Below, in pieces: positions 1 through 64,000 of a stretch of 64,000 nucleotides of DNA. Every line of letters begins with the position of its first letter. The stretch's first letter is position 1. The position numbers and the translations under genes were made by a program. The DNA is from Thermodesulfobacteriota bacterium (lineage in GTDB: Bacteria; Desulfobacterota_D; UBA1144; Nemesobacterales; JAJCZQ01). The notes under the pieces are model-generated. The model made no database searches, had not been told where the DNA came from, and saw nothing but the letters and a program-made list of their open reading frames with translations. The stretch is from positions 32,001-96,000 of the forward strand of contig CBDBDR010000017.1 of assembly GCA_965203965.1 (NCBI GenBank), in the 5' to 3' direction.

Positions 1-1170
1 CTTATGGTTGAAGTATTTGCGGAGTGGTTTTAGTTCTAAATTGCTGATATGTCCTATAAGGTTAGACAAATTTTCAATATTCAATCCCTGAAAACCCCCC
101 GATTGTAATTGTTCGCAAAATTTTTTCAGATAGCTATGTGTATGATTCTTCCTTTCAAGAACGGTTTTGACTTCTTCAAAATACTTGCTGCGATGGCGTC
201 CACCCGACTCAAGTTCGCTATAAATTTTGTGAATGGTAAAAGCAAGATGGTGCAGGTGGGTTTGTATGTTTGGACTCTCAGATTCAGAGTCATAAAATTT
301 AGCATCTTCCATATCAAAGTCTTCGGCATTGAAATTCCAATCTGACTCTTTCAGTTCGTTCTTTTCTTTCAAATCCGGTAAGCTTCCTATAATTTTCTTT
401 GCTGTTTCAGGTTTTTTCTCATTCAAGTATTTGACCATATCAAATTTGGTTTCCGAAAGATTATTGGGTAAACCATGAATTCCGCTTTCTATCCAATTCT
501 TCAATACCCATCTGGGCAATTGCGACAAGTTAACTTTTTTCTCTTCAGGAATATTCTCACCTTTTTCGCGTGTTGAACAATATTTACGCAATTTTTCTGT
601 TTTAGAAATGTAACAAAGCCTTTTACGGATTCTTTGGGGTTCCTGATTGAGGGATTTAAACAAAGGTTTGATTTTGTCTTTCCCTTCATTTGACCACTCA
701 GTCAAAGCATTGGCAAAATCGTAGTCGTTTTCGCTTTCTGCTATCTCTTGCTTCAATTCTTGCTTCAATTTATCGGGCAGTTTACCAAAGGCCTCCCGAG
801 GAAACTTGCTCAATATGTCAGTACTATATTGTTCCGTTAAAAAGTTGAACCCGCGGCGATTGAGTAAAAAACTGATGGTTTGTTGGATGTCTTTGTCCCA
901 AGGCAGTTTGAAATGCTTATACCAAACCAACTTAAACAGCCGCTTTGCCATCTGTCTGCGGTCATACCCACGTTTCTGATGTCGCTTGTCCGTGCGATTA
1001 ACCATCAGGTAGGTGTAACTATTGTTATCCAGTTGATAGACTTTGCCTGTCTTTATTTCCGGCCTCTTGAAAACGTCCAACTCACTCCCCGCAGGATAAT
1101 GAGCAAAATACACGCCGGTGTTTTTGGCGCCGAGGTCAATAGCGATTGGGCTGATGAATTTCTTGTTCAT
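1..1170 (-). CDS. cas9: Type II-B CRISPR-associated endonuclease Cas9 (Csx12/FnCas9-like), N-terminal 390 aa, truncated by window edge
   Basis: Manual translation from ATG at 1170 with no in-frame stop to base 1: MNKKFISPIAIDLGAKNTGVY (RuvC-I, D12), YTYLMVNRTDKRHQKRGYDRRQMAKRLFKLVW (Arg-rich bridge helix), ISFLLNRRGF, DWNFN, THLHHLAF, ELESGGRHRSKYF, LIGHISNLELKPLRKYFN. These blocks match Francisella novicida Cas9 as I recall it. Missed by the ORF track because the stop is outside the window. Confidence 0.96.
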   Translation of the reverse strand, partial: MNKKFISPIAIDLGAKNTGVYFAHYPAGSELDVFKRPEIKTGKVYQLDNNSYTYLMVNRTDKRHQKRGYDRRQMAKRLFKLVWYKHFKLPWDKDIQQTISFLLNRRGFNFLTEQYSTDILSKFPREAFGKLPDKLKQELKQEIAESENDYDFANALTEWSNEGKDKIKPLFKSLNQEPQRIRKRLCYISKTEKLRKYCSTREKGENIPEEKKVNLSQLPRWVLKNWIESGIHGLPNNLSETKFDMVKYLNEKKPETAKKIIGSLPDLKEKNELKESDWNFNAEDFDMEDAKFYDSESESPNIQTHLHHLAFTIHKIYSELESGGRHRSKYFEEVKTVLERKNHTHSYLKKFCEQLQSGGFQGLNIENLSNLIGHISNLELKPLRKYFNHK

Positions 1171-1259
1171 AAAAAATCTCTTTTCACTTTTGTAAAAACA
1201 TAAGGGACTAAGACATCGCCTGTACAGTCCGGTTAATTTATATGGGATAAGAATTTAAT

Positions 1260-1281
1260 TCAAGATTGCAAACAATCTTGA
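1260..1281. repeat. Perfect inverted repeat (9-bp stem, 4-nt loop) upstream of cas9
   Basis: tcaagattg-caaa-caatcttga; a further tcaagatt copy lies near 1386-1393. Confidence 0.6.
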
Positions 1282-1449
1282 TCCGACCATTAAAACTTTC
1301 CTCAAATTCCATAATATAACAATCTAAAGAGACGTCCAGATGGTGAGTTGAACGGTGGTCTGTAGGTGTAAATCTGGGGTTATAATCAAGATTTCATCCA
1401 AACCGTGTCATTAAAAAATAAAGAGAGAGGGTCACACGTTAATATAATT

Positions 1450-2385
1450 TTACTTACTGAATTCGGGTATCACTTCCCTTGCAAACAGTTCAAGAGTTTC
1501 CTTATTCATAACGTCTGAAAAAAAGATCGTGTATTTTGTTATGCCTTTTTCCAGATTGGCTTTTATTTTTTCAATACATTGATCTGGTGTTCCAACTATG
1601 CCCAGTTTTTCCACGTCCCCAAAAAAATTGTATCTGCGTTGAGCTTTTTCAAGTTTTTCTGCAAGTTCATCTTCTTTGTTGACCAGCACACATACGGTTT
1701 GTTGCGATAAACGTATTTCACTGATATCTCTCTTTACATTTTCACAGTGCCGCCTTAATGCGAGATATTTTCTATCAAATTCAAGTGCGTGAGTAGCGGG
1801 GCAGTTCCATTCGTCTGCAACTTCGGCAACAACTTTTAACAGATTATTTTCCCCAGCTCCCCCAACTATAATGGGAACGTGGGGTTTTTGAACGGGTTTG
1901 GGGTTACACAATGCACCTTTTATTTCGTAGTGTTTTCCTTTATAGCTTGCTTCTTCCTCTGTCCATAACAGTTTTAATATATCAACGGACTCCTTGAGCA
2001 TCTCTATTCTGGTTTTTGCATCTGGGAAATCGTAACCGTATGCTTTGAACTCTTCTTCAAACCAACCAGCACCGAGGGCAAATTCAACCCTGCCACCTGA
2101 TATGTTATCAAGAGTTGCCGCCATTTTGGCAAGCAGAGGAGGGTGTCTAAAACTGTTGCATAAAACCATTGTTCCGATCCTGATACGCTCAGTAACTGAA
2201 GAAAGAGCAGACATAAGAGTCCAAGGCTCTAGAATGTCAATACCTATTACGCCCTGCCCGAGAACGTGGTCATAAAACCATACGGAGTCATAGCCTGATT
2301 TTTCACAAAACTTTGCTACTTCCCGTATATCGGGGAAATCAATCTTCTGCTGTCTAAGCATAACTCCAAATTCAACTTTGCTCAT
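1450..2385 (-). CDS. LLM-class (luciferase-like) oxidoreductase, probably F420-dependent
   Basis: WFYDH, EPWTLMSAL, RHPPLLAKMAATLDNISGGR, GAGW, PKPVQKPH motifs. Confidence 0.85.
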   Translation of the reverse strand: MSKVEFGVMLRQQKIDFPDIREVAKFCEKSGYDSVWFYDHVLGQGVIGIDILEPWTLMSALSSVTERIRIGTMVLCNSFRHPPLLAKMAATLDNISGGRVEFALGAGWFEEEFKAYGYDFPDAKTRIEMLKESVDILKLLWTEEEASYKGKHYEIKGALCNPKPVQKPHVPIIVGGAGENNLLKVVAEVADEWNCPATHALEFDRKYLALRRHCENVKRDISEIRLSQQTVCVLVNKEDELAEKLEKAQRRYNFFGDVEKLGIVGTPDQCIEKIKANLEKGITKYTIFFSDVMNKETLELFAREVIPEFSK

Positions 2386-2464
2386 ACTAAATTCTTAAAA
2401 TCATTTTGAAAATCAACCTTTATGATACATTATATTCTTAATAGTATGAAAGGAGATAGTTGAT

Positions 2465-3097
2465 ATGAATGGCTTTTTTGATAAATACGTTAGGGTGATC
2501 TTAATACTGATGGTTATCGCGATACCTGTTACTTTATCGGCTTCCGATAAAAAAGAAAAAGGATTACAAAAATCAAGCAGCAGAGGAGTAAGTTCAATGA
2601 GTCCAGTAGTATTGATCTCAACGGATCTTGGTGATATTAAAATAAAACTGAACAAAGAGAAAGCACCAGTTACGGTGGATAATTTCCTTGCTTATGCTCA
2701 AGAGGGTTTTTATGATGGGGTTATATTTCACAGGGTAATCCCAAATTTTATGATACAGACGGGTGGATTTACCGAAGATATGAAACAGAAGCCGAGCAAA
2801 CAACCGATCAAAAATGAGGCTGATAATGGTCTTTTGAACAAAAAAGGTTCTATTGCCATGGCAAGGACGTCGGATATTAACAGTGCAACGTCACAGTTTT
2901 TTATTAATTTGGTTGACAACACTTTTCTTAATCACGGGCAAAGAGATTTCGGTTATGCGGTATTCGGAGAAGTTGTGGAAGGTATGGACGTGGTTGATAA
3001 AATTGCGGCAGTGGAAACCGGGAAGTCCGGATATCACGGAGATGTGCCTAAAAAACCTATAGCAATGAAATCGGTTAAGGTCGTTAAAGATAAGTAG
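2465..3097 (+). CDS. ppiA: Cyclophilin-type peptidyl-prolyl isomerase with signal peptide
   Basis: [35 protein letters not shown]; hydrophobic N-terminus. Confidence 0.92.
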
Positions 3098-3127
3098 CCG
3101 TTATTCAAGTTGAACAAATGATATTAA

Positions 3128-4171
3128 GTGCGTAAAGCTACATACAAGAATTCTGGCGTGAACGTTGATGCTGGCAATAAATTTGTGCAGCTTATAAAAC
3201 CGTTAGTTGAATCCACACACAACAAAAACTCCTACACAAAGTTGGGAGGGTTTTCAGGGTCATTTTCTTTACCACGCAAGTATAAAGAGCCTCTGCTTGT
3301 ATCTTCCACCGATGGTGTCGGTACTAAGCTGAAGGTTGCATTTGATACCGGATTGCTTAACACAGTTGGGATAGATCTTGTTGCAATGTCGGTAAACGAT
3401 ATTATTACATCTGGTGCAGAACCGCTTTTTTTTCTTGATTACCTTGCAACTTCCAAATTGATGCCTGATCAACACGTTGAGGTCGTAAAAGGAATTGTGA
3501 ACGGATGTAAGGAGTCTGGGTGTGTACTTTTAGGAGGTGAAACTGCAGAACTACCTGGTTTTTATAAAAAAAATGAGTTTGATCTTGCAGGATTTGCAGT
3601 AGGTATGGTTGAAAAGAGTAGGTTTATTGATGGCAGTAGAGTAAAGCAAGGTGACGTGTTAATAGGTTTAAACTCTTCTGGTCTTCATTCCAATGGCTAC
3701 TCACTTGCAAGGAACGTGTTGTTCAAAAAAGCCCGACTGAAATTAGATCACAAGCCTCGAGGTTTCAGAAAGCCTCTTTACAAAGAGCTTTTGGTACCGA
3801 CGGCAATATACGTCAGACCCGTGCTGGACATTGTAAGCAGATACGAGATAAAGTCCATTGCTCATATTACCGGTGGAGGATTACTTGAGAATATTCCGAG
3901 GGTGATGCCTAAAACTGCAAAGGCAGTAATTGACCAATCTTTGTGGAAGATACCAAAGATAATGGAGTTTATCAAAGAGTTGGGAAATATTGAGCAAGAT
4001 GAGATGTTTAGGACGTTCAACTGTGGTATCGGAATGGTGCTTATAGTATCAGATCATGAGAAAACAAAGGTGTTGAAGAGATTAAGCAAATTAAATCAGG
4101 ACGCTTGCATTATAGGAGAAGTGGTGAAAAATCGTGCAAGGTCTCCACGGATTGATATTTTGGCATGCTGA
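3128..4171 (+). CDS. purM: Phosphoribosylformylglycinamidine cyclo-ligase (AIR synthase)
   Basis: TDGVGTK, GGETAELPG, SGLHSNGYSL, HITGGG, TFNCGIG. Confidence 0.97.
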   Translation: MRKATYKNSGVNVDAGNKFVQLIKPLVESTHNKNSYTKLGGFSGSFSLPRKYKEPLLVSSTDGVGTKLKVAFDTGLLNTVGIDLVAMSVNDIITSGAEPLFFLDYLATSKLMPDQHVEVVKGIVNGCKESGCVLLGGETAELPGFYKKNEFDLAGFAVGMVEKSRFIDGSRVKQGDVLIGLNSSGLHSNGYSLARNVLFKKARLKLDHKPRGFRKPLYKELLVPTAIYVRPVLDIVSRYEIKSIAHITGGGLLENIPRVMPKTAKAVIDQSLWKIPKIMEFIKELGNIEQDEMFRTFNCGIGMVLIVSDHEKTKVLKRLSKLNQDACIIGEVVKNRARSPRIDILAC

Positions 4172-5080
4172 TTACCATAAATAGAAAGATCCTGATAAGC
4201 GATATTCAAAAGAGGCTTTAAAGTGAAGTTTTTCCATTCCGTTCCAGCTTTTTGGGAAGGGGTGATAGAGGGATGCTACCTTTATTGCTCGTTTGGCTTC
4301 GTTGTCAAGGGAATCGTATCCCGAAGACTGTAAGATCTTCAAATCCTCCAGTTCGCCGTTCTTTGATATTGTGAAGATTACGTTCAGTGTTCCATACTCT
4401 CTCCTTATTATTGCTTCTTTTGGATAATGCCATACGCCTTCAATCTGCTTTTTTACTCCAATGAAATACGAATGGTATTTATAGTGAGTTGTGTTCAGAT
4501 CAACTGTGTCTTCTCTATTTTCAAGATGTCTTGCACCTAATTCCGGTTGTTGGGAAGGGATAGATCCAGGTGTTTTGCGGGCAATTTTCTCTTCGGTCTC
4601 GACTGTGTTCTTTTTTGGTATTTCTTCCGTTATTTTAGTTTCATTCCTCAACCACTTCTGTTTTGGAAGGGATGAAAGTACATGTTCCCTTGAAACGTCA
4701 TTGGGTGTTTTTTCGGGATTTTTTATCTGTTTCTTTTCAGGTTGTTTCTTTTGTGTTGCTTTGGTGGGTCTTTTAGAAAGAGCAGGTTTTGACGGGGTAG
4801 TTTTTGATAGTCGGGTAGTTTGGTCAGGAGCAGATTCTTTTTTAGCTTTGTGGTTTTTTTCTGCCAATAGTTTTGAGTCTTTGGGTGGTTCGGTCTCTTC
4901 TTCCTCTAACTCTGTTAATTCAAAGAAATCCGTTTTGGATTTATTTGCAATTTTTGGTTGCAAATCTGGGTAATAGAAAGACAAAACAAATACAAACAGC
5001 AAGTGAATTAAAACAGATATACAAAAAAAGATAAGAGTATCTTTTCTTAATTTTTCACCGTTTCTATAATGCCCATTCAT
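4172..5080 (-). CDS. TonB family energy transducer
   Basis: N-terminal TM with SxxxH, Lys/Pro-rich linker, C-terminal TonB_C (WHYPKEA, SSGYDSLDNEA). Confidence 0.85.
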   Translation of the reverse strand: MNGHYRNGEKLRKDTLIFFCISVLIHLLFVFVLSFYYPDLQPKIANKSKTDFFELTELEEEETEPPKDSKLLAEKNHKAKKESAPDQTTRLSKTTPSKPALSKRPTKATQKKQPEKKQIKNPEKTPNDVSREHVLSSLPKQKWLRNETKITEEIPKKNTVETEEKIARKTPGSIPSQQPELGARHLENREDTVDLNTTHYKYHSYFIGVKKQIEGVWHYPKEAIIRREYGTLNVIFTISKNGELEDLKILQSSGYDSLDNEAKRAIKVASLYHPFPKSWNGMEKLHFKASFEYRLSGSFYLW

Positions 5081-5173
5081 AACTCTATAGTATAAATGAT
5101 AAACACCGGTTTTCTATCAGAAGATATTTGCCCGTTCGAGCTTTTGTGGTGATCGGAGTGAAATTGAAGTTTA

Positions 5174-5755
5174 TTATGTCAGTAATTTATAGATCAAGAT
5201 AGAAGTGATCGTCAAAACGGTAATTATTATGGTTAATGGATTGAAATATTTTTCTATAAAGACCTTTATCTTAGTGCCGAAAAAATAGATAAGTCCAGCT
5301 TCCAGAAAAAACCTTGCAGATCTGCCGATTGCAGACGTCACGATGAGATCAAACAGACTTATTTGGAAGACCCCAGCGGCAACTGTAAATACTTTGTAAG
5401 GGATCGGTGTAAATGCTGCTGTTAATAAAGCTGCAAAAGCGTTTTCATTATAAATTTCCTTTACGTTTAGGAAAAGTTGTTCACTGAAAACATAGTTAAA
5501 GAAAAAACTGTCAACTGTCGGCCATAGAGTTAAGCCGATGAAATAACCCAAAATTGCGCCGAGCACTGAAAAGAACGAGCATATAAATGCAATCTGAAGA
5601 GATTTCTTTGGCTTGCTCAGGCAAATGGTGAGGAGGATAGGGTCGGGTGGGATTGGAAAGATAGATGATTCAAAAAAAGAGACTCCGGCAAGCACGTAAT
5701 GGCTGTGTTTGTGCTCAGCCCAGCGCATTATTTCTTCGTAAAGATGCTTCAACAC
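5174..5755 (-). CDS. YqaA/DedA (VTT domain) membrane protein
   Basis: ESSIFPIPPD, FTPIPYKVF, GRSARFF. Confidence 0.88.
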   Translation of the reverse strand: MLKHLYEEIMRWAEHKHSHYVLAGVSFFESSIFPIPPDPILLTICLSKPKKSLQIAFICSFFSVLGAILGYFIGLTLWPTVDSFFFNYVFSEQLFLNVKEIYNENAFAALLTAAFTPIPYKVFTVAAGVFQISLFDLIVTSAIGRSARFFLEAGLIYFFGTKIKVFIEKYFNPLTIIITVLTITSILIYKLLT

Positions 5756-6510
5756 TACTTCAGTCCATTCATTTTTTCGTTCAATAAATTTAAGTACCCA
5801 TAATCGGTCATGTCTAGCTTTATGGGTGTTATAGATACGTAGCCTTCAACTACTGAAACAATGTCCGATTCTTCTATTTTCAGGTACCCTAACTCATTAC
5901 CGCCGATCCAAAAATACTCTCTTCCTCGTGGGTCTGTTTTCCGCACGACCGGCTCCTCATAGAGCCTTTTCCCCTGTTTGGTTATTTTTATTCCCTTGAC
6001 CTCGTCTACATTCAAGTTCGGGATATTGACGTTCAAAAAAGTTCCATCGGGGAGTCCGTTTGCGATTACGTATTCGGCGATAATTTTTGAATAATATGAA
6101 GCGGTGTCAAATTTGAAGTTGTTTCTTGAAGCCAGAGAAAAAGCGATGGAAGGAACCTTCAGCAGGGTGCCTTCCATCGCGGCGCTTACGGTTCCAGAAT
6201 ACGTTATATCTTCTCCAACGTTAGCTGCCTTATTTATACCAGATACTATCAGGTCAGGTTTTTTATCTTTGAGCAGACCGTTGATGGCAAGATTAATACA
6301 GTCGGTTGGAGTGCCGTCCACGCTGTAAACATTTTCGGCAATCCTGTCTGCTCTTAGGGGTTTGTGTAAGCTGAGAGAATGACTGGAGGCACTCTGATCC
6401 CTATCGGGTGCAACAATAAAAATTTCGGATGCAAGCTCCTTCACTGTTTCTGCAAGAGAGTGCAGTCCTTCGGAATTTATACCATCATCATTGGAGATCA
6501 GTATTTTCAT
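5755..6510 (-). CDS. surE: 5'/3'-nucleotidase SurE
   Basis: ILISNDDG, DGTPTDC, SGIN, YSGTVSAA. Confidence 0.97.
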   Translation of the reverse strand: MKILISNDDGINSEGLHSLAETVKELASEIFIVAPDRDQSASSHSLSLHKPLRADRIAENVYSVDGTPTDCINLAINGLLKDKKPDLIVSGINKAANVGEDITYSGTVSAAMEGTLLKVPSIAFSLASRNNFKFDTASYYSKIIAEYVIANGLPDGTFLNVNIPNLNVDEVKGIKITKQGKRLYEEPVVRKTDPRGREYFWIGGNELGYLKIEESDIVSVVEGYVSITPIKLDMTDYGYLNLLNEKMNGLK

Positions 6511-6794
6511 GGGAACTATGTTAGATATTATGCTTGCTTGATTTTATTTCCAAAGTCAAAAAGATCGTTAAACCAGTATTTCTATAATTTCCTGGAACGT
6601 TCGCTATTTCTCGTCTTGGCTTGAGCAATAGCTTGGTGTTTATTGTAAATTTGTTGTAGGAAAAATTTTTGCTTTCTTTAAAACTTAAACTTTACAATCA
6701 TATTTTACCAGAGCAATCCTATCACCTAAAAATTTGTAAATTATAGGTCAAGATTAAATCCCCGCCATTTGCCGGTAAGTTTTCGAAATGAGTA

Positions 6795-7181
6795 TCATCT
6801 ATGATGTTTTGGAGATATAACTGCACAGTTTTTATAGAATGACTTAATCTTCTTGCGTGTATATTTTGATTTTTCCAGTCCCTCACAGATCAAGCCAATT
6901 AAATTTTTGTTCATATTTCTCTTGTATTCTATTTTGTTGTTGAAATTTTTCTCTAAATCTTTAACGGTCATAATTTGTGCATGTTTATAAACTACATAAC
7001 TGTCGTGCTTTATAAAACCGTGGTCTCTCTTGCCCAGGATACAAGTTTTATCATAATGCCCTGTATCGGGGTTAGAAGATATATTGACCACTATAACGCT
7101 TTCCTTATTTTCATACATACAAGGATTGTTTGCCAGTATAAACAGATGTTTTAAGTCGGGATCGGTCGTGTTGGGTGTTGA
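6795..7181 (-). pseudogene. Probable 5'-truncated PemK/MazF-fold-like mobile-element protein (ORF track 6795..7118)
   Basis: The frame stays open upstream of ATG 7118 (STPNTTDPDLKHLFILANNPC) up to a stop at 7182-7184 beside the tRNA 3' end. HLF...NNPC, VVNISS, TCIL...DHGFIKHDSYVVY resemble a prophage-associated toxin-like family (from memory). Confidence 0.5.
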
Positions 7182-7186
7182 TTATA

Positions 7187-7260
7187 TCGGGATGACTGGA
7201 TTTGAACCAGCGACCGCTCGCCCCCCAGACGAGTGCGCTACCGGACTGCGCCACATCCCG
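7187..7260 (-). tRNA. tRNA-Pro (GGG), CCA not encoded
   Basis: Reverse complement folds as a cloverleaf: acceptor CGGGATG/CATCCCG, D-arm GCGC/GCGC, anticodon loop CT-GGG-GG, T-loop TTCAAAT. Confidence 0.97.
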
Positions 7261-7285
7261 ATCGGTAAACGGTAAAAATAAGACT

Positions 7286-7642
7286 TTATCCAAGTAATTT
7301 TTTTAAATGTTTAAGCTCCGTTAAAAGTTCTTCAATAATGTGCTTGTCGTTGTTTTTTTCCTTATTATCATTTGTTACCGATTTTTCTTTCAGTTTTTTT
7401 TTGGCACCTGCTATGGTGTAGTTTTGTTCATAGAGCATATTTTTAATCTTAAATATTGTATATATGGTTTCTCTATCATAAAGCCTTTGTGATTTTCTGC
7501 GTATTGGTACAATTTCATCAAATTCACTTTCCCAGTATCTCAAAACATAGGGTTTGATCCCCGTGTATTCACTGACTTCGCCGATCCTGAAATATATTTT
7601 ATCCGGTAAATTTAACTTTATATTGTTTGCTCTGTTCAGCAT
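7286..7642 (-). CDS. MerR-family transcriptional regulator
   Basis: PDKIYFRIGEVS...YVLRYWESEF...YTIAGAKK; usual position upstream of tRNA-Pro and surE. Confidence 0.92.
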   Translation of the reverse strand: MLNRANNIKLNLPDKIYFRIGEVSEYTGIKPYVLRYWESEFDEIVPIRRKSQRLYDRETIYTIFKIKNMLYEQNYTIAGAKKKLKEKSVTNDNKEKNNDKHIIEELLTELKHLKKLLG

Positions 7643-7730
7643 AAACGCTTCACCTTTATTTGTTATTTACTGGTTTTATTATACTACATTTGCAGATTTG
7701 TTTAAGCAGTCTTGGAATAAGTGTTTATTG

Positions 7731-8324
7731 TCACCTAACGCCTTTATATGATAAACGATGTATTGGGCATGGACCATACTTCCTTATTGCCTCGTAATGC
7801 TCTTTTGTTGGATAACCTTTATTTTTAGTGAAGTTGTACTGCGGATATTCATTGTGTAGTTCTTCCATTATGCCATCTCTTGTTACTTTGGCAATAATTG
7901 ACGCGGCGGCAATAGATCGGCATTTTTTGTCCCCTTTGATAATTGTTTCTTGTTTTACGTCAATGCTTGTGGCCGTGTTACCGTCGATATAAACTATGTC
8001 AGGCTTTATCTTTAATCTACGAAGTCCAATTTCCATTGCCTTTATTGTGGCATTTAAAATATTTATCTTGTCAATTTCATCATTTTCAACGATACCGACT
8101 GAGTAGTCGCAGTTCTTCTTAATTGCACTGAAAAGTTTTTTTCGCTTTGAACGAGATAATAACTTGGAGTCATCTATACCATCAATTTGTATCGTGGATG
8201 AAAGAATAACACATGCTGCTACAACAGGTCCCGCAAGACAGCCTCTGCCTGCTTCATCCACTCCTACTGGTATTTTCCCGCTCTCCCAAAGTGGTTTTTC
8301 GTATTCGTATCCAGCGATCGACAA
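7731..8324 (-). CDS. rnhB: Ribonuclease HII
   Basis: GVDEAGRGCLAGPV, DDSK, IAAASIIAKVTRD, KGYPT. Confidence 0.97.
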   Translation of the reverse strand: MSIAGYEYEKPLWESGKIPVGVDEAGRGCLAGPVVAACVILSSTIQIDGIDDSKLLSRSKRKKLFSAIKKNCDYSVGIVENDEIDKINILNATIKAMEIGLRRLKIKPDIVYIDGNTATSIDVKQETIIKGDKKCRSIAAASIIAKVTRDGIMEELHNEYPQYNFTKNKGYPTKEHYEAIRKYGPCPIHRLSYKGVR

Positions 8325-8330
8325 TTTATT

Positions 8331-9212
8331 TCAGGTTATAAGTCCGTAGTTCTTCAGTGCGTATTTGAGCTTGTCAAGATTTGTCTTTGACATTTCACAC
8401 AGTGGAAGTCTGAACTCCAACTCAATTTTATCCATCAGGGACAGAGCTCTTTTAACTGGAACGGGGTTTGTTTCCAAAAACAGGGCTTCATTAAGTGCCA
8501 GAAGATTATAATGGATTTTTCTTGCCCCATTAATATCGCCTGATGTGAACTTATTATAGAGTTCTGCAACTTCTTTTGGTGCTACGTTTGCCGTGACCGT
8601 TATAAATCCCTGTCCACCGATCGCGAGGATGGGAAAATTGATAGAGTCATCTCCCGAAAAAAGAGCAAAATCCATTCCACATAAACCGAGTATATTGCTT
8701 GCCTGTGCAAGCGAGCCGCTGGCTTCTTTGATGCCGACTATGGTATTACGACAGCTACTGTAAAGCCTATAAACGGTTTCCGGCTGAATGTTCACCCCTG
8801 TTCTCCCGGGGACGTTGTAGAGTATGAGGGGGATATCAACTTTGTCCGCTACCGCCTTGAAATGCTGGTAGATGCCTTCCTGTGTTGGCTTGTTGTAGTA
8901 GGGTGTTATAAGAAGAGAGGCATCCGCTCCGGCATTTTGGGCAAACTGCGTCAATGTGACTGCTTCTTGGGTGCTGTTTGAACCTGTACCTGCAATCACG
9001 GGAATTCTTTTGTTTACAACGTCAACAGTGAACTTTATGATGTTTTGGTGCTCTACATGAGAAAGTGTGGGTGATTCACCAGTAGTGCCGCATGGAACAA
9101 TTCCGTGAGTTCCATTCTCAATCTGGAACTCAATCAACTTCTCCATTGCAGTTTCATCAAATTTTTTGTCTTTGAACGGTGTAACGATCGCAACGATTGA
9201 GCCTTTAAGCAT
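8331..9212 (-). CDS. dapA: 4-hydroxy-tetrahydrodipicolinate synthase
   Basis: GTTGES, PYYNKP, YNVPGRTG, GIKEASG, ETNPVPVK. Confidence 0.97.
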   Translation of the reverse strand: MLKGSIVAIVTPFKDKKFDETAMEKLIEFQIENGTHGIVPCGTTGESPTLSHVEHQNIIKFTVDVVNKRIPVIAGTGSNSTQEAVTLTQFAQNAGADASLLITPYYNKPTQEGIYQHFKAVADKVDIPLILYNVPGRTGVNIQPETVYRLYSSCRNTIVGIKEASGSLAQASNILGLCGMDFALFSGDDSINFPILAIGGQGFITVTANVAPKEVAELYNKFTSGDINGARKIHYNLLALNEALFLETNPVPVKRALSLMDKIELEFRLPLCEMSKTNLDKLKYALKNYGLIT

Positions 9213-9218
9213 CCGATA

Positions 9219-9749
9219 TTATTTCTCTCCTGTTTTCTCTCCGCAATGACAACAATATACACTATTTTCAGGAATTTTTTTACCACATCCGTTACACAGA
9301 CGGTTTGCATCCTTGCTTTTGTTCAAGGCATCCTGAAACTCATCTAGGAAAACTTTAGCTTCCACCAATGAGTTAGGAGGAAAAGTTAGGATAGATTTTG
9401 AGTTTGAAGATTCAACGGTAAGATCTGGCATGTTGCCGTTTTCTTCATAGATGTGCCTTTCAATGAGATTCAAAGGGGTTTCGTGAAGTGTTTTGAGGTT
9501 TGAGCTATTTTTTGCGTGGATCAATCTTTCAGAAGTTACGATTGCGTATGTTCTATAAAATGTATTACTGGTGCGAGCAGTTTTTGTTCTATGAACAATC
9601 CTGTGGGTTTTAAGGCTTATTATAAAATTCTCCTTGATGTTCTGGAAGTTCAAATAGAGGTCTTCTCTGATTCGTTCCGGCAGCTTAAATGAGTCATCCC
9701 CAGTTGGATCTTTGAAGTGGTCAATGATTTTTTTAAGAAAATTGTTCAT
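9219..9749 (-). CDS. Hypothetical protein, PH-like domain plus C-terminal zinc ribbon
   Basis: AIVTSERLI resembles bacterial PH domains; C-terminal CNGCG...YCCHCG; start overlaps asd stop. Confidence 0.6.
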   Translation of the reverse strand: MNNFLKKIIDHFKDPTGDDSFKLPERIREDLYLNFQNIKENFIISLKTHRIVHRTKTARTSNTFYRTYAIVTSERLIHAKNSSNLKTLHETPLNLIERHIYEENGNMPDLTVESSNSKSILTFPPNSLVEAKVFLDEFQDALNKSKDANRLCNGCGKKIPENSVYCCHCGEKTGEK

Positions 9750-10774
9750 ATAGAATGTTGTGAAATAAGAAGCTCTGCTATCTGAATGGCGTTCAAGGCG
9801 GCACCTTTTCTAAGCTGGTCCCCGGCAACCCAGAGACTGATACCTTTTTCCACCGTGTGATCTTTCCTTATTCTGCCGACCAGACATTCATCTTTACCCG
9901 CTGTGTTAATGGGCATTGGATACAAGTTGTTTTTAGGGTCATCTGCAACTCTAATGCCCGGAAAGTTGTTGATTGCCTCTTTTGCAGTTTCTGGGGTTAT
10001 TTCTTTCTCAGTCTCTATGTTCAGGGAAATACAATGTGACCTGATAACCGGTACACGAACGGTGGTTGCGCTTATCTGTATTTTATTGTCTCCGAGTATT
10101 TTTCTTGTTTCATGATGGAGTTTCATTTCCTCTTTTGTGTAACCGTTTTCTTGGAATTTATCTATGAGAGGTATAACGTTGAACGCGATCGGATGGGGAA
10201 AAGTGTTATTTTCCATTTTACCCGGTTTATTATCAGCCCATGCCTTTGTCTGATTTTCCAATTCAATTATTCCCTCTGTTCCTGCACCGGATACTGCTTG
10301 AAAACTGGTTGCAACGACCCTTTTTATCTTTGCAAGGTTATAAAGGGGTTTCAAAGCCATAACTGCAACCGCTGTGGTGCAGTTGGGATTTGCAATGATT
10401 CCTTTTCTCTTATAGTTGGAGATAGCGTTGGGGTTTATCTCAGGAACAATCAAGGGCACGTTGTCGTCCAATCTATATGCCGAGCTGTTGTCTATAACCA
10501 CGGCACCTGCCTTGACTGCGTGTTTTGCGTATTCCCTTGACCTTGATGCACCGGCCGAAAACAGTACAACATCTAATCCACTAAAACAGTTATGGTTGAG
10601 TTCTTGGATAGTTGTACTTTTGCCATTAATGTTCTGTTCTTTGCCGGCGGATCTCCTTGAGGCAACAAGTCGCAACTCTCCAATGGGAAAACCTCGCTCG
10701 TTCAATATGTTTATCATTTCCCTTCCGACGGCGCCGGTGGAACCTACAATGGCAACATTATATTTATCTTTCAT
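9746..10774 (-). CDS. asd: Aspartate-semialdehyde dehydrogenase
   Basis: GSTGAVG, DNSSAYR, IANPNCTT, QAVSGAG, LRKGAALN. Confidence 0.97.
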   Translation of the reverse strand: MKDKYNVAIVGSTGAVGREMINILNERGFPIGELRLVASRRSAGKEQNINGKSTTIQELNHNCFSGLDVVLFSAGASRSREYAKHAVKAGAVVIDNSSAYRLDDNVPLIVPEINPNAISNYKRKGIIANPNCTTAVAVMALKPLYNLAKIKRVVATSFQAVSGAGTEGIIELENQTKAWADNKPGKMENNTFPHPIAFNVIPLIDKFQENGYTKEEMKLHHETRKILGDNKIQISATTVRVPVIRSHCISLNIETEKEITPETAKEAINNFPGIRVADDPKNNLYPMPINTAGKDECLVGRIRKDHTVEKGISLWVAGDQLRKGAALNAIQIAELLISQHSI

Positions 10775-11219
10775 CTTGCTTGGAGTATTTTCTCTCTATT
10801 TCGTCTATTTTCCTTATGTTTTCCTCTTCCTCTCGTTCCGGTGATGAGTTGAACCATGCTTCGATGATCTCTTCGGCAACGGTCGGGGACGTTAATCTCA
10901 AGCTCATGGTTAGAACGTTTGCATCATTCCATTTTCTGGCACCTTTGGCAGTTTCTGCATCTGTGCAGAGAGCTGCTCTTATGCCCGGGACTTTGTTTGC
11001 TGCAATGGAAACACCTGTTCCTGACCAGCAGAAAAGTATTCCCTGGTCACATTCTTTACCTGAAACTTTTTCCGCAACTTCCCTCGCGACATCAGTCCAC
11101 TGGATGTTGTCATTTTTCAATGGTCCATGCATTTCCAATTCGATATCCATCTTCATTAACCTGTCAACTACAAAGTCTGTCAGGTGATTTTTTTCATCGC
11201 TTCCTATGGCAATTTTCAT
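10764..11219 (-). CDS. RpiB/LacA/LacB family sugar-phosphate isomerase
   Basis: GILFCWSGTGVSIAANKVPGIRAA, WNDANVL. Confidence 0.88.
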   Translation of the reverse strand: MKIAIGSDEKNHLTDFVVDRLMKMDIELEMHGPLKNDNIQWTDVAREVAEKVSGKECDQGILFCWSGTGVSIAANKVPGIRAALCTDAETAKGARKWNDANVLTMSLRLTSPTVAEEIIEAWFNSSPEREEEENIRKIDEIERKYSKQDER

Positions 11220-11375
11220 GATTAGTTTGTTTATGTATTATTCATCAATATTGGGTTGTAGAATTTTAGCTGAGGTTAGAATATATAATATAATAACAAT
11301 CAAGTGGTTATATTAAAAACATAAATATAGTAAAATAAAGAAAAAAATTAATTAAAGAATAAAGGAGGAACAATT

Positions 11376-13844
11376 ATGAGAATAAAGAATTTTATCACTT
11401 TTATATCTTTTTTATTTTTGACATTCTGGCTAAGTTCGTTTGTTCAGGCAGGTGCTCCTCGCCCACAGGTTGATAAAACGCCGCAGGTTCAAGAAAAGCC
11501 ACCAGTTGAGGAGACGCGTAAAGTTGAAGAAACATCGCAGATAGAGAAAATGCCTCAGTTTGAGAAAACTTTTGAATTACTAATGGTAACTGCTACCAAG
11601 CGAGAATCTTCAGTGAAAGATGTGCCTTTCTCCCTGAATGTTCAATCTGAAGAGGACATTCAGCGTCTGAACACTTTCAACTTAGAAGATTTATCCCGCA
11701 ACGTAGCTGGGCTGTCCATACAGAACTTGGGTCCCGGGCAGAGCGTTGTGAACGTTCGTGGTATTTCGTCTGGGCAGGTAGTACGCGATCAACCCGGAAT
11801 AAAGGAGCAGGTGGGCATCTATCTGGATGAAACACCGATTTCCCTGTCATTGTTCACACCAGATATCGATCTTTTTGACGTGAATCGTGTGGAAACACTG
11901 AGGGGTCCGCAGGGTACCCTATTCGGTTCCGGTTCGATCGGTGGCACGGTTCGTTATATAACAAATCAACCCCAGCTGGGAGAAACCCAGGTCAACGCCG
12001 AGTATGATCTGAACAAAACCCAAGATGGTTCTATTGGTGGTCATTTTAAGACGGCTTTCAACATTCCTCTGGGTGATAATGCAGCTATTCGTATAGTTGG
12101 TTATGGAACCAAATACGCCGGCTTCATTGACGCTCTACGTAATACAGGTGGAGTGGATGATGACGTTAATGAAGGAAACCGTTACGGTGGTCGTATTGCT
12201 TTGAGGATAGAACCAACGGAAAATTTGTCTATTACGCCGCGTGTGGTCTATCAGAATATTGATATAGGAGGTTTCAACCGTGAGGATGTGTTCAACCTTT
12301 ATGCCGAGTCACTGGGGAAGCGTCAGCAATTTCTGATGTTGGATGAGGAATTTGAAGATGAGACCCTGATTCTTGATACGGTGTTTAAGTTGAGCAGGTT
12401 AGCAAATTTCTTTGATATTACATATTCAGTCAGTTACATCAAAAGGGATATTCTGGTGAGTCGTGATGCAAGTGCCTTAACTGGCAGTATTAGTATCTCT
12501 CCTTTTGCACTACCAGAAGCAGCGGTGCTTCTGCCTTCCAATCTGCGAGATACAACTGATTTAGGGCAGATTACTAATGAGTTGCGCTTCAGCTCAAATA
12601 ACGACAGTGCACTGCAATGGTTGGCAGGTTTTTTCTACTCAAATACGGAACGTGATTATTCACAGCGTCTCCCTACGCCGGGTTATGATCAGGCTTACGA
12701 TGACGGAGCGAGTCGTCCTCCTTTTCCCAACCGTGCAGACGTAGCAAATGGTTTTGATGATACAGACTCTCCGTATGTGTCCGACCTGACTTATGACCTA
12801 AGGCAAATAGCTGTTTTTGGAGAGGCAACATACACACTTCTTAATAGGTTCGGTTTAACCGCTGGATTACGTTATTACGACTGGAAAGAAGATAAGACCT
12901 TTAAGTCAGGTGGTGTTTTTTCTAATTCTAACGCACAAAATCAGGACGTTGTCGTTGAAGCCGATGGATTTGCTCCCAGATTCATTGTCAGCTATGACGC
13001 TACGGATCAAATTACGGTGAACGCACAGGTTTCTCGGGGATTTCGTCTCGGTGGTGTTAATGATCCACTGAACCAACCTGCCTGTGGAGATGATTATGCT
13101 ACTTACAGAAATTTTGAGGAATTTGAAGATGAGACTCTGTGGAACTATGAGATCGGTTTGAAATCATATTTTGATCGCGTTTCACTGAACGGTTCCGTTT
13201 TCTACACAGATATTGAAAATCTGGGTGTAAACGTGGATGCTGGCGGGTGTTCGTCGCGTGTTACCATCAATGTACCGGAAGCTCATACACTGGGTGCAGA
13301 ACTTGAGTTGTTTGTTCAACCTGTAGATCCTTTGCTGGTTATATTTGCCGGTAGTTATATACAGGCAGAGTTTGATTCCACTATCACGGGACAAAATGGA
13401 GAAGTAATTGAAGGCATAAGAGATGGTAATCGAATACCATCTGTTCCCGATTGGCAGTTATCCGCGTCTGCAAGGTATACTCTCCCGGGCATATTAGGCG
13501 CTAATGAGAGCTATATTTTCGGATCGTGGCAGTTTATTGGCGATCAGACCACACAGTCTGGCGATCAGGAACCCGGTGCCGGAAGAATTTCGCATGGCTT
13601 GGCTTTTGGACACCTGACGGGTAGTGAGGTTACTGATCTTGATCTACTCCTGGATTCCTACAACCTGTTCAACCTGAGTGCGGGAATGGTTTATGACAGA
13701 GTGGAGTTCATGCTTTACGTAAACAACATTACGGATGAAAATGTCAAATTATCATATGACCGCGAACGTGGTGGACGTGCCCGTCGTTCCTATCGCGTGG
13801 GTCAACCTCGCACCTTCGGACTGGTTGCGCGCACGTCCTTCTGA
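11376..13844 (+). CDS. TonB-dependent outer membrane receptor
   Basis: Signal peptide, VTATKRE, plug RVETLRGPQGTLFG, C-terminal PRTFGLVARTSF ending in Phe; RBS aggagg. Confidence 0.93.
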   Translation: MRIKNFITFISFLFLTFWLSSFVQAGAPRPQVDKTPQVQEKPPVEETRKVEETSQIEKMPQFEKTFELLMVTATKRESSVKDVPFSLNVQSEEDIQRLNTFNLEDLSRNVAGLSIQNLGPGQSVVNVRGISSGQVVRDQPGIKEQVGIYLDETPISLSLFTPDIDLFDVNRVETLRGPQGTLFGSGSIGGTVRYITNQPQLGETQVNAEYDLNKTQDGSIGGHFKTAFNIPLGDNAAIRIVGYGTKYAGFIDALRNTGGVDDDVNEGNRYGGRIALRIEPTENLSITPRVVYQNIDIGGFNREDVFNLYAESLGKRQQFLMLDEEFEDETLILDTVFKLSRLANFFDITYSVSYIKRDILVSRDASALTGSISISPFALPEAAVLLPSNLRDTTDLGQITNELRFSSNNDSALQWLAGFFYSNTERDYSQRLPTPGYDQAYDDGASRPPFPNRADVANGFDDTDSPYVSDLTYDLRQIAVFGEATYTLLNRFGLTAGLRYYDWKEDKTFKSGGVFSNSNAQNQDVVVEADGFAPRFIVSYDATDQITVNAQVSRGFRLGGVNDPLNQPACGDDYATYRNFEEFEDETLWNYEIGLKSYFDRVSLNGSVFYTDIENLGVNVDAGGCSSRVTINVPEAHTLGAELELFVQPVDPLLVIFAGSYIQAEFDSTITGQNGEVIEGIRDGNRIPSVPDWQLSASARYTLPGILGANESYIFGSWQFIGDQTTQSGDQEPGAGRISHGLAFGHLTGSEVTDLDLLLDSYNLFNLSAGMVYDRVEFMLYVNNITDENVKLSYDRERGGRARRSYRVGQPRTFGLVARTSF
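11463..11570 (+). repeat. Six degenerate 18-bp (6-aa) repeats in the receptor N-terminus
   Basis: PQVDKT-PQVQEK-PPVEET-RKVEET-SQIEKM-PQFEKT. Confidence 0.65.
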
Positions 13845-14612
13845 GTGAGTTATCTTGACACGGCAATCAAAGCTGCTACTGAGTCGGGTGGTATTTTACT
13901 TGCCAATCTCGGCAAGGCTGAAAAAGTGAATCTGAAGGCGAAAAACGATCTTGTAACGGAGATTGATTTGTTGTCTGAAAACTTGATAGTTGATCTGATA
14001 GTATCCAGTTACCCGACGCATTGCATACTTGCAGAAGAAGGCGGTCAGTCGGACAATAGTTCTGATTACAAGTGGTTGATTGATCCGCTTGACGGGACTA
14101 TGAACTATGCTCATTCGTACCCTTTTTTCTCCGTGTCCATTGCCATGGAGTATAAAGGCAAGGTTATACTTGGAGTGGTTTATGACCCTATCAAAGATGA
14201 AATGTTCAGTGCCGAAGTGGGTAAAGGTGCTTTTCTAAACGGGAACTTGATAAAACCATCTGGTGCCGACAAGTTGGAAAACAGTTTGCTTGCCACGGGA
14301 TTTTTACATGAAGATGAAAGGCTTGTGGAGATGAATCTGGTGAATTTTTGCAAATTTATCCGAGGTGCGAGAGGTGTGCGAAGGGACGGCTCGGCGGCGC
14401 TTGATCTGTGTTACGTTGCATGCGGAAGATACGATGGTTTTTGGGAGCTTGGACTTCACCCATGGGATACTGCGGCAGGTGCTTTCATTATTAAGGAGTC
14501 GGGTGGATTTGTTACAAATATCTCCGGCGGCGACTTTACGGATTATAAAGGTGAAATACTTGCATCCAACGGATTGATACACAAACGGATGGTTGAAGTA
14601 TTATCTTACTGA
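13845..14612 (+). CDS. suhB: Inositol monophosphatase family protein
   Basis: WLIDPLDGTMNY, GSAALDLCYVACGR, PWDTAAG. Confidence 0.9.
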   Translation: MSYLDTAIKAATESGGILLANLGKAEKVNLKAKNDLVTEIDLLSENLIVDLIVSSYPTHCILAEEGGQSDNSSDYKWLIDPLDGTMNYAHSYPFFSVSIAMEYKGKVILGVVYDPIKDEMFSAEVGKGAFLNGNLIKPSGADKLENSLLATGFLHEDERLVEMNLVNFCKFIRGARGVRRDGSAALDLCYVACGRYDGFWELGLHPWDTAAGAFIIKESGGFVTNISGGDFTDYKGEILASNGLIHKRMVEVLSY

Positions 14613-15464
14613 AATTCTGTATATACCAAGAATTATAAAACCTCCACCAATAATTAGTCCTGCGTCCAGTTTTGTTCCGAGTATTGCCCAATCAAGAACT
14701 AAACCGCAAACTGGCACCAGAAGTGAAGAATATGCCGTTACGTTCATATCTGATGTGTTCATGAGGTAAAACCAAAACGAAAAATTTACCGCCGAAGCTA
14801 TAACCCCGGTAAAAAGGATGGTGTATATTGAAAAATACGTCCATTCAACCTTCAAAAATCCTTCCGTGGATATTGCAAGGATAATTAAAAAGATCACTCC
14901 GATTATTTGCTGGTAGCCGTTGAGTAGAATGGGGTTGTTGTTTTTCAAGCGGAGTTTCATCCAGATATTTGCCACTGCCCATGAAATAGCTCCAAGAAGT
15001 ATAAGTATCTCGCCAAAGATTATATCTCTGTCCTGCTTGATCAACGTGTCCCATCCGAGTATGAAAACAATACCGATAAGTCCGGATAAACATCCGAGCC
15101 ACTGTTGCCGCCCCAATCTTTCTTTAACAAAAAAATGAAGCAGTAAGCTCGTCCAGATGGGCATTGTGTATAAAACTACGGCGGTTTTACCAGCGGCTAC
15201 AAATTTCATTCCATAGATTAAAAATCCAAACATTGCCGTGGTTTGAAGCAAGCCAAGCACTATATGGTCAATCTTAAAAAAAAATGAGATATTCAATGAT
15301 CTTCTTTTGAAGATTATTGGCAAAACAGCAAGTCCACCCACGGTAATTCTCAAAGCTACAAAGGTTAATGGCATCATGTATTGAAGAGCTTGCTTCATTA
15401 GCACCCACGAATAGCTCCAGGTTAGGATTACAAACGCCAGTATCAACAATTTAGAAAGGTTCAT
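14601..15464 (-). CDS. EamA/DMT family transporter
   Basis: About 10 TM segments with two-repeat EamA pattern (YTMPIW...KERL). Confidence 0.88.
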   Translation of the reverse strand: MNLSKLLILAFVILTWSYSWVLMKQALQYMMPLTFVALRITVGGLAVLPIIFKRRSLNISFFFKIDHIVLGLLQTTAMFGFLIYGMKFVAAGKTAVVLYTMPIWTSLLLHFFVKERLGRQQWLGCLSGLIGIVFILGWDTLIKQDRDIIFGEILILLGAISWAVANIWMKLRLKNNNPILLNGYQQIIGVIFLIILAISTEGFLKVEWTYFSIYTILFTGVIASAVNFSFWFYLMNTSDMNVTAYSSLLVPVCGLVLDWAILGTKLDAGLIIGGGFIILGIYRISVR

Positions 15465-15501
15465 TTTGCGATCTGAACAGATAGATAGAGTTACTGTGGA
15501 A

Positions 15502-15531
15502 TTGACAACCCGCGTTTTAGCAATATATAAT
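15502..15531 (+). promoter_or_regulatory. Sigma70 promoter for etfBA
   Basis: TTGACA (15502-07), 18-nt spacer, TATAAT (15526-31). Confidence 0.65.
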
Positions 15532-15646
15532 TCATACTCTTTGTTTTAATTGTTATTATAGCGAAACAATCCAAGTCCTTGAAATGTGCTGAGGTTTTAA
15601 TTTCAAAAATATCCGTGAGTAGTCATAAATTAGGAGGTGCGACACT

Positions 15647-16486
15647 ATGAAAATTGTTGTATACGTGAGTCAAACTCTTGACACTGAAGCAAGGGTGTCG
15701 GTTTCGTCAGATGGAGACAGTATAAATACAGATGACGTTAAGTGGATACTGAATCCTTATGATGAATTTGCAATTGAAGAAGCAATTCAGACCAGAGAAA
15801 AACTCGGAGGAGAGGTGATCGTAGCAACCGCCGGACCAGCAAGAGCAATTGATGCCATTAGGCAAGCTCTTGCAATGGGTGCTGATTCTGGACTTCATAT
15901 AAAAGACGAGGGTTTTGCTGATACGGACAACCATACGTTGGCAAAAATTGCAGCAAGCGAGATCAAAAAAATTGAAGACGTGGAGTTTGTCTTAACTGGT
16001 ATGAAAGTTATAGACGATGAATCCGTTCAAGTCCCAGTTCAGTTGGCTGAGGGATTGGGTATTCCTCACGTTTCTCTTGTGAGCAAGGTAGTTGAAGTGA
16101 ACGAGGGTGAGAAAAAACTGGTTTGCCAGAAAGAAATAGACGGTGGTACCGAAATCGTAGAAGTTTCACTGCCTGCTTTAATTACTTGTCCCGACGCCAT
16201 GAATGAGCCCAGATATGCTTCGCTGCCGGGCATTATGAAAGCCAAGAAAAAACCGGTCAAAGAGGTTTCTCTGGATGAGGTAAATTTTGACAGTTTAGGT
16301 ATTTCAAGGGACATGGTGAGTAAAAACGGTTCAAAAGTGAAAACGGTAAAGATTGAGGTGCCTTTAGTATCCAGAAAACTCAAGGTTATAAAAGGCTCTG
16401 ATGATACTACCGTCAAAGGTGAGGAGATCGCTCAGTCAGTAAGCGAGTTGGTCAAGCTACTCAGAGACGATGCAAAGGTAATATAA
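15647..16486 (+). CDS. etfB: Electron transfer flavoprotein beta subunit
   Basis: NPYDEFAIEEA, ALAMGAD, NEPRYASLPGIMKAKKKP. Confidence 0.95.
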   Translation: MKIVVYVSQTLDTEARVSVSSDGDSINTDDVKWILNPYDEFAIEEAIQTREKLGGEVIVATAGPARAIDAIRQALAMGADSGLHIKDEGFADTDNHTLAKIAASEIKKIEDVEFVLTGMKVIDDESVQVPVQLAEGLGIPHVSLVSKVVEVNEGEKKLVCQKEIDGGTEIVEVSLPALITCPDAMNEPRYASLPGIMKAKKKPVKEVSLDEVNFDSLGISRDMVSKNGSKVKTVKIEVPLVSRKLKVIKGSDDTTVKGEEIAQSVSELVKLLRDDAKVI

Positions 16487-16517
16487 TTTTATTACAATTC
16501 AGGAGGAGGTCTTATAA

Positions 16518-17513
16518 ATGAAAAATGAGACATGGGTAATTGCTGATATGAAAATGGATGGGAGTGTCAGAAAAGTAACTTTTGAAACTATCTCCGAGGC
16601 TAAAAGGTCTATACATCCACAAATTGGAGGTGCCGTCTGTGGAGTTTTGATGGGAGACGGCGTGAAAGGAAAAGCTGGAGAGTTGGGGAAATACGGGGCC
16701 GATAAGGTTTACATAGTTGACGACCCACATTTAAAGGATTTTAATCCCGATGGCTACGTAAAAGCACTTTTAGAGCTTATAAAAAAGCACCAGCCCCAGA
16801 TTATTTTGGCAGGCAACACTGCTTTTACAGAAGATTACATTCCAAGGGTTGCCGCAAGAACAGGGTCAGGTCTTGCAATGGAAGCAATAAAAATAGGTTT
16901 GACTGACGATAATAGGCTTAAAGTTAGAAGATATACACATTCAAGCAAGGTTCTATCCGACATTGAGTTTCATTCTGGAAACACCATGATGGCAACTATA
17001 AGACCTAATACTTACAAGGAAGAGGAATTTAACTCCTCTCCCGAAGTTATTGATGAGCAGGTGGATATAAGTGATGATGATATAAAGATCAAAGTCGTAG
17101 AGGTTAGATCAAAGCCGTCTGACAGACCCGAACTTACGGAAGCCGAAAGAGTGGTATCAGGGGGTAGGGGTTTGGGAAGTGAAGAAAACTTTAAATATAT
17201 TTATGAGCTTGCCGATGTGCTTGAAGCAGCAACGGGTGCAACGAGGGCAGCTGTAGATGCAGGTTATTGTCCTTATGATATGCAGGTAGGGCAGACGGGT
17301 AAAGCTGTTTCACCTAATTTATATTTTGCAGTTGCAATTTCAGGTGCAGTTCAGCATTTCTCCGGTATGGGAACGTCAAAGGTAATAGTTTCAATCAATA
17401 AAGACCCGGAAACACCAATTTTTCAAAAATCCGATTATGGTATATGCGGCGATCTTTTTGAGGTTCTGCCCGTTTTGACTGCAGAATTGAAAAGTGCATT
17501 GTCTGAACAGTAG
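16518..17513 (+). CDS. etfA: Electron transfer flavoprotein alpha subunit
   Basis: VVSGGRG, RAAVDAG, QVGQTGK, ISGAVQH, INKDPE. Confidence 0.95.
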   Translation: MKNETWVIADMKMDGSVRKVTFETISEAKRSIHPQIGGAVCGVLMGDGVKGKAGELGKYGADKVYIVDDPHLKDFNPDGYVKALLELIKKHQPQIILAGNTAFTEDYIPRVAARTGSGLAMEAIKIGLTDDNRLKVRRYTHSSKVLSDIEFHSGNTMMATIRPNTYKEEEFNSSPEVIDEQVDISDDDIKIKVVEVRSKPSDRPELTEAERVVSGGRGLGSEENFKYIYELADVLEAATGATRAAVDAGYCPYDMQVGQTGKAVSPNLYFAVAISGAVQHFSGMGTSKVIVSINKDPETPIFQKSDYGICGDLFEVLPVLTAELKSALSEQ

Positions 17514-17621
17514 TTGGTTCTTCTAAATCTAGTTAAATTATATGCAAATTCTAAGTAGAAAGTGTTTTTTTAGGAACTTATATATTTGCCTCATTAGTAT
17601 AAAGTTAGTAAGGAGGTACTT

Positions 17622-18074
17622 ATGGGAGTTTTTCAGGTTTGTGATGGGGATTTCCGCAAAGATTCAGTTGGTGGAATTAAGAATGGTGAATTAAGTGTGA
17701 TTGATAAAGATGGTAAGAGTTGTATTTTTGACAAGGTTAAAGAAGTAAAAGAGATAGCAATACAAAACAAAACTCAGTGGGGAAGGAAGGCGGCTTGGGG
17801 TGTTGGTGTAGGATTGGTTACCTTCGGTCTTGGAGGTTTAGTTGCTGGTGTGTTAGCTGGTAGAGGTAAAATTATCACCTGTGAAGTATCGTTCTTTGAT
17901 GACCGTTCGTTTATTGGAGTTACTGATAAGAATGGTTTTGAAGAGTTGTTGCGAATGGTCAAAAATCCTGAAACGGAAAAACTGAACGATAATCCGTTTA
18001 TGGAAAAATTACTAGAATATAAAAGGGTAAATCAGGAGCGAAAAGATAAAGCTATGAAAGAAACGAAAGAGTGA
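17622..18074 (+). CDS. Hypothetical protein with Gly-rich hydrophobic hairpin
   Basis: RBS aaggagg; central WGVGVGLVTFGLGGLVAGVLAG glycine-zipper-like segment. Confidence 0.7.
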   Translation: MGVFQVCDGDFRKDSVGGIKNGELSVIDKDGKSCIFDKVKEVKEIAIQNKTQWGRKAAWGVGVGLVTFGLGGLVAGVLAGRGKIITCEVSFFDDRSFIGVTDKNGFEELLRMVKNPETEKLNDNPFMEKLLEYKRVNQERKDKAMKETKE

Positions 18075-18192
18075 TTGGGAAAATTAGGTATAAAAAAATA
18101 GTAAGAATTTATTATAAGTGTATATTCCCCTTTCTATTCTTTCAAGGAACTTACTTAAAATACCAATAAATCTTTAGAGAACTGATTTTGTA

Positions 18193-19359
18193 ATGAATCT
18201 GGGTGTTTACATTCATCTGCCCTATTGTTTGACCAAGTGTCCGTATTGCGATTTTAATTCATACGGGGTGGGAAGCAGTTTTCCGGAGGAGACTTATACT
18301 TCGGCTATTATATGTGAAATAGATTCCTATTCCGAATATTTGTCCCGGGATTCTGTCTCCACAATATTCTTCGGTGGGGGCACACCATCGTTATTCAGTC
18401 CACGGAGTATCGGCAGGATAATTGAAAAAATAGGTGAATATGCTGATTTTGAGAGAGATATTGAAATATCTATTGAAATAAATCCCAGAACGGCAGATGT
18501 TGAGAAATTCAAAGGTTTTAGAGAGGTTGGTATAAACCGCGCCAGCGTCGGGATACAATCGTTTTCCAAGAAGAAGCTAAAGTTCCTGGGTCGTTCAAAT
18601 TCCCCTGAAGAAGGAAAGGAAACTCTGAAAGATATTTCTGACGCCGGCTTTAAGAACTTCAACCTTGATCTGATATACGGTGGTTCGGGTGAAAGTCTTG
18701 AAGAACTTGAGCATGATATAAGAATATCCATTGGATTGAACGTAACCCATATATCGGTCTACTGCCTGACGATAGAAGATGGAACAAAATTCGGTAGTAT
18801 GTATAGAAAAAATCTGCTAAAACTGCCGGGGGATGATGTTCTATCAGAGATGTTTGAACTGGTTGATACCTTGTTGACTTGTAATGGTTTTGAGCACTAT
18901 GAAATATCAAATTTTTGCAAACCCGGCTATGAATGCAAACATAACTTGAACTACTGGGAATGCGGCAGCTACATCGGATTTGGTGCAGGTGCGCACTCAC
19001 ACGTAAACAAAGAAAATTATCCTCTATGGGGAAAAAGATGGGCTAATTTGAGGGATCCAGTTAAATACATTGAAGTTGTAAGATCAAATAAGACTGCACG
19101 TGAATTTACGGAAATACTGACAAGAGAGGAGGCACTGACAGATAGATTGCTGATGGGATTGCGTCTTGAAAAAGGCGTGAATATAAAGCAGATGGAAAAA
19201 AGCTACGGCGCCGTGTTTCTTCAAGACAAGCTGAAAAATTCAATTAGGGATGGATTGATTGAAGTAAATCATGAAAATCTAAAGATAACCGACAGTGGGA
19301 GGATATTTTCAAATGAGCTTATATGCATTGCCATTGGCTCTTTTGAGTTTCCAAGTTAA
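18193..19359 (+). CDS. hemW: Radical SAM heme chaperone HemW
   Basis: YIHLPYCLTKCPYCDFNS, GGGTPS, YEISNF, HNLNYW, GAGAH. Confidence 0.9.
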   Translation: MNLGVYIHLPYCLTKCPYCDFNSYGVGSSFPEETYTSAIICEIDSYSEYLSRDSVSTIFFGGGTPSLFSPRSIGRIIEKIGEYADFERDIEISIEINPRTADVEKFKGFREVGINRASVGIQSFSKKKLKFLGRSNSPEEGKETLKDISDAGFKNFNLDLIYGGSGESLEELEHDIRISIGLNVTHISVYCLTIEDGTKFGSMYRKNLLKLPGDDVLSEMFELVDTLLTCNGFEHYEISNFCKPGYECKHNLNYWECGSYIGFGAGAHSHVNKENYPLWGKRWANLRDPVKYIEVVRSNKTAREFTEILTREEALTDRLLMGLRLEKGVNIKQMEKSYGAVFLQDKLKNSIRDGLIEVNHENLKITDSGRIFSNELICIAIGSFEFPS

Positions 19360-19805
19360 AACTCACGGTTTATTTTTATTTTCCGTCCTCCTTTTACCCT
19401 TATAAAAAAATCGTTTCCTTCTTGCTCCAAATGCTTCATCAGTTCATAGTAAGCAGGACTTAAGAACCTTCCTTTATACTTGTTATTTTTCACCATTGTA
19501 TAAAGAACGTTGCCGTTGTTTATCCAAGTGTTTTCTAACTGTATCTCTTCCGTTGTTTCGTCATTGAGTGTTGCGTAGAATCCATCATCTTTTTTATTTA
19601 CCATTTTAACAACAAAAGGAGTGTCCTCTACTTCCACGTAAACTCTTCCAAATCCGTCGTCCACGAAAAATCTTTCTTCTACGTCAATATCAAGATTCCT
19701 GTTGTTTTCCAAATATGTCCACCTGTGAGTGATCTTGATACCGTCCTGAAACCAATTTCCTTTCTTGTCTATGAATATCCTGGCTTTGTTCTTTTTTGCG
19801 TTCAT
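19356..19805 (-). CDS. DUF1285-like protein
   Basis: IFIDKKGNWFQDG...VEVEDTPFVV...AYYEL pattern. Confidence 0.7.
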   Translation of the reverse strand: MNAKKNKARIFIDKKGNWFQDGIKITHRWTYLENNRNLDIDVEERFFVDDGFGRVYVEVEDTPFVVKMVNKKDDGFYATLNDETTEEIQLENTWINNGNVLYTMVKNNKYKGRFLSPAYYELMKHLEQEGNDFFIRVKGGRKIKINREF

Positions 19806-19927
19806 AGGTTCAGTTTGATTTTTTTCGCCCTTAGTGCTGGTTTTTCTCCCAGTTAGTGCAAAAATTTATTTTACAGCAATATTAACTATAATATCCGACC
19901 AATTTGTAGTCTCGGGCTTGTTCTGTT

Positions 19928-21025
19928 ATGGAAGACATAATATATCTGCTTGCACTAAAGAATATCAAAGGCGTTGGTGATATATATGCAGCAAGATTAC
20001 TGGAAAGGTTTGAGTCTCCCGGGTCTATTTTTAACTCAGAAGTGAATGAGTTGCTTAAAGTTGATGGGATAAACAAGACGCTCGCAAATTCCATAGTTGG
20101 GTATTCTGATTGGGATAAGAACAGGAAAGAAGCAGATATTATACAGAAAAGAGGAGTCAAAGTTGTCGGATGCCATAATCCTTTATATCCAAAAAATTTA
20201 AAGAACATTTATAACCATCCCTTATTGCTCTACTACGTTGGCGACATAGATAGAAAAGATGATATTGCCATTGGAGTTGTCGGTTCGCGCAACTGTGATG
20301 ATTATGGGATAAAGATCACGGAAAACATTGTAACGAAACTATCTCAGCGGGGTATAACAGTGGTCAGCGGCATGGCAAGAGGAATTGACACCGTAGCACA
20401 CAGATCGGCTCTGAAAGCAGGTGGAAGAACGGCGGCAGTTTTAGGGAGTGGAATTGATGTTTGTTACCCGAGAGAGAACAAGAAATTATTCTCAAAAATA
20501 TCCGAGTGTGGTTACGTGATGTCTGAATTCCCCTTGGGAACGGAACCGGAAGGGGTGAATTTCCCAAAGCGTAATAGGCTGATAAGCGGGCTTTCCCTTG
20601 GAGTTGTTGTTATTCAGGCAAATAGCAACAGTGGTGCATTGATCACGGCAGGCTATGCAATTGAGCAAAACAGAGAGGTGTTTGCAATTCCCGGTAACGT
20701 GGATAACAAAAGGAACAGTGGTGCAAATCAGTTAATTAAAAGAGGTGCCAAATTGGTTGAGGATTTGGATGATATAGTTGAAGAGATCACGGAATTCAAG
20801 ACACTAACAGGTGAAATTGATAAGAAAAAAATAAAAAGATTTGATATTACTAAGGAGGAAAATATCGTGTTTCAACACTTGCTTGAGTCCAAACTGCATG
20901 TTGACCAGATAGCTCATAAAACTGAAATTGACACAGTAAAACTTTTCCCCTTGCTTCTTAGTATGGAGTTGAAAGGAATTATCAGATCATTTCCCGGAAG
21001 CTATTACCAAGCCGTTAATAGTTAG
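19928..21025 (+). CDS. dprA: DNA-processing protein DprA
   Basis: VVGSR, VSGMARGIDT, FPKRNRLISGLS, SGALITA, VFAIPG. Confidence 0.96.
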   Translation: MEDIIYLLALKNIKGVGDIYAARLLERFESPGSIFNSEVNELLKVDGINKTLANSIVGYSDWDKNRKEADIIQKRGVKVVGCHNPLYPKNLKNIYNHPLLLYYVGDIDRKDDIAIGVVGSRNCDDYGIKITENIVTKLSQRGITVVSGMARGIDTVAHRSALKAGGRTAAVLGSGIDVCYPRENKKLFSKISECGYVMSEFPLGTEPEGVNFPKRNRLISGLSLGVVVIQANSNSGALITAGYAIEQNREVFAIPGNVDNKRNSGANQLIKRGAKLVEDLDDIVEEITEFKTLTGEIDKKKIKRFDITKEENIVFQHLLESKLHVDQIAHKTEIDTVKLFPLLLSMELKGIIRSFPGSYYQAVNS

Positions 21026-21184
21026 TAACATAAGATTTATAAGTCTGTGTCAAAGGGAAATTTTGAATAATATTAAGCCAGTAAGACCCAACGCCCTATT
21101 ATGGATCGGACAACGTCGTATGTAATTCCCTAAATTTTCGCTATTGGTTTTGTTTTATTGTATGTATTATTAAAATTTTTTCAG

Positions 21185-22483
21185 ATGAATATTACCGTTA
21201 TAGGAACAGGATACGTTGGACTCGTAACAGGAGCTTGTCTGGCTTCAAGTGGAAATAATGTTATATGTGTGGACATAGATGAGAACAAGGTTGAAGGTCT
21301 GCTTAGTGGAGTAGTGCCGTTCTATGAGCCCGGGCTTGAAGAAATAGTAAAAACCAACCTGTCAGAGGGTAGGCTCAATTTTACAACCGACGTTCAAACC
21401 GCGATAGAGAATTCCTACATAATATTCATTGCCGTTGGAACACCTCAATATAAGAATGGAGCTGCGGACCTCAATTACGTATGGGGGGTTGCTGAAAGTG
21501 TTGGTAAATACATCAACGGCTACAAGGTCGTTGTAACCAAGAGCACAGTTCCCGTGGGAACAACGGAAAAAGTGAGAGACATAATCAGATCCCTTACGGA
21601 GGCTGAATTTGACGTTGCTTCAAATCCAGAGTTTTTAAAAGAGGGTGCAGCGGTTGAAGATTTTTTAAAACCAGAAAGGGTTGTTATCGGGGTTGAAAGT
21701 GAAAAAGCAGGGGAGATACTGAGGGAACTTTATTTGCCGTTTATGAGGTCATCGGATAGAACCAAGACGGTTTCGATCAGGTCTTCTGAAATGTCAAAAT
21801 ACGCCTCCAATGCAATGCTTGCCACCCGTATATCCTTTATGAATGAAATGGCAGATCTGTGTGAGGTGGCAGGTGTGAACGTATCGGACGTAAGGTCTAT
21901 AATGGGTTCAGATAAGAGGATAGGCAGACATTTTCTGTTCCCAGGTCTCGGCTATGGAGGGTCTTGTTTTCCCAAAGACGTGAAGGCATTGATGAATACG
22001 GCAGAGCAGTTTGGTTATGAACTTGAGATATGCAAAGCAGTTGACAAGATCAATCAGCAACAGAGGGTGTGGTTCTTCAATAAGATATTGAAATACTACG
22101 AGGATGATCTGAAGGGTAAAACCTTTGGTATGTGGGGCTTGTCTTTTAAGCCTAACACAGATGATACAAGGGAGTCTCCTGCTTTGTTCTTGGTTGACAA
22201 ACTACTCGATAATGGAGCGTACGTTATAGTACACGACCCCGCGGCGATCAGCAACGTCAGGAACATCTATGGAGATAAAATAGGCTATGTTAACTCAAAC
22301 TATGATGCTTGTAAGGGGGTTGACGCCGTGATCGTCAGCACCGAATGGAGTGAATACAGACAGCCTGATTTCATCCGGATCGCCAAATTGGTTAAAGGTC
22401 GGGTTATTTTTGACGGACGCAATCTATATGACAGAGAAAAATTAGAGAGTTTGGGGTTTGATTATTTTGCCGTTGGGATTTAA
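21185..22483 (+). CDS. ugd: UDP-glucose 6-dehydrogenase
   Basis: GTGYVG, KSTVPVGT, SNPEFLKEG, GYGGSCFPKD; start moved to ATG 21185. Confidence 0.93.
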   Translation: MNITVIGTGYVGLVTGACLASSGNNVICVDIDENKVEGLLSGVVPFYEPGLEEIVKTNLSEGRLNFTTDVQTAIENSYIIFIAVGTPQYKNGAADLNYVWGVAESVGKYINGYKVVVTKSTVPVGTTEKVRDIIRSLTEAEFDVASNPEFLKEGAAVEDFLKPERVVIGVESEKAGEILRELYLPFMRSSDRTKTVSIRSSEMSKYASNAMLATRISFMNEMADLCEVAGVNVSDVRSIMGSDKRIGRHFLFPGLGYGGSCFPKDVKALMNTAEQFGYELEICKAVDKINQQQRVWFFNKILKYYEDDLKGKTFGMWGLSFKPNTDDTRESPALFLVDKLLDNGAYVIVHDPAAISNVRNIYGDKIGYVNSNYDACKGVDAVIVSTEWSEYRQPDFIRIAKLVKGRVIFDGRNLYDREKLESLGFDYFAVGI

Positions 22484-22528
22484 CCGATGGAGAACTGATC
22501 AATCCAAGTAAATCTTCCGAGGAGATAC

Positions 22529-23497
22529 ATGCTTATAGTAGTAACGGGATGTGCCGGATTTATAGGGTCAAGGGTTTGCGGTCTGTTAATTAAAAAAGGC
22601 AATAGGGTTGTAGGAATTGATAATTTAAACGATGCCTATGACGTTAAACTCAAGCAATACAGATTGGGTCTGCTAAAAGCCAACAAAAATTTTATCTTTC
22701 ACAAAATAGACATTACCAATATGCACAACCTAAAAGCCTGCCTTCGCAAATATGACGTTATTGATGCGATCCTGAATCTCGCAGCCCGTGCGGGGGTTAG
22801 AAAAAGCATTGATATTCCTGCTGAATATTACCTTACCAACGTTATAGGCGTTCTTAACTTACTTGAGATCAGCAAAGATATTAACGTGTTGAAATTTGTT
22901 CAGGCTTCCACCTCTAGTGTTTACGGTGAGAACCAGACCCCCTTCCGTGAGGATCAGAATACGGATATTACAATTTCACCTTATGCGGCTTCAAAAAAAG
23001 CCGCTGAAAATTTGTGCTATACCTATCATAAACTCTACAATATTGATATTTCTGTGCTCAGGTATTTCACCGTCTATGGTCCCGCGGGCAGACCCGATAT
23101 GGTTCCCTTCAGGCTTGTAAGATGGATAGCACAAGGTGAGAACGTGATTGTTTACGGGGATGGAAGTCAGGAAAGAGATTTTACTTATGTTGACGACATA
23201 GCCAAAGGTACGGTTTCTGCAATAAAGAAAGTGGGTTTTGAAATAATGAACCTTGGTAATGACAGACCTGTTAAATTATCCGAACTGATAAGTCTAATTG
23301 AGTTAAAACTGGAGAAAAAAGCTCGTATAGTTGAGCATAAACCACATATAACCGATGTTTCTGCAACTTGGGCGGATATATCAAGGTCAAAGAAAATACT
23401 TGGTTGGAAACCTGAAGTTGACGTTGAAAAAGGGCTTGATCTGGTTATTGACTGGTATAAAAAAAACACGGAACTCGCCAACAGTATAGAGTTGTGA
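22529..23497 (+). CDS. NAD-dependent nucleotide-sugar epimerase (UDP-glucuronate 4-epimerase-like)
   Basis: TGCAGFIG, LAARAGVR, YAASK, YFTVYGPAGRPDM, RDFTY. Confidence 0.9.
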   Translation: MLIVVTGCAGFIGSRVCGLLIKKGNRVVGIDNLNDAYDVKLKQYRLGLLKANKNFIFHKIDITNMHNLKACLRKYDVIDAILNLAARAGVRKSIDIPAEYYLTNVIGVLNLLEISKDINVLKFVQASTSSVYGENQTPFREDQNTDITISPYAASKKAAENLCYTYHKLYNIDISVLRYFTVYGPAGRPDMVPFRLVRWIAQGENVIVYGDGSQERDFTYVDDIAKGTVSAIKKVGFEIMNLGNDRPVKLSELISLIELKLEKKARIVEHKPHITDVSATWADISRSKKILGWKPEVDVEKGLDLVIDWYKKNTELANSIEL

Positions 23498-23627
23498 TGT
23501 TTTTCTCGTGACTATAAGTGGAGTGGAGATAAATAGTTGCCTATTTGGAAATCATTGTTATTTTAAGTTGTTTATCTTTAGGATTATACTCATTAAAATT
23601 AAAATTTGTGCAAAGATCGGAGGACAA

Positions 23628-25856
23628 ATGACAAAATCTTTGGTAATTGTTGAGTCACCCTCAAAAGCCCGTACAATAAGCAGATACCTTGGGAAAAATT
23701 ATCAGGTGGAAGCTTCAGTGGGTCACGTTGTTGACCTGTCCGATAAAACCCACAATAAGATGGGTGTTGACATAGAGAATGATTTTCAGCCGGACTACGA
23801 AGTTATAAAAGGCAAAAGTAAGGTTTTAAATGCTCTTCGTAAGTCTGCCGTGAAAAAAGATAGAGTGTACCTTGCAACCGATCCAGACAGGGAAGGGGAA
23901 GCCATAGCATGGCATATTTCCGATCAATTAGATCTGGGTGAGAAGGCACGACGCGTTCTAATATGGGAAATAACGAGGGAGGGCGTTCTTGAGACATTCA
24001 AAAATTCCGGGAAGTTAAACAGAGCAAAATTTGAAGCCCAGCAGGCGAGGCGAATTCTGGACAGGATAGTTGGTTACAAAATAAGTCCCCTTTTATGGAA
24101 AAAGATAGGAGGTAGGCTCAGTGCAGGAAGGGTTCAAAGTGTTGCTCTTGGGTTTGTAGTTAGCAGGGAGCGGGAAATAGAGGCATTTAAGCCACGCGAA
24201 TACTGGAAGTTGCAAGCACGTCTGCTAACTCAGAAAAATGAATCTTTTTCCTCTTATTTGAAAAGTTTTGGGAATTATAAGGATGAACTTCCGACCGGTG
24301 ATCATACCACGGAGATAGTAGATGCTTTGAAAAATGAGCAATTCCAGGTTGTAGAAGTTGAAAAGAAAAAACAGACCCGTAAGGTTCCATCTCCTTTTAT
24401 CACAAGCACGCTTCAGCGTGAGTCATCAACCAAACTCGGATTTTCAGTTAAAAAAACAATGAACCTGGCACAAAAACTCTATGAAGGCGTTGAACTTGGA
24501 AATCAGGGACCGGTTGGGCTTATAACCTATATGAGAACGGATTCCACTCGTCTTTCTTCACGTGCTGTTGAGGAAGCCCGCAAGTTCATTGAGAACAGAT
24601 GGGGGAAAGATCACCTTCCCTCCAAGCCTCCCGTTCAGAAGATAAAAAAAGATGCCCAGGATGCCCATGAAGCTATAAGAGTGACCTCGGTGGAGAGAAT
24701 CCCGCAAGACGTCTCCAAATTCCTGGAAAAAGATCAGGCAAAACTTTACGAACTGATATGGAGAAGATTTATTGCTTCCCAAATGAGTGCTGCAATTGAT
24801 GAGCGGACAACCGTGAATATAAAGGCTGGTGAAGGGATTTTTCGTGCAGTTGGCACGGTTCCTGTTTTTCCGGGATGGAGAGAAGTCATTCCATTGCCTA
24901 AATCTGATGAAAAAGAAAATGAAACAGTTCTTCCATTGCTTGTGGAAGGTGAAGACGTGAGTTGTGAGGAGTTAATACCATCACAGCATTTTACAAAGCC
25001 ACCACCTCGCTACAACGAGGCATCGTTGGTAAAAGAACTTGAGGAAAAAGGCATCGGAAGACCTTCAACTTATGCTTCAATACTTTCCACTATACAGGAA
25101 AGGGAATACGTGAAAGCGGAGAAAAAGGCACTTTTTCCAACACCCCTCGGAATTTCCGTGAATGATTGTCTTGTGAAAAATTTCCCCAATATAATGGATG
25201 AGACCTTTACTGCATCGGTTGAAGAAAATCTTGACAAGGTTGAGCAGGGAAATGAAAAGTGGAGCAGTTTGCTGAGCAATTTTTATTTTGATGAGGAAAA
25301 GGGATTAAAAAGGCGACTGGAAGCTGCGGAAAAATCCTTGAACTTAATAGAAAGAACAGATATTTCTTGTGATAAATGTGGCAAGCCCATGGTAATCAAG
25401 CAAAGACGCCGAGGTAGGGGAGAGTTCCTATCCTGTTCCGGTTATCCAGAGTGTAAAAACGCATCTGATTTTGAGAGAGATGGGGGTGTTATTAAACTGA
25501 AAAAAACCCCAGAGCCGCAGTCTACCGGTATTAAGTGTGAAAAATGCGGTGAAGAGATGATCATAAGGACTCGCCGTCGTGATGGGGTAGAATTTCTTGC
25601 CTGTTCAGCCTATCCAAAATGTAAAAACGCATCTGATTTTGAGAGAGACGGGGGTGTTATTAAACTGAAGAAAGCCCCAGAGCCGCAGTCTACCGGTATT
25701 AAGTGTGAAAAATGCGGTGAAGAGATGATCATAAGGACTCGCCGTCGTGATGGGGTAGAATTTCTTGCCTGTTCAGCTTATCCAAAATGTAAAAATGCCG
25801 CTAACTTTGAGAGAGACGGAAACGTTATCAAACTAAATAAGCCGCGTGCTTCTTAA
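23628..25856 (+). CDS. topA: DNA topoisomerase I with three C-terminal zinc ribbons
   Basis: LVIVESP, ATDPDREGE, SAGRVQS, ITYMRTDS, GIGRPST; ATG 23628 follows ggagga RBS. Confidence 0.97.
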   Translation: MTKSLVIVESPSKARTISRYLGKNYQVEASVGHVVDLSDKTHNKMGVDIENDFQPDYEVIKGKSKVLNALRKSAVKKDRVYLATDPDREGEAIAWHISDQLDLGEKARRVLIWEITREGVLETFKNSGKLNRAKFEAQQARRILDRIVGYKISPLLWKKIGGRLSAGRVQSVALGFVVSREREIEAFKPREYWKLQARLLTQKNESFSSYLKSFGNYKDELPTGDHTTEIVDALKNEQFQVVEVEKKKQTRKVPSPFITSTLQRESSTKLGFSVKKTMNLAQKLYEGVELGNQGPVGLITYMRTDSTRLSSRAVEEARKFIENRWGKDHLPSKPPVQKIKKDAQDAHEAIRVTSVERIPQDVSKFLEKDQAKLYELIWRRFIASQMSAAIDERTTVNIKAGEGIFRAVGTVPVFPGWREVIPLPKSDEKENETVLPLLVEGEDVSCEELIPSQHFTKPPPRYNEASLVKELEEKGIGRPSTYASILSTIQEREYVKAEKKALFPTPLGISVNDCLVKNFPNIMDETFTASVEENLDKVEQGNEKWSSLLSNFYFDEEKGLKRRLEAAEKSLNLIERTDISCDKCGKPMVIKQRRRGRGEFLSCSGYPECKNASDFERDGGVIKLKKTPEPQSTGIKCEKCGEEMIIRTRRRDGVEFLACSAYPKCKNASDFERDGGVIKLKKAPEPQSTGIKCEKCGEEMIIRTRRRDGVEFLACSAYPKCKNAANFERDGNVIKLNKPRAS
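25443..25778 (+). repeat. 168-bp near-identical tandem duplication in topA
   Basis: Copies at 25443-25610 and 25611-25778 with about 6 mismatches by eye; partial diverged third copy from 25779. Confidence 0.95.
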
Positions 25857-25975
25857 AAAATTTTCAGTCTGTTCGGTCAACTAATCAACAATATGAAGTA
25901 GGACAAATTCTTAACCCGGTAAGCGTAGATCAGAAGCTTCTGTTTATTTCAATTACCTTGTAAAATTAGGTCCCT

Positions 25976-28456
25976 ATGCCGGACGGTGTTACTACACAGC
26001 TTGACAAATTGGAAAAACCACTGACCTTTGCATCAGGGAATAATTTTTTAAACCTTTCCAGGATTAGGGATATGGAGGCAATAGTGTCTGATATTGTCCT
26101 GAACCTGACGTCGGGTGAAAAGGATCCCGCGATCAGAAATCACCTGCAAAACATAAGAGAAAATTTTAAGGGTTTTGATCTGCTTGAGCAGGAAGCTAAA
26201 AAGCAAGTTATTAGCAATGCGTTAAAAACGTTATCCCGAATGAGATCATTTAACAAAGAAAAAGATAATGTTCCAGGCTTGGTTACGCCTCAATATTGTG
26301 AAGAACGTTCCGGTCTTTCAGGGGTTGAATGTGGAATACGATACTTGAGGGGAGTTGGTGCCAGAATTGCGAGTGTTTTAGCGAAACGAGGGGTTACAAC
26401 GGTTGAAGACTTACTATTTTACTTCCCAAGGAAGTATGAAGACAGGAGAAACGTTCAGCCTATTTTGTCAGTCAAACACAACCATAAATGTATTGTAATT
26501 GGAGTTGTCTTATCAGCAAGACAGATCCGTGCAAGAAAGGGTGGTTTTTTTTATAAAGTTACGATTGCCGATGACACGGGAAAACTTGACCTGATCTGGT
26601 TTAGAGCCAATAGAAGATATATTCAGAACACTTATAGGAAAGGTGTAAAAGTAGTCGTTAGTGGTGAGGTTACGATCGATCGTTATGGTCATTCCCCAAA
26701 GATAATACATCCAAAACCTCAGGATATGGAAATTATAGAAGAGGGGTGGGAGGTTGAGGATCAAACTCATTTTAACAGGATCGTTCCCATATATCCTTTA
26801 ATGGAAGGGTTAGCGCAACGTAGAATAAGATCAATAATTAAAATGGTAATACAAGAATACGCGAGCCGTCTTACCTATTCAGTTCCCGAAAAACTTGTGA
26901 GTAAATTCTCATTGCTTAATTTGCCCGAAGCAATCATAGAGGCTCATTTTCCTGATAAGTTTGAAAAGGTCGTTGATCTTGATGACCCGGGACAGGTCGC
27001 GGGCTCTCTACCTCATAAGACCATAATCTTTTTTGAATTTCTCATGCTTCAGCTTGGGCTTGGACTTAAAAAGCGGAGTATCGTAAAGAAAAAAGGAGTT
27101 TCTTTCAAAAATAACGGGGAAATAGCCAGTCAATTTATAAACAGTTTGCCATTTGGTCTGACAGTTGCCCAGCTCAAAGTGATAGAAGAAATAAAGAATG
27201 ATATGAATTCGGAAACACCAATGAACAGGCTTGTTCAGGGAGACGTTGGGAGTGGTAAGACCATTGTGTCAATAGTATCAATGCTTATTGCGGTGGAGAG
27301 TGGCTATCAATCCGTTCTAATGGCGCCTACGGAGATATTGTGTGAGCAGCATTACAGGTCAATAGTTAATTATCTTAGTGATTTTGATATAAATATTGTT
27401 TTGCTGAAAAGTGCCTTGAACGTTGCTGAAAAACGAAGGGTCATTCAATCTATCAAAAGCGGTGAGTCGCAAATTGTGGTTGGCACACACGCTTTAATAG
27501 AAGATGGAGTTGAGTTCAGCAAGTTGGGACTTGTAGTTATTGATGAGCAACACAGGTTCGGGGTTATGCAGAGAGCAAAATTAATGGATAAAGCCGACAA
27601 TCCAGACGTTCTTGTACTAACTGCAACGCCGATACCAAGAACACTTGCTATTACGGTTTATGGTGATCTGGACACCTCTTTTATTGATGAATTACCCGCG
27701 GGTAGGAAAAAAGTCACAACCCTTCATTACAGGGATAGTGAGAGTAGCAGGTCTGAGCTATACGGACTACTTGAATCTGAATTGAGAGACGGACGACAGG
27801 GATACGTTATATGTCCTTTCATTAATGAATCAGATAATCCGGAACTCAAGCACGTTAAATATATGGGAAGTGTTTACGATGATCTAAAAAGTAATATTTC
27901 TCCCAAATTTGACATTGGTTTGTTGCATGGACAGATGGATTCAGATGAGAAAGAAGAGGTTATGAAGAAATTTTTAGACAATGAGTTCAATATACTGGTT
28001 TCAACCACAGTGATTGAGGTAGGGGTTGACGTGCCAAATGCAACGTTCATGGTAATTGAGAACGCCGAGCGTTACGGTTTGTCGCAACTGCATCAGCTAA
28101 GGGGAAGAATAGGGAGGGCTGAACTGAAATCATTTTGTGTATTGATCTCAAGTAGTTTTGTATCCGAAGACGCTGAAAAGAAGTTGAATATAATGACCGA
28201 AACCTATGATGGTTTTAAGATTGCAGAGACAGATCTACAAATGAGGGGGCCGGGTGATTTCCTCGGGACAAAGCAGTCCGGAATACCGCAATTCAGATTG
28301 GCAAATTTAGTGAGAGACTGGCAACTGCTAAACAAGGCAAGAGATGCAGCCTTTGAACTGCTTGCCGAGGACCCTAATTTGGATAAGTATGATGAACTGA
28401 AAAGATACGTTAAATCCAGATGGGAGAACGTCCTCGGATTTAGGTTAATATCTTGA
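25976..28456 (+). CDS. recG: ATP-dependent DNA helicase RecG (N-terminally extended)
   Basis: QGDVGSGKT, DEQHRFG, TATPIPRT, QLHQLRGRIGR, RGPGDFLGTKQSG. Confidence 0.96.
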   Translation: MPDGVTTQLDKLEKPLTFASGNNFLNLSRIRDMEAIVSDIVLNLTSGEKDPAIRNHLQNIRENFKGFDLLEQEAKKQVISNALKTLSRMRSFNKEKDNVPGLVTPQYCEERSGLSGVECGIRYLRGVGARIASVLAKRGVTTVEDLLFYFPRKYEDRRNVQPILSVKHNHKCIVIGVVLSARQIRARKGGFFYKVTIADDTGKLDLIWFRANRRYIQNTYRKGVKVVVSGEVTIDRYGHSPKIIHPKPQDMEIIEEGWEVEDQTHFNRIVPIYPLMEGLAQRRIRSIIKMVIQEYASRLTYSVPEKLVSKFSLLNLPEAIIEAHFPDKFEKVVDLDDPGQVAGSLPHKTIIFFEFLMLQLGLGLKKRSIVKKKGVSFKNNGEIASQFINSLPFGLTVAQLKVIEEIKNDMNSETPMNRLVQGDVGSGKTIVSIVSMLIAVESGYQSVLMAPTEILCEQHYRSIVNYLSDFDINIVLLKSALNVAEKRRVIQSIKSGESQIVVGTHALIEDGVEFSKLGLVVIDEQHRFGVMQRAKLMDKADNPDVLVLTATPIPRTLAITVYGDLDTSFIDELPAGRKKVTTLHYRDSESSRSELYGLLESELRDGRQGYVICPFINESDNPELKHVKYMGSVYDDLKSNISPKFDIGLLHGQMDSDEKEEVMKKFLDNEFNILVSTTVIEVGVDVPNATFMVIENAERYGLSQLHQLRGRIGRAELKSFCVLISSSFVSEDAEKKLNIMTETYDGFKIAETDLQMRGPGDFLGTKQSGIPQFRLANLVRDWQLLNKARDAAFELLAEDPNLDKYDELKRYVKSRWENVLGFRLIS

Positions 28457-28505
28457 CTTTGTTTTTTAGTTGGATTCCAAGACGTGTTTGTTAAAAACCT
28501 TTGTA

Positions 28506-29735
28506 TTACCCTTCAATAAGCAGTGATTCTGGATCTTCTATCAAATCTTTTATTTTTACAAGAAATTGTACAGCTTCCTTACCGTCCACGATCCTATGGT
28601 CGTAGCTTAGTGCGGTATACATCATAGGTCTGATAATTATTTCACCGTCTTCCACAATGGGTCTTTCTGCTATTTTATGCAGTCCCAAAATACCAACTTG
28701 TGGCGGGTTGATAATGGGTGTGCTCATAAGTGAGCCAAAAACCCCACCGTTGGTTATTGAAAATGTACCGCCCATCAGATCGTCAAGTGATAACTTTCCT
28801 TCATTTGATTTAACCGCAAATTCTTTTATTCCTTTTTCTATTTCTGCAAGACTTTTCCTGTCTGCGTCCCGTAATACCGGGACAACGAGTCCTTCATCTG
28901 CACCGATTGCAATGCCAATGTCGTAGTAGTTTTTATATACTATAGTATCATTTTGAACTTCTGCATTTAACTGAGGGAACTCCTTCAGTGCCGCTATACA
29001 TGCTTTTACAAAAAAGCATGAAAATCCCATGCTGACGCCGTACTTCTCTTTAAATTCTTCTTTTTTTCGTTTCCTCAGTTCCATTACTTTGTGCATGTCA
29101 ACTTCATTAAAAGTTGAAAGTATCGCTGCAGTTTGCTGAGCTTCCTTGAGCCGTCTTGCGATTGTTCTGCGGCGACGAGACATCTTCACCTTGTTTTCAC
29201 GATTTGAGTTGATCTTTGAAAGTGAAGGGAACAGTTCTGAAAAATTCGTATGTTCCGACTCCGTATTATTTCTGGATCCGATATATGATTCCACGTCTTC
29301 CTTTGTGATTTTATTACCCGTGCCTGTTGCTTCAACGTCGGATAGATCAATCTTATTTTGTTTCGCTATATTTTTTGCCACAGGGGTTGCTCTAACCTCA
29401 AGTTTTTCTCTTTTTACGTTTGTTATCTCTGCGCTTTGTGGGGTATGGGTATCTTTTACGGTTTTTTCAGGGTTGCTTTTGCCGATGGCTTGTTCATCTG
29501 AAGGTTCAATCTGTCCCAGTGTATCTCCTACTTTAACGTCCTCTTCGGCTTTTTTCGAAATTTTAGACAGTAAGCCACTGATTTGGGCTGCAACCTCAAA
29601 ATTAGCCTTCTCTGTTTCAAGCTCAACAACAGTCTCTCCGAGCTTTACATAGTCCCCTTCCTGCTTTACCCATCTTATGATCGTTGCTTCTATGACGGAA
29701 TCACCAAGTTCTGGAACAGTTATGTTGGTAGCCAT
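28506..29735 (-). CDS. sucB: 2-oxoglutarate dehydrogenase E2 (dihydrolipoamide succinyltransferase)
   Basis: Lipoyl domain ELETEKA, subunit-binding domain, YDHRIVDG. Confidence 0.96.
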
Positions 29736-29751
29736 TTTTTCCTCTCTTATA

Positions 29752-32607
29752 TTAATAGATATTCCATGCTATGCCACTTTCCTCAATTCTGCTTACCACT
29801 TTCTTGATACTGAACGCTTGTTCAATTATCAGTTGTTGATTGACTTTGTGCATGGAGGACGAGCCCTCGGCAGGACTAGAATTGCGTTTTCTGCCTATGT
29901 AGTGGATGGGGTTCTGATAATTTGTTATTTTCCTTCTCAGGAAAGGGAGCATGTATTTCCACGCTCCCATGTTTTGAGGTTCTTCCTGAACCCATACCAG
30001 TTCTTTAATATTTGGATATCTTGAAACTACTTCCCTGATCTCTTCCTTGGGACGAGGGTAAAGTTGCTCTACTCTTGCAATGGCGATTTCAGGATGTTTT
30101 GCTCTGATCTGGCTGGAGGTCAGATCAAGGTATATCTTTCCACTGCACAGTATAAGCCTTGTTACCTTTACGGCTTGTTTATCACCCATAGGGTCGTCAA
30201 TTACAGGCATCCATTTGTTCTTTGAGAAGTCATTTAGAGATGAGGCAACTTTTGGATTTCTCAACAACCCTTTTGGTGTCATTACAACAAGCGGCAGGGG
30301 ATCAGTTTTAACTATAAGTGCCTGTCTCCTAATCAGATGGAAAAATTGTGCTGAAGTAGTGCAGTTGGCAATCCTAATGTTATGCTCACCTGCCATCATT
30401 AAAAACCTTTCAAGCCTCCCGCTTGAGTGGTCGGGTCCCTGTCCTTCATAAGCGTGCGGAAGTAGCAAGACAAGGGAAGGGGTCTGCCCCCATTTTGCTC
30501 TGGCTGATACAATATATTCATCAATTATTATTTGTGCACCATTGATGAAGTCACCATACTGGGCTTCCCATACCATAAGTGTATCGGATCTCTGAACGTC
30601 GTATCCATATTCAAAACCTATGCAGGCATTTTCGCTCAATGGGCTGTTGTGTATTTCAAAAGATGCTTTTGCCTGTGGAATGTTCTGTAAAGGAATAAAT
30701 ATCTTACCATCATCAGAATCGTGCAAAACTGCATGCCTGTGGCTGAAAGTTCCTCGCTCGGTGTCTTGTCCCGTAATTCGTATTGGTATCCCATCGGCAA
30801 GGATAGAAGCATAAGCCAAATCCTCAGCCGTTGCCCAGTCAATTGTTGCAGCCCCAGGATCATTCATAATATTGATTCGTTTGTCTCTGTTTTTTTTGAT
30901 TTTATCGTTCACCATAAAATTTTCAGGAACTTGAAGCAATGATTTGTTCAATTCCTTCAAAAGTTTGGCGGGAACTGAGGTCTTTGTTGTTTGGGCAGTG
31001 CGTGGCAAGGGAGGTGTGGACTGGGTCTCCTCGGGCATATCGTCTGGAGTCAGCGACTCATATTCTTTGTGCAGGGTCTCATTCTGCTCTCGAACAAGTT
31101 GATCTGCAAGAGTTTCATTTATTACGTTTCTCTTTATGAGTCTGTTAGCCCATATTTCTCTGACCGTCGGGTGAGAGTTTACCTTTGAATACATCGCGGG
31201 CTGTGTAAATGAAGGCTCATCAGCTTCGTTGTGACCATGTCTCCTGTAACCAACCAGATCTATCAGGAAGTCTTTTTTGAAATTTCTTATATATGCAAAA
31301 GCCAATCTTATTGTTTCTATACATGCTTCTGGGTCGTCAGCATTGACGTGGACTATGGGTATTTCAAATCCTTTTGCCAGATCGCAACTGTATAAAGTAC
31401 TTCTTGCGTCGGAGGGTAAAGTGGTATAACCCAACTGGTTATTAGTGATAATGTGTATTGTCCCCCCGGTATAGTACCCATTTAGCCTTGATAGATTCAG
31501 GGTTTCTGCGTTAATACCCTGACCTGGGAAAGCTGCGTCTCCATGTATCTGAACGGGAATAGCTATTGATGGATTGAATTCCGGTTCGCCCGGTTTATCA
31601 GATACTGTTCCCGCAGCTCTTGCCATTCCCTGAACAACTGGGTTCACGGATTCCAGATGGCTTGGGTTGGGAGCGAGGTTAATTATCATGTTTATGGTTC
31701 TGCCGTTGTCAACTGATCTGCTTGCAGATTCATGGTATTTGACGTCACCAGTCCACCCCATATCATCTCTGAAATCTCTTTCAAGCACGGGATCCTTAAA
31801 TTTAATGAAGGTGTGTTTGTAAGTTTTATTCAGAACGTGATGCATTACGTTCAGCCTGCCGCGATGTGCCATTCCCAGGATGATATTGTGAATATCATCT
31901 TTTGCGGCTAAAGATATCAGTTCATTCAACATCGGGACGACTAGGTCAACACCTTCAATAGAAAACCTGAATTTGCCCGGGAAAATCCTTTGAAGAAAAT
32001 CCTCAAACACCTCTACTTGTGTGAGGATTTTCAACATCTGTATCGGTTCAATGGGGTTTGACGGCGCCCGGAATAGGCCAGTTTCAATAGCTTCCCTTAA
32101 CCATTTTCTTTCTTCTGCATTGTAAATGTGATCGTAGTTGTATCCGATTGTGGATGAATATATTTTCCTGAGTTTCTTTATCCCTTCATAGGAATTAGAT
32201 GACCTATCTGCAGTTGGCCAACCAACCAGATCGGCAGGCAGTTTTTTTAAGTCTTGTTCAGTTAATTCGTGCATTGCAGGATTTAAAGTGGGGTCTCCCG
32301 GCGGTTTGCCTCCGAGGGGATCAATATTGCTTTCCATGTGTCCATGGCTTCTAATGGATCTGGCAAGATTTGAAACTGAAACTGCTTTTTTTATGTCAAT
32401 GTGGTCCCGTGAGACAACATCACAACCAATATTAGGAAAAGTTCTATCTGATTTTGACAAATCATCCGAGCCATTTAGGTCAGGATTCCATTTGTCAAAT
32501 ATCTTTCTGGTTTTTTCATCAATTGAGGATGGATTTTGTAAATACAGTTCATATAACCCAATAATATAGCCAGAATTAGGTCCATGAAACTCATCTGTAA
32601 GACTCAT
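29752..32607 (-). CDS. sucA: 2-oxoglutarate dehydrogenase E1
   Basis: [41 protein letters not shown]. Confidence 0.97.
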
Positions 32608-32756
32608 CTTTTCCTCTTTTTAACAAACGTTTTCTGCTGAATAATATATAAAACCGCTTAAATGTTATCACATAAAATTATAAAATAAACTTGCTAAGTC
32701 GATGAATTCACACATAAAAATAAGCATAAAACCTACTAAAAAAGTTTTCACTTGTT

Positions 32757-34055
32757 TTATTCATCAGCAGAAATGTCGTTTGAGTCCCCAAGCTCCAGTA
32801 ACTTGACTGATTCATTCGCTGGCATTTCTTCAACGTTTTTAAGCTTTCTCTCTATTGCCCTTGTGCGAGTGCCGGATATTGTATCTATCGTTCTTGATGC
32901 CGTCTCAAGTTGTTTCTTGGCTGTTTCCAGCATGCCTCCAAATTTACCAAATTCGGTTTTTACCGCCGAAAGAATTTGCCATACCTCGCTTGAGCGTTTT
33001 TCAATTGCCAGTGTTTTAAAACCCATTCGCAGGCTGTTAAGTAAGGCGGCAAGCGTGGTGGGACCTGCCAAAACCACCCTGTGTAGATTTTGCAATTCGT
33101 CAACTACTCCCGGCTGTCTTAGTACTTCCGAATACAGTCCTTCCGTGGGTAGGAACATGATCGCAAAGTCAGTTGTATAAGTGGGATCTATATACTTATG
33201 CCCAATGTCCTTTGCAGAGTTTTGTATGTTCCTTCTAAGGGACTTGGTTGATTCATCAACGGCTTTGGTATCTGCTGATTCCACGGCGTTCAGCAATCTC
33301 TGGTAATCCTCTTGGGGAAACTTGGAATCTATCGGCAACCAGATATTTGATGAATCATCCTGTCCCGGTAGCTTTATGGCATACTCAACTATTTCACCGG
33401 AACTTGGCTTTGTCTCTACATTTTTTTCAAACTGATCACTTGTTAATATTTGCTCCAATATAGCTCCCAACTGGTATTCTCCCCATGTGCCACGCGCTTT
33501 TACATTGGTCAGCATTCGTTTGAGATCTCCTACACCAGTGGCAAGGGTCTGCATATCTCCCAAGCCTCTTTGGACGGCTTCAAGACGCTCACTCACCAGT
33601 TTGAATGACTCCCCAAGCCGTTTTTCCAGAGTACTTTGCAATTTTTCATCCACGGTCTGTCTCATTTGCTCCAACTTTTTCTCGTTATTTTCCGACAGTA
33701 ATCTCATCTGATTATCAACGGTTTCCCTTAGCTTATTAGAATGATTTTCATTGGATTCAACAAGTGACTTGACCCTACTTTCTACGGCGTTTAGGTTTTC
33801 CATCTGTGTTTTACTCGTTTCACTAATTATCTTGATAACCGTATCAGTGGTTGCCTTTTGTGTTTCTGCAACTTCTTGCCTGAGTCTCTTGGAGTCCTCT
33901 GTAAATTCCTGACGGTTAATTTGAAACTCTCCCCTGACAATTTCACTTATTGTTTCTTTGTCAATTCCACTTCCTGATCTTTTTTGAATTGCAATTAAAA
34001 TTACAAAAAGCAGGATGATGTTAATGGTTAGTAATATGGTTGCAGGAGATAACAC
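32757..34055 (-). CDS. rmuC: DNA recombination protein RmuC
   Basis: N-terminal TM, coiled coil, RGTWGE, PIDSKFP, FAIMFLPTEGLY. Confidence 0.93.
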   Translation of the reverse strand: MLSPATILLTINIILLFVILIAIQKRSGSGIDKETISEIVRGEFQINRQEFTEDSKRLRQEVAETQKATTDTVIKIISETSKTQMENLNAVESRVKSLVESNENHSNKLRETVDNQMRLLSENNEKKLEQMRQTVDEKLQSTLEKRLGESFKLVSERLEAVQRGLGDMQTLATGVGDLKRMLTNVKARGTWGEYQLGAILEQILTSDQFEKNVETKPSSGEIVEYAIKLPGQDDSSNIWLPIDSKFPQEDYQRLLNAVESADTKAVDESTKSLRRNIQNSAKDIGHKYIDPTYTTDFAIMFLPTEGLYSEVLRQPGVVDELQNLHRVVLAGPTTLAALLNSLRMGFKTLAIEKRSSEVWQILSAVKTEFGKFGGMLETAKKQLETASRTIDTISGTRTRAIERKLKNVEEMPANESVKLLELGDSNDISADE

Positions 34056-34100
34056 TTTATATCACCTAAAGTTGTATCCATTTTAGGAAATTAAAACAGC

Positions 34101-35885
34101 TCATACCGGATCGCTTTTTATCCCTAACTCATTCAACTGCTCAACGGTTATTTCCGTAGGGGCTTCCGTAAACGGGCAGGCGCCTTTCTGAGTTTTGGGA
34201 AACGCAATTACGTCGCGTATTGAATCCCTTCCCGCAAGCAACATAACTATTCTGTCAAGACCGAGTGCAATCCCGCCATGCGGAGGTGCACCAAACTCCA
34301 ACGCACTAAGCAGAAAACCGAACTTGTCATTTGCTTCTTCCTTGCTTAATCCAATTGTGTTAAAAATTTTTTCTTGAACATCCTTTCTGTGCACCCTGAT
34401 GCTGCCCCCACCAATCTCAACTCCGTTTAGTACAACGTCGTATGCTTTTGATAAAACTTTTGTGGGGTCCTTTTCTATCAACTCAAGATGCTCATCCTTT
34501 GGTGATGTGAATGGATGGTGAAGTGCAACATATCTTTTTTCATTCAAGTCGTGGTCAAACAGTGGAAAGTCAACTATCCAGACAAAATCAAATTTGCTGC
34601 TATCAATTAATTTAAGTTTTTCTCCGAGTCTAATTCTCAGATTTGATAGGACAAGATTCACAATGGGACTGCTATCTGCACTGAAAAAGACAATGTCACC
34701 GGGTTCCACGTTAAGTTTTTCCTTAAAGGTTTTAATTTCTTTGTCAGAGAAAAATTTTATGATCGGCGATTGAAGTTCCTTTTCCGTTGCCTTTATCCAC
34801 GCAAGCCCTTTAGCTCCGAGAGATATAGCTTCTTCTGTCAGATCATCTATATCTTTTCTGGATAGTTCATCACCTTTTGCCTTTGCGTTCAGAGCTTTTA
34901 CTATGCCTCCTTTATCCAATACCGCCTTGAATACTTTAAATTTCGAGTTTTCAAAAATTTCCGTCACGTCTTCAAGTTCAAGTCCAAATCTTGTATCAGG
35001 TCTATCAGTTCCATACCTGGATACTGCTTCATCATAAGACATTTTAGGAAAGGGAAGAGAAGGTTTTTTACCTTTTGCAATCTCATAGATTGAGCATAAA
35101 ATACCTTCCACTACAGACATTACGTCATTTTCATCAACAAACGACATCTCAAGGTCAATTTGGGTAAATTCTGGCTGGCGATCTGCACGTAGATCCTCAT
35201 CGCGAAAGCATTTTACGATCTGATAATACTTGTCAAATCCCGATACCATGAGAGTCTGCTTTAATACCTGGGGAGATTGAGGTAGGGCGTAAAACTGTCC
35301 ATCGTTTAACCTGCTTGGCACCAGAAAATCTCTTGCACCTTCGGGAGTTGACTTGGTCAGACAAGGGGTTTCAATTTCTATAAATCCCTCAGAATTGAGA
35401 TGATTTCTTGTCGCTGTAACCATACTGTGTCTTAATAACAGACATTTCTGCATTGATGGTCTTCTGAGGTCAAGATACCTATATTTAAGCCTCAGTAACT
35501 CATCAACGTTGACTTCATCCTCTATAAGAAAAGGAATAATTTCTGAGGTGTTCAGTATCTTTACGTCGTCAGCTATTACTTCAATTTCGCCGGTTTTGAT
35601 ATTTGGATTGACTGTTCCCCCAGTTCTTTCTGCTACTTTACCCGTTATGGCAAGCACCCATTCGTTTCTGATATTTTCAGCTATTTTGTGTGTATCCAGA
35701 TTGTGTTCGGGGTTAAATACTATCTGGCATATTCCTTCTCTGTCTCTCAGATCTATAAATATCAACCCCCCATGATCCCTGCTGGACTGAACCCATCCCA
35801 TAAGTGTAATTTCTTTTCCGACTTGTTTCTTATCAACGTTTCCGCAGTATGTAGTTCTTCTCCAACTACCGAGCAGGTCCAGCAT
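34101..35885 (-). CDS. aspS: Aspartate--tRNA ligase, likely non-discriminating (Asp/Asn)
   Basis: TPEGARDFLVP, FRDEDLRADRQPEF, GAPPHGG; the His in RDHGG is typical of non-discriminating enzymes. Confidence 0.96.
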   Translation of the reverse strand: MLDLLGSWRRTTYCGNVDKKQVGKEITLMGWVQSSRDHGGLIFIDLRDREGICQIVFNPEHNLDTHKIAENIRNEWVLAITGKVAERTGGTVNPNIKTGEIEVIADDVKILNTSEIIPFLIEDEVNVDELLRLKYRYLDLRRPSMQKCLLLRHSMVTATRNHLNSEGFIEIETPCLTKSTPEGARDFLVPSRLNDGQFYALPQSPQVLKQTLMVSGFDKYYQIVKCFRDEDLRADRQPEFTQIDLEMSFVDENDVMSVVEGILCSIYEIAKGKKPSLPFPKMSYDEAVSRYGTDRPDTRFGLELEDVTEIFENSKFKVFKAVLDKGGIVKALNAKAKGDELSRKDIDDLTEEAISLGAKGLAWIKATEKELQSPIIKFFSDKEIKTFKEKLNVEPGDIVFFSADSSPIVNLVLSNLRIRLGEKLKLIDSSKFDFVWIVDFPLFDHDLNEKRYVALHHPFTSPKDEHLELIEKDPTKVLSKAYDVVLNGVEIGGGSIRVHRKDVQEKIFNTIGLSKEEANDKFGFLLSALEFGAPPHGGIALGLDRIVMLLAGRDSIRDVIAFPKTQKGACPFTEAPTEITVEQLNELGIKSDPV

Positions 35886-35948
35886 CTCGCACCTCTGAAA
35901 TTGGCTGAAAAAATAGGAATACTAACCTTAACAAGCTATATTAGCAAG

Positions 35949-36872
35949 ATGGATCCAAACTCCCTTACGTATAAAGTTGAGCAAACAGACAATTTCAGAT
36001 CGGGCTTTATAGCTGTAGTCGGCAGGCCGAATGTTGGTAAGTCAACAATTGTCAATTCAATTGTCGGTCGGAAAGTTGCAGCAGTTTCAAACAAGCCGAA
36101 TACAACTAGGAACCGTATAACGGGCATTCGGACTTGTACAGATTCCCAACTTGTGTTTCTTGATACACCGGGAATACATAAAACCAAAGGCAAACTGCAA
36201 AAAGCCATGGTTCAAACCTCAATGAACTCAATTGCGGAAGCAGATGTGTTGCTACTGGTAATTGATGCAGAGCGTCCCTTTGTTCAAGGTGATAAGTTTA
36301 TAATAGAGAATCTTTCCAAACCTTGCATTCTGGCTATTAACAAAATTGATCTTGTAAAAAAATCAGCAATTCTGGAGATACTCAACTCCACAGTTGAGTA
36401 TGGAGATAAATTTAAAGAAAGTGTGCCTGTATCAGCGGTTGAGCATGACGGGATAGGAGAACTTGTAAATGTAATAGCAGGTGAACTACCTGAAGGAAAA
36501 AAATATTTTCCCGATGAAATATACACCGATCAGCCAGAGAGGTTTCTTATTGCAGAGATAATAAGGGAAAAGATATTTAACCTAACTAGAGATGAAATTC
36601 CCTATAAGACAGCTGTTTTAGTAGAGGAATTCAAAGAAAACCCCCACAAGGGTATCATAAGGATCTCTGCAACTATATATGTGGAAAGAAAGAGCCACAA
36701 GGGAATAATCATTGGGAAAAAAGGTGAACTGCTTAAAAAAGCTGGGAACCAGTCAAGGTTAGAGATTGAGAGTATACTCGGCACAAAAGTTTTTATGGAA
36801 CTTTGGGTTAAAGTAAAGGAAAGGTGGACGGAGAATGAAAGTCTTATAAGAGACATTGGTTATCTGAGTTGA
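35949..36872 (+). CDS. era: GTPase Era
   Basis: GRPNVGKST, DTPG, NKID, KH domain with IIGKKG; start moved to ATG 35949 because the ORF-track start overlaps aspS. Confidence 0.95.
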   Translation: MDPNSLTYKVEQTDNFRSGFIAVVGRPNVGKSTIVNSIVGRKVAAVSNKPNTTRNRITGIRTCTDSQLVFLDTPGIHKTKGKLQKAMVQTSMNSIAEADVLLLVIDAERPFVQGDKFIIENLSKPCILAINKIDLVKKSAILEILNSTVEYGDKFKESVPVSAVEHDGIGELVNVIAGELPEGKKYFPDEIYTDQPERFLIAEIIREKIFNLTRDEIPYKTAVLVEEFKENPHKGIIRISATIYVERKSHKGIIIGKKGELLKKAGNQSRLEIESILGTKVFMELWVKVKERWTENESLIRDIGYLS

Positions 36873-37067
36873 AGTAAGAAACACCTAGAGTTTCCATGAA
36901 AAATCAAGACAAGTGGCAACCAAGTAAGTATGTATTCAATCTAGCAAAACACCCTAACAGCAATCAATTCCTCTGCGCTCTATATGCGAAGTACTATGTG
37001 TGAAACCGCAACTGATAACCGTAGCATTTTCAGAAAAATCATCTTTCATAACCTGTTTTGATTAATG

Positions 37068-37859
37068 CTATTTTCCTTCAAAGATCGGTTTTCTTTTTTC
37101 TACAAATGCTTTTCTACCTTCCTTGTAGTCCTTACTGTTTTGCACTTTGTGAAATAGAGACTGTATTAGCTTCTCGTCTTTCGGTGTAACCTTCTGATTT
37201 CTTTGACAGATGTTGATCAGTTGTTTCATCGTGCTTAACGAAAGTGGGGCATTCTCGGATATTTCAACCGCGAGATTATTGGTAAATTCCTCTATTTTTT
37301 CTTTACTCACAACATGGTTGACCAGTCCAATTTTCTCTGCTTTTACTGCGTCTATGGATTTGCCAATTAGAAAAAGTTCCTTGGTGTAGCCAACGCCGAT
37401 TAGGTTCAGAAATTTTTTTGTGCCTGAATAAGAGTAAACTACTCCCAACTTGGCAGGTGGGATACCAATCTTTGCCGTATCAACACAAACTCTCAAGTCA
37501 CAGGTTATTGCAAGCTCAAGACCAGCACCGAAGGTGTGTCCATTCATCATTGCGATTACTGGATATGGAAGATTTTCTATTGCCTTGAGGCATTCCTCAA
37601 GCGGATGCTCACTTCTAAATTCACGCATCATGTCATCATCCCGAATGGATATGATGTCATAACCGGAGCAAAAGACTTTGTTGTCAGCACCTTTAAACAC
37701 CAAGCATCTTATTTTGGAGTCTGAAGATATACTTAACAGCGTATCCGTGATCTCGTTCAACATAGTATGAGACAATGCATTGCTCCTTCCCGGGTTGTTA
37801 AGAGTTATGGTGATGATTGATTCTGAGTTGGTAACGGCTATTTCTTTAAAAGTGGTCAT
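37068..37859 (-). CDS. Enoyl-CoA hydratase/isomerase family protein
   Basis: FCSGYDI, GAGLELAITCDLR, EGRKAFVEKRKP. Confidence 0.9.
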   Translation of the reverse strand: MTTFKEIAVTNSESIITITLNNPGRSNALSHTMLNEITDTLLSISSDSKIRCLVFKGADNKVFCSGYDIISIRDDDMMREFRSEHPLEECLKAIENLPYPVIAMMNGHTFGAGLELAITCDLRVCVDTAKIGIPPAKLGVVYSYSGTKKFLNLIGVGYTKELFLIGKSIDAVKAEKIGLVNHVVSKEKIEEFTNNLAVEISENAPLSLSTMKQLINICQRNQKVTPKDEKLIQSLFHKVQNSKDYKEGRKAFVEKRKPIFEGK

Positions 37860-38054
37860 ATAATTATGAGATGCAGGTTAAAGTGGTTTAAAAAATTATT
37901 ACAAAACATATAGGACAAAAATTGAATTGTGTTACTTACTCTATAACAACTATAGCAGAAATAAAGAGGAAGCAGTTTTAAGTTTTATGCGGTTGGTTGT
38001 AAAACCATTAGGAATTGAAAAGCGGGGTTTCGCTATTATTATACTAAAAATCTG

Positions 38055-38372
38055 ATGGCAAGATTAGTAGGCTTTACTAATAATGATGATCCCCAATCTC
38101 TCTATAACATGCGAGAGCTGTTAATTCATAGAGATTTTTATGTTAAGGATGATATTTTTTGTGATAGTAATGTATGTGCGTCCCGAGTTCATAAGAATAT
38201 TCTGCAACGTTATAAGCAACCTGTTATAGAAAACCAAGTTTGTATATGGATTGAGGGAGAATTTTACAATCTGAAAGGTTCGACAAACCATGCCGAAGTT
38301 ATAGCACGGTATTTTACTCTTGAAGTATGGTTGCAGCAGGTTTTTGAGGGGAGATATCGTAAGGAACATTAG
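38055..38372 (+). pseudogene. Internally deleted asparagine-synthase-related (Ntn amidotransferase-like) gene relic
   Basis: N-terminal LVGF...IWIEGEFYN (GExYN) joined to TLEVWLQQ, a motif typical of the family C-terminus; only 105 aa. Confidence 0.55.
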
Positions 38373-38467
38373 AGTTTGGTCTAACCCCAGTTGATACACA
38401 ACAGTTATATTAATTAGATTATCTGAAAATAGCTGTTACATTAATAAGTTTTTAATGGAGGGTATAT

Positions 38468-38962
38468 ATGCCTCTTTATGAATATGAATGTGATAGTTGC
38501 ATTCAGGAGTATAATAAAGATATTGACGACCTTGTTCAGAAACTGAACAAGACAAACGTAGCTAAAACTATTAAAAGGAACCCGAATATTTCTTTTATTG
38601 AAGTTGCACAAGAGGGAAAAAAAGGTTTTTCAATAGGGAAGAAAGGTACACCCGGTATAAGAAGGTTCAGATATACAGTTGATAAGAAAATATTGTATAT
38701 GGAGCTTAAAAACTTCCGCTTTAGTGAACTTATAACGAACAAGAGTGATGAAAAGAACCTTATTTGTCCATTGTGTAGTGAAGGCAAGTTTGTAAGAAGA
38801 GTTTTCTCAACGTTCAAAGCCATATTTGACGATAAGAACAAAAGAGCACCGCGGCCCGGGGACGATATTAAATTTCACATGGACTACAAAGTCCAAAAAG
38901 ATGAAGAGAAGAAAAGTAGCTGGGTTGGGCACGATTACTTGAATCAATACTTTAACAGATAG
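38468..38962 (+). CDS. FmdB-like zinc-ribbon protein with large insertion
   Basis: MPLYEYECDSC...RFSEL...CPLC...RRVFS. Confidence 0.75.
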   Translation: MPLYEYECDSCIQEYNKDIDDLVQKLNKTNVAKTIKRNPNISFIEVAQEGKKGFSIGKKGTPGIRRFRYTVDKKILYMELKNFRFSELITNKSDEKNLICPLCSEGKFVRRVFSTFKAIFDDKNKRAPRPGDDIKFHMDYKVQKDEEKKSSWVGHDYLNQYFNR

Positions 38963-38973
38963 GGAGTGAAAAA

Positions 38974-39456
38974 ATGCCTCTTTACGAGTTTGAATGTGTA
39001 AAATGCAGGAGCAATGTTGAGAAGTCCTTGAGAGTTTTAAAAAAGAAAAGGGATAAAAGAACGGTTGCCGACCTGATAGGTAAGTATGGAAATATTAACG
39101 CTATTGAGGTTGTTGATCTCAATAAAAATAAGGTGATTGCAAAACACGGCAAGAAAGGTGACAAATCTGTTTTTATGGATTTTTATCAAGACGACGGTGA
39201 AATACTTATTCTTATAAATCTCACAAACTACAGGTTTTCCGAGTTGGTCTATGAACCAGAGGATGAGAAGAAAGTAAAATGCTCCTGTGGTGAAAAAAAG
39301 AAAGTTGAAAAGGTAGTTTCAAGTTTTGCATTTACAAGCGACCTTTCAACGGATATGCCAAAGCCCGATCTTTCCAACCTACCACCCTCCGTCAGGAACA
39401 GAACGTATTTAGGAGATTATATAGAGGAAAAGGATAGACCAAAGAAAAATAGGTAG
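38974..39456 (+). CDS. FmdB-like zinc-ribbon protein with large insertion (paralog)
   Basis: MPLYEFECVKC...RFSEL...KCSCG...EKVVS. Confidence 0.75.
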   Translation: MPLYEFECVKCRSNVEKSLRVLKKKRDKRTVADLIGKYGNINAIEVVDLNKNKVIAKHGKKGDKSVFMDFYQDDGEILILINLTNYRFSELVYEPEDEKKVKCSCGEKKKVEKVVSSFAFTSDLSTDMPKPDLSNLPPSVRNRTYLGDYIEEKDRPKKNR

Positions 39457-39460
39457 CAGG

Positions 39461-40114
39461 CTAATCCAAAGTGTAATCGGCTTTCTTTTTGCCAAATCTT
39501 CTTTCCATCTCAGTGTTTATATCTTCCGGACTGAGTCCCAGTTTGGAAAGTAATACAAGTGAATGAAACCACAGATCGGTAATCTCGTAGATAAGTTCTT
39601 TTTCAGACTGGTTCTTTGCGGCTATTATTGTCTCACCTGCTTCTTCGCCGACTTTTTTTAGTATCTTGTCCATGCCTTTGCTGAGAAGTCCACTCACGTA
39701 AGAGTCTTTTACTGGGTTTTGCTTTCTGTTCTCAATGACGCTAAAAACTTTGGATATTGCCGAGTTGAATGAAGGTGCCATCTTTTTTTGGGAATCAAGA
39801 CTGGTGTGAAAGCAGCTTTTCTCTCCTGTATGGCAGGCATTCCCATTTTGTTCAACTATTATAAGCAACGTATCTTTATCACAATCCACGTATATTTGCC
39901 TAACTTTTTGAATGTTTCCTGATTCTTCACCCTTCCTCCATACTTTTTGTCTTGACCTGCTCCAGAAATGGGTGAAACCAGTCTCAAGGGTTAGTTTCAG
40001 TGTTGCGGCGTTTGTATAAGCGAGCATGAGCAACTGTCCGCTCTCATAATCTTGTATTATTACGGGTATCAGTCCATCTTCATTAAAATTTAACTCTTCA
40101 ATTTTCATACTCAC
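39461..40114 (-). CDS. hisIE: Bifunctional phosphoribosyl-AMP cyclohydrolase / phosphoribosyl-ATP pyrophosphatase
   Basis: [35 protein letters not shown]. Confidence 0.95.
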
Positions 40115-40196
40115 CTACTTTTTTCAAATGAATGTTTTTAATATATTGTAATTTATGTAATATGTAAAAATCTTATAACACGTGTTAGGAGTCGTT

Positions 40197-40406
40197 ATGG
40201 CAAGAGTAACAATAGAAGATTGTCTGGAAAAAGTAGAAAATCGGTTTGCACTTTCGGTATCTGCAATGAAAAGGGCAAAGCAGTTGGTAAACGGTGCTAT
40301 GCCACTTGCGTCAGAGAAGGATAACAAGCATGTTGTTGTCGCTCTCAGAGAGATAGCAGAAGAGAAAGTGAACATCATCTATCCTGAAGAACAAGACAAA
40401 TATTAG
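40197..40406 (+). CDS. rpoZ: RNA polymerase omega subunit
   Basis: [27 protein letters not shown]; aggag RBS. Confidence 0.95.
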
Positions 40407-40432
40407 AAACTCCTGAAGCAAAATTATCAATA

Positions 40433-42403
40433 ATGTGTATTCTGGGTGTTGACACGGGCGGGACGTTTACCGACTTTGTGTTTTATGACGGAAAAAATTA
40501 CAGTATATACAAATTGCCCTCAACGCCTGATAATCCTTCTTTAGCTATAAGATCCGGCGCCGACCACTTCAAATTCCTGCCGAACTTATTTGGAAAATTA
40601 AAATTAATTCATGGAACCACCGTTGCGACAAATGCGATTCTTGAACGCAAAGGAGCGGAGGTTTTGTTGTTTACTACGAAAGGGTTTGAAGATGTAATTG
40701 AAATTGGCAGGCAGAACCGCGGTAAGCTCTATTGTCTTTCTTGGAGAAAAAAGCCCCCATTGGTATCAAAGCAGAACAGGGTGGGAATAAAGGGCAGGAT
40801 TAATTACAAGGGGGAAATTCTGGAAGAATTGGCAGTTGATGAGATACGTAGGTTTATAGAAGATCAGAGCATAAAAAAATTTGATACCGTTGCCGTGTGC
40901 TTTATTAACTCGTACGTAAATCCTACCCATGAACTTGAAGCCCAGAAGGTACTAAAAGACCTGGACGTCCCGGTTTCAATATCATACGAGGTAATACCCG
41001 AATTTAGAGAGTATGAAAGGACTTCAACTACTGTGGCAAATTCTTACCTAATACCTAAAGTCAGGGGATACATGGACTCTTTGGATGAAAAGTTAAAAGG
41101 TGCGGATATTTATGTTATGCAGTCCAACGGTGGTGTTATAACTCCAGAGCAAGCGGGAAATGAGCCCGTGAGAATTATTGCTTCCGGACCTGCCGCCGGG
41201 GTGGTTGGAGCTTACAAGATTGCACGCCAGATAGGCATTGATAAGGTGGTAACCTATGATATGGGGGGAACATCTACCGATCTCTCTGTTTGTGACGGTG
41301 AGTTGAATTTTACGACTGAATCTTTAATTGACGGCATTCCAATAAAGACTCCGATGATTGATATTTTTACCATTGGTGCAGGGGGAGGTTCAATTGCCTA
41401 TGCGGATTCCGGTGGAGTATTGAAGGTGGGGCCTCAAAGCGCCGGTGCCAACCCGGGACCGGCATGTTATGGAAAAGGGGAATATCCCACTGTTACAGAT
41501 GCAAATCTTGTGCTGGGAAGAATAAGGGCTGATAATTTTCTGGGTGGAAGAATGAAGGTTGATCCTGAATTGGCAAACGCTTCTATTAAAAGATTGAATG
41601 AGAGTTTTGGAATAGATGAACTTATGCTTGCTGAGATGATAATAAGAGTTGCAAATTCCAATATGGAGCGGGCGATCAAGGTTATTTCAGTTGATAAAGG
41701 CTATGACCCAAGAGAGTTTTCACTTGTTGCCTTTGGTGGTGCAGCGGGGCTTCATGCCTGTGAGTTGGCAAGGAATATTGGTATTAAAAGAGTAATATTT
41801 CCAGTTGACCCAGGTGTTCTTTCTGCACTTGGAATGCTTTTTGCCGATTCTTTCAAGGACTACGGCAAGGGTTTTTTCATGGATTGTAAAGACTCAAACT
41901 TCAGTGTGCTTGAATTTCAGTATAAAGAGTTGGAAAAAAGAGCAGTGGAAGAACTGCAAGGCATATATTCAACTGGTGACAAGGTGGAGTTTGTGAGGTC
42001 AATAGACGTGAGGTATAAGAGGCAATCTCATGAGCTAACCATTCCTTATAGTCATAGATTTATGGATGATTTTCATAGTATGCACCTTAGAAAATACGGC
42101 TTTAACAGTGTTGACAATGTTGTGGAGATAGTAGCTGTAAGAGTAAGAGCCATAATCAGCAAATCAACACTTGAATTGCCTATCTTGAATAATGAGAGGA
42201 CAGAAATAACAAGTAGCGGCTCTTCGGTCTATATTGATAATAAATGGTTTGACATGAAATGTTACTACAGGGATCAGTTCTACGATGGATTTGCTTTTGA
42301 AGGTCCCTCAATTGTTGTCGAGGATACTTCAACCCTGTTTATTCCCGAGGGATTTAGGTGTGTTGTTGACCAATTTGGAAATATGCTTTCAGATCTATAT
42401 TGA
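40433..42403 (+). CDS. Hydantoinase/oxoprolinase family A subunit
   Basis: DTGGTFTD, HGTTVATNA, SGPAAG, DMGGTSTD, GAGGGSIA, GPACYG. Confidence 0.92.
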   Translation: MCILGVDTGGTFTDFVFYDGKNYSIYKLPSTPDNPSLAIRSGADHFKFLPNLFGKLKLIHGTTVATNAILERKGAEVLLFTTKGFEDVIEIGRQNRGKLYCLSWRKKPPLVSKQNRVGIKGRINYKGEILEELAVDEIRRFIEDQSIKKFDTVAVCFINSYVNPTHELEAQKVLKDLDVPVSISYEVIPEFREYERTSTTVANSYLIPKVRGYMDSLDEKLKGADIYVMQSNGGVITPEQAGNEPVRIIASGPAAGVVGAYKIARQIGIDKVVTYDMGGTSTDLSVCDGELNFTTESLIDGIPIKTPMIDIFTIGAGGGSIAYADSGGVLKVGPQSAGANPGPACYGKGEYPTVTDANLVLGRIRADNFLGGRMKVDPELANASIKRLNESFGIDELMLAEMIIRVANSNMERAIKVISVDKGYDPREFSLVAFGGAAGLHACELARNIGIKRVIFPVDPGVLSALGMLFADSFKDYGKGFFMDCKDSNFSVLEFQYKELEKRAVEELQGIYSTGDKVEFVRSIDVRYKRQSHELTIPYSHRFMDDFHSMHLRKYGFNSVDNVVEIVAVRVRAIISKSTLELPILNNERTEITSSGSSVYIDNKWFDMKCYYRDQFYDGFAFEGPSIVVEDTSTLFIPEGFRCVVDQFGNMLSDLY

Positions 42404-42443
42404 AGTATTGAAAAAAAATCAAACCACATAGTAGGTTGTAAAC

Positions 42444-44276
42444 ATGAAAAACGAGTTTGCGGTAATAATTACAAGTTATAACTTGGGTAAATACCTCAAG
42501 AAAGCTATTGATTCCGTCCATAAGCAAACGTTAAAAGACGTTCAATTAATCGTTGTTGATGATTGTTCGGATGATCCTGAGACAGTTCGTATTTTAGACG
42601 AGATTTCAAACAGTGTTCAAGTAATAAGAATGAAAGAGAATAAAGGAGTTTCATCAGCGAGAAATGAAGGTATAAGAAATTCAGATTCCAAATATATCTG
42701 CTGTCTTGACGGTGATGATTATATGGAGCCGACTTATTTAGAGAAAGCAAAGAGCATATTTGAAAGCCACAAAGAGGTGGGGATTGTAGCCTGTCACACG
42801 CGTTGTTTTGGGATGCTGAGTATCAGGTGGAAAGTTCAGGAAAACAGGACAGATCTAATTAGTATGTTGAAGAATAATGAACTTTATTCAGCCTCGTGTG
42901 TAAGAAGAGAAGCATCTGTCAAAGCGGGTATGTATGATGAAAAAATGAGAAATGATGAAGATTGGGAATATTGGATAAGGGTAATTAAGGACGGGTGGAA
43001 AGTAAAAGTGATCCCAGAATATTTATTCAATTACCGCCAGCGTAAGAATTCAAAGCGGGAAATAACCAAGAACAATGCAGACATTAACTATTCTCATATC
43101 ATAAGAAGTCACAAAAAATTATATGAGAAACACCTGGTTGAAATTCTTAGTGGTAAACATTTAGAGATGATGAATTTATTAGGTTATATAGGAAATTTAC
43201 AGGTGGTCAGAATTGCTTTACGTATTTTATATTTATTTAACGTGGAAATGGTAGGTTGCATACCTAATATGAAGAGTTTTAAGATAGTCAGGATTTGGTC
43301 ATATCCTTTAAGTAAGTGTAAAAAACTCTTCTTTAAGAGTTTCTCAAAACAGGATATGAGAAAAGTAGCAGAAAACTCAAACGAGTTTGCGGTAATAATT
43401 ACAAGTTATAACTTGGGTAAATACCTCAAGAAAGCTATTGATTCGGTTCATAAACAAACTTTAAAAGATGTTCAATTAGTCGTTGTTGATGATTGCTCGG
43501 ATGATCCTGAGACAGTTCGTATTTTAGATGAAATTTCGGACAGTGTTCAAGTAATAAGAATGAAAGAGAATAAAGGAGTTTCATCAGCACGTAATGAGGG
43601 TATAAAAAATACGAATTCCAAGTATATCTGTTGTCTTGATGCGGATGATTATATAGAGCCGACTTATTTAGAGAAAGCAAGGAATATATTTGAAAGCCAC
43701 AAAGAAGTGGGAATTGTAACCTGCCATATACGTTGTTTTGGGATGCTGAGTATTAAGTGTAAAGTTCAAGAAGACAGAACAGATCTAATTAGTATGTTAA
43801 AGAATAATGAACTTCGTTCACCATCATGTTGCGTCAGAAGGTGTGCATCTGTCAAAGCAGGTATGTATGATGAAAAAATGGGAAGCCATGCAGATTGGGA
43901 ATATGGGATAAAAATAGTTAAAGACAGTTGGAAGGTAAAAGTGATACCAGAGTATTTAATCAATTATTGCAGACGCAAGAATTCAATGTGGGAAACATCC
44001 AAGGGGAATTCGGATATTTATTATTCTCATATTATCAATAATCACAAAGAGCTATATGAGAAACACTTGGTTGAAATTCTTAGTGGTAAACATTTGGAGA
44101 TGGTGAATATACGAGGCTACATGAGGAGTTTTCTGATAGTGAGAATTGCTTTATATATCTTGTATGTTTTGAATTTAGAAATGGTAAGTTACCAGTTTAA
44201 TATAAAAAGCATCCGTTTAGTAAGAATTGCAACACGCATGTTAAATAGTGGGTCTAGAATTTTCAAATTGTTTTAG
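42444..44276 (+). CDS. Glycosyltransferase family 2 with two tandem GT2 domains
   Basis: Two copies of VIITSYN, VVDDCSDD, SSARNEG, CCLDxDD. Confidence 0.92.
   Translation: MKNEFAVIITSYNLGKYLKKAIDSVHKQTLKDVQLIVVDDCSDDPETVRILDEISNSVQVIRMKENKGVSSARNEGIRNSDSKYICCLDGDDYMEPTYLEKAKSIFESHKEVGIVACHTRCFGMLSIRWKVQENRTDLISMLKNNELYSASCVRREASVKAGMYDEKMRNDEDWEYWIRVIKDGWKVKVIPEYLFNYRQRKNSKREITKNNADINYSHIIRSHKKLYEKHLVEILSGKHLEMMNLLGYIGNLQVVRIALRILYLFNVEMVGCIPNMKSFKIVRIWSYPLSKCKKLFFKSFSKQDMRKVAENSNEFAVIITSYNLGKYLKKAIDSVHKQTLKDVQLVVVDDCSDDPETVRILDEISDSVQVIRMKENKGVSSARNEGIKNTNSKYICCLDADDYIEPTYLEKARNIFESHKEVGIVTCHIRCFGMLSIKCKVQEDRTDLISMLKNNELRSPSCCVRRCASVKAGMYDEKMGSHADWEYGIKIVKDSWKVKVIPEYLINYCRRKNSMWETSKGNSDIYYSHIINNHKELYEKHLVEILSGKHLEMVNIRGYMRSFLIVRIALYILYVLNLEMVSYQFNIKSIRLVRIATRMLNSGSRIFKLF
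42451..44200 (+). repeat. 930-bp-period intragenic duplication
   Basis: acgagtttgcggtaataattacaagttataacttggg recurs at 42451 and 43381; similarity decays toward the 3' end; end coordinate approximate. Confidence 0.92.
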
Positions 44277-45607
44277 GCAGTTTTTCTTGTAAAATCATCC
44301 TTTATCTTTATAAGAGTTTCCTCCCAAAGGTCATAAACTTTCTCAGGAGTGTAGAGTTTTGCAGTTTCTATTCCATTTTGTCCTAATTTTTCTCTCATCT
44401 CGGCGTTTACAATAAGTTTTTCCAAACATGCAGCAAGACTTTCAACAGGGTTATTTCCGTCAGCTAACAATCCATTGTATTCATGCTGAACTAAATAGTT
44501 TACTCCCTTTGCATTATCAAATCCTACTGATGGTAGTCCGTGAGCCATAGCTTCAACTAAAGTAAGCCCAAACCCTTCAAACTTGGAAGGCATGGCAAAG
44601 ACATGGGCTTTTCTGTATTGTTCATAAATATTGTCAGTATTACCCATCAGTATTATTCTGTCCTGAAGTTCCAGTTCATGTATTTGGCTTGTCAATTCTT
44701 CTCTTAATTTCCCGTCTCCAAAGATTTTTACTTGCCAGTTTGGATACTGATGGGATACCCTCGCAAAAGACTCTACTAAAACTGAATGATTTTTTTGTTC
44801 TACTAACCTTCCCACTGCAAGAATAGTTTTAGGTTCAGTTTCTGTGGCAGGTTTTGATCTTTCTTTAGAAGCTATTTGAGGTATGGGATTTGGAATAATG
44901 TGAACCTTGTTCTGCAGAAGTTCTGGTAATTCAGTTTTACCTTCTGGTAATAAAACTGTAATAGCGTCTATCAATTCCAATGATTTGTTAAATTTTGCAA
45001 GCCCTGCCGGGTGTATTCTCTTAACCCATTTTAGATTATGTTCTAAAATGTTATGAAAGCTGAATACAATGGGAAAATCTCTGTCGGTAAGCATATATGG
45101 CACGTGTATGAATAAGCGTGATGGCATAAAAAATATCAAGATGTCTGGTTTATGCTGTTTTATAATTCCTTGCCAATTGAATATATATCTAAAAGCAAGA
45201 TGTAGAAGTCTCCAGCTATATTCGCTCGCATAGTGGCTCAATTTTGAAGGTGTTTTTTCACTTGATAGTGGTTTAGGAGGATCGGAGTTTTTAAACAAGG
45301 AAGATGGAATTTGTATTAACTGATTTACTTTTTTATAGATTTTGTCTCTGTATTTTGCAACATTTATAAAAAACTCAAATTTTATTCTGTCTATTAAACC
45401 ATTTGATGATCCAATCAGGTTGCAGTCTTTAACTTCTGGCAAAATAGGATACATAAATTCGTCTCTATTCTTTGTATCAATACAAAAAATTGTTACATCG
45501 TGCTTTCTGACAATAAGTTCATTGGCAAGCTCTATCAACACTCTTTCTGCTCCTCCTTTAGTGGAGAGGTTTTTATTAATGTTTTGTATGACAAAGCCTA
45601 TTTTCAT
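44273..45607 (-). CDS. Glycosyltransferase family 4 (GT-B)
   Basis: GGAERV, VGRLVEQKN, EGFGLTLVEAMAHG; likely start MKIGF at 45607 (ORF track 45646). Confidence 0.9.
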   Translation of the reverse strand: MKIGFVIQNINKNLSTKGGAERVLIELANELIVRKHDVTIFCIDTKNRDEFMYPILPEVKDCNLIGSSNGLIDRIKFEFFINVAKYRDKIYKKVNQLIQIPSSLFKNSDPPKPLSSEKTPSKLSHYASEYSWRLLHLAFRYIFNWQGIIKQHKPDILIFFMPSRLFIHVPYMLTDRDFPIVFSFHNILEHNLKWVKRIHPAGLAKFNKSLELIDAITVLLPEGKTELPELLQNKVHIIPNPIPQIASKERSKPATETEPKTILAVGRLVEQKNHSVLVESFARVSHQYPNWQVKIFGDGKLREELTSQIHELELQDRIILMGNTDNIYEQYRKAHVFAMPSKFEGFGLTLVEAMAHGLPSVGFDNAKGVNYLVQHEYNGLLADGNNPVESLAACLEKLIVNAEMREKLGQNGIETAKLYTPEKVYDLWEETLIKIKDDFTRKTA

Positions 45608-45821
45608 TTTTTGATTCGTTGCGACTATAGATAAAAAGATGGACACTAATACTATGTTGTATTAAGTATTTAAATTATTTCTTTATTACTACATTTGGTG
45701 TGATACAAGACATTATACAGACGCTAAGAGACCTCATCAAATATGTGGCGATGCCATTAGGGAAATACGCAAAATTAAATAATTCATATTTGTAAGGATT
45801 TTGCTTAGCTTTTGTATAAAG

Positions 45822-46547
45822 CTAATTGACTACTTCCTCTTTCTCAATGCAACCTTTATTTATATAATAGATACGATCAGTCAGGTTTTTCATCTGGTCA
45901 AAGTTATGAGTGATTATAAAAAATGTTTTCTCACTGTCTTTTATCATCTGGTGAATTTTTGTTCTGCATTTATCACGGAAAGACTGGTCACCCACGGCTA
46001 AAACCTCGTCTAAAAGAAATACATTAGCGTTGCTGTGAATGGCAACTGCAAAGCCCAATCTTATAACCATTCCTGATGAGTACTGTTTTACGGGCATGTC
46101 CAGAAATTTTTCCTCCAGTTCTGTAAATTCCATAATTTTATCCAAACGGCTCTTTATCTGCTTTATTGACATTCCAAGAATTACACCATTAGTGTAAATA
46201 TTTTCTTTCCCAGTCAGTTCGGGATGAAACCCTGCTCCGACCGATATTAGCGGTGCAACTATGCCTTTTAATTTAATACCGCCCTTTGTTGGATAAGTAA
46301 CTTTGGCAAGCAGCTTTATGATCGTTGTTTTTCCCGAGCCATTTGGACCATAAAGCCCAACTGATTCACCTTTATTGACGGTGATGTTTATATCCTTTAA
46401 CGCCCAGAATTCATTACTCTTTTTAGTAGTTTTTTTGCTATTGGAGAAAAAGAATTCAATGTTTTCTCGCAAAGTGTTGTGGAATCTTCTCTTGACCCTG
46501 AATTTTTTCCAGACGTTTTTAATTTCTATTACAGGCTCAGATGACAT
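45822..46547 (-). CDS. wzt: Polysaccharide ABC exporter ATP-binding subunit (no C-terminal sugar-binding domain)
   Basis: FWALKDI, GPNGSGKTT, GFHPELTGKEN, YSSGM, LDEVLAVGD. Confidence 0.9.
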   Translation of the reverse strand: MSSEPVIEIKNVWKKFRVKRRFHNTLRENIEFFFSNSKKTTKKSNEFWALKDINITVNKGESVGLYGPNGSGKTTIIKLLAKVTYPTKGGIKLKGIVAPLISVGAGFHPELTGKENIYTNGVILGMSIKQIKSRLDKIMEFTELEEKFLDMPVKQYSSGMVIRLGFAVAIHSNANVFLLDEVLAVGDQSFRDKCRTKIHQMIKDSEKTFFIITHNFDQMKNLTDRIYYINKGCIEKEEVVN

Positions 46548-47316
46548 CCGCGAAATTTTTCTCCATTTTGGTAAACAGCTTGCTTGAGATGTAAAACAGT
46601 ATCAATACAAGAGCAGAAGAAAAAGCTAATTGCCACAGTGTAACATTTCTTCCTTCCAACAAACATCTTCTTATGTTTTCAATAATGAACGTCATGGGGT
46701 TCAAGAATACAAGCAATTTAAGTTCCAGACTCAGTTTGTCTATGGAGTAAAGAATAGGGGAAGCAAAAAACAAAAGTTGCAGAATAAATTTTGAAATAAG
46801 TCCTACGTCAGTGTAGTAAACGTTCAGGCTTGATATTATCAATGACATTGACAAGGTAAAAAGCAGTAGCAGGAACATAAGAGGAATAATCCACAATATG
46901 GCAAAACTCACCTGTATCTTGAAAAATATCATCATTAAGGCAAAAAGAATTGATGAAATCATCATGTCAATAAATGCAACTGCAATTCCCGACAACGGAA
47001 GTATTTCTCTGGGAAAATAGATCTTTGTGACCAACTCGCGGTTGAATACAATACTGTTGATTGAATAGTCCCAAGAAGAAGCAAAAAACATCCAGGGGAG
47101 TAACGCGCTGTAGAAAAACACCGGTCGTGGATAGTCTCCGACTTTGAGCTTTAGCACGTAGGTGAAAATAAAGGTGAACAGCAGCATCAGGCTTAACGGT
47201 TGAAGCAATGCCCATAAGGCACCGAGGATGCTATTTTTGTATCTTACGCTGAACTCTTTCCATATCAATATGTAAAGGAGTTCTTTATAGGGAAGCAGTC
47301 TTGATATTAGGTTCAT
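46537..47316 (-). CDS. wzm: Polysaccharide ABC exporter permease
   Basis: RYKNSILGALWALLQPL, KIYFPRE, NPMTFIIE. Confidence 0.9.
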   Translation of the reverse strand: MNLISRLLPYKELLYILIWKEFSVRYKNSILGALWALLQPLSLMLLFTFIFTYVLKLKVGDYPRPVFFYSALLPWMFFASSWDYSINSIVFNRELVTKIYFPREILPLSGIAVAFIDMMISSILFALMMIFFKIQVSFAILWIIPLMFLLLLFTLSMSLIISSLNVYYTDVGLISKFILQLLFFASPILYSIDKLSLELKLLVFLNPMTFIIENIRRCLLEGRNVTLWQLAFSSALVLILFYISSKLFTKMEKNFADVI

Positions 47317-47369
47317 TGTGAGTGTTACTTGATTCCGTTCCCTTAACCTTTTGCCTCATAATATCTTAA

Positions 47370-48077
47370 TTGGAAATCCGATTGAGAAATGTTATGACTT
47401 CAACTTTGGATAATATAAAATTTTTAAGTTTTCCGATTTTATTATATACAATTCTACGTATTTTGAACCACACAATAGTGAATTCAGCCGCGACTTTGAA
47501 TAAAAATCTGCTCTACAACTTGGAAAAATATTATAAGTATAGAAAGCCGGGAAAGGTAACTGAAGACAATAACTATATCCACGCTTCGGTTGCTGTGATT
47601 TTAAACAGTGAACTGGAAATACTGTTTATTAAAAGACCTGAAGTTTCAGGCGATCCTTATTCGGGACACGTGGCTTTTCCTGGGGGCAAAAGTAATAAGG
47701 AGGACATAGACCCCAGATTTACTGCCGTCAGGGAAGTGAGCGAGGAAGTTGGAATTGACCTTGAAAAAGAGGCGAGAATAGTCAGTGATATGGACCAAGT
47801 AAAATCGTTAAATCCACAAGGTACCGGCTATATAGTTACGCCATTTTTTGCAATTATGGAGGAGGCAAAGGATCTTGTAGTTAGCAGTGAAGTTGAGAGA
47901 TGTATATGGGTTTCTTTATTTCATCTTCTTGACAGTTGCAACATGAGAGTAAGAGTTAAAGAGAGACCAGGTAGGAATGTAAAAGATTTTGTGTATGAAT
48001 ACGATAATTATATTATATGGGGTATGACGGGGAAAATTGTGAATTCATTTATAGAAGATGTTTCTATTATTATCTAA
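47370..48077 (+). CDS. Nudix hydrolase, CoA pyrophosphatase-like (true start probably downstream)
   Basis: SGHVAFPGG...TAVREVSEEVG Nudix box, IWGMTG. Confidence 0.85.
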   Translation: MEIRLRNVMTSTLDNIKFLSFPILLYTILRILNHTIVNSAATLNKNLLYNLEKYYKYRKPGKVTEDNNYIHASVAVILNSELEILFIKRPEVSGDPYSGHVAFPGGKSNKEDIDPRFTAVREVSEEVGIDLEKEARIVSDMDQVKSLNPQGTGYIVTPFFAIMEEAKDLVVSSEVERCIWVSLFHLLDSCNMRVRVKERPGRNVKDFVYEYDNYIIWGMTGKIVNSFIEDVSIII

Positions 48078-48153
48078 GTATTAATGTTAATTAGATTTGT
48101 TCTAATAAATTTTTGGTTTGCGGTTTACATAGATCTTTATAAGGGGGTAAGTT

Positions 48154-48588
48154 ATGTCAGTAAACAAGGCTATTTTAATAGGTAATCTGGGAGGTGACCC
48201 CGAGGTTCGCTACACTGCAAGCGGTCAGGCGGTCGCAAATTTCACGATTGCTACGAGTGAAGTGTTTTATGATAAGGATAAAAACAAGCAGGAACGTACT
48301 GAATGGCACAGAATTGTAGCTTGGGATAGGTTGGCTGAAATATGCGGAGAATACCTTACAAAGGGTAGGTCAGTTTACATTGAGGGCAAGATACAGACCA
48401 GATCTTGGGAGGATAAGGAAGGGAATAAAAGATGGACTACTGAGATAGTTGCTAGACAGATGCAGATGCTGGGACAAGCTGGCGAAAGATCCGGGCAAAC
48501 CTCTTCACGTAAAGACCTTGAGGATCCCCCTGATAATTTCAGTTTTGATGAAAACTCCGTAAACACCGATGATGACATCCCTTTTTAA
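48154..48588 (+). CDS. ssb: Single-stranded DNA-binding protein
   Basis: [19 protein letters not shown]-terminal DDDIPF. Confidence 0.97.
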
Positions 48589-48630
48589 CTTCCACCTTTG
48601 TAATTCCATCTTAAAAACATGGATACATAG

Positions 48631-50007
48631 ATGTCCCTGATAGCACTGACTCTTGCAGCCGGGAGGGGCACAAGGATGAAATCGGACTTGCCAAAGGTCA
48701 TTCATCCTATTCTTAACAAACCCATGATAAGATACGTTGTTGATGCTGTCAGCCTTGCAAAACCTTCTAAGATATACATTGTTGCTAGATACAAGAAGGA
48801 TTTAATCAGCAGTTGTTTGGAAAACTGCAACCTGAAGGTTGAGTATGTTTTTCAAGAACGCCAGCTTGGAACAGGACACGCGGTTTTCATCGCCCAATCA
48901 AAACTCAAATCCCACAAGGGTAATATTCTCATAGTTAACGGGGATTCTCCTGCGATTACTGGAGGTGAGTTGAGAAAATTAGTCAGAAAGCATTCAAAAA
49001 GCGGCGCCGCGATTTCTTTAATAACTGCTGAAGTGGAAAATCCCCATGGATATGGTCGTATGGTTCGGGATAGTAATAATAAGGTGCAAGGCATAATTGA
49101 GGAAAAAGATGCCACGGCTAAAGAAAAGAAAATCAGAGAGATTAATTCAGGAATATACTGCGTTAGGTCAGATTTTTTATGGGATGCTTTGAGAAACTTG
49201 AGGTCGGATAATGAGCAGGGGGAGTATTACCTGCCTGGTATAGTGGGTTATGCCGTTAGCAAAGGTTTGAAGGTCATTGTCAATAATATTTCCGATCCAA
49301 ATGAGATATTGGGTGTAAACAACAGATTGGAGCTTTCAGTTATGGAGAACTATTTAAGGTCAAAAATAGTGAAAAAGCTCTGTGTGTCCGGTGTTACAAT
49401 TATAGATCCCGAATCCACTTTTATTGCTCCCGACGTGAAAATTGGAAGTGATACGGTCATTTATCCCGGCACTTATATCTATGGTGATACAAAAACTGGA
49501 AGCTCATGCACAATTGGACCGAACGTTTATATGGAGAATTGTAACGTGGGTAAGAATGTCAAGATAAGATTTTCTTCATATTTAGACAGATCTAAGATAG
49601 GTAATGATACTATTGTTGGACCATTCGCACATTTAAGACCGGGGGCACACGTAGGAGACGGTTCAAAAATAGGGAATTTTGTAGAGATCAAAAAATCGAA
49701 AATTGGTGGTGGAAGTAAGATTCCGCACCTGTCTTATGTTGGTGATGCGATTGTGGGAAAAAAAGTCAATATAGGTGCCGGCACCATTACCTGTAATTAT
49801 GATGGAGTCAATAAGCATCAAACTATAATAGAGGACAACGTGTTTATAGGAAGTGACAGTATGCTTGTTGCTCCCATCAAGGTAGGCAAGGGAGCCGTTA
49901 CGGCAGCAGGATCAACTATAACAAAAGATGTTGACAGGGATTCTCTTGCTATTGAGAGAAGCCAGCAAAAAATAATTAAAGGCTGGAATAAAAGGAATAA
50001 AAGATAA
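48631..50007 (+). CDS. glmU: Bifunctional GlmU
   Basis: LAAGRGTRMKS, QLGTGHA, GNFVEIK, HLSYVGDA, NYDG. Confidence 0.97.
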   Translation: MSLIALTLAAGRGTRMKSDLPKVIHPILNKPMIRYVVDAVSLAKPSKIYIVARYKKDLISSCLENCNLKVEYVFQERQLGTGHAVFIAQSKLKSHKGNILIVNGDSPAITGGELRKLVRKHSKSGAAISLITAEVENPHGYGRMVRDSNNKVQGIIEEKDATAKEKKIREINSGIYCVRSDFLWDALRNLRSDNEQGEYYLPGIVGYAVSKGLKVIVNNISDPNEILGVNNRLELSVMENYLRSKIVKKLCVSGVTIIDPESTFIAPDVKIGSDTVIYPGTYIYGDTKTGSSCTIGPNVYMENCNVGKNVKIRFSSYLDRSKIGNDTIVGPFAHLRPGAHVGDGSKIGNFVEIKKSKIGGGSKIPHLSYVGDAIVGKKVNIGAGTITCNYDGVNKHQTIIEDNVFIGSDSMLVAPIKVGKGAVTAAGSTITKDVDRDSLAIERSQQKIIKGWNKRNKR

Positions 50008-51839
50008 TGTGTGGAATTGTGGGTTATATTGGTAATCCTGAACGCACTGTTGATGTTTTGTTTAATGGTCTCAGAGCACTTGAGTACAGAGGTTATGACT
50101 CTTCGGGTATATGTGTCCTAAATGAAGGTGGCAGGACAGTTGTAAAAAGTGAAGGCAATCTTGATAAATTAAAAGTCAAGTTGAGAGGTAGATCAATGTG
50201 CGGGGCAGCAGGGATTGGTCATACCCGGTGGGCAACTCACGGCAAACCAACTGAAAAAAACGCACACCCACAAGTATTTAGAAATATAAGTGTTGTTCAC
50301 AACGGTATAATCGAAAACTTTATTGAGATTAGAGGCAAACTGGAATCAAAAGGGCACAATTTTTACTCCGACACAGATACGGAAGTAATTGCCCATCTGG
50401 TTCAATATTTCATTGAGCTTGGCAACTCATTTGAAGAGTCCGTTAGAAAAGCATTTTCAAAACTTGAAGGTTCATGTGCTGCGGCAATAGTTTTTGATAA
50501 AGAACCTGAAAAAATAATTGCGGTCAGGAATTTTTCACCCCTTATAATTGCACAAAACAAAGATGAGAAATTTATAGCCTCGGACGTCCCAGCGATCTTA
50601 TCTCATTCAAAAAATATAATATTTCTAGAAGATGGAGACATTGCAGTTATTACTCCTGATTACATAGAAATCACTGATGTAAAAGGAAAAAAAATAAAAA
50701 GAAATTCCAAGTCTATTGACTGGGATCCTGTGTCGGTTGAAAAAGATGGATACAGGCACTTTATGCTAAAAGAGATAAATGAACAGCCAAGGGCATTGCT
50801 GGACACTATGAGAGGCAGATTTAATAAGATGCAGACCTCAATAAATTTTAAGGAACTAAAAGCGCTTGAGTTCGGTAAAATTTCAAAGGCATTGATACTC
50901 GGATGTGGCACCTCTTATCATGCCTCGCTCATCGGGAAATATATTATTGAGTCGCTTGCACGTTTGCCGGTGGAAGTTGATCTGGCATCTGAATTTCGCT
51001 ACAGAGATAATCTTGTTGATAAAAGCACTCTTGTTATAGCAGTTTCGCAATCGGGAGAAACGGCTGACACGTCAGAGGCTTTGCTATTTGCAAAGGAATC
51101 GGGTGCTGAAACTATGGGGATAACAAATGTTGCAATAAGCAAAATATCAAGAGAGTCTCATTATTCAATTCATACAAAGGCGGGACCTGAAATAGGAGTG
51201 GCTTCTACCAAGGCTTTCACAACTCAGGTTATCAGTTTATACATGTTGGCAATCTTCCTCGGCATTGAAAGGGGGTATATTAAAAAGAAAAAAGCTGAGC
51301 GGTTGATCGTAGAAGCTATATCAATTCCCAACATGCAGCAGTTGGCTTTGAATTTGAGCAGTGAGATAAGAACTATAGCAACGGAGTTTTACGGCTATAA
51401 GAACTTCATATACCTCGGCCGGGGAGTTAACTACCCAGTGGCACTTGAAGGTGCCCTTAAGCTGAAAGAAATCTCTTATATTCACGCTGAGGGTTATGCT
51501 GCAGGTGAAATGAAGCACGGCCCAATTGCATTAATTGACGAGAATATGCCTGTTGTTGTAATTGCACCCAAATATGAAACATGTTTTCAAAAAATTCTCG
51601 GAAATTTGCAGGAAATAAAAGCAAGAGGAGGCAAGATTATAGTTGTTACTTCAGAGGCAAAATTAGTTGATCTGGTTGATAAAGACGACAGAATTGTGAT
51701 GATACCGGAATGCAGCGAGCTTTTGTCGCCTTTAATTACAGTTATACCATTGCAGTTTCTTGCCTATCACATCGCCAATATACTGGGGACTGATATTGAC
51801 CAGCCGCGTAATCTTGCCAAAGTTGTAACGGTGGAATAA
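50007..51839 (+). CDS. glmS: Glutamine--fructose-6-phosphate transaminase
   Basis: MCGIVG, HTRWATHG, SQSGETAD, PRNLAKVVTVE. Confidence 0.97.
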   Translation: MCGIVGYIGNPERTVDVLFNGLRALEYRGYDSSGICVLNEGGRTVVKSEGNLDKLKVKLRGRSMCGAAGIGHTRWATHGKPTEKNAHPQVFRNISVVHNGIIENFIEIRGKLESKGHNFYSDTDTEVIAHLVQYFIELGNSFEESVRKAFSKLEGSCAAAIVFDKEPEKIIAVRNFSPLIIAQNKDEKFIASDVPAILSHSKNIIFLEDGDIAVITPDYIEITDVKGKKIKRNSKSIDWDPVSVEKDGYRHFMLKEINEQPRALLDTMRGRFNKMQTSINFKELKALEFGKISKALILGCGTSYHASLIGKYIIESLARLPVEVDLASEFRYRDNLVDKSTLVIAVSQSGETADTSEALLFAKESGAETMGITNVAISKISRESHYSIHTKAGPEIGVASTKAFTTQVISLYMLAIFLGIERGYIKKKKAERLIVEAISIPNMQQLALNLSSEIRTIATEFYGYKNFIYLGRGVNYPVALEGALKLKEISYIHAEGYAAGEMKHGPIALIDENMPVVVIAPKYETCFQKILGNLQEIKARGGKIIVVTSEAKLVDLVDKDDRIVMIPECSELLSPLITVIPLQFLAYHIANILGTDIDQPRNLAKVVTVE

Positions 51840-51913
51840 TCCCTTGATAAATTGTTCATGATTAACTGTTTAATCGTGTTTAAAAAATTCAGATTTAACG
51901 GATAATGTAACTA

Positions 51914-53203
51914 GTGAAAATTCTCGTTATAGGCAGCGGCGGTAGAGAGCATTCTTTGTGCTGGAAAATTAGGCAAAGTCCTTTGGTGAAGGAGTTGTTT
52001 TGTGCACCGGGGAGCTATGGAATCAGCAAAGAGGCGAGGTGTGTGGATATTCCTGTAACGGAAGTTGAAAATCTTCTGGGATTTGCAAAAAAAAACAATA
52101 TTGATCTGACGGTAGTTGGTCCCGAGTTGCCACTAACTCTCGGAATAGTTGACGCTTTTGAAAAAGAGGATTTAAAGATTTTCGGACCATCGAAAGTTGC
52201 TTCCGAGCTTGAAGGAAGCAAGGTTTTTTCCAAGGATTTTATGAAAAGACATGCAATTCCAACTGCAGATCATAAAGCTTTTACAGATCACAGCACCGCA
52301 CTGGATTTTATCAGAACTATAAGCACTCCTTTTGTGGTGAAAGCGGACGGACTTGCAGCTGGCAAGGGGGTAATTGTATGTAACAGTATTCAGGAAGGTG
52401 AAAAAGCTATAGGTTCGATAATGTTAGAGAGAAAATTTGGAGATGCAGGTGGTAGTATTGTAATAGAAGAATTTTTAGAGGGTCAGGAAGTATCCATATT
52501 TGTGATCACTGATGGTGAGAGATATCTGTTGCTTGAACCTTCTCAAGATCACAAACCCGTATATGACAATGATGAAGGACCAAATACAGGTGGAATGGGC
52601 GCATACTGTCCCGCACCTATTGTTACAAGAGAACTGCTTGAAACTGTAATATCTAAGATTGTTGAACGGACTTTGTCAGGACTCAATTCTGAAGGCAGAA
52701 GATATAAAGGCGTCCTTTATACAGGCTTGATGATTAATGGTGATGATGTAAGAGTGCTTGAATATAATTGCAGGTTCGGTGATCCAGAGGCACAACCTCT
52801 TCTCTTTAAGATGGATAACGATATTGTTCCGATCATGGTTGAAGCAGCAGAAGGTAAACTTGGTAAGCACAGAAGGATTGAATACAAGGAGGGTGTTGCC
52901 ATTTGCGTGGTAATGGCATCAAGAGGTTACCCCGGCAATTATGAAAAAGGGTTGGAACTAAAGAAAATAACCTTGCTTAACAATAGGGAAGACGTTGCTG
53001 TTTTCCATGCAGGCACTAAGTTTTGTAACCGTAGAATAGTTACAAATGGTGGTAGAGTAATAGGGATAACATGTATGGGCGATAATGTTGAAGATGCTAT
53101 AGAAAAGGTTTACGAGAGAATCAGAATCATAGATGATGGGGTTTTGCATTACAGGACAGACATTGGAGATAAAGCAAAAAGTAATTTAACTCTTGTAAAA
53201 TAG
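51914..53203 (+). CDS. purD: Phosphoribosylamine--glycine ligase
   Basis: GSGGREH, KADGLAAGKGV, NTGGMGAY, RFGDPE. Confidence 0.97.
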   Translation: MKILVIGSGGREHSLCWKIRQSPLVKELFCAPGSYGISKEARCVDIPVTEVENLLGFAKKNNIDLTVVGPELPLTLGIVDAFEKEDLKIFGPSKVASELEGSKVFSKDFMKRHAIPTADHKAFTDHSTALDFIRTISTPFVVKADGLAAGKGVIVCNSIQEGEKAIGSIMLERKFGDAGGSIVIEEFLEGQEVSIFVITDGERYLLLEPSQDHKPVYDNDEGPNTGGMGAYCPAPIVTRELLETVISKIVERTLSGLNSEGRRYKGVLYTGLMINGDDVRVLEYNCRFGDPEAQPLLFKMDNDIVPIMVEAAEGKLGKHRRIEYKEGVAICVVMASRGYPGNYEKGLELKKITLLNNREDVAVFHAGTKFCNRRIVTNGGRVIGITCMGDNVEDAIEKVYERIRIIDDGVLHYRTDIGDKAKSNLTLVK

Positions 53204-53225
53204 GTTATATATTTTGCAATAATTA

Positions 53226-53255
53226 TTGACAATACTCGTATTATTGGGATACAAT
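53226..53255 (+). promoter_or_regulatory. Sigma70 promoter for rpsL-rpsG-fusA
   Basis: TTGACA (53226-31), 18-nt spacer, TACAAT (53250-55); aaggag RBS before rpsL. Confidence 0.6.
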
Positions 53256-53306
53256 TAAAAGTTTAATTTTTTAAAGAGATTATCATCTTAAGGAGATTAT
53301 CAATAG

Positions 53307-53678
53307 ATGCCAACAATAAGTCAACTTGTTAAAGATGGCAGAAGAGTTACAAAGAAAAAGAGTAAATCCCCTGCGCTTCAGAATTGTCCTCAGAGAAGAG
53401 GTGTATGCGTGAGGGTTTATACAACTACTCCTAAAAAACCGAATTCTGCTCTGAGAAAAGTGGCAAGAGTTCGGCTTACAAACGGTATAGAAGTTACCGG
53501 TTACATTCCTGGTGAAGGGCATTCACTTCAGGAGCACTCGGTGGTATTAATAAGGGGTGGCAGGGTGAAGGATCTGCCGGGGGTTAGGTATCATATTGTA
53601 AGAGGGACTTTGGATTCTACAGGGGTTGACAACAGGCGGAAAAGTCGCTCCAAGTATGGCACCAAGAAACCTAAATAA
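53307..53678 (+). CDS. rpsL: 30S ribosomal protein S12
   Basis: [24 protein letters not shown]. Confidence 0.99.
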
Positions 53679-54167
<489 letters not shown>

Positions 54168-54196
54168 TTAGTAAGCTGGAGGATTATTGAAAATTA

Positions 54197-56281
54197 ATGT
54201 CGGAAAAAAATATACCAATAAGCAAAGTTAGAAATATTGGAATTGTTGCTCATATTGACGCAGGCAAGACTACAACTACTGAAAGAATCCTTTACTACAC
54301 GGGGCTTACCTACAAAATTGGTGAAGTTCACGAAGGAACTGCAACTATGGATTGGATGGATCAGGAAAGAGAGCGTGGCATTACGATTACGTCAGCAACT
54401 ACTACCTGTTTCTGGAACGATCACAGAATAAATATTATTGATACACCGGGACACGTTGATTTTACTATTGAAGTTGAAAGATCCTTAAAAGTTCTTGACG
54501 GTTCAGTGGTTGTTTTTGATTGTGTAGGAGGAGTTGAACCTCAGACTGAAACCGTTTGGAGACAGGCAGATAGGTATAAAGTGCCAAGAATGTGTTTTAT
54601 AAATAAGATGGACCGGGTTGGCGCTGATTTTTACAAGGTTGTAACCCAGATTAAAGACAGATTGGATTGCAGACCGCTTTGTTTGCAAATCCCATGGTTT
54701 GAGGGAGATGAGTTTAAGGGAATTATTGATCTTATTAGGATGAAAATGGCGATATGGGACAGTGAGTCTCTAGGAGCTACATATAGGTTTGTTGATATTC
54801 CGGGCGATGTTGAAGATCAGGCAAAGTCCTACAGGGAAGAAATAGTTGAAATTGTTTCCGACCATGATGAAGAAATAATGGAACTGTATTTAGATGGCAA
54901 GAATGTACCAGAAGAGAAAATTATAGACGCTATAAGAAAGCAAACGATAGACTTAAAAATAGTTCCCATACTATGCGGATCGGCTTTCAAAAATAAAGGT
55001 GTTCAATTACTCCTAAATGCGGTTGTTGATTTTATGCCCGCACCATTGGATCTTCCTCCAGTTAAGGGTTTAACTCCAGATTCAGAGCAGGAGGACACAA
55101 GGCTACCCGATGTAAAAGAACCGTTTTCCGCTTTAGCTTTTAAGATCATGACGGATCCTTTTGTTGGACAACTAACGTATTTAAGAATTTACTCCGGAAA
55201 ATTAAGTTCGGGCACTACGGTTTACAATTCATCAAAGCAGAGAAAGGAAAAGATCGGAAGATTGTTAAGAATGCACGCCGATAAAAGAGAGGAAATAAAA
55301 GAGAATGTTGCTGGAGGAATTGTGGCAGCAGTAGGGTTAAAGAATACAATGACCGGTGATACCTTGTGCGATGAATCAAAACCCATAGTTTTGGAGAGTC
55401 TTCATATTGCAGAACCGGTAATATCCATTGCGATCGAGCCAAAATCCAAAGCTGATCAGGAAAAGTTGGGCTTAGCTTTGAACAAATTAGCATTGGAAGA
55501 TCCCTCATTTAAGATAAGATTTGATGAAGAGACAAGCCAGACGCTGATCTCAGGAATGGGGGAATTGCATCTTGAAATTATTGTGGACAGATTAAATAGG
55601 GAATTTAACGTTGATGCCAACGTAGGCAAACCTCAAGTAGCATACAGAGAATCCATTACCCAGAATTCAAATGTTGAGAATAAATTTATAAGGCAGACGG
55701 GTGGTAGAGGTCAGTATGGTCACGTTAAGATCAGAGTGGAGCCGTTAGAAAGAGGAGAGGGCTTTAAGTTCATAGATGAAATTAAAGGTGGGGTAATTCC
55801 AAGGGAGTATATCCCCGCGGTTGAGAAGGGTATCTTGGAAGTTATGAAAACCGGAGTTGTATCTGGCTATCCCGTTGTAGATGTATCTGTTACTCTGTAT
55901 GATGGATCTTTCCATGAAGTGGATTCTTCAGAGATAGCCTTTAAAGTTGCCGGTTCACAAGCTTTCAAGGAGGCTGTTTTAAAATCAAAGCCCATTATTT
56001 TAGAGCCGATTATGAGCCTTGAAGCAGTGGTACCAGAAAACTTTATGGGAACAGTCATAGGCGACTTAAATTCTCGAAGAGGACGTATAAACAACACGGA
56101 ATCGCGTGGTAAGATGCAGGCAATAAAAGGAGAATCACCTCTGGGTGAGATGTTTGGTTATGCTACAAATTTGAGATCTATGACGGAGGGGCGAGGATTA
56201 TTTACAATGGAATTTTCACACTATGCACCACTTCCAGAAAGCATTTCTCAAGAGTTAAAGGAAGATGCAAAAGCAGTATAA
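54197..56281 (+). CDS. fusA: Elongation factor G
   Basis: [36 protein letters not shown]. Confidence 0.99.
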
Positions 56282-56401
56282 ATTATTTTTGCACCGTGGT
56301 TTACAAACTATCTGGTAGTAAGATTCCTCCAAAATTATTGATAATGTTTCTTATTTCTTATTATCTGATATTTTCATTGTAATTTCCTATTTTGGTACAA
56401 T

Positions 56402-56771
56402 TCAGCCTAGTATTCTTTTGCCGATTTAATCTCTTGTAATTTCTTTTTTGCTATTTGTTTAGCGGGATTAATCTGACTTGAGGCAAGTTTTTAAAGCCAA
56501 ATCGCGTATTTCTTTTCCTTTCTTATCTACATTTGCCGTTGCCAAAGAAAGCCAGATATATGCTTCTTGCAAATCTTGAATAGCCCCATGGCCATTATAT
56601 GACCCCAAGATTATATTGCGCACCAGCAACTCCTTGTTCGGCTACTCTTTTATATACAGAATGCCTGCTGGTAATTTTCTTCAAACGCAGTCATCTTCAT
56701 ACCTGCCGACCCATTAATGTCACTGCTATCAACAAAGAAATCAGTGTGCATATTTCTATGTTGTTATACAA
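56402..56771 (-). pseudogene. Frameshifted Sel1-like repeat secreted protein
   Basis: Fragments across frames: ICTLISLLIAVTLMG (signal-like); AFEENYQQAF; YKRVAEQGVAGAQYNLGVI*; YNGHGAIQDLQEAYIWLSLATAN...IRDL; KLASSQINPAKQIAK. Boundaries approximate. Confidence 0.75.
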
Positions 56772-56889
56772 ATTATACGCGAGCACAAATGTCGGAGCAT
56801 ATAGGTATGTTGCCATTTTAGACTGGAAATGCTTTTAGGAAATTATTAATGAATAGCTTTAGTCTCCAAATTATATAAATTATCGTCTA

Positions 56890-59118
56890 GTGAATCTTGC
56901 CAAAAAATATCTTGCCTCGCTGGTTATTGTTTTTTTATTCTCAATAACCTTATCATTTTTCCCTGTTATTGGAGTTTTGGGATATGAATATTCGTCTCTT
57001 TCCGCGTTGTTACTGTCATTTATTTCTGTCTTTATAAGCGTGGAGGTAGTGAATAATTCTTATTATAAAAGGGTTTTTAATGCAAATACAAATGAGTTTG
57101 TGGCAAGTTCTATTTTGGTTAATTTTTCATTCTTATTTGTCAATTTCATTGTTGGGCTGATAAGTTCGTTTTATAAGAGAGATTGTAGTATTGAATCAGG
57201 AATTGCGTTTTATCTACTAATCACCTTAATCACTGTTTTCTTCTCAACTTCTATTGGAGTATTAACTGGCATTTTATTTAAAAGGAGAGGTTTTATAATT
57301 GGCTCAGCAGTTTTGTTCTTCATAATAATATATTCCCTTTGGTCATTCTACAGCCAGTTTCACATTTTTTTCTATAATGCAATAATTGGTTATTTCCCCG
57401 GTTCTCTGTATGACAAGAGTATTTCAATAACACAGTCACTTATCATATACAGAGGAATTATCTTACTGTGGTCTCTTTTAATTTTTACCATGGTTTTAAT
57501 CATCAAATCATTGATTAAAGGAAGATTGAATGTTTTTCTTGCATTTGCTTTTCTGTTTATGTTATCAGTGTTGACCTTTTCTTATTTCAAGCAGGAAGAA
57601 CTTGGATTTAGTTATACAAGAGAATATATAAAGAAAAGTTTTCTTTCAGGGACTCATGAGACTGAGCATTTTGTAATCCATTATGCTCCCGGGTCAATTG
57701 CAGCAGAAGAGATTGAGTTAATAGCCGATGATCATGAGTGGAGATATTTGGAAGTGAGTACTCATTTAAATGTAGATCTGAATAGCAAAGTTAACTCTTA
57801 CATATATCCGAATAAGGAATCAAGAAAGAAGTATTTTGGTTCTTTACAGGCGGCTTTTGCTAACCCTATTCATAAAGAGATGCATCAGGTTTATGGATCA
57901 TTTCCAATGCCCAGTTTAAGGCATGAGCTTGTGCATATAATATCTTCAGAATTTGGATCAGGACTGATAAAAGTCAGTCCTGAAAAGGGTCTGATAGAGG
58001 GAATAGCAGTTGCTGTTGACTGGCAAGCAAGTAAAACAAACAGGCATCAGAATGCAAAATTTTTACTGGAGAAAGAAAAGTTAAACAACAACCTGAAAGA
58101 TTTTCTTGGATTCAAGTTCTGGTATTACCCACAATCTGTAAGCTATACGTTAATGGGCTCTTATTGCAGGTATTTAATAGACAAATATGGTATTGAAGAA
58201 TTTAAAGAGTATTACAGGACAGGTTATACAAATGTGTATGGTCAAACGGTTGATCAGTTAATTGACGGATGGGTTAAATTTCTGCGAGATGATATAGAGT
58301 TTTCTGAAAATTCAAAGGAATTTCTGGAGCATAAATTTTCTGAAGAAAGCGTATTTGAAGATGCGTGTCCGAGGAAAACAGAGGAATTTATCCTCAAAGG
58401 TATCAAAAAATATAAAGGTAAAGATTTTGCAGGTGCTGCAGTTATTTTTAACAAAACCCATAGTTTAAACAATAATAATTCAAAAGTTAAAACACTCCTC
58501 GCGTATTCCTATTATTATAGTGAAGACTATGATGAGTTATTAAATATGGATACAACCCGGAAACTAACTGAGTTGGATAAAAATATCATTAACAACTTGA
58601 AGACCAATGCGATGTGGACGCAAAAGGGATACGATCACGCATACCCTTATTTTAAAGAGTTGATTGACAAAGCTTTAACCGATAGCACTAAAGAAGAGGT
58701 TGCCCTAAAGGTGGATCTGAGGCGATTTAAGGGGGATATCAAGAGATTGTTTAATGGGTATCTACTTGCAGATAATTATTTTGACAGGTTTGTAATTATG
58801 AAAGATATAAATGAAAAATACAGATCATACTTTCCTGCCTACTATATTTTGGGCAAAATGTATCTTGAACGGAGGGATTATGAAAGGGCAGCTAGCAATT
58901 TTGAGTTTGCAAATGCCAGAAGTGACAAGTTGCCATCGCCAGAAATTCGGCTTGAAAGTTTGAAGCTACTGGGTATATCCCAGTATTCTTCAGGAGATTA
59001 CTACGGAGCAATTAGAACTTTTACAAAACTCGCAAAACTTGACCCGGGGCGTTATAGAAATTACTCGCACAATTTTATAGAGAGATCAATGTGGGCTGTT
59101 AAAAATCACCAGGAGTGA
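56890..59118 (+). CDS. Multi-TM membrane protein with gluzincin (HExxH) peptidase domain and TPR-like C-terminus
   Basis: About 7 N-terminal TM segments; ETEHFVIHY; LRHELVH...LIEGIAVA; helical TPR-like tail (AYYILGKMY). Confidence 0.7.
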   Translation: MNLAKKYLASLVIVFLFSITLSFFPVIGVLGYEYSSLSALLLSFISVFISVEVVNNSYYKRVFNANTNEFVASSILVNFSFLFVNFIVGLISSFYKRDCSIESGIAFYLLITLITVFFSTSIGVLTGILFKRRGFIIGSAVLFFIIIYSLWSFYSQFHIFFYNAIIGYFPGSLYDKSISITQSLIIYRGIILLWSLLIFTMVLIIKSLIKGRLNVFLAFAFLFMLSVLTFSYFKQEELGFSYTREYIKKSFLSGTHETEHFVIHYAPGSIAAEEIELIADDHEWRYLEVSTHLNVDLNSKVNSYIYPNKESRKKYFGSLQAAFANPIHKEMHQVYGSFPMPSLRHELVHIISSEFGSGLIKVSPEKGLIEGIAVAVDWQASKTNRHQNAKFLLEKEKLNNNLKDFLGFKFWYYPQSVSYTLMGSYCRYLIDKYGIEEFKEYYRTGYTNVYGQTVDQLIDGWVKFLRDDIEFSENSKEFLEHKFSEESVFEDACPRKTEEFILKGIKKYKGKDFAGAAVIFNKTHSLNNNNSKVKTLLAYSYYYSEDYDELLNMDTTRKLTELDKNIINNLKTNAMWTQKGYDHAYPYFKELIDKALTDSTKEEVALKVDLRRFKGDIKRLFNGYLLADNYFDRFVIMKDINEKYRSYFPAYYILGKMYLERRDYERAASNFEFANARSDKLPSPEIRLESLKLLGISQYSSGDYYGAIRTFTKLAKLDPGRYRNYSHNFIERSMWAVKNHQE

Positions 59119-59130
59119 TAAGTTCATTCT

Positions 59131-59640
59131 ATGAACAAATATGTATTAACTTCTCTAATCTGTATGATAATTGTCATCTTGGATCAGATTTCAAAGTATC
59201 TGGTGACGTTTTACATACCTCTTTATGGAAGTTTTGAAATTTTACCAATATTTGATTTGACCCATATACAAAACAGTGGTGTTGCGTTTGGAATGCTGCA
59301 AAATATTCCCCAGAAATTCAAACTACCACTCTTTGTAACTGTATTTGTTGTTGCAGTAATTGTGTTAATATCAATAATCAAAAATACCGACAGTAGCAAT
59401 AAGTCTATTATATTGGGGCTTTCATTGATATTGTCCGGGGCAGTGGGAAATTCACTTGACAGGTTTCGTCAGGGCTACGTGACTGATTTCATAGATTTTC
59501 ACTGGTTCAACAACCCCTCCCTTCACTGGCCTCCATTTAACATTGCTGACAGTGCAATTACTATCGGGGCGATAATTATCATAGCTAAAAGTGGTATGTT
59601 TTTTTCAAACCAAGAGAACAATGTTTACAGGGATAATTGA
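59131..59640 (+). CDS. lspA: Lipoprotein signal peptidase II
   Basis: DQISK, NSGVAFG, GAVGNSLDR, VTDFID, FNIADSAI. Confidence 0.96.
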   Translation: MNKYVLTSLICMIIVILDQISKYLVTFYIPLYGSFEILPIFDLTHIQNSGVAFGMLQNIPQKFKLPLFVTVFVVAVIVLISIIKNTDSSNKSIILGLSLILSGAVGNSLDRFRQGYVTDFIDFHWFNNPSLHWPPFNIADSAITIGAIIIIAKSGMFFSNQENNVYRDN

Positions 59641-60220
59641 AGATATAGGCAGAGTAGATATTATACGGGAAAGCGTAAAAGAGAGTACATACACCATATC
59701 GGTGAATAAGCTCGATGCAAATGAGGTTAATATTGGTGATAGCATAGCGGTTAATGGAGTATGTCTTACGGTGGTATCACTTAATGGAAGCAGGTTTAAG
59801 GTTGATGCTTCACATGAGACTTTAAGTAGAACCAATTTGTCAAGTTTAAAAATCGGCAGCAAAGTGAATCTGGAAAGGTCACTTAAGGTGGCAGGTAGAT
59901 TCGGAGGACATATTGTAACTGGTCACATTGATGGCATGGCTGAAGTTGTAAAAGTAAGACCTGTGGGAAAATCAGTTGAGTTCTGGTTTGAATTGCCTGA
60001 TAAACTTAATAGATATATAGTGGAAAAAGGTTCTATTACCGTTGATGGTATCAGCCTAACAGTAAACGAAATGATCAACGGCAAGTTTTCTGTCAATATT
60101 ATTCCTTATACAAAAGTTGAAACCACAATATCTTCCCTTACTGTTGGAAATAAAGTCAACATAGAATGTGATATATTGGCTAAATATGTTGAGAAGTTGC
60201 TTAAAGCTAATTTAGGATAG
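59621..60220 (+). CDS. ribE: Riboflavin synthase (alpha type)
   Basis: MFTGII start, GDSIAVNGVCLT, VNLERSL, GGHIVTGHID. Confidence 0.96.
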   Translation: MFTGIIEDIGRVDIIRESVKESTYTISVNKLDANEVNIGDSIAVNGVCLTVVSLNGSRFKVDASHETLSRTNLSSLKIGSKVNLERSLKVAGRFGGHIVTGHIDGMAEVVKVRPVGKSVEFWFELPDKLNRYIVEKGSITVDGISLTVNEMINGKFSVNIIPYTKVETTISSLTVGNKVNIECDILAKYVEKLLKANLG

Positions 60221-60235
60221 AGGTATATTTTCAAA

Positions 60236-60757
60236 TTGAGTAATTTTAATAAAATATACCTTTTGGGCTTTATGGGTTCAGGTAAAACTACCACTGGAGA
60301 GATTCTTGCACAGAAATTGGATTACTGTTTTGTTGACCTAGATGTGTTTGTGGAAAATAAATGTCAAAAATCCATTAAACAGATGTTTTCAGAAGGTGGT
60401 GAATTACTCTTCAGAAATATAGAGTCCGATTGTTTGGATAAGGTGTCCAATCTGAATGATAAATGTGTCATTTCAACTGGTGGAGGTGTTGTTCTTTCTC
60501 AGCTAAATTGGAAATTGATGAATAGCAGTGGGACAACATTTTACCTGAAAGTGGATATTGATACTGCCTGGAACAGAATAAAATCTAGTGAAGTCAGACC
60601 TTTACTTAACGTGGCAAATCCACTCGATGAGGCGAGAAAACTTTTTGCCGAGCGGATTACCCTCTATGAAAGATCAGACTTTACCGTTAATACTAATGGG
60701 TTTTCAGCAGATAAGGTTGCCGATGAAGTAGTTGATATTGTAAAAAAACATAGATGA
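60236..60757 (+). CDS. aroK: Shikimate kinase
   Basis: GFMGSGKTT, DLD, STGGG, RPLL. Confidence 0.93.
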   Translation: MSNFNKIYLLGFMGSGKTTTGEILAQKLDYCFVDLDVFVENKCQKSIKQMFSEGGELLFRNIESDCLDKVSNLNDKCVISTGGGVVLSQLNWKLMNSSGTTFYLKVDIDTAWNRIKSSEVRPLLNVANPLDEARKLFAERITLYERSDFTVNTNGFSADKVADEVVDIVKKHR

Positions 60758-60867
60758 AAAGTATTAATCATTTTGTGTTTAAATTGTTGCTTTTAATTAT
60801 TTATAATCCTTTACCTAATATTAAAAACATATATCTTACTTTAAGATTTTCATCAGGAGGGCACTCA

Positions 60868-62394
60868 ATGAAGAAGTTGTTTTTTATTGTGGGAGTTTTG
60901 ATCTTATTTTTCAGTGCATCATGTAAGAGAGCAGATGATTTACAAGTTGACAATAAAGAGGAAAAAGTTCAAGTAGAGAAAGAAAATTATATCTCGCCTT
61001 CTACGTCGGATGATAATCTGGAGGATAAGGGAAAAGCACAAGCCATGGCCGCCCAAACCAATGGACTTCCATCTTTTTCAGACTTGGTTGAAGTTCTTAC
61101 ACCGAGTGTGGTAAATATAAGCACAACCAGTACTGTAAATGCAGGAAATTCTTTTCAGTTACCAAGATTTCCATACAGGGAAAATGATCAGCTGGAAGAT
61201 TTCTTCAGACGTTTTTTTGGTAACGTTCCACAACAACAATACAAGAGGCAGGGTCTGGGTTCGGGGTTTATAATAACCGAAGATGGTTACGTAGTAACAA
61301 ATAACCACGTTATAGCTGGAGCAGAAGATATTGACGTGATTCTTGAGGACGGTAAGAGATATAGTGCCGAGGTTGTTGGGAAAGACTCAAAGACCGATTT
61401 GGCGGTCTTGAAGATAGATCCGGATAAAAAATTGAAGACAGTAAATTTTGGTAATTCAAAAAATATTAAAATAGGTGATTGGGTAATTGCGATAGGTAAC
61501 CCGTTTGGATTAGGCTACACGGTTACATCCGGCATAATCAGTGCCACCGGTAGGGCATTGGGACTTGGGGCTTATGATGATTTTATACAAACCGATGCAC
61601 CGTTAAATCCCGGTAACAGCGGAGGACCGCTTTTTAACTTAAATGGAGAGGTTATAGGTGTTAATACTGCAATTGCGGCCAGAGGACAAGGTATTGGTTT
61701 TTCCATACCTATCAATCTGGCGTCGGACGTTATCAATCAATTAAAAGAAAAAGGTGAAGTTGTAAGAGGTTGGTTAGGAGTAATAATACAGGAAGTAACC
61801 CCGGAAATTGCTGAAAGTCTTGAGCTAACGGATACCAAAGGTGCTTTAATTGCTGATGTAAGTCCTGACAGTCCTGCTTCCAAAGCAGAACTGCAAAGAA
61901 AAGATATTGTAATTGCTTTTAATGGTGAAAGCGTAGAGAATTTTTCTGATCTGACGAGATTTGTTGGTGCAAAACCAGATACAGAAGCAGTTTTAACGAT
62001 TATAAGAGACGGAAAGAAGAGGAAGATTAAGGTAAAACTGGGTGAGTTGGAGGATGAAGATAGATCAGGAGGTAAAAGTCAAACAGAGCATGAGTTGGGG
62101 TTGAACGTTACTAAAATTACCCCGAGTATTGTAAACAGATTTAATCTGGACCAAAAAAGTGGAGTTATAGTTGCAAATGTGGTAAGAGGAAGCAGAGCTG
62201 CTGATGCTGGATTTAAGAGAGGAGATATAATAATCAGCGTAGATAAGAAAGAAGTAAAAGATATTAAGGACTACAACAGAATTATAAGAGAGATTATTAA
62301 AAAAGATGATAAGTCGGTTCTTTTTCTGGTAAAGCGAGAGAAAAACACGCTGTATATAGGCATCAGATTTTCTGAGGGTAAAAAGGCTGAATAA
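60868..62394 (+). CDS. DegP/DegQ (HtrA) serine protease with two PDZ domains, possible lipoprotein
   Basis: TNNHV, TDLAV, NPGNSGG; ATG 60868 after aggagg; signal ends SAS-C. Confidence 0.93.
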   Translation: MKKLFFIVGVLILFFSASCKRADDLQVDNKEEKVQVEKENYISPSTSDDNLEDKGKAQAMAAQTNGLPSFSDLVEVLTPSVVNISTTSTVNAGNSFQLPRFPYRENDQLEDFFRRFFGNVPQQQYKRQGLGSGFIITEDGYVVTNNHVIAGAEDIDVILEDGKRYSAEVVGKDSKTDLAVLKIDPDKKLKTVNFGNSKNIKIGDWVIAIGNPFGLGYTVTSGIISATGRALGLGAYDDFIQTDAPLNPGNSGGPLFNLNGEVIGVNTAIAARGQGIGFSIPINLASDVINQLKEKGEVVRGWLGVIIQEVTPEIAESLELTDTKGALIADVSPDSPASKAELQRKDIVIAFNGESVENFSDLTRFVGAKPDTEAVLTIIRDGKKRKIKVKLGELEDEDRSGGKSQTEHELGLNVTKITPSIVNRFNLDQKSGVIVANVVRGSRAADAGFKRGDIIISVDKKEVKDIKDYNRIIREIIKKDDKSVLFLVKREKNTLYIGIRFSEGKKAE

Positions 62395-62395
62395 A

Positions 62396-62839
62396 TCACT
62401 TGGATTGAATATCTAACCTTTTGATGTTTTCAACAACTTGACGGGGTAATCTTACCACTTTTCTATTACTGTAATCGTAGAGCACTATAGCTGTTATTAC
62501 TCTTCCTATTTCTGCCTTGTTTTCCTTACTTAATATCTGATACACAATATCAAAGCCGTACTTGTGAAAATTATTTGCTCCAATGTTGACGATCAGGCTA
62601 TCTTTGTAGAATGACTCTTTTATATACTCTATTACGACTCCTGCAATCATGATCCCGTAGCCTTCTAGGTTCATTTCGCTATAGCCCATTGTATCCAGAA
62701 ACTGCACTCGAGCCTCATGCGTTACAGGAAGAAAAACGTCATGACCGAGGTGACCTCCGTAGTTGATATCGCTTATGCGGAGGGGTATTTCGGTGGTAAA
62801 GATAAAATTATTAGGTAGCTCAACTTTAATTCTTGCCAT
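62396..62839 (-). CDS. Hotdog-fold thioesterase family protein
   Basis: RISDINYGGHLG...HEAR. Confidence 0.85.
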   Translation of the reverse strand: MARIKVELPNNFIFTTEIPLRISDINYGGHLGHDVFLPVTHEARVQFLDTMGYSEMNLEGYGIMIAGVVIEYIKESFYKDSLIVNIGANNFHKYGFDIVYQILSKENKAEIGRVITAIVLYDYSNRKVVRLPRQVVENIKRLDIQSK

Positions 62840-62896
62840 TTTTTACAAATATATAGTTGCTAAACTTATATGCAACAGCTTGTAATTATGAAATCC

Positions 62897-62925
62897 TTGA
62901 TTTTTTGTCTTTGTAAGGTTATCAT
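62897..62925 (+). promoter_or_regulatory. Candidate sigma70 promoter for the PUR gene
   Basis: TTGATT, 17-nt spacer, TATCAT; gaggt RBS before ATG 62965. Confidence 0.4.
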
Positions 62926-62964
62926 TCCATTCCCTGTAGATTGAGAATAATGAGGTAAACAGTA

Positions 62965-63189
62965 ATGGAAAGAAATGACAGAGAGCTTGTGAGCAAGTCT
63001 GTTGGCATTGAATCAAAGACGTTCTTTTTTGATATTAAAGAAAATCAAAAAGGTAAATACTTGAGAATAACTGAGCAGAGTGGGGGTCGTTCCTCCATAG
63101 TAGTTCCCCTGGATGGGGTTAACCTTTTTCAAGATAAACTTGCAGAAATAATAGAAGAATCTGCACCTTTGGTAAAGACAGAAGTTTAA
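62965..63189 (+). CDS. Single-repeat PUR family nucleic-acid-binding protein
   Basis: SKTFFFDIKEN..GKYLRITE..GGRSSIVVP followed by an amphipathic helix. Confidence 0.8.
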   Translation: MERNDRELVSKSVGIESKTFFFDIKENQKGKYLRITEQSGGRSSIVVPLDGVNLFQDKLAEIIEESAPLVKTEV

Positions 63190-63285
63190 TATTGCTGATT
63201 AGTAGAAGACATTTGAAAAATTGATTGTTTTGCTTTTGTTTTTCTCAAAAATTTTCTCATCCGTTTCAAGGCAATGTAGCGTCTA

Positions 63286-64000
63286 TTAATTATTACTTAC
63301 TGCCCTTGCATTTTTGACAGTAATTCTCATGTTCTTTTCATTTGGTAAAATTACTATCAAGCCTAATTTTATGTTTTTGTAAGTTTTTGTTGAATTAGGT
63401 GGCAATATTTCCTTCAAGGTAAAATCATTTGATGCGAGTTGTGTTCCTACAGAAGATAGGAATTCAACTTCAAAATCAATTGCTGTATAAGCAATTTCAC
63501 TTTTGTTCTCCAGTGTCAATTCCCTGATAATACCCACTGAGCCTGGTATCCCACTTCCCCACCTGAATTTTTTTATTTGGATGTTATGTTCAGGAATTTG
63601 CAATTCATTATTACTTATGTAATTAGGGTCTTGTTTTTTTTCAACTGATATTCTATCTGCAGTATTTTCTTCTGGCATAGTTTTTTTATCAAACTGCTTA
63701 GGTTCATCCTGGTATTTTTGTAACTTTGCCAACTTGTTGGGGGTTTTTACATTTTGATACTTATCCTGCTTTTTTCTAATTATATATCTCAACTCTTTGT
63801 CCGATATTTTCTTCGCGTCGGAAACATAAATATTCAGGTTGGCAGAGTTGGGATTTTTGAATCCTGCATTAACATTAGTATAAGTTGACGTTGATTGCGC
63901 AGGCAGAATATCATGTATTGTGACACTTGTGTTGTATACTTTTTCATAATCCCTTCTGTCTTTTTTTTTATAACCGTCAATGTTGAGTTTAATGTTTTTA
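63286..64000 (-). CDS. Hypothetical protein with two related beta-rich domains; starts beyond the right edge
   Basis: Frame is open from 63286 to the window end; TIHDILPAQSTSTYTNV resembles TLKEILPPNSTKTYKNI. Confidence 0.7.
   Translation of the reverse strand, partial: KNIKLNIDGYKKKDRRDYEKVYNTSVTIHDILPAQSTSTYTNVNAGFKNPNSANLNIYVSDAKKISDKELRYIIRKKQDKYQNVKTPNKLAKLQKYQDEPKQFDKKTMPEENTADRISVEKKQDPNYISNNELQIPEHNIQIKKFRWGSGIPGSVGIIRELTLENKSEIAYTAIDFEVEFLSSVGTQLASNDFTLKEILPPNSTKTYKNIKLGLIVILPNEKNMRITVKNARAVSNN

Follow-up and report, generated by a model that had tools for sequence, protein, structure and literature searches.

The question raised by this locus is whether a reading frame cut off by the left edge of the analyzed DNA encodes a type II-B Cas9 that belongs to a functional CRISPR-Cas system and, if so, whether the PAM and the guide requirements of this system differ from those of the Francisella enzyme (FnCas9). 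The window, i.e., the whole stretch of 64,000 nucleotides that was analyzed, corresponds to C17:32001-96000 (a window coordinate is the coordinate in contig C17 minus 32000), and 32 kb were also fetched leftward. Starting from an ATG at window position 1170, 390 uninterrupted codons are present on the minus strand (window 1-1170). The frame is open at the left window edge and carries IAIDLGAKNTG, the Arg-rich RTDKRHQKRGYDRRQMAKRLFKL, SGGRHRSKYF, and LIGHISNLELKPLRKYFN, exactly as the earlier note had described. The 390 residues alone matched PF21069 (Csx12; E = 1.5e-46) and TIGR03031 (cas_csx12; E = 3.2e-52), indicating that the frame is a real gene. Leftward extension, which the earlier note had proposed, gave a full-length cas9 ORF devoid of any early stop. 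The gene does not appear in the ORF track because the ORF leaves the window and such frames are unlisted by default. The description of this Cas9 as hidden was thus an artifact of the window edge, and an identical protein is already present in NCBI and ENA. The gene and its upstream context are composed of the following features.

C17:28155-33170 (positions 14155..19170 of L002, the locus segment of contig C17 in which 14155 is C17:28155), minus strand: cas9, type II-B/Csx12, 1671 aa, called from the ORF, protein families, FnCas9 structures, and catalytic columns.
Window 1..1170, minus strand: 5' part of cas9, codons 1 to 390, with 3845 bases of cas9 lying to the left of the window.
Window 1171..1449, minus strand: 279-nt intergenic region between the stop of the upstream ORF and the start of cas9, from the ORF map.
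Window 1450..2385, minus strand: LLM-type oxidoreductase-like ORF located upstream of cas9, from the ORF map.

The 279-nt gap presumably contains the promoter and the 5' untranslated region of cas9 and presumably bounds the CRISPR-Cas block on its right-hand side. The search for a cas9 promoter on the minus strand of the gap returned two sigma-70-like sites (1411-1382 and 1338-1311), which did not exceed those of shuffled sequences (mean of 1.4), and the promoter was not located.

The full-length protein scored 594.8 bits against TIGR03031, an equivalog model, i.e., 195 bits over the cut-off of 399.4 bits, and the match extended over profile positions 1 to 801 of 802. The PF21069 and PADLOC Cas9b (II-B) profiles scored 393 and 594.8 bits, respectively, and the best matches were to II-B models (TIGR03031 and PADLOC Cas9b). 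The best structure matches were FnCas9 chains 9ehf, 5b2o, and 9n6t (ca. 1104 bits, residues 4 to 1584); the compact II-B Cas9s 8umf and 9ko9 matched residues 816 to 1498 only (ca. 181 bits). The TIGR03031 score above the cut-off and the 1104-bit matches to FnCas9 structures confirm the original identification of an FnCas9-like type II-B enzyme. According to passages of Chylinski 2013 (PMC3737331), type II-B is recognized by the combination of a Csx12-like Cas9 with Cas4, and the length of its repeats is 37 nt. All of these are present at the locus, in the form of a Csx12-type Cas9, a cas4 gene together with cas1 and cas2, and 37-nt repeats. For the protein to be another large RuvC/HNH protein, or a Cas9 of another type II subtype, the argument would have to be drawn from the direct PDB alignment, which ends 87 residues before the C terminus, no other support having been found. 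The 195-bit margin over the TIGR03031 cut-off, the presence of Cas4, the length of the repeats, and the Francisella-type tracrRNA (see below) oppose that identity, which was ruled out by the TIGR03031, FnCas9 structure, and PADLOC II-B scores and retains a negligible probability. The protein is an ordinary new orthologue within the known type II-B family.

The 390-aa piece was compared to 1.84 billion proteins grouped in 50%-identity clusters, which led to 296 cluster representatives at E <= 1e-3, including 220 at E <= 1e-10 and 91 at E <= 1e-30; with 90% clustering, 197 proteins were recovered at E <= 1e-3 among 7999 candidates scored. Type II-B had been presented in the earlier note as rare and as found in four genera (Francisella, Legionella, Wolinella, and Parasutterella). 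Its rarity stands, type II-B accounting for ~1% of CRISPR loci in passages of PMC6737040, whereas its restriction does not, since 296 cluster representatives imply a distribution wider than four genera. Among the matches listed, the closest relatives outside the query's own cluster were 64% and 61% identical, and the source names of the relatives also include a Desulfoplanes protein. A first scan of genome contigs for related loci returned one locus, in a Bdellovibrionales MAG (Cas9 relative, 47%).

Conservation of functional residues was assessed in an alignment of 106 sequences, namely, the query and 105 homologues. These were drawn from the 119 listed as P0004 to P0122, 14 having been dropped because their length fell outside the range of 1500 to 1800 aa; P0003, the 99% representative of the cluster to which the query belongs, was excluded. 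The residues are named after the motifs generally described for Cas9 (RuvC-I, RuvC-II, RuvC-III, and HNH). RuvC-I residue D12 is Asp in 103 of the 106 aligned sequences, the other three displaying N-terminal gaps. RuvC-II E932, the HNH residues D987, H988, N1000, and N1004, and RuvC-III H1182 and D1185 are invariant (106/106), and the bridge-helix residues R59, R63, H64, R67, and R71 are kept in 103 sequences out of 106. All of the predicted RuvC and HNH catalytic columns of Cas9 are therefore intact, the RuvC-I Asp noticed from the 5' part being present and the HNH, RuvC-II, and RuvC-III residues having passed the same check.

The REC segment (about aa 120 to 275) had been described in the earlier note as very different from that of FnCas9. 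Conservation is low in this region, since the mean identity of residues 121 to 320 to the 105 relatives is 0.30 to 0.41, versus 0.59 to 0.69 before the segment and 0.62 after it; the C-terminal 400 residues of Cas9 vary more still (0.14 to 0.42). The divergence is real but is found across the whole family, with nothing specific to the protein considered here, and the segment is not a PAM determinant. In FnCas9, the REC3 clamp comprises K788, K789, S792, Y794, and Q798, according to passages of PMC12231574. By-eye mapping from the alignment with the FnCas9 structure placed E827, K828, G833, Y835, and Q839 at the corresponding columns. With this by-eye mapping, the Y835 column (Y794 in FnCas9) contains Tyr in 69 and Phe in 37 of the 106 sequences, the Q839 column (Q798 in FnCas9) contains Gln in 100/106, and the column of FnCas9 S792, occupied by G833 in the Cas9 studied here, is mostly Ala (73/106 relatives).

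The extended contig contains the following features beyond the cas9 stop.

C17 ca. 28063-28158, minus strand: remnant of the 5' end of a second cas1, 31-codon frame VRHLVVDDYGSLLGLDNNSIVVK...
C17:27762-28028, minus strand: DUF2442 gene, 88 aa (PF10387, 41 bits).
C17:26806-27762, minus strand: cas1, 318 aa (TIGR00287, 208 bits; PADLOC Cas1_II, 408 bits end to end).
C17:26494-26796, minus strand: cas2, 100 aa (TIGR01573, 30.7 bits with a cut-off of 24.5; Cas2_II, 99.9 bits).
C17:25929-26504, minus strand: cas4, 191 aa (TIGR00372, 97.4 bits with a cut-off of 65; Cas4_II, 212 bits, positions 1-186/186).
C17 ca. 25795-25932, plus strand, antisense to the cas genes: predicted tracrRNA (anti-repeat at 25798-25827; terminator stem at 25896-25923).
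C17:25487-25669, probable plus strand: CRISPR array with three repeats of 37 nt and two spacers (37 and 35 nt).

The cas1, cas2, and cas4 genes and the CRISPR array, which the earlier note had named as downstream features to look for, were thus all found. The cas9, DUF2442, cas1, cas2, and cas4 genes follow one another in this order on one strand, and the stop of the DUF2442 gene overlaps the start of cas1. The order cas9-cas1-cas2-cas4 was observed in seven of nine related loci, the other two reaching a contig edge before cas4, and none of the nine contains a DUF2442 gene or a cas1 remnant between cas9 and cas1. DUF2442 is single-copy in the genome. The cas1 remnant is located directly past the cas9 stop and shares 13 of 22 residues with the real Cas1 (70% identity over 70 nt). 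The location of the DUF2442 gene and of the cas1 remnant between cas9 and cas1 indicates that the operon was rearranged, the simplest reading being that a past recombination event replaced or rejoined the adaptation module.

The array begins ~260 nt after cas4 and consists of three identical repeats, spaced by 74 and 72 nt, which are the sole copies of this sequence in the 1.99-Mb genome. A conserved block emerged when the gap between cas4 and the array in L002 was compared to those of three related loci (L004, L011, and L012). Its 14-nt scaffold core, AGAGGTCCGYTCAA, has a single copy in the genome and lies just past cas4, on the cas strand, in all six II-B loci that extend beyond cas4. The Rfam family FtrA (RF02747, "Francisella sRNA A"), which we take to be the tracrRNA of F. 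novicida, matched L002 11805-11883 on the plus strand with a score of 46.9 bits; the E value was 1.8e-5 when 1 kb was searched and 0.0011 when 64.6 kb were searched. The FtrA score in L012 was 116.5 bits, both loci being under the Rfam gathering score of 134. In the main texts of the open papers searched, FtrA was never mentioned together with tracrRNA and Francisella, and the sequence of the scaffold core was absent in both its DNA and its RNA spelling.

In the array-bearing loci, the 5' flank of the scaffold is complementary to the repeat of its own locus, with energies of -28.5, -28.2, -25.3, and -21.5 kcal/mol. A compensatory change affects the anti-repeat, the pairing being ACCAGTATAGC:GCTATACTGGT in genome G070 versus ACCAGTATAAC:GTTATACTGGT in the locus considered here. 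The scaffold is followed by a terminator on the plus strand (L002 11896-11923). The 138-nt predicted tracrRNA folds with a z score of -3.8, and covariation, based on five sequences only, showed a conserved hairpin in which 3 of 14 pairs are compensated. No other site of the 19.4-kb locus gives a better duplex than the anti-repeat (-28.5 kcal/mol), but chance sites reach -28.2 kcal/mol. Because the duplex energy does not discriminate the anti-repeat from chance, the tracrRNA call rests on the comparison between loci.

From the homology of the scaffold and the terminator on the plus strand, we infer that the array and the tracrRNA are transcribed in the direction opposite to that of the cas operon. 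The converse arrangement, with an array in the cas direction and an anti-repeat on the cas strand, was rejected, since the scaffold, the FtrA match, and the terminator are on the opposite strand; the anti-repeat candidate on the cas strand (-19.1 kcal/mol) was beaten by chance sites (-24.6 kcal/mol). The predicted orientation fits that of F. novicida, in which transcription of the array runs against that of the cas operon according to passages of Chylinski 2013 (PMC3737331). The idea that the system might have new guide requirements, put forward in the earlier note, finds no support here, the scaffold being conserved and related to Francisella FtrA and the repeat having the 37-nt length typical of II-B.

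Contigs from metatranscriptome libraries X10 and X11 cover L002 11640-11962 and 11647-12122 without any difference, and contigs from libraries X9 to X11 cover parts of cas9, DUF2442/cas1, and cas4. This coverage is compatible with expression of the locus, the contigs being devoid of strand and end information and DNA carry-over being possible. The parts of the locus that are uncovered in the RNA libraries and the break of DNA contigs inside the array are uninformative either way.

We estimate at about 0.88 the probability that the gene encodes a type II-B Cas9 in a complete, apparently functional CRISPR locus, as judged from its sequence. The locus could also be decaying, or have been transferred recently, and have lost immunity, in which case Cas9 would be intact, adaptation would be impaired following the cas9-cas1 rearrangement, and the mini-array would be a relic. 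Such a history would account for the presence of two spacers only, when the arrays of G070, L004, and L011 contain ~43, 9, and 15 repeats, respectively, and for the cas1 5' remnant and the inserted DUF2442 gene, which are seen here and in none of the nine related loci. The lack of protospacers in viral contigs and phage records and the synteny breakpoint relative to genome G001 (both described below) would also be in line with it. However, all five ORFs are full length with profile matches end to end, no catalytic column is altered, the repeat has the same sequence in its three copies, and RNA-library contigs lie over several parts of the locus. In addition, the locus was detected at 0.75 to 0.97 of the sampled words in eight runs from two studies, one of these runs maybe corresponding to the source sample. 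Loss of immunity is for us an improbable reading of the locus, and we retain that of a functional type II-B system.

A different function has also to be considered, since the system might mainly regulate genes, as FnCas9 does with scaRNA, a partly complementary guide repressing a chromosomal gene without cutting. F. novicida provides a precedent, and the REC3 clamp underlying this regulation is described as conserved across II-B in passages of PMC12231574. Of the clamp positions, those of Y835 and Q839 are kept in the Cas9 studied here, and 16 nt of one spacer recur without mismatch in the genome (C5:12332-12347; E = 0.01). That match is nonetheless close to the chance level for two spacers and corresponds to positions 16 to 31 of the spacer in the crRNA orientation (7 to 22 as printed), thereby omitting the repeat-proximal 6 nt, i.e., the Cas9 seed. 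The search of the locus and of the genome for orphan repeat-like (scaRNA-like) elements, whose sensitivity is low for a degenerate scaRNA, was negative, the best off-array matches being 14 to 17 nt in length with E values of at least 0.1. Neither spacer had a significant match in the genome that would reveal self-targeting. We regard it as very improbable that regulation is the main role of the system, and keep an immune function as the preferred reading.

FnCas9 reads the NGG PAM through R1585 (G2) and R1556 (G3), which belong to the C-terminal WED-PI region, according to passages of PMC12231574 and PMC11213958. The column of R1556 is occupied by A1576 in the Cas9 studied here. Among the 106 sequences, this column contains Ala (43 sequences), a gap (38 sequences), or Arg (4 sequences), Ala being the commonest residue. 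Chain 5b2q, presumably the engineered R1556A "RHA" variant of FnCas9, also has Ala at this position. The last ~87 residues of Cas9 could not be aligned to FnCas9, whether directly or with the Cas9 of L012 as a bridge, and attempts to map R1585 by these two routes failed. Of the elements of FnCas9-like NGG reading, the Arg of the R1556 column is thus absent and the tail bearing R1585 is unaligned. The tail contains the motif HGFRK, including R1606, which is conserved in the 14 closest sequences without being so in the full set of 106; as a guess, R1606 could be the counterpart of R1585. Because the R1556 column contains Ala and the C-terminal tail is unaligned, a PAM other than NGG is plausible. 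The R1556A substitution abolishes the activity of FnCas9 unless it is compensated (passages of PMC11213958), and Ala at this column could therefore also result in weak activity; against this reading, Ala occupies the column in 43 of 106 relatives, more often than any other residue.

The earlier note had reached the idea of a new PAM by another route, namely, the divergence of the REC segment. This argument fails because FnCas9 relies on R1585 and R1556, two residues of the WED-PI region, to read its PAM, and the part of the proposal that survives, a plausible difference in PAM, is based on A1576 and on the unaligned tail. Neither spacer finds a protospacer from which the PAM could be deduced. 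Exact searches of viral contigs with the two full spacers and with one 24-nt PAM-proximal part returned no match, and BLAST of the spacers against 50,697 phage records returned partial matches only (E values of at least 1). Taken jointly, the data leave room for a broader proposal, to which we give somewhat less than an even chance: a natural clade of long II-B Cas9s would have kept the fidelity-conferring REC3 clamp, lack the G3-reading Arg, and carry an unrelated tail in which the HGFRK motif is conserved within the clade, and would recognize a non-NGG PAM by undescribed contacts; DUF2442 could, in addition, be a new accessory or regulator of a type II operon rather than a passenger.

The DNA of the locus is present in sponge-metagenome runs, and the closest named homologues of the enolase are from Thermodesulfobacteriota MAGs (81%), followed by Candidatus Dadabacteria (~72%). 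The host looks like a sponge bacterium of the Dadabacteria/Thermodesulfobacteriota type, in agreement with the earlier proposal that this II-B Cas9 occurs in a lineage unlike the four genera cited above. Matches to TIGR03031 above the cut-off were found in none of 40 relatives from the same family or order and in 2 of 120 genomes sampled across the phylum, namely, those of the host and of G070. On the left side of the block, the orf87-eno-leuC segment is syntenic with G001; G002 keeps eno-leuC, with no match to orf87 in the stretch fetched. On the right side, purM is located ~77 kb away in G001, which places the CRISPR-Cas block at a synteny breakpoint; for the same reason, a model involving clean insertion of the block was not supported. 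Composition provided no mark of a foreign origin, the GC content of the cas genes ranging from 37.7 to 42.0% for a genome value of 39.65%.

By homology with FnCas9, the 37-nt repeats of the array transcript would base-pair with the 5'-terminal anti-repeat of the tracrRNA, and Cas9 would bind the crRNA:tracrRNA duplex via the conserved scaffold. The C-terminal WED/PI region of Cas9 would then search DNA for a PAM, and the R-loop would form and be checked by the REC3 clamp prior to cleavage of both strands by the HNH (D987/H988/N1004 motif) and RuvC (D12, E932, H1182, and D1185) sites. Cas1, Cas2, and Cas4 would add spacers. In this scheme, the activity of Cas9, the direction of transcription, and the PAM are predictions of our analysis.

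The value of FnCas9 lies in its high specificity. As an orthologue that is full length and has a probable REC3 clamp, a defined crRNA/tracrRNA pair, and a different PAM-reading region, the Cas9 described here would be a reasonable candidate for PAM profiling, and a different PAM, if true, would extend the range of sites open to high-fidelity II-B editing. The locus also records the lateral spread of type II-B into a sponge-associated lineage of the Dadabacteria/Thermodesulfobacteriota type (2/120 genomes). It leaves the knowledge of how type II-B systems work unchanged, its main practical interest residing in a probable non-NGG PAM in a probably clamp-bearing II-B Cas9.

Among known systems, the compact II-B Cas9s 8UMF (PsCas9 in passages of PMC12231574) and 9KO9/9KOR, which comprise 1435 to 1462 aa, have in common with the Cas9 studied here the nuclease lobe (181 bits, residues 816 to 1498), whereas their REC lobe and tail were unmatched by phmmer. 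The Cas9 of L012, a closer relative of FnCas9 (1812 bits), is 41% identical to the Cas9 studied here. P0004 and P0005 are nearer, with 64% identity by BLASTP (67% over the columns aligned by MAFFT) and 61% identity, respectively, the latter being MDD9806897.1, [quoted passage not shown] Both are full-length proteins of 1675 aa of the same Pfam family, and both share with the Cas9 studied here the C-terminal consensus, Ala at the R1556 column, and HGFRK in the alignment of 14 sequences. G070, which belongs to the same order but to a different family, has the same cas9-cas1-cas2-cas4 order, a tracrRNA scaffold that is antisense and has a matching anti-repeat, and 37-nt repeats. Its Cas9 is 56% identical, compared to 78% for Cas1, 81% for Cas2, and 76% for Cas4. 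Unlike the locus described here, that of G070 contains neither DUF2442 nor the cas1 remnant, has none of the tested flanking genes, and includes a large array (L023 10731-13874).

The comparison with F. novicida reveals both differences and common features. The host is here an environmental bacterium from a different phylum, and scaRNA regulation is known in F. novicida, whereas no scaRNA candidate was found here in the locus or in the genome. FnCas9 R1556 is replaced by Ala, the FnCas9 tail bearing R1585 faces ~87 unalignable terminal residues, and residues 121 to 320 align poorly. A DUF2442 gene between cas9 and cas1 is found here but not in the II-B locus of F. novicida U112, the cas1-cas2-cas4 genes being common to both. 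The two Cas9s are long proteins of the Csx12 type (1629 aa for FnCas9 versus 1671 aa here) with the same catalytic motifs, and the clamp Tyr and Gln are kept according to the by-eye residue mapping. As in F. novicida U112, the repeats are 37 nt in length, the tracrRNA scaffold is FtrA related, and the array and the tracrRNA are predicted to run opposite to the cas operon.

The cas9 gene, encoding a type II-B protein, varies within the population. Comparison of the stretch spanning codons ~84 to 529 with a contig from run X2 revealed 69 differing positions and 14 gaps. A contig from the metatranscriptome library X9 lacked 12 nt at L002 18746 (window 746), where a 12-nt tandem repeat is located, and this deletion is in frame, removing four codons from the variable REC zone. 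(L002 denotes the stretch of contig C17 carrying the CRISPR-Cas block.)

Features of the CRISPR-Cas block on contig C17
C17:25217-25480 (L002 11217-11480), plus strand: orf87, a conserved protein of 87 aa
C17:25487-25669, repeats in crRNA orientation: CRISPR array with a -10-like box inside the repeats
C17:27762-28028 (L002 13762-14028), minus strand: DUF2442 gene (PF10387, 41 bits)
C17:28063-28158 (L002 14063-14158), left of the window, minus strand: 31-codon frame left over from the 5' end of another cas1
Window 584-918, continuing left of the window (L002 17584-18918): varying stretch of cas9

The cas1 remnant begins at the cas9 stop codon, and the start of the real cas1, located 396 nt farther downstream, is 70% identical to it over 70 nt. 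Its presence suggests that the adaptation module was exchanged or rejoined in the past. The DUF2442 gene lies between cas9 and cas1, with its stop codon overlapping the cas1 start. This gene is present in a single copy in the genome, is covered by RNA-library contigs, and was absent from all nine related II-B loci in which it was sought. DUF2442 and CRISPR occur together in the texts of four of the papers searched, with no pairing of the two in a title or abstract.

The left border of the block is marked by orf87, which had no match in Pfam, NCBIfam, or PADLOC. In the genome G001, orf87 is 76% identical over 59 residues and also adjoins eno. Only 6 nt separate the end of orf87 from the array's outermost repeat, too little space for a leader promoter at that position. 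Repeat-internal promoters have been reported for type II-C systems. Inspection by eye of the repeats in crRNA orientation revealed a -10-like box, TATACT, in the C17 array and in the II-B loci L004 and L023, and TGGTATAAT in the related locus L012. Promoters inside the repeats are a possibility. Positions 7 to 22 of the 37-nt spacer, counted against the crRNA orientation, matched 16 nt exactly at C5:12332-12347 of the same genome (E = 0.01). This match corresponds to positions 16 to 31 in crRNA orientation and therefore leaves the repeat-proximal 6 nt outside; it is probably due to chance.

Features of related II-B loci
L011 4150-4345 (metagenome locus): tracrRNA scaffold core duplicated in tandem, at 4165-4178 and 4284-4297
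L023 13908-14000 (genome G070): degenerate repeats at the cas-distal end of a large array

The array-nearer scaffold copy of L011 is associated with a weak anti-repeat only (-16.3 versus -25.3 kcal/mol) and may specify an additional tracrRNA-like RNA that has a different partner. If the G070 array were read antisense, its degenerate, cas-distal end would be the transcription start side. According to Chylinski 2013 (PMC3737331), repeat decay and the measured direction of transcription are likewise mismatched in N. meningitidis as well as in C. jejuni. The G070 array, if antisense, would display the same mismatch between decay and direction as the arrays of these two species.
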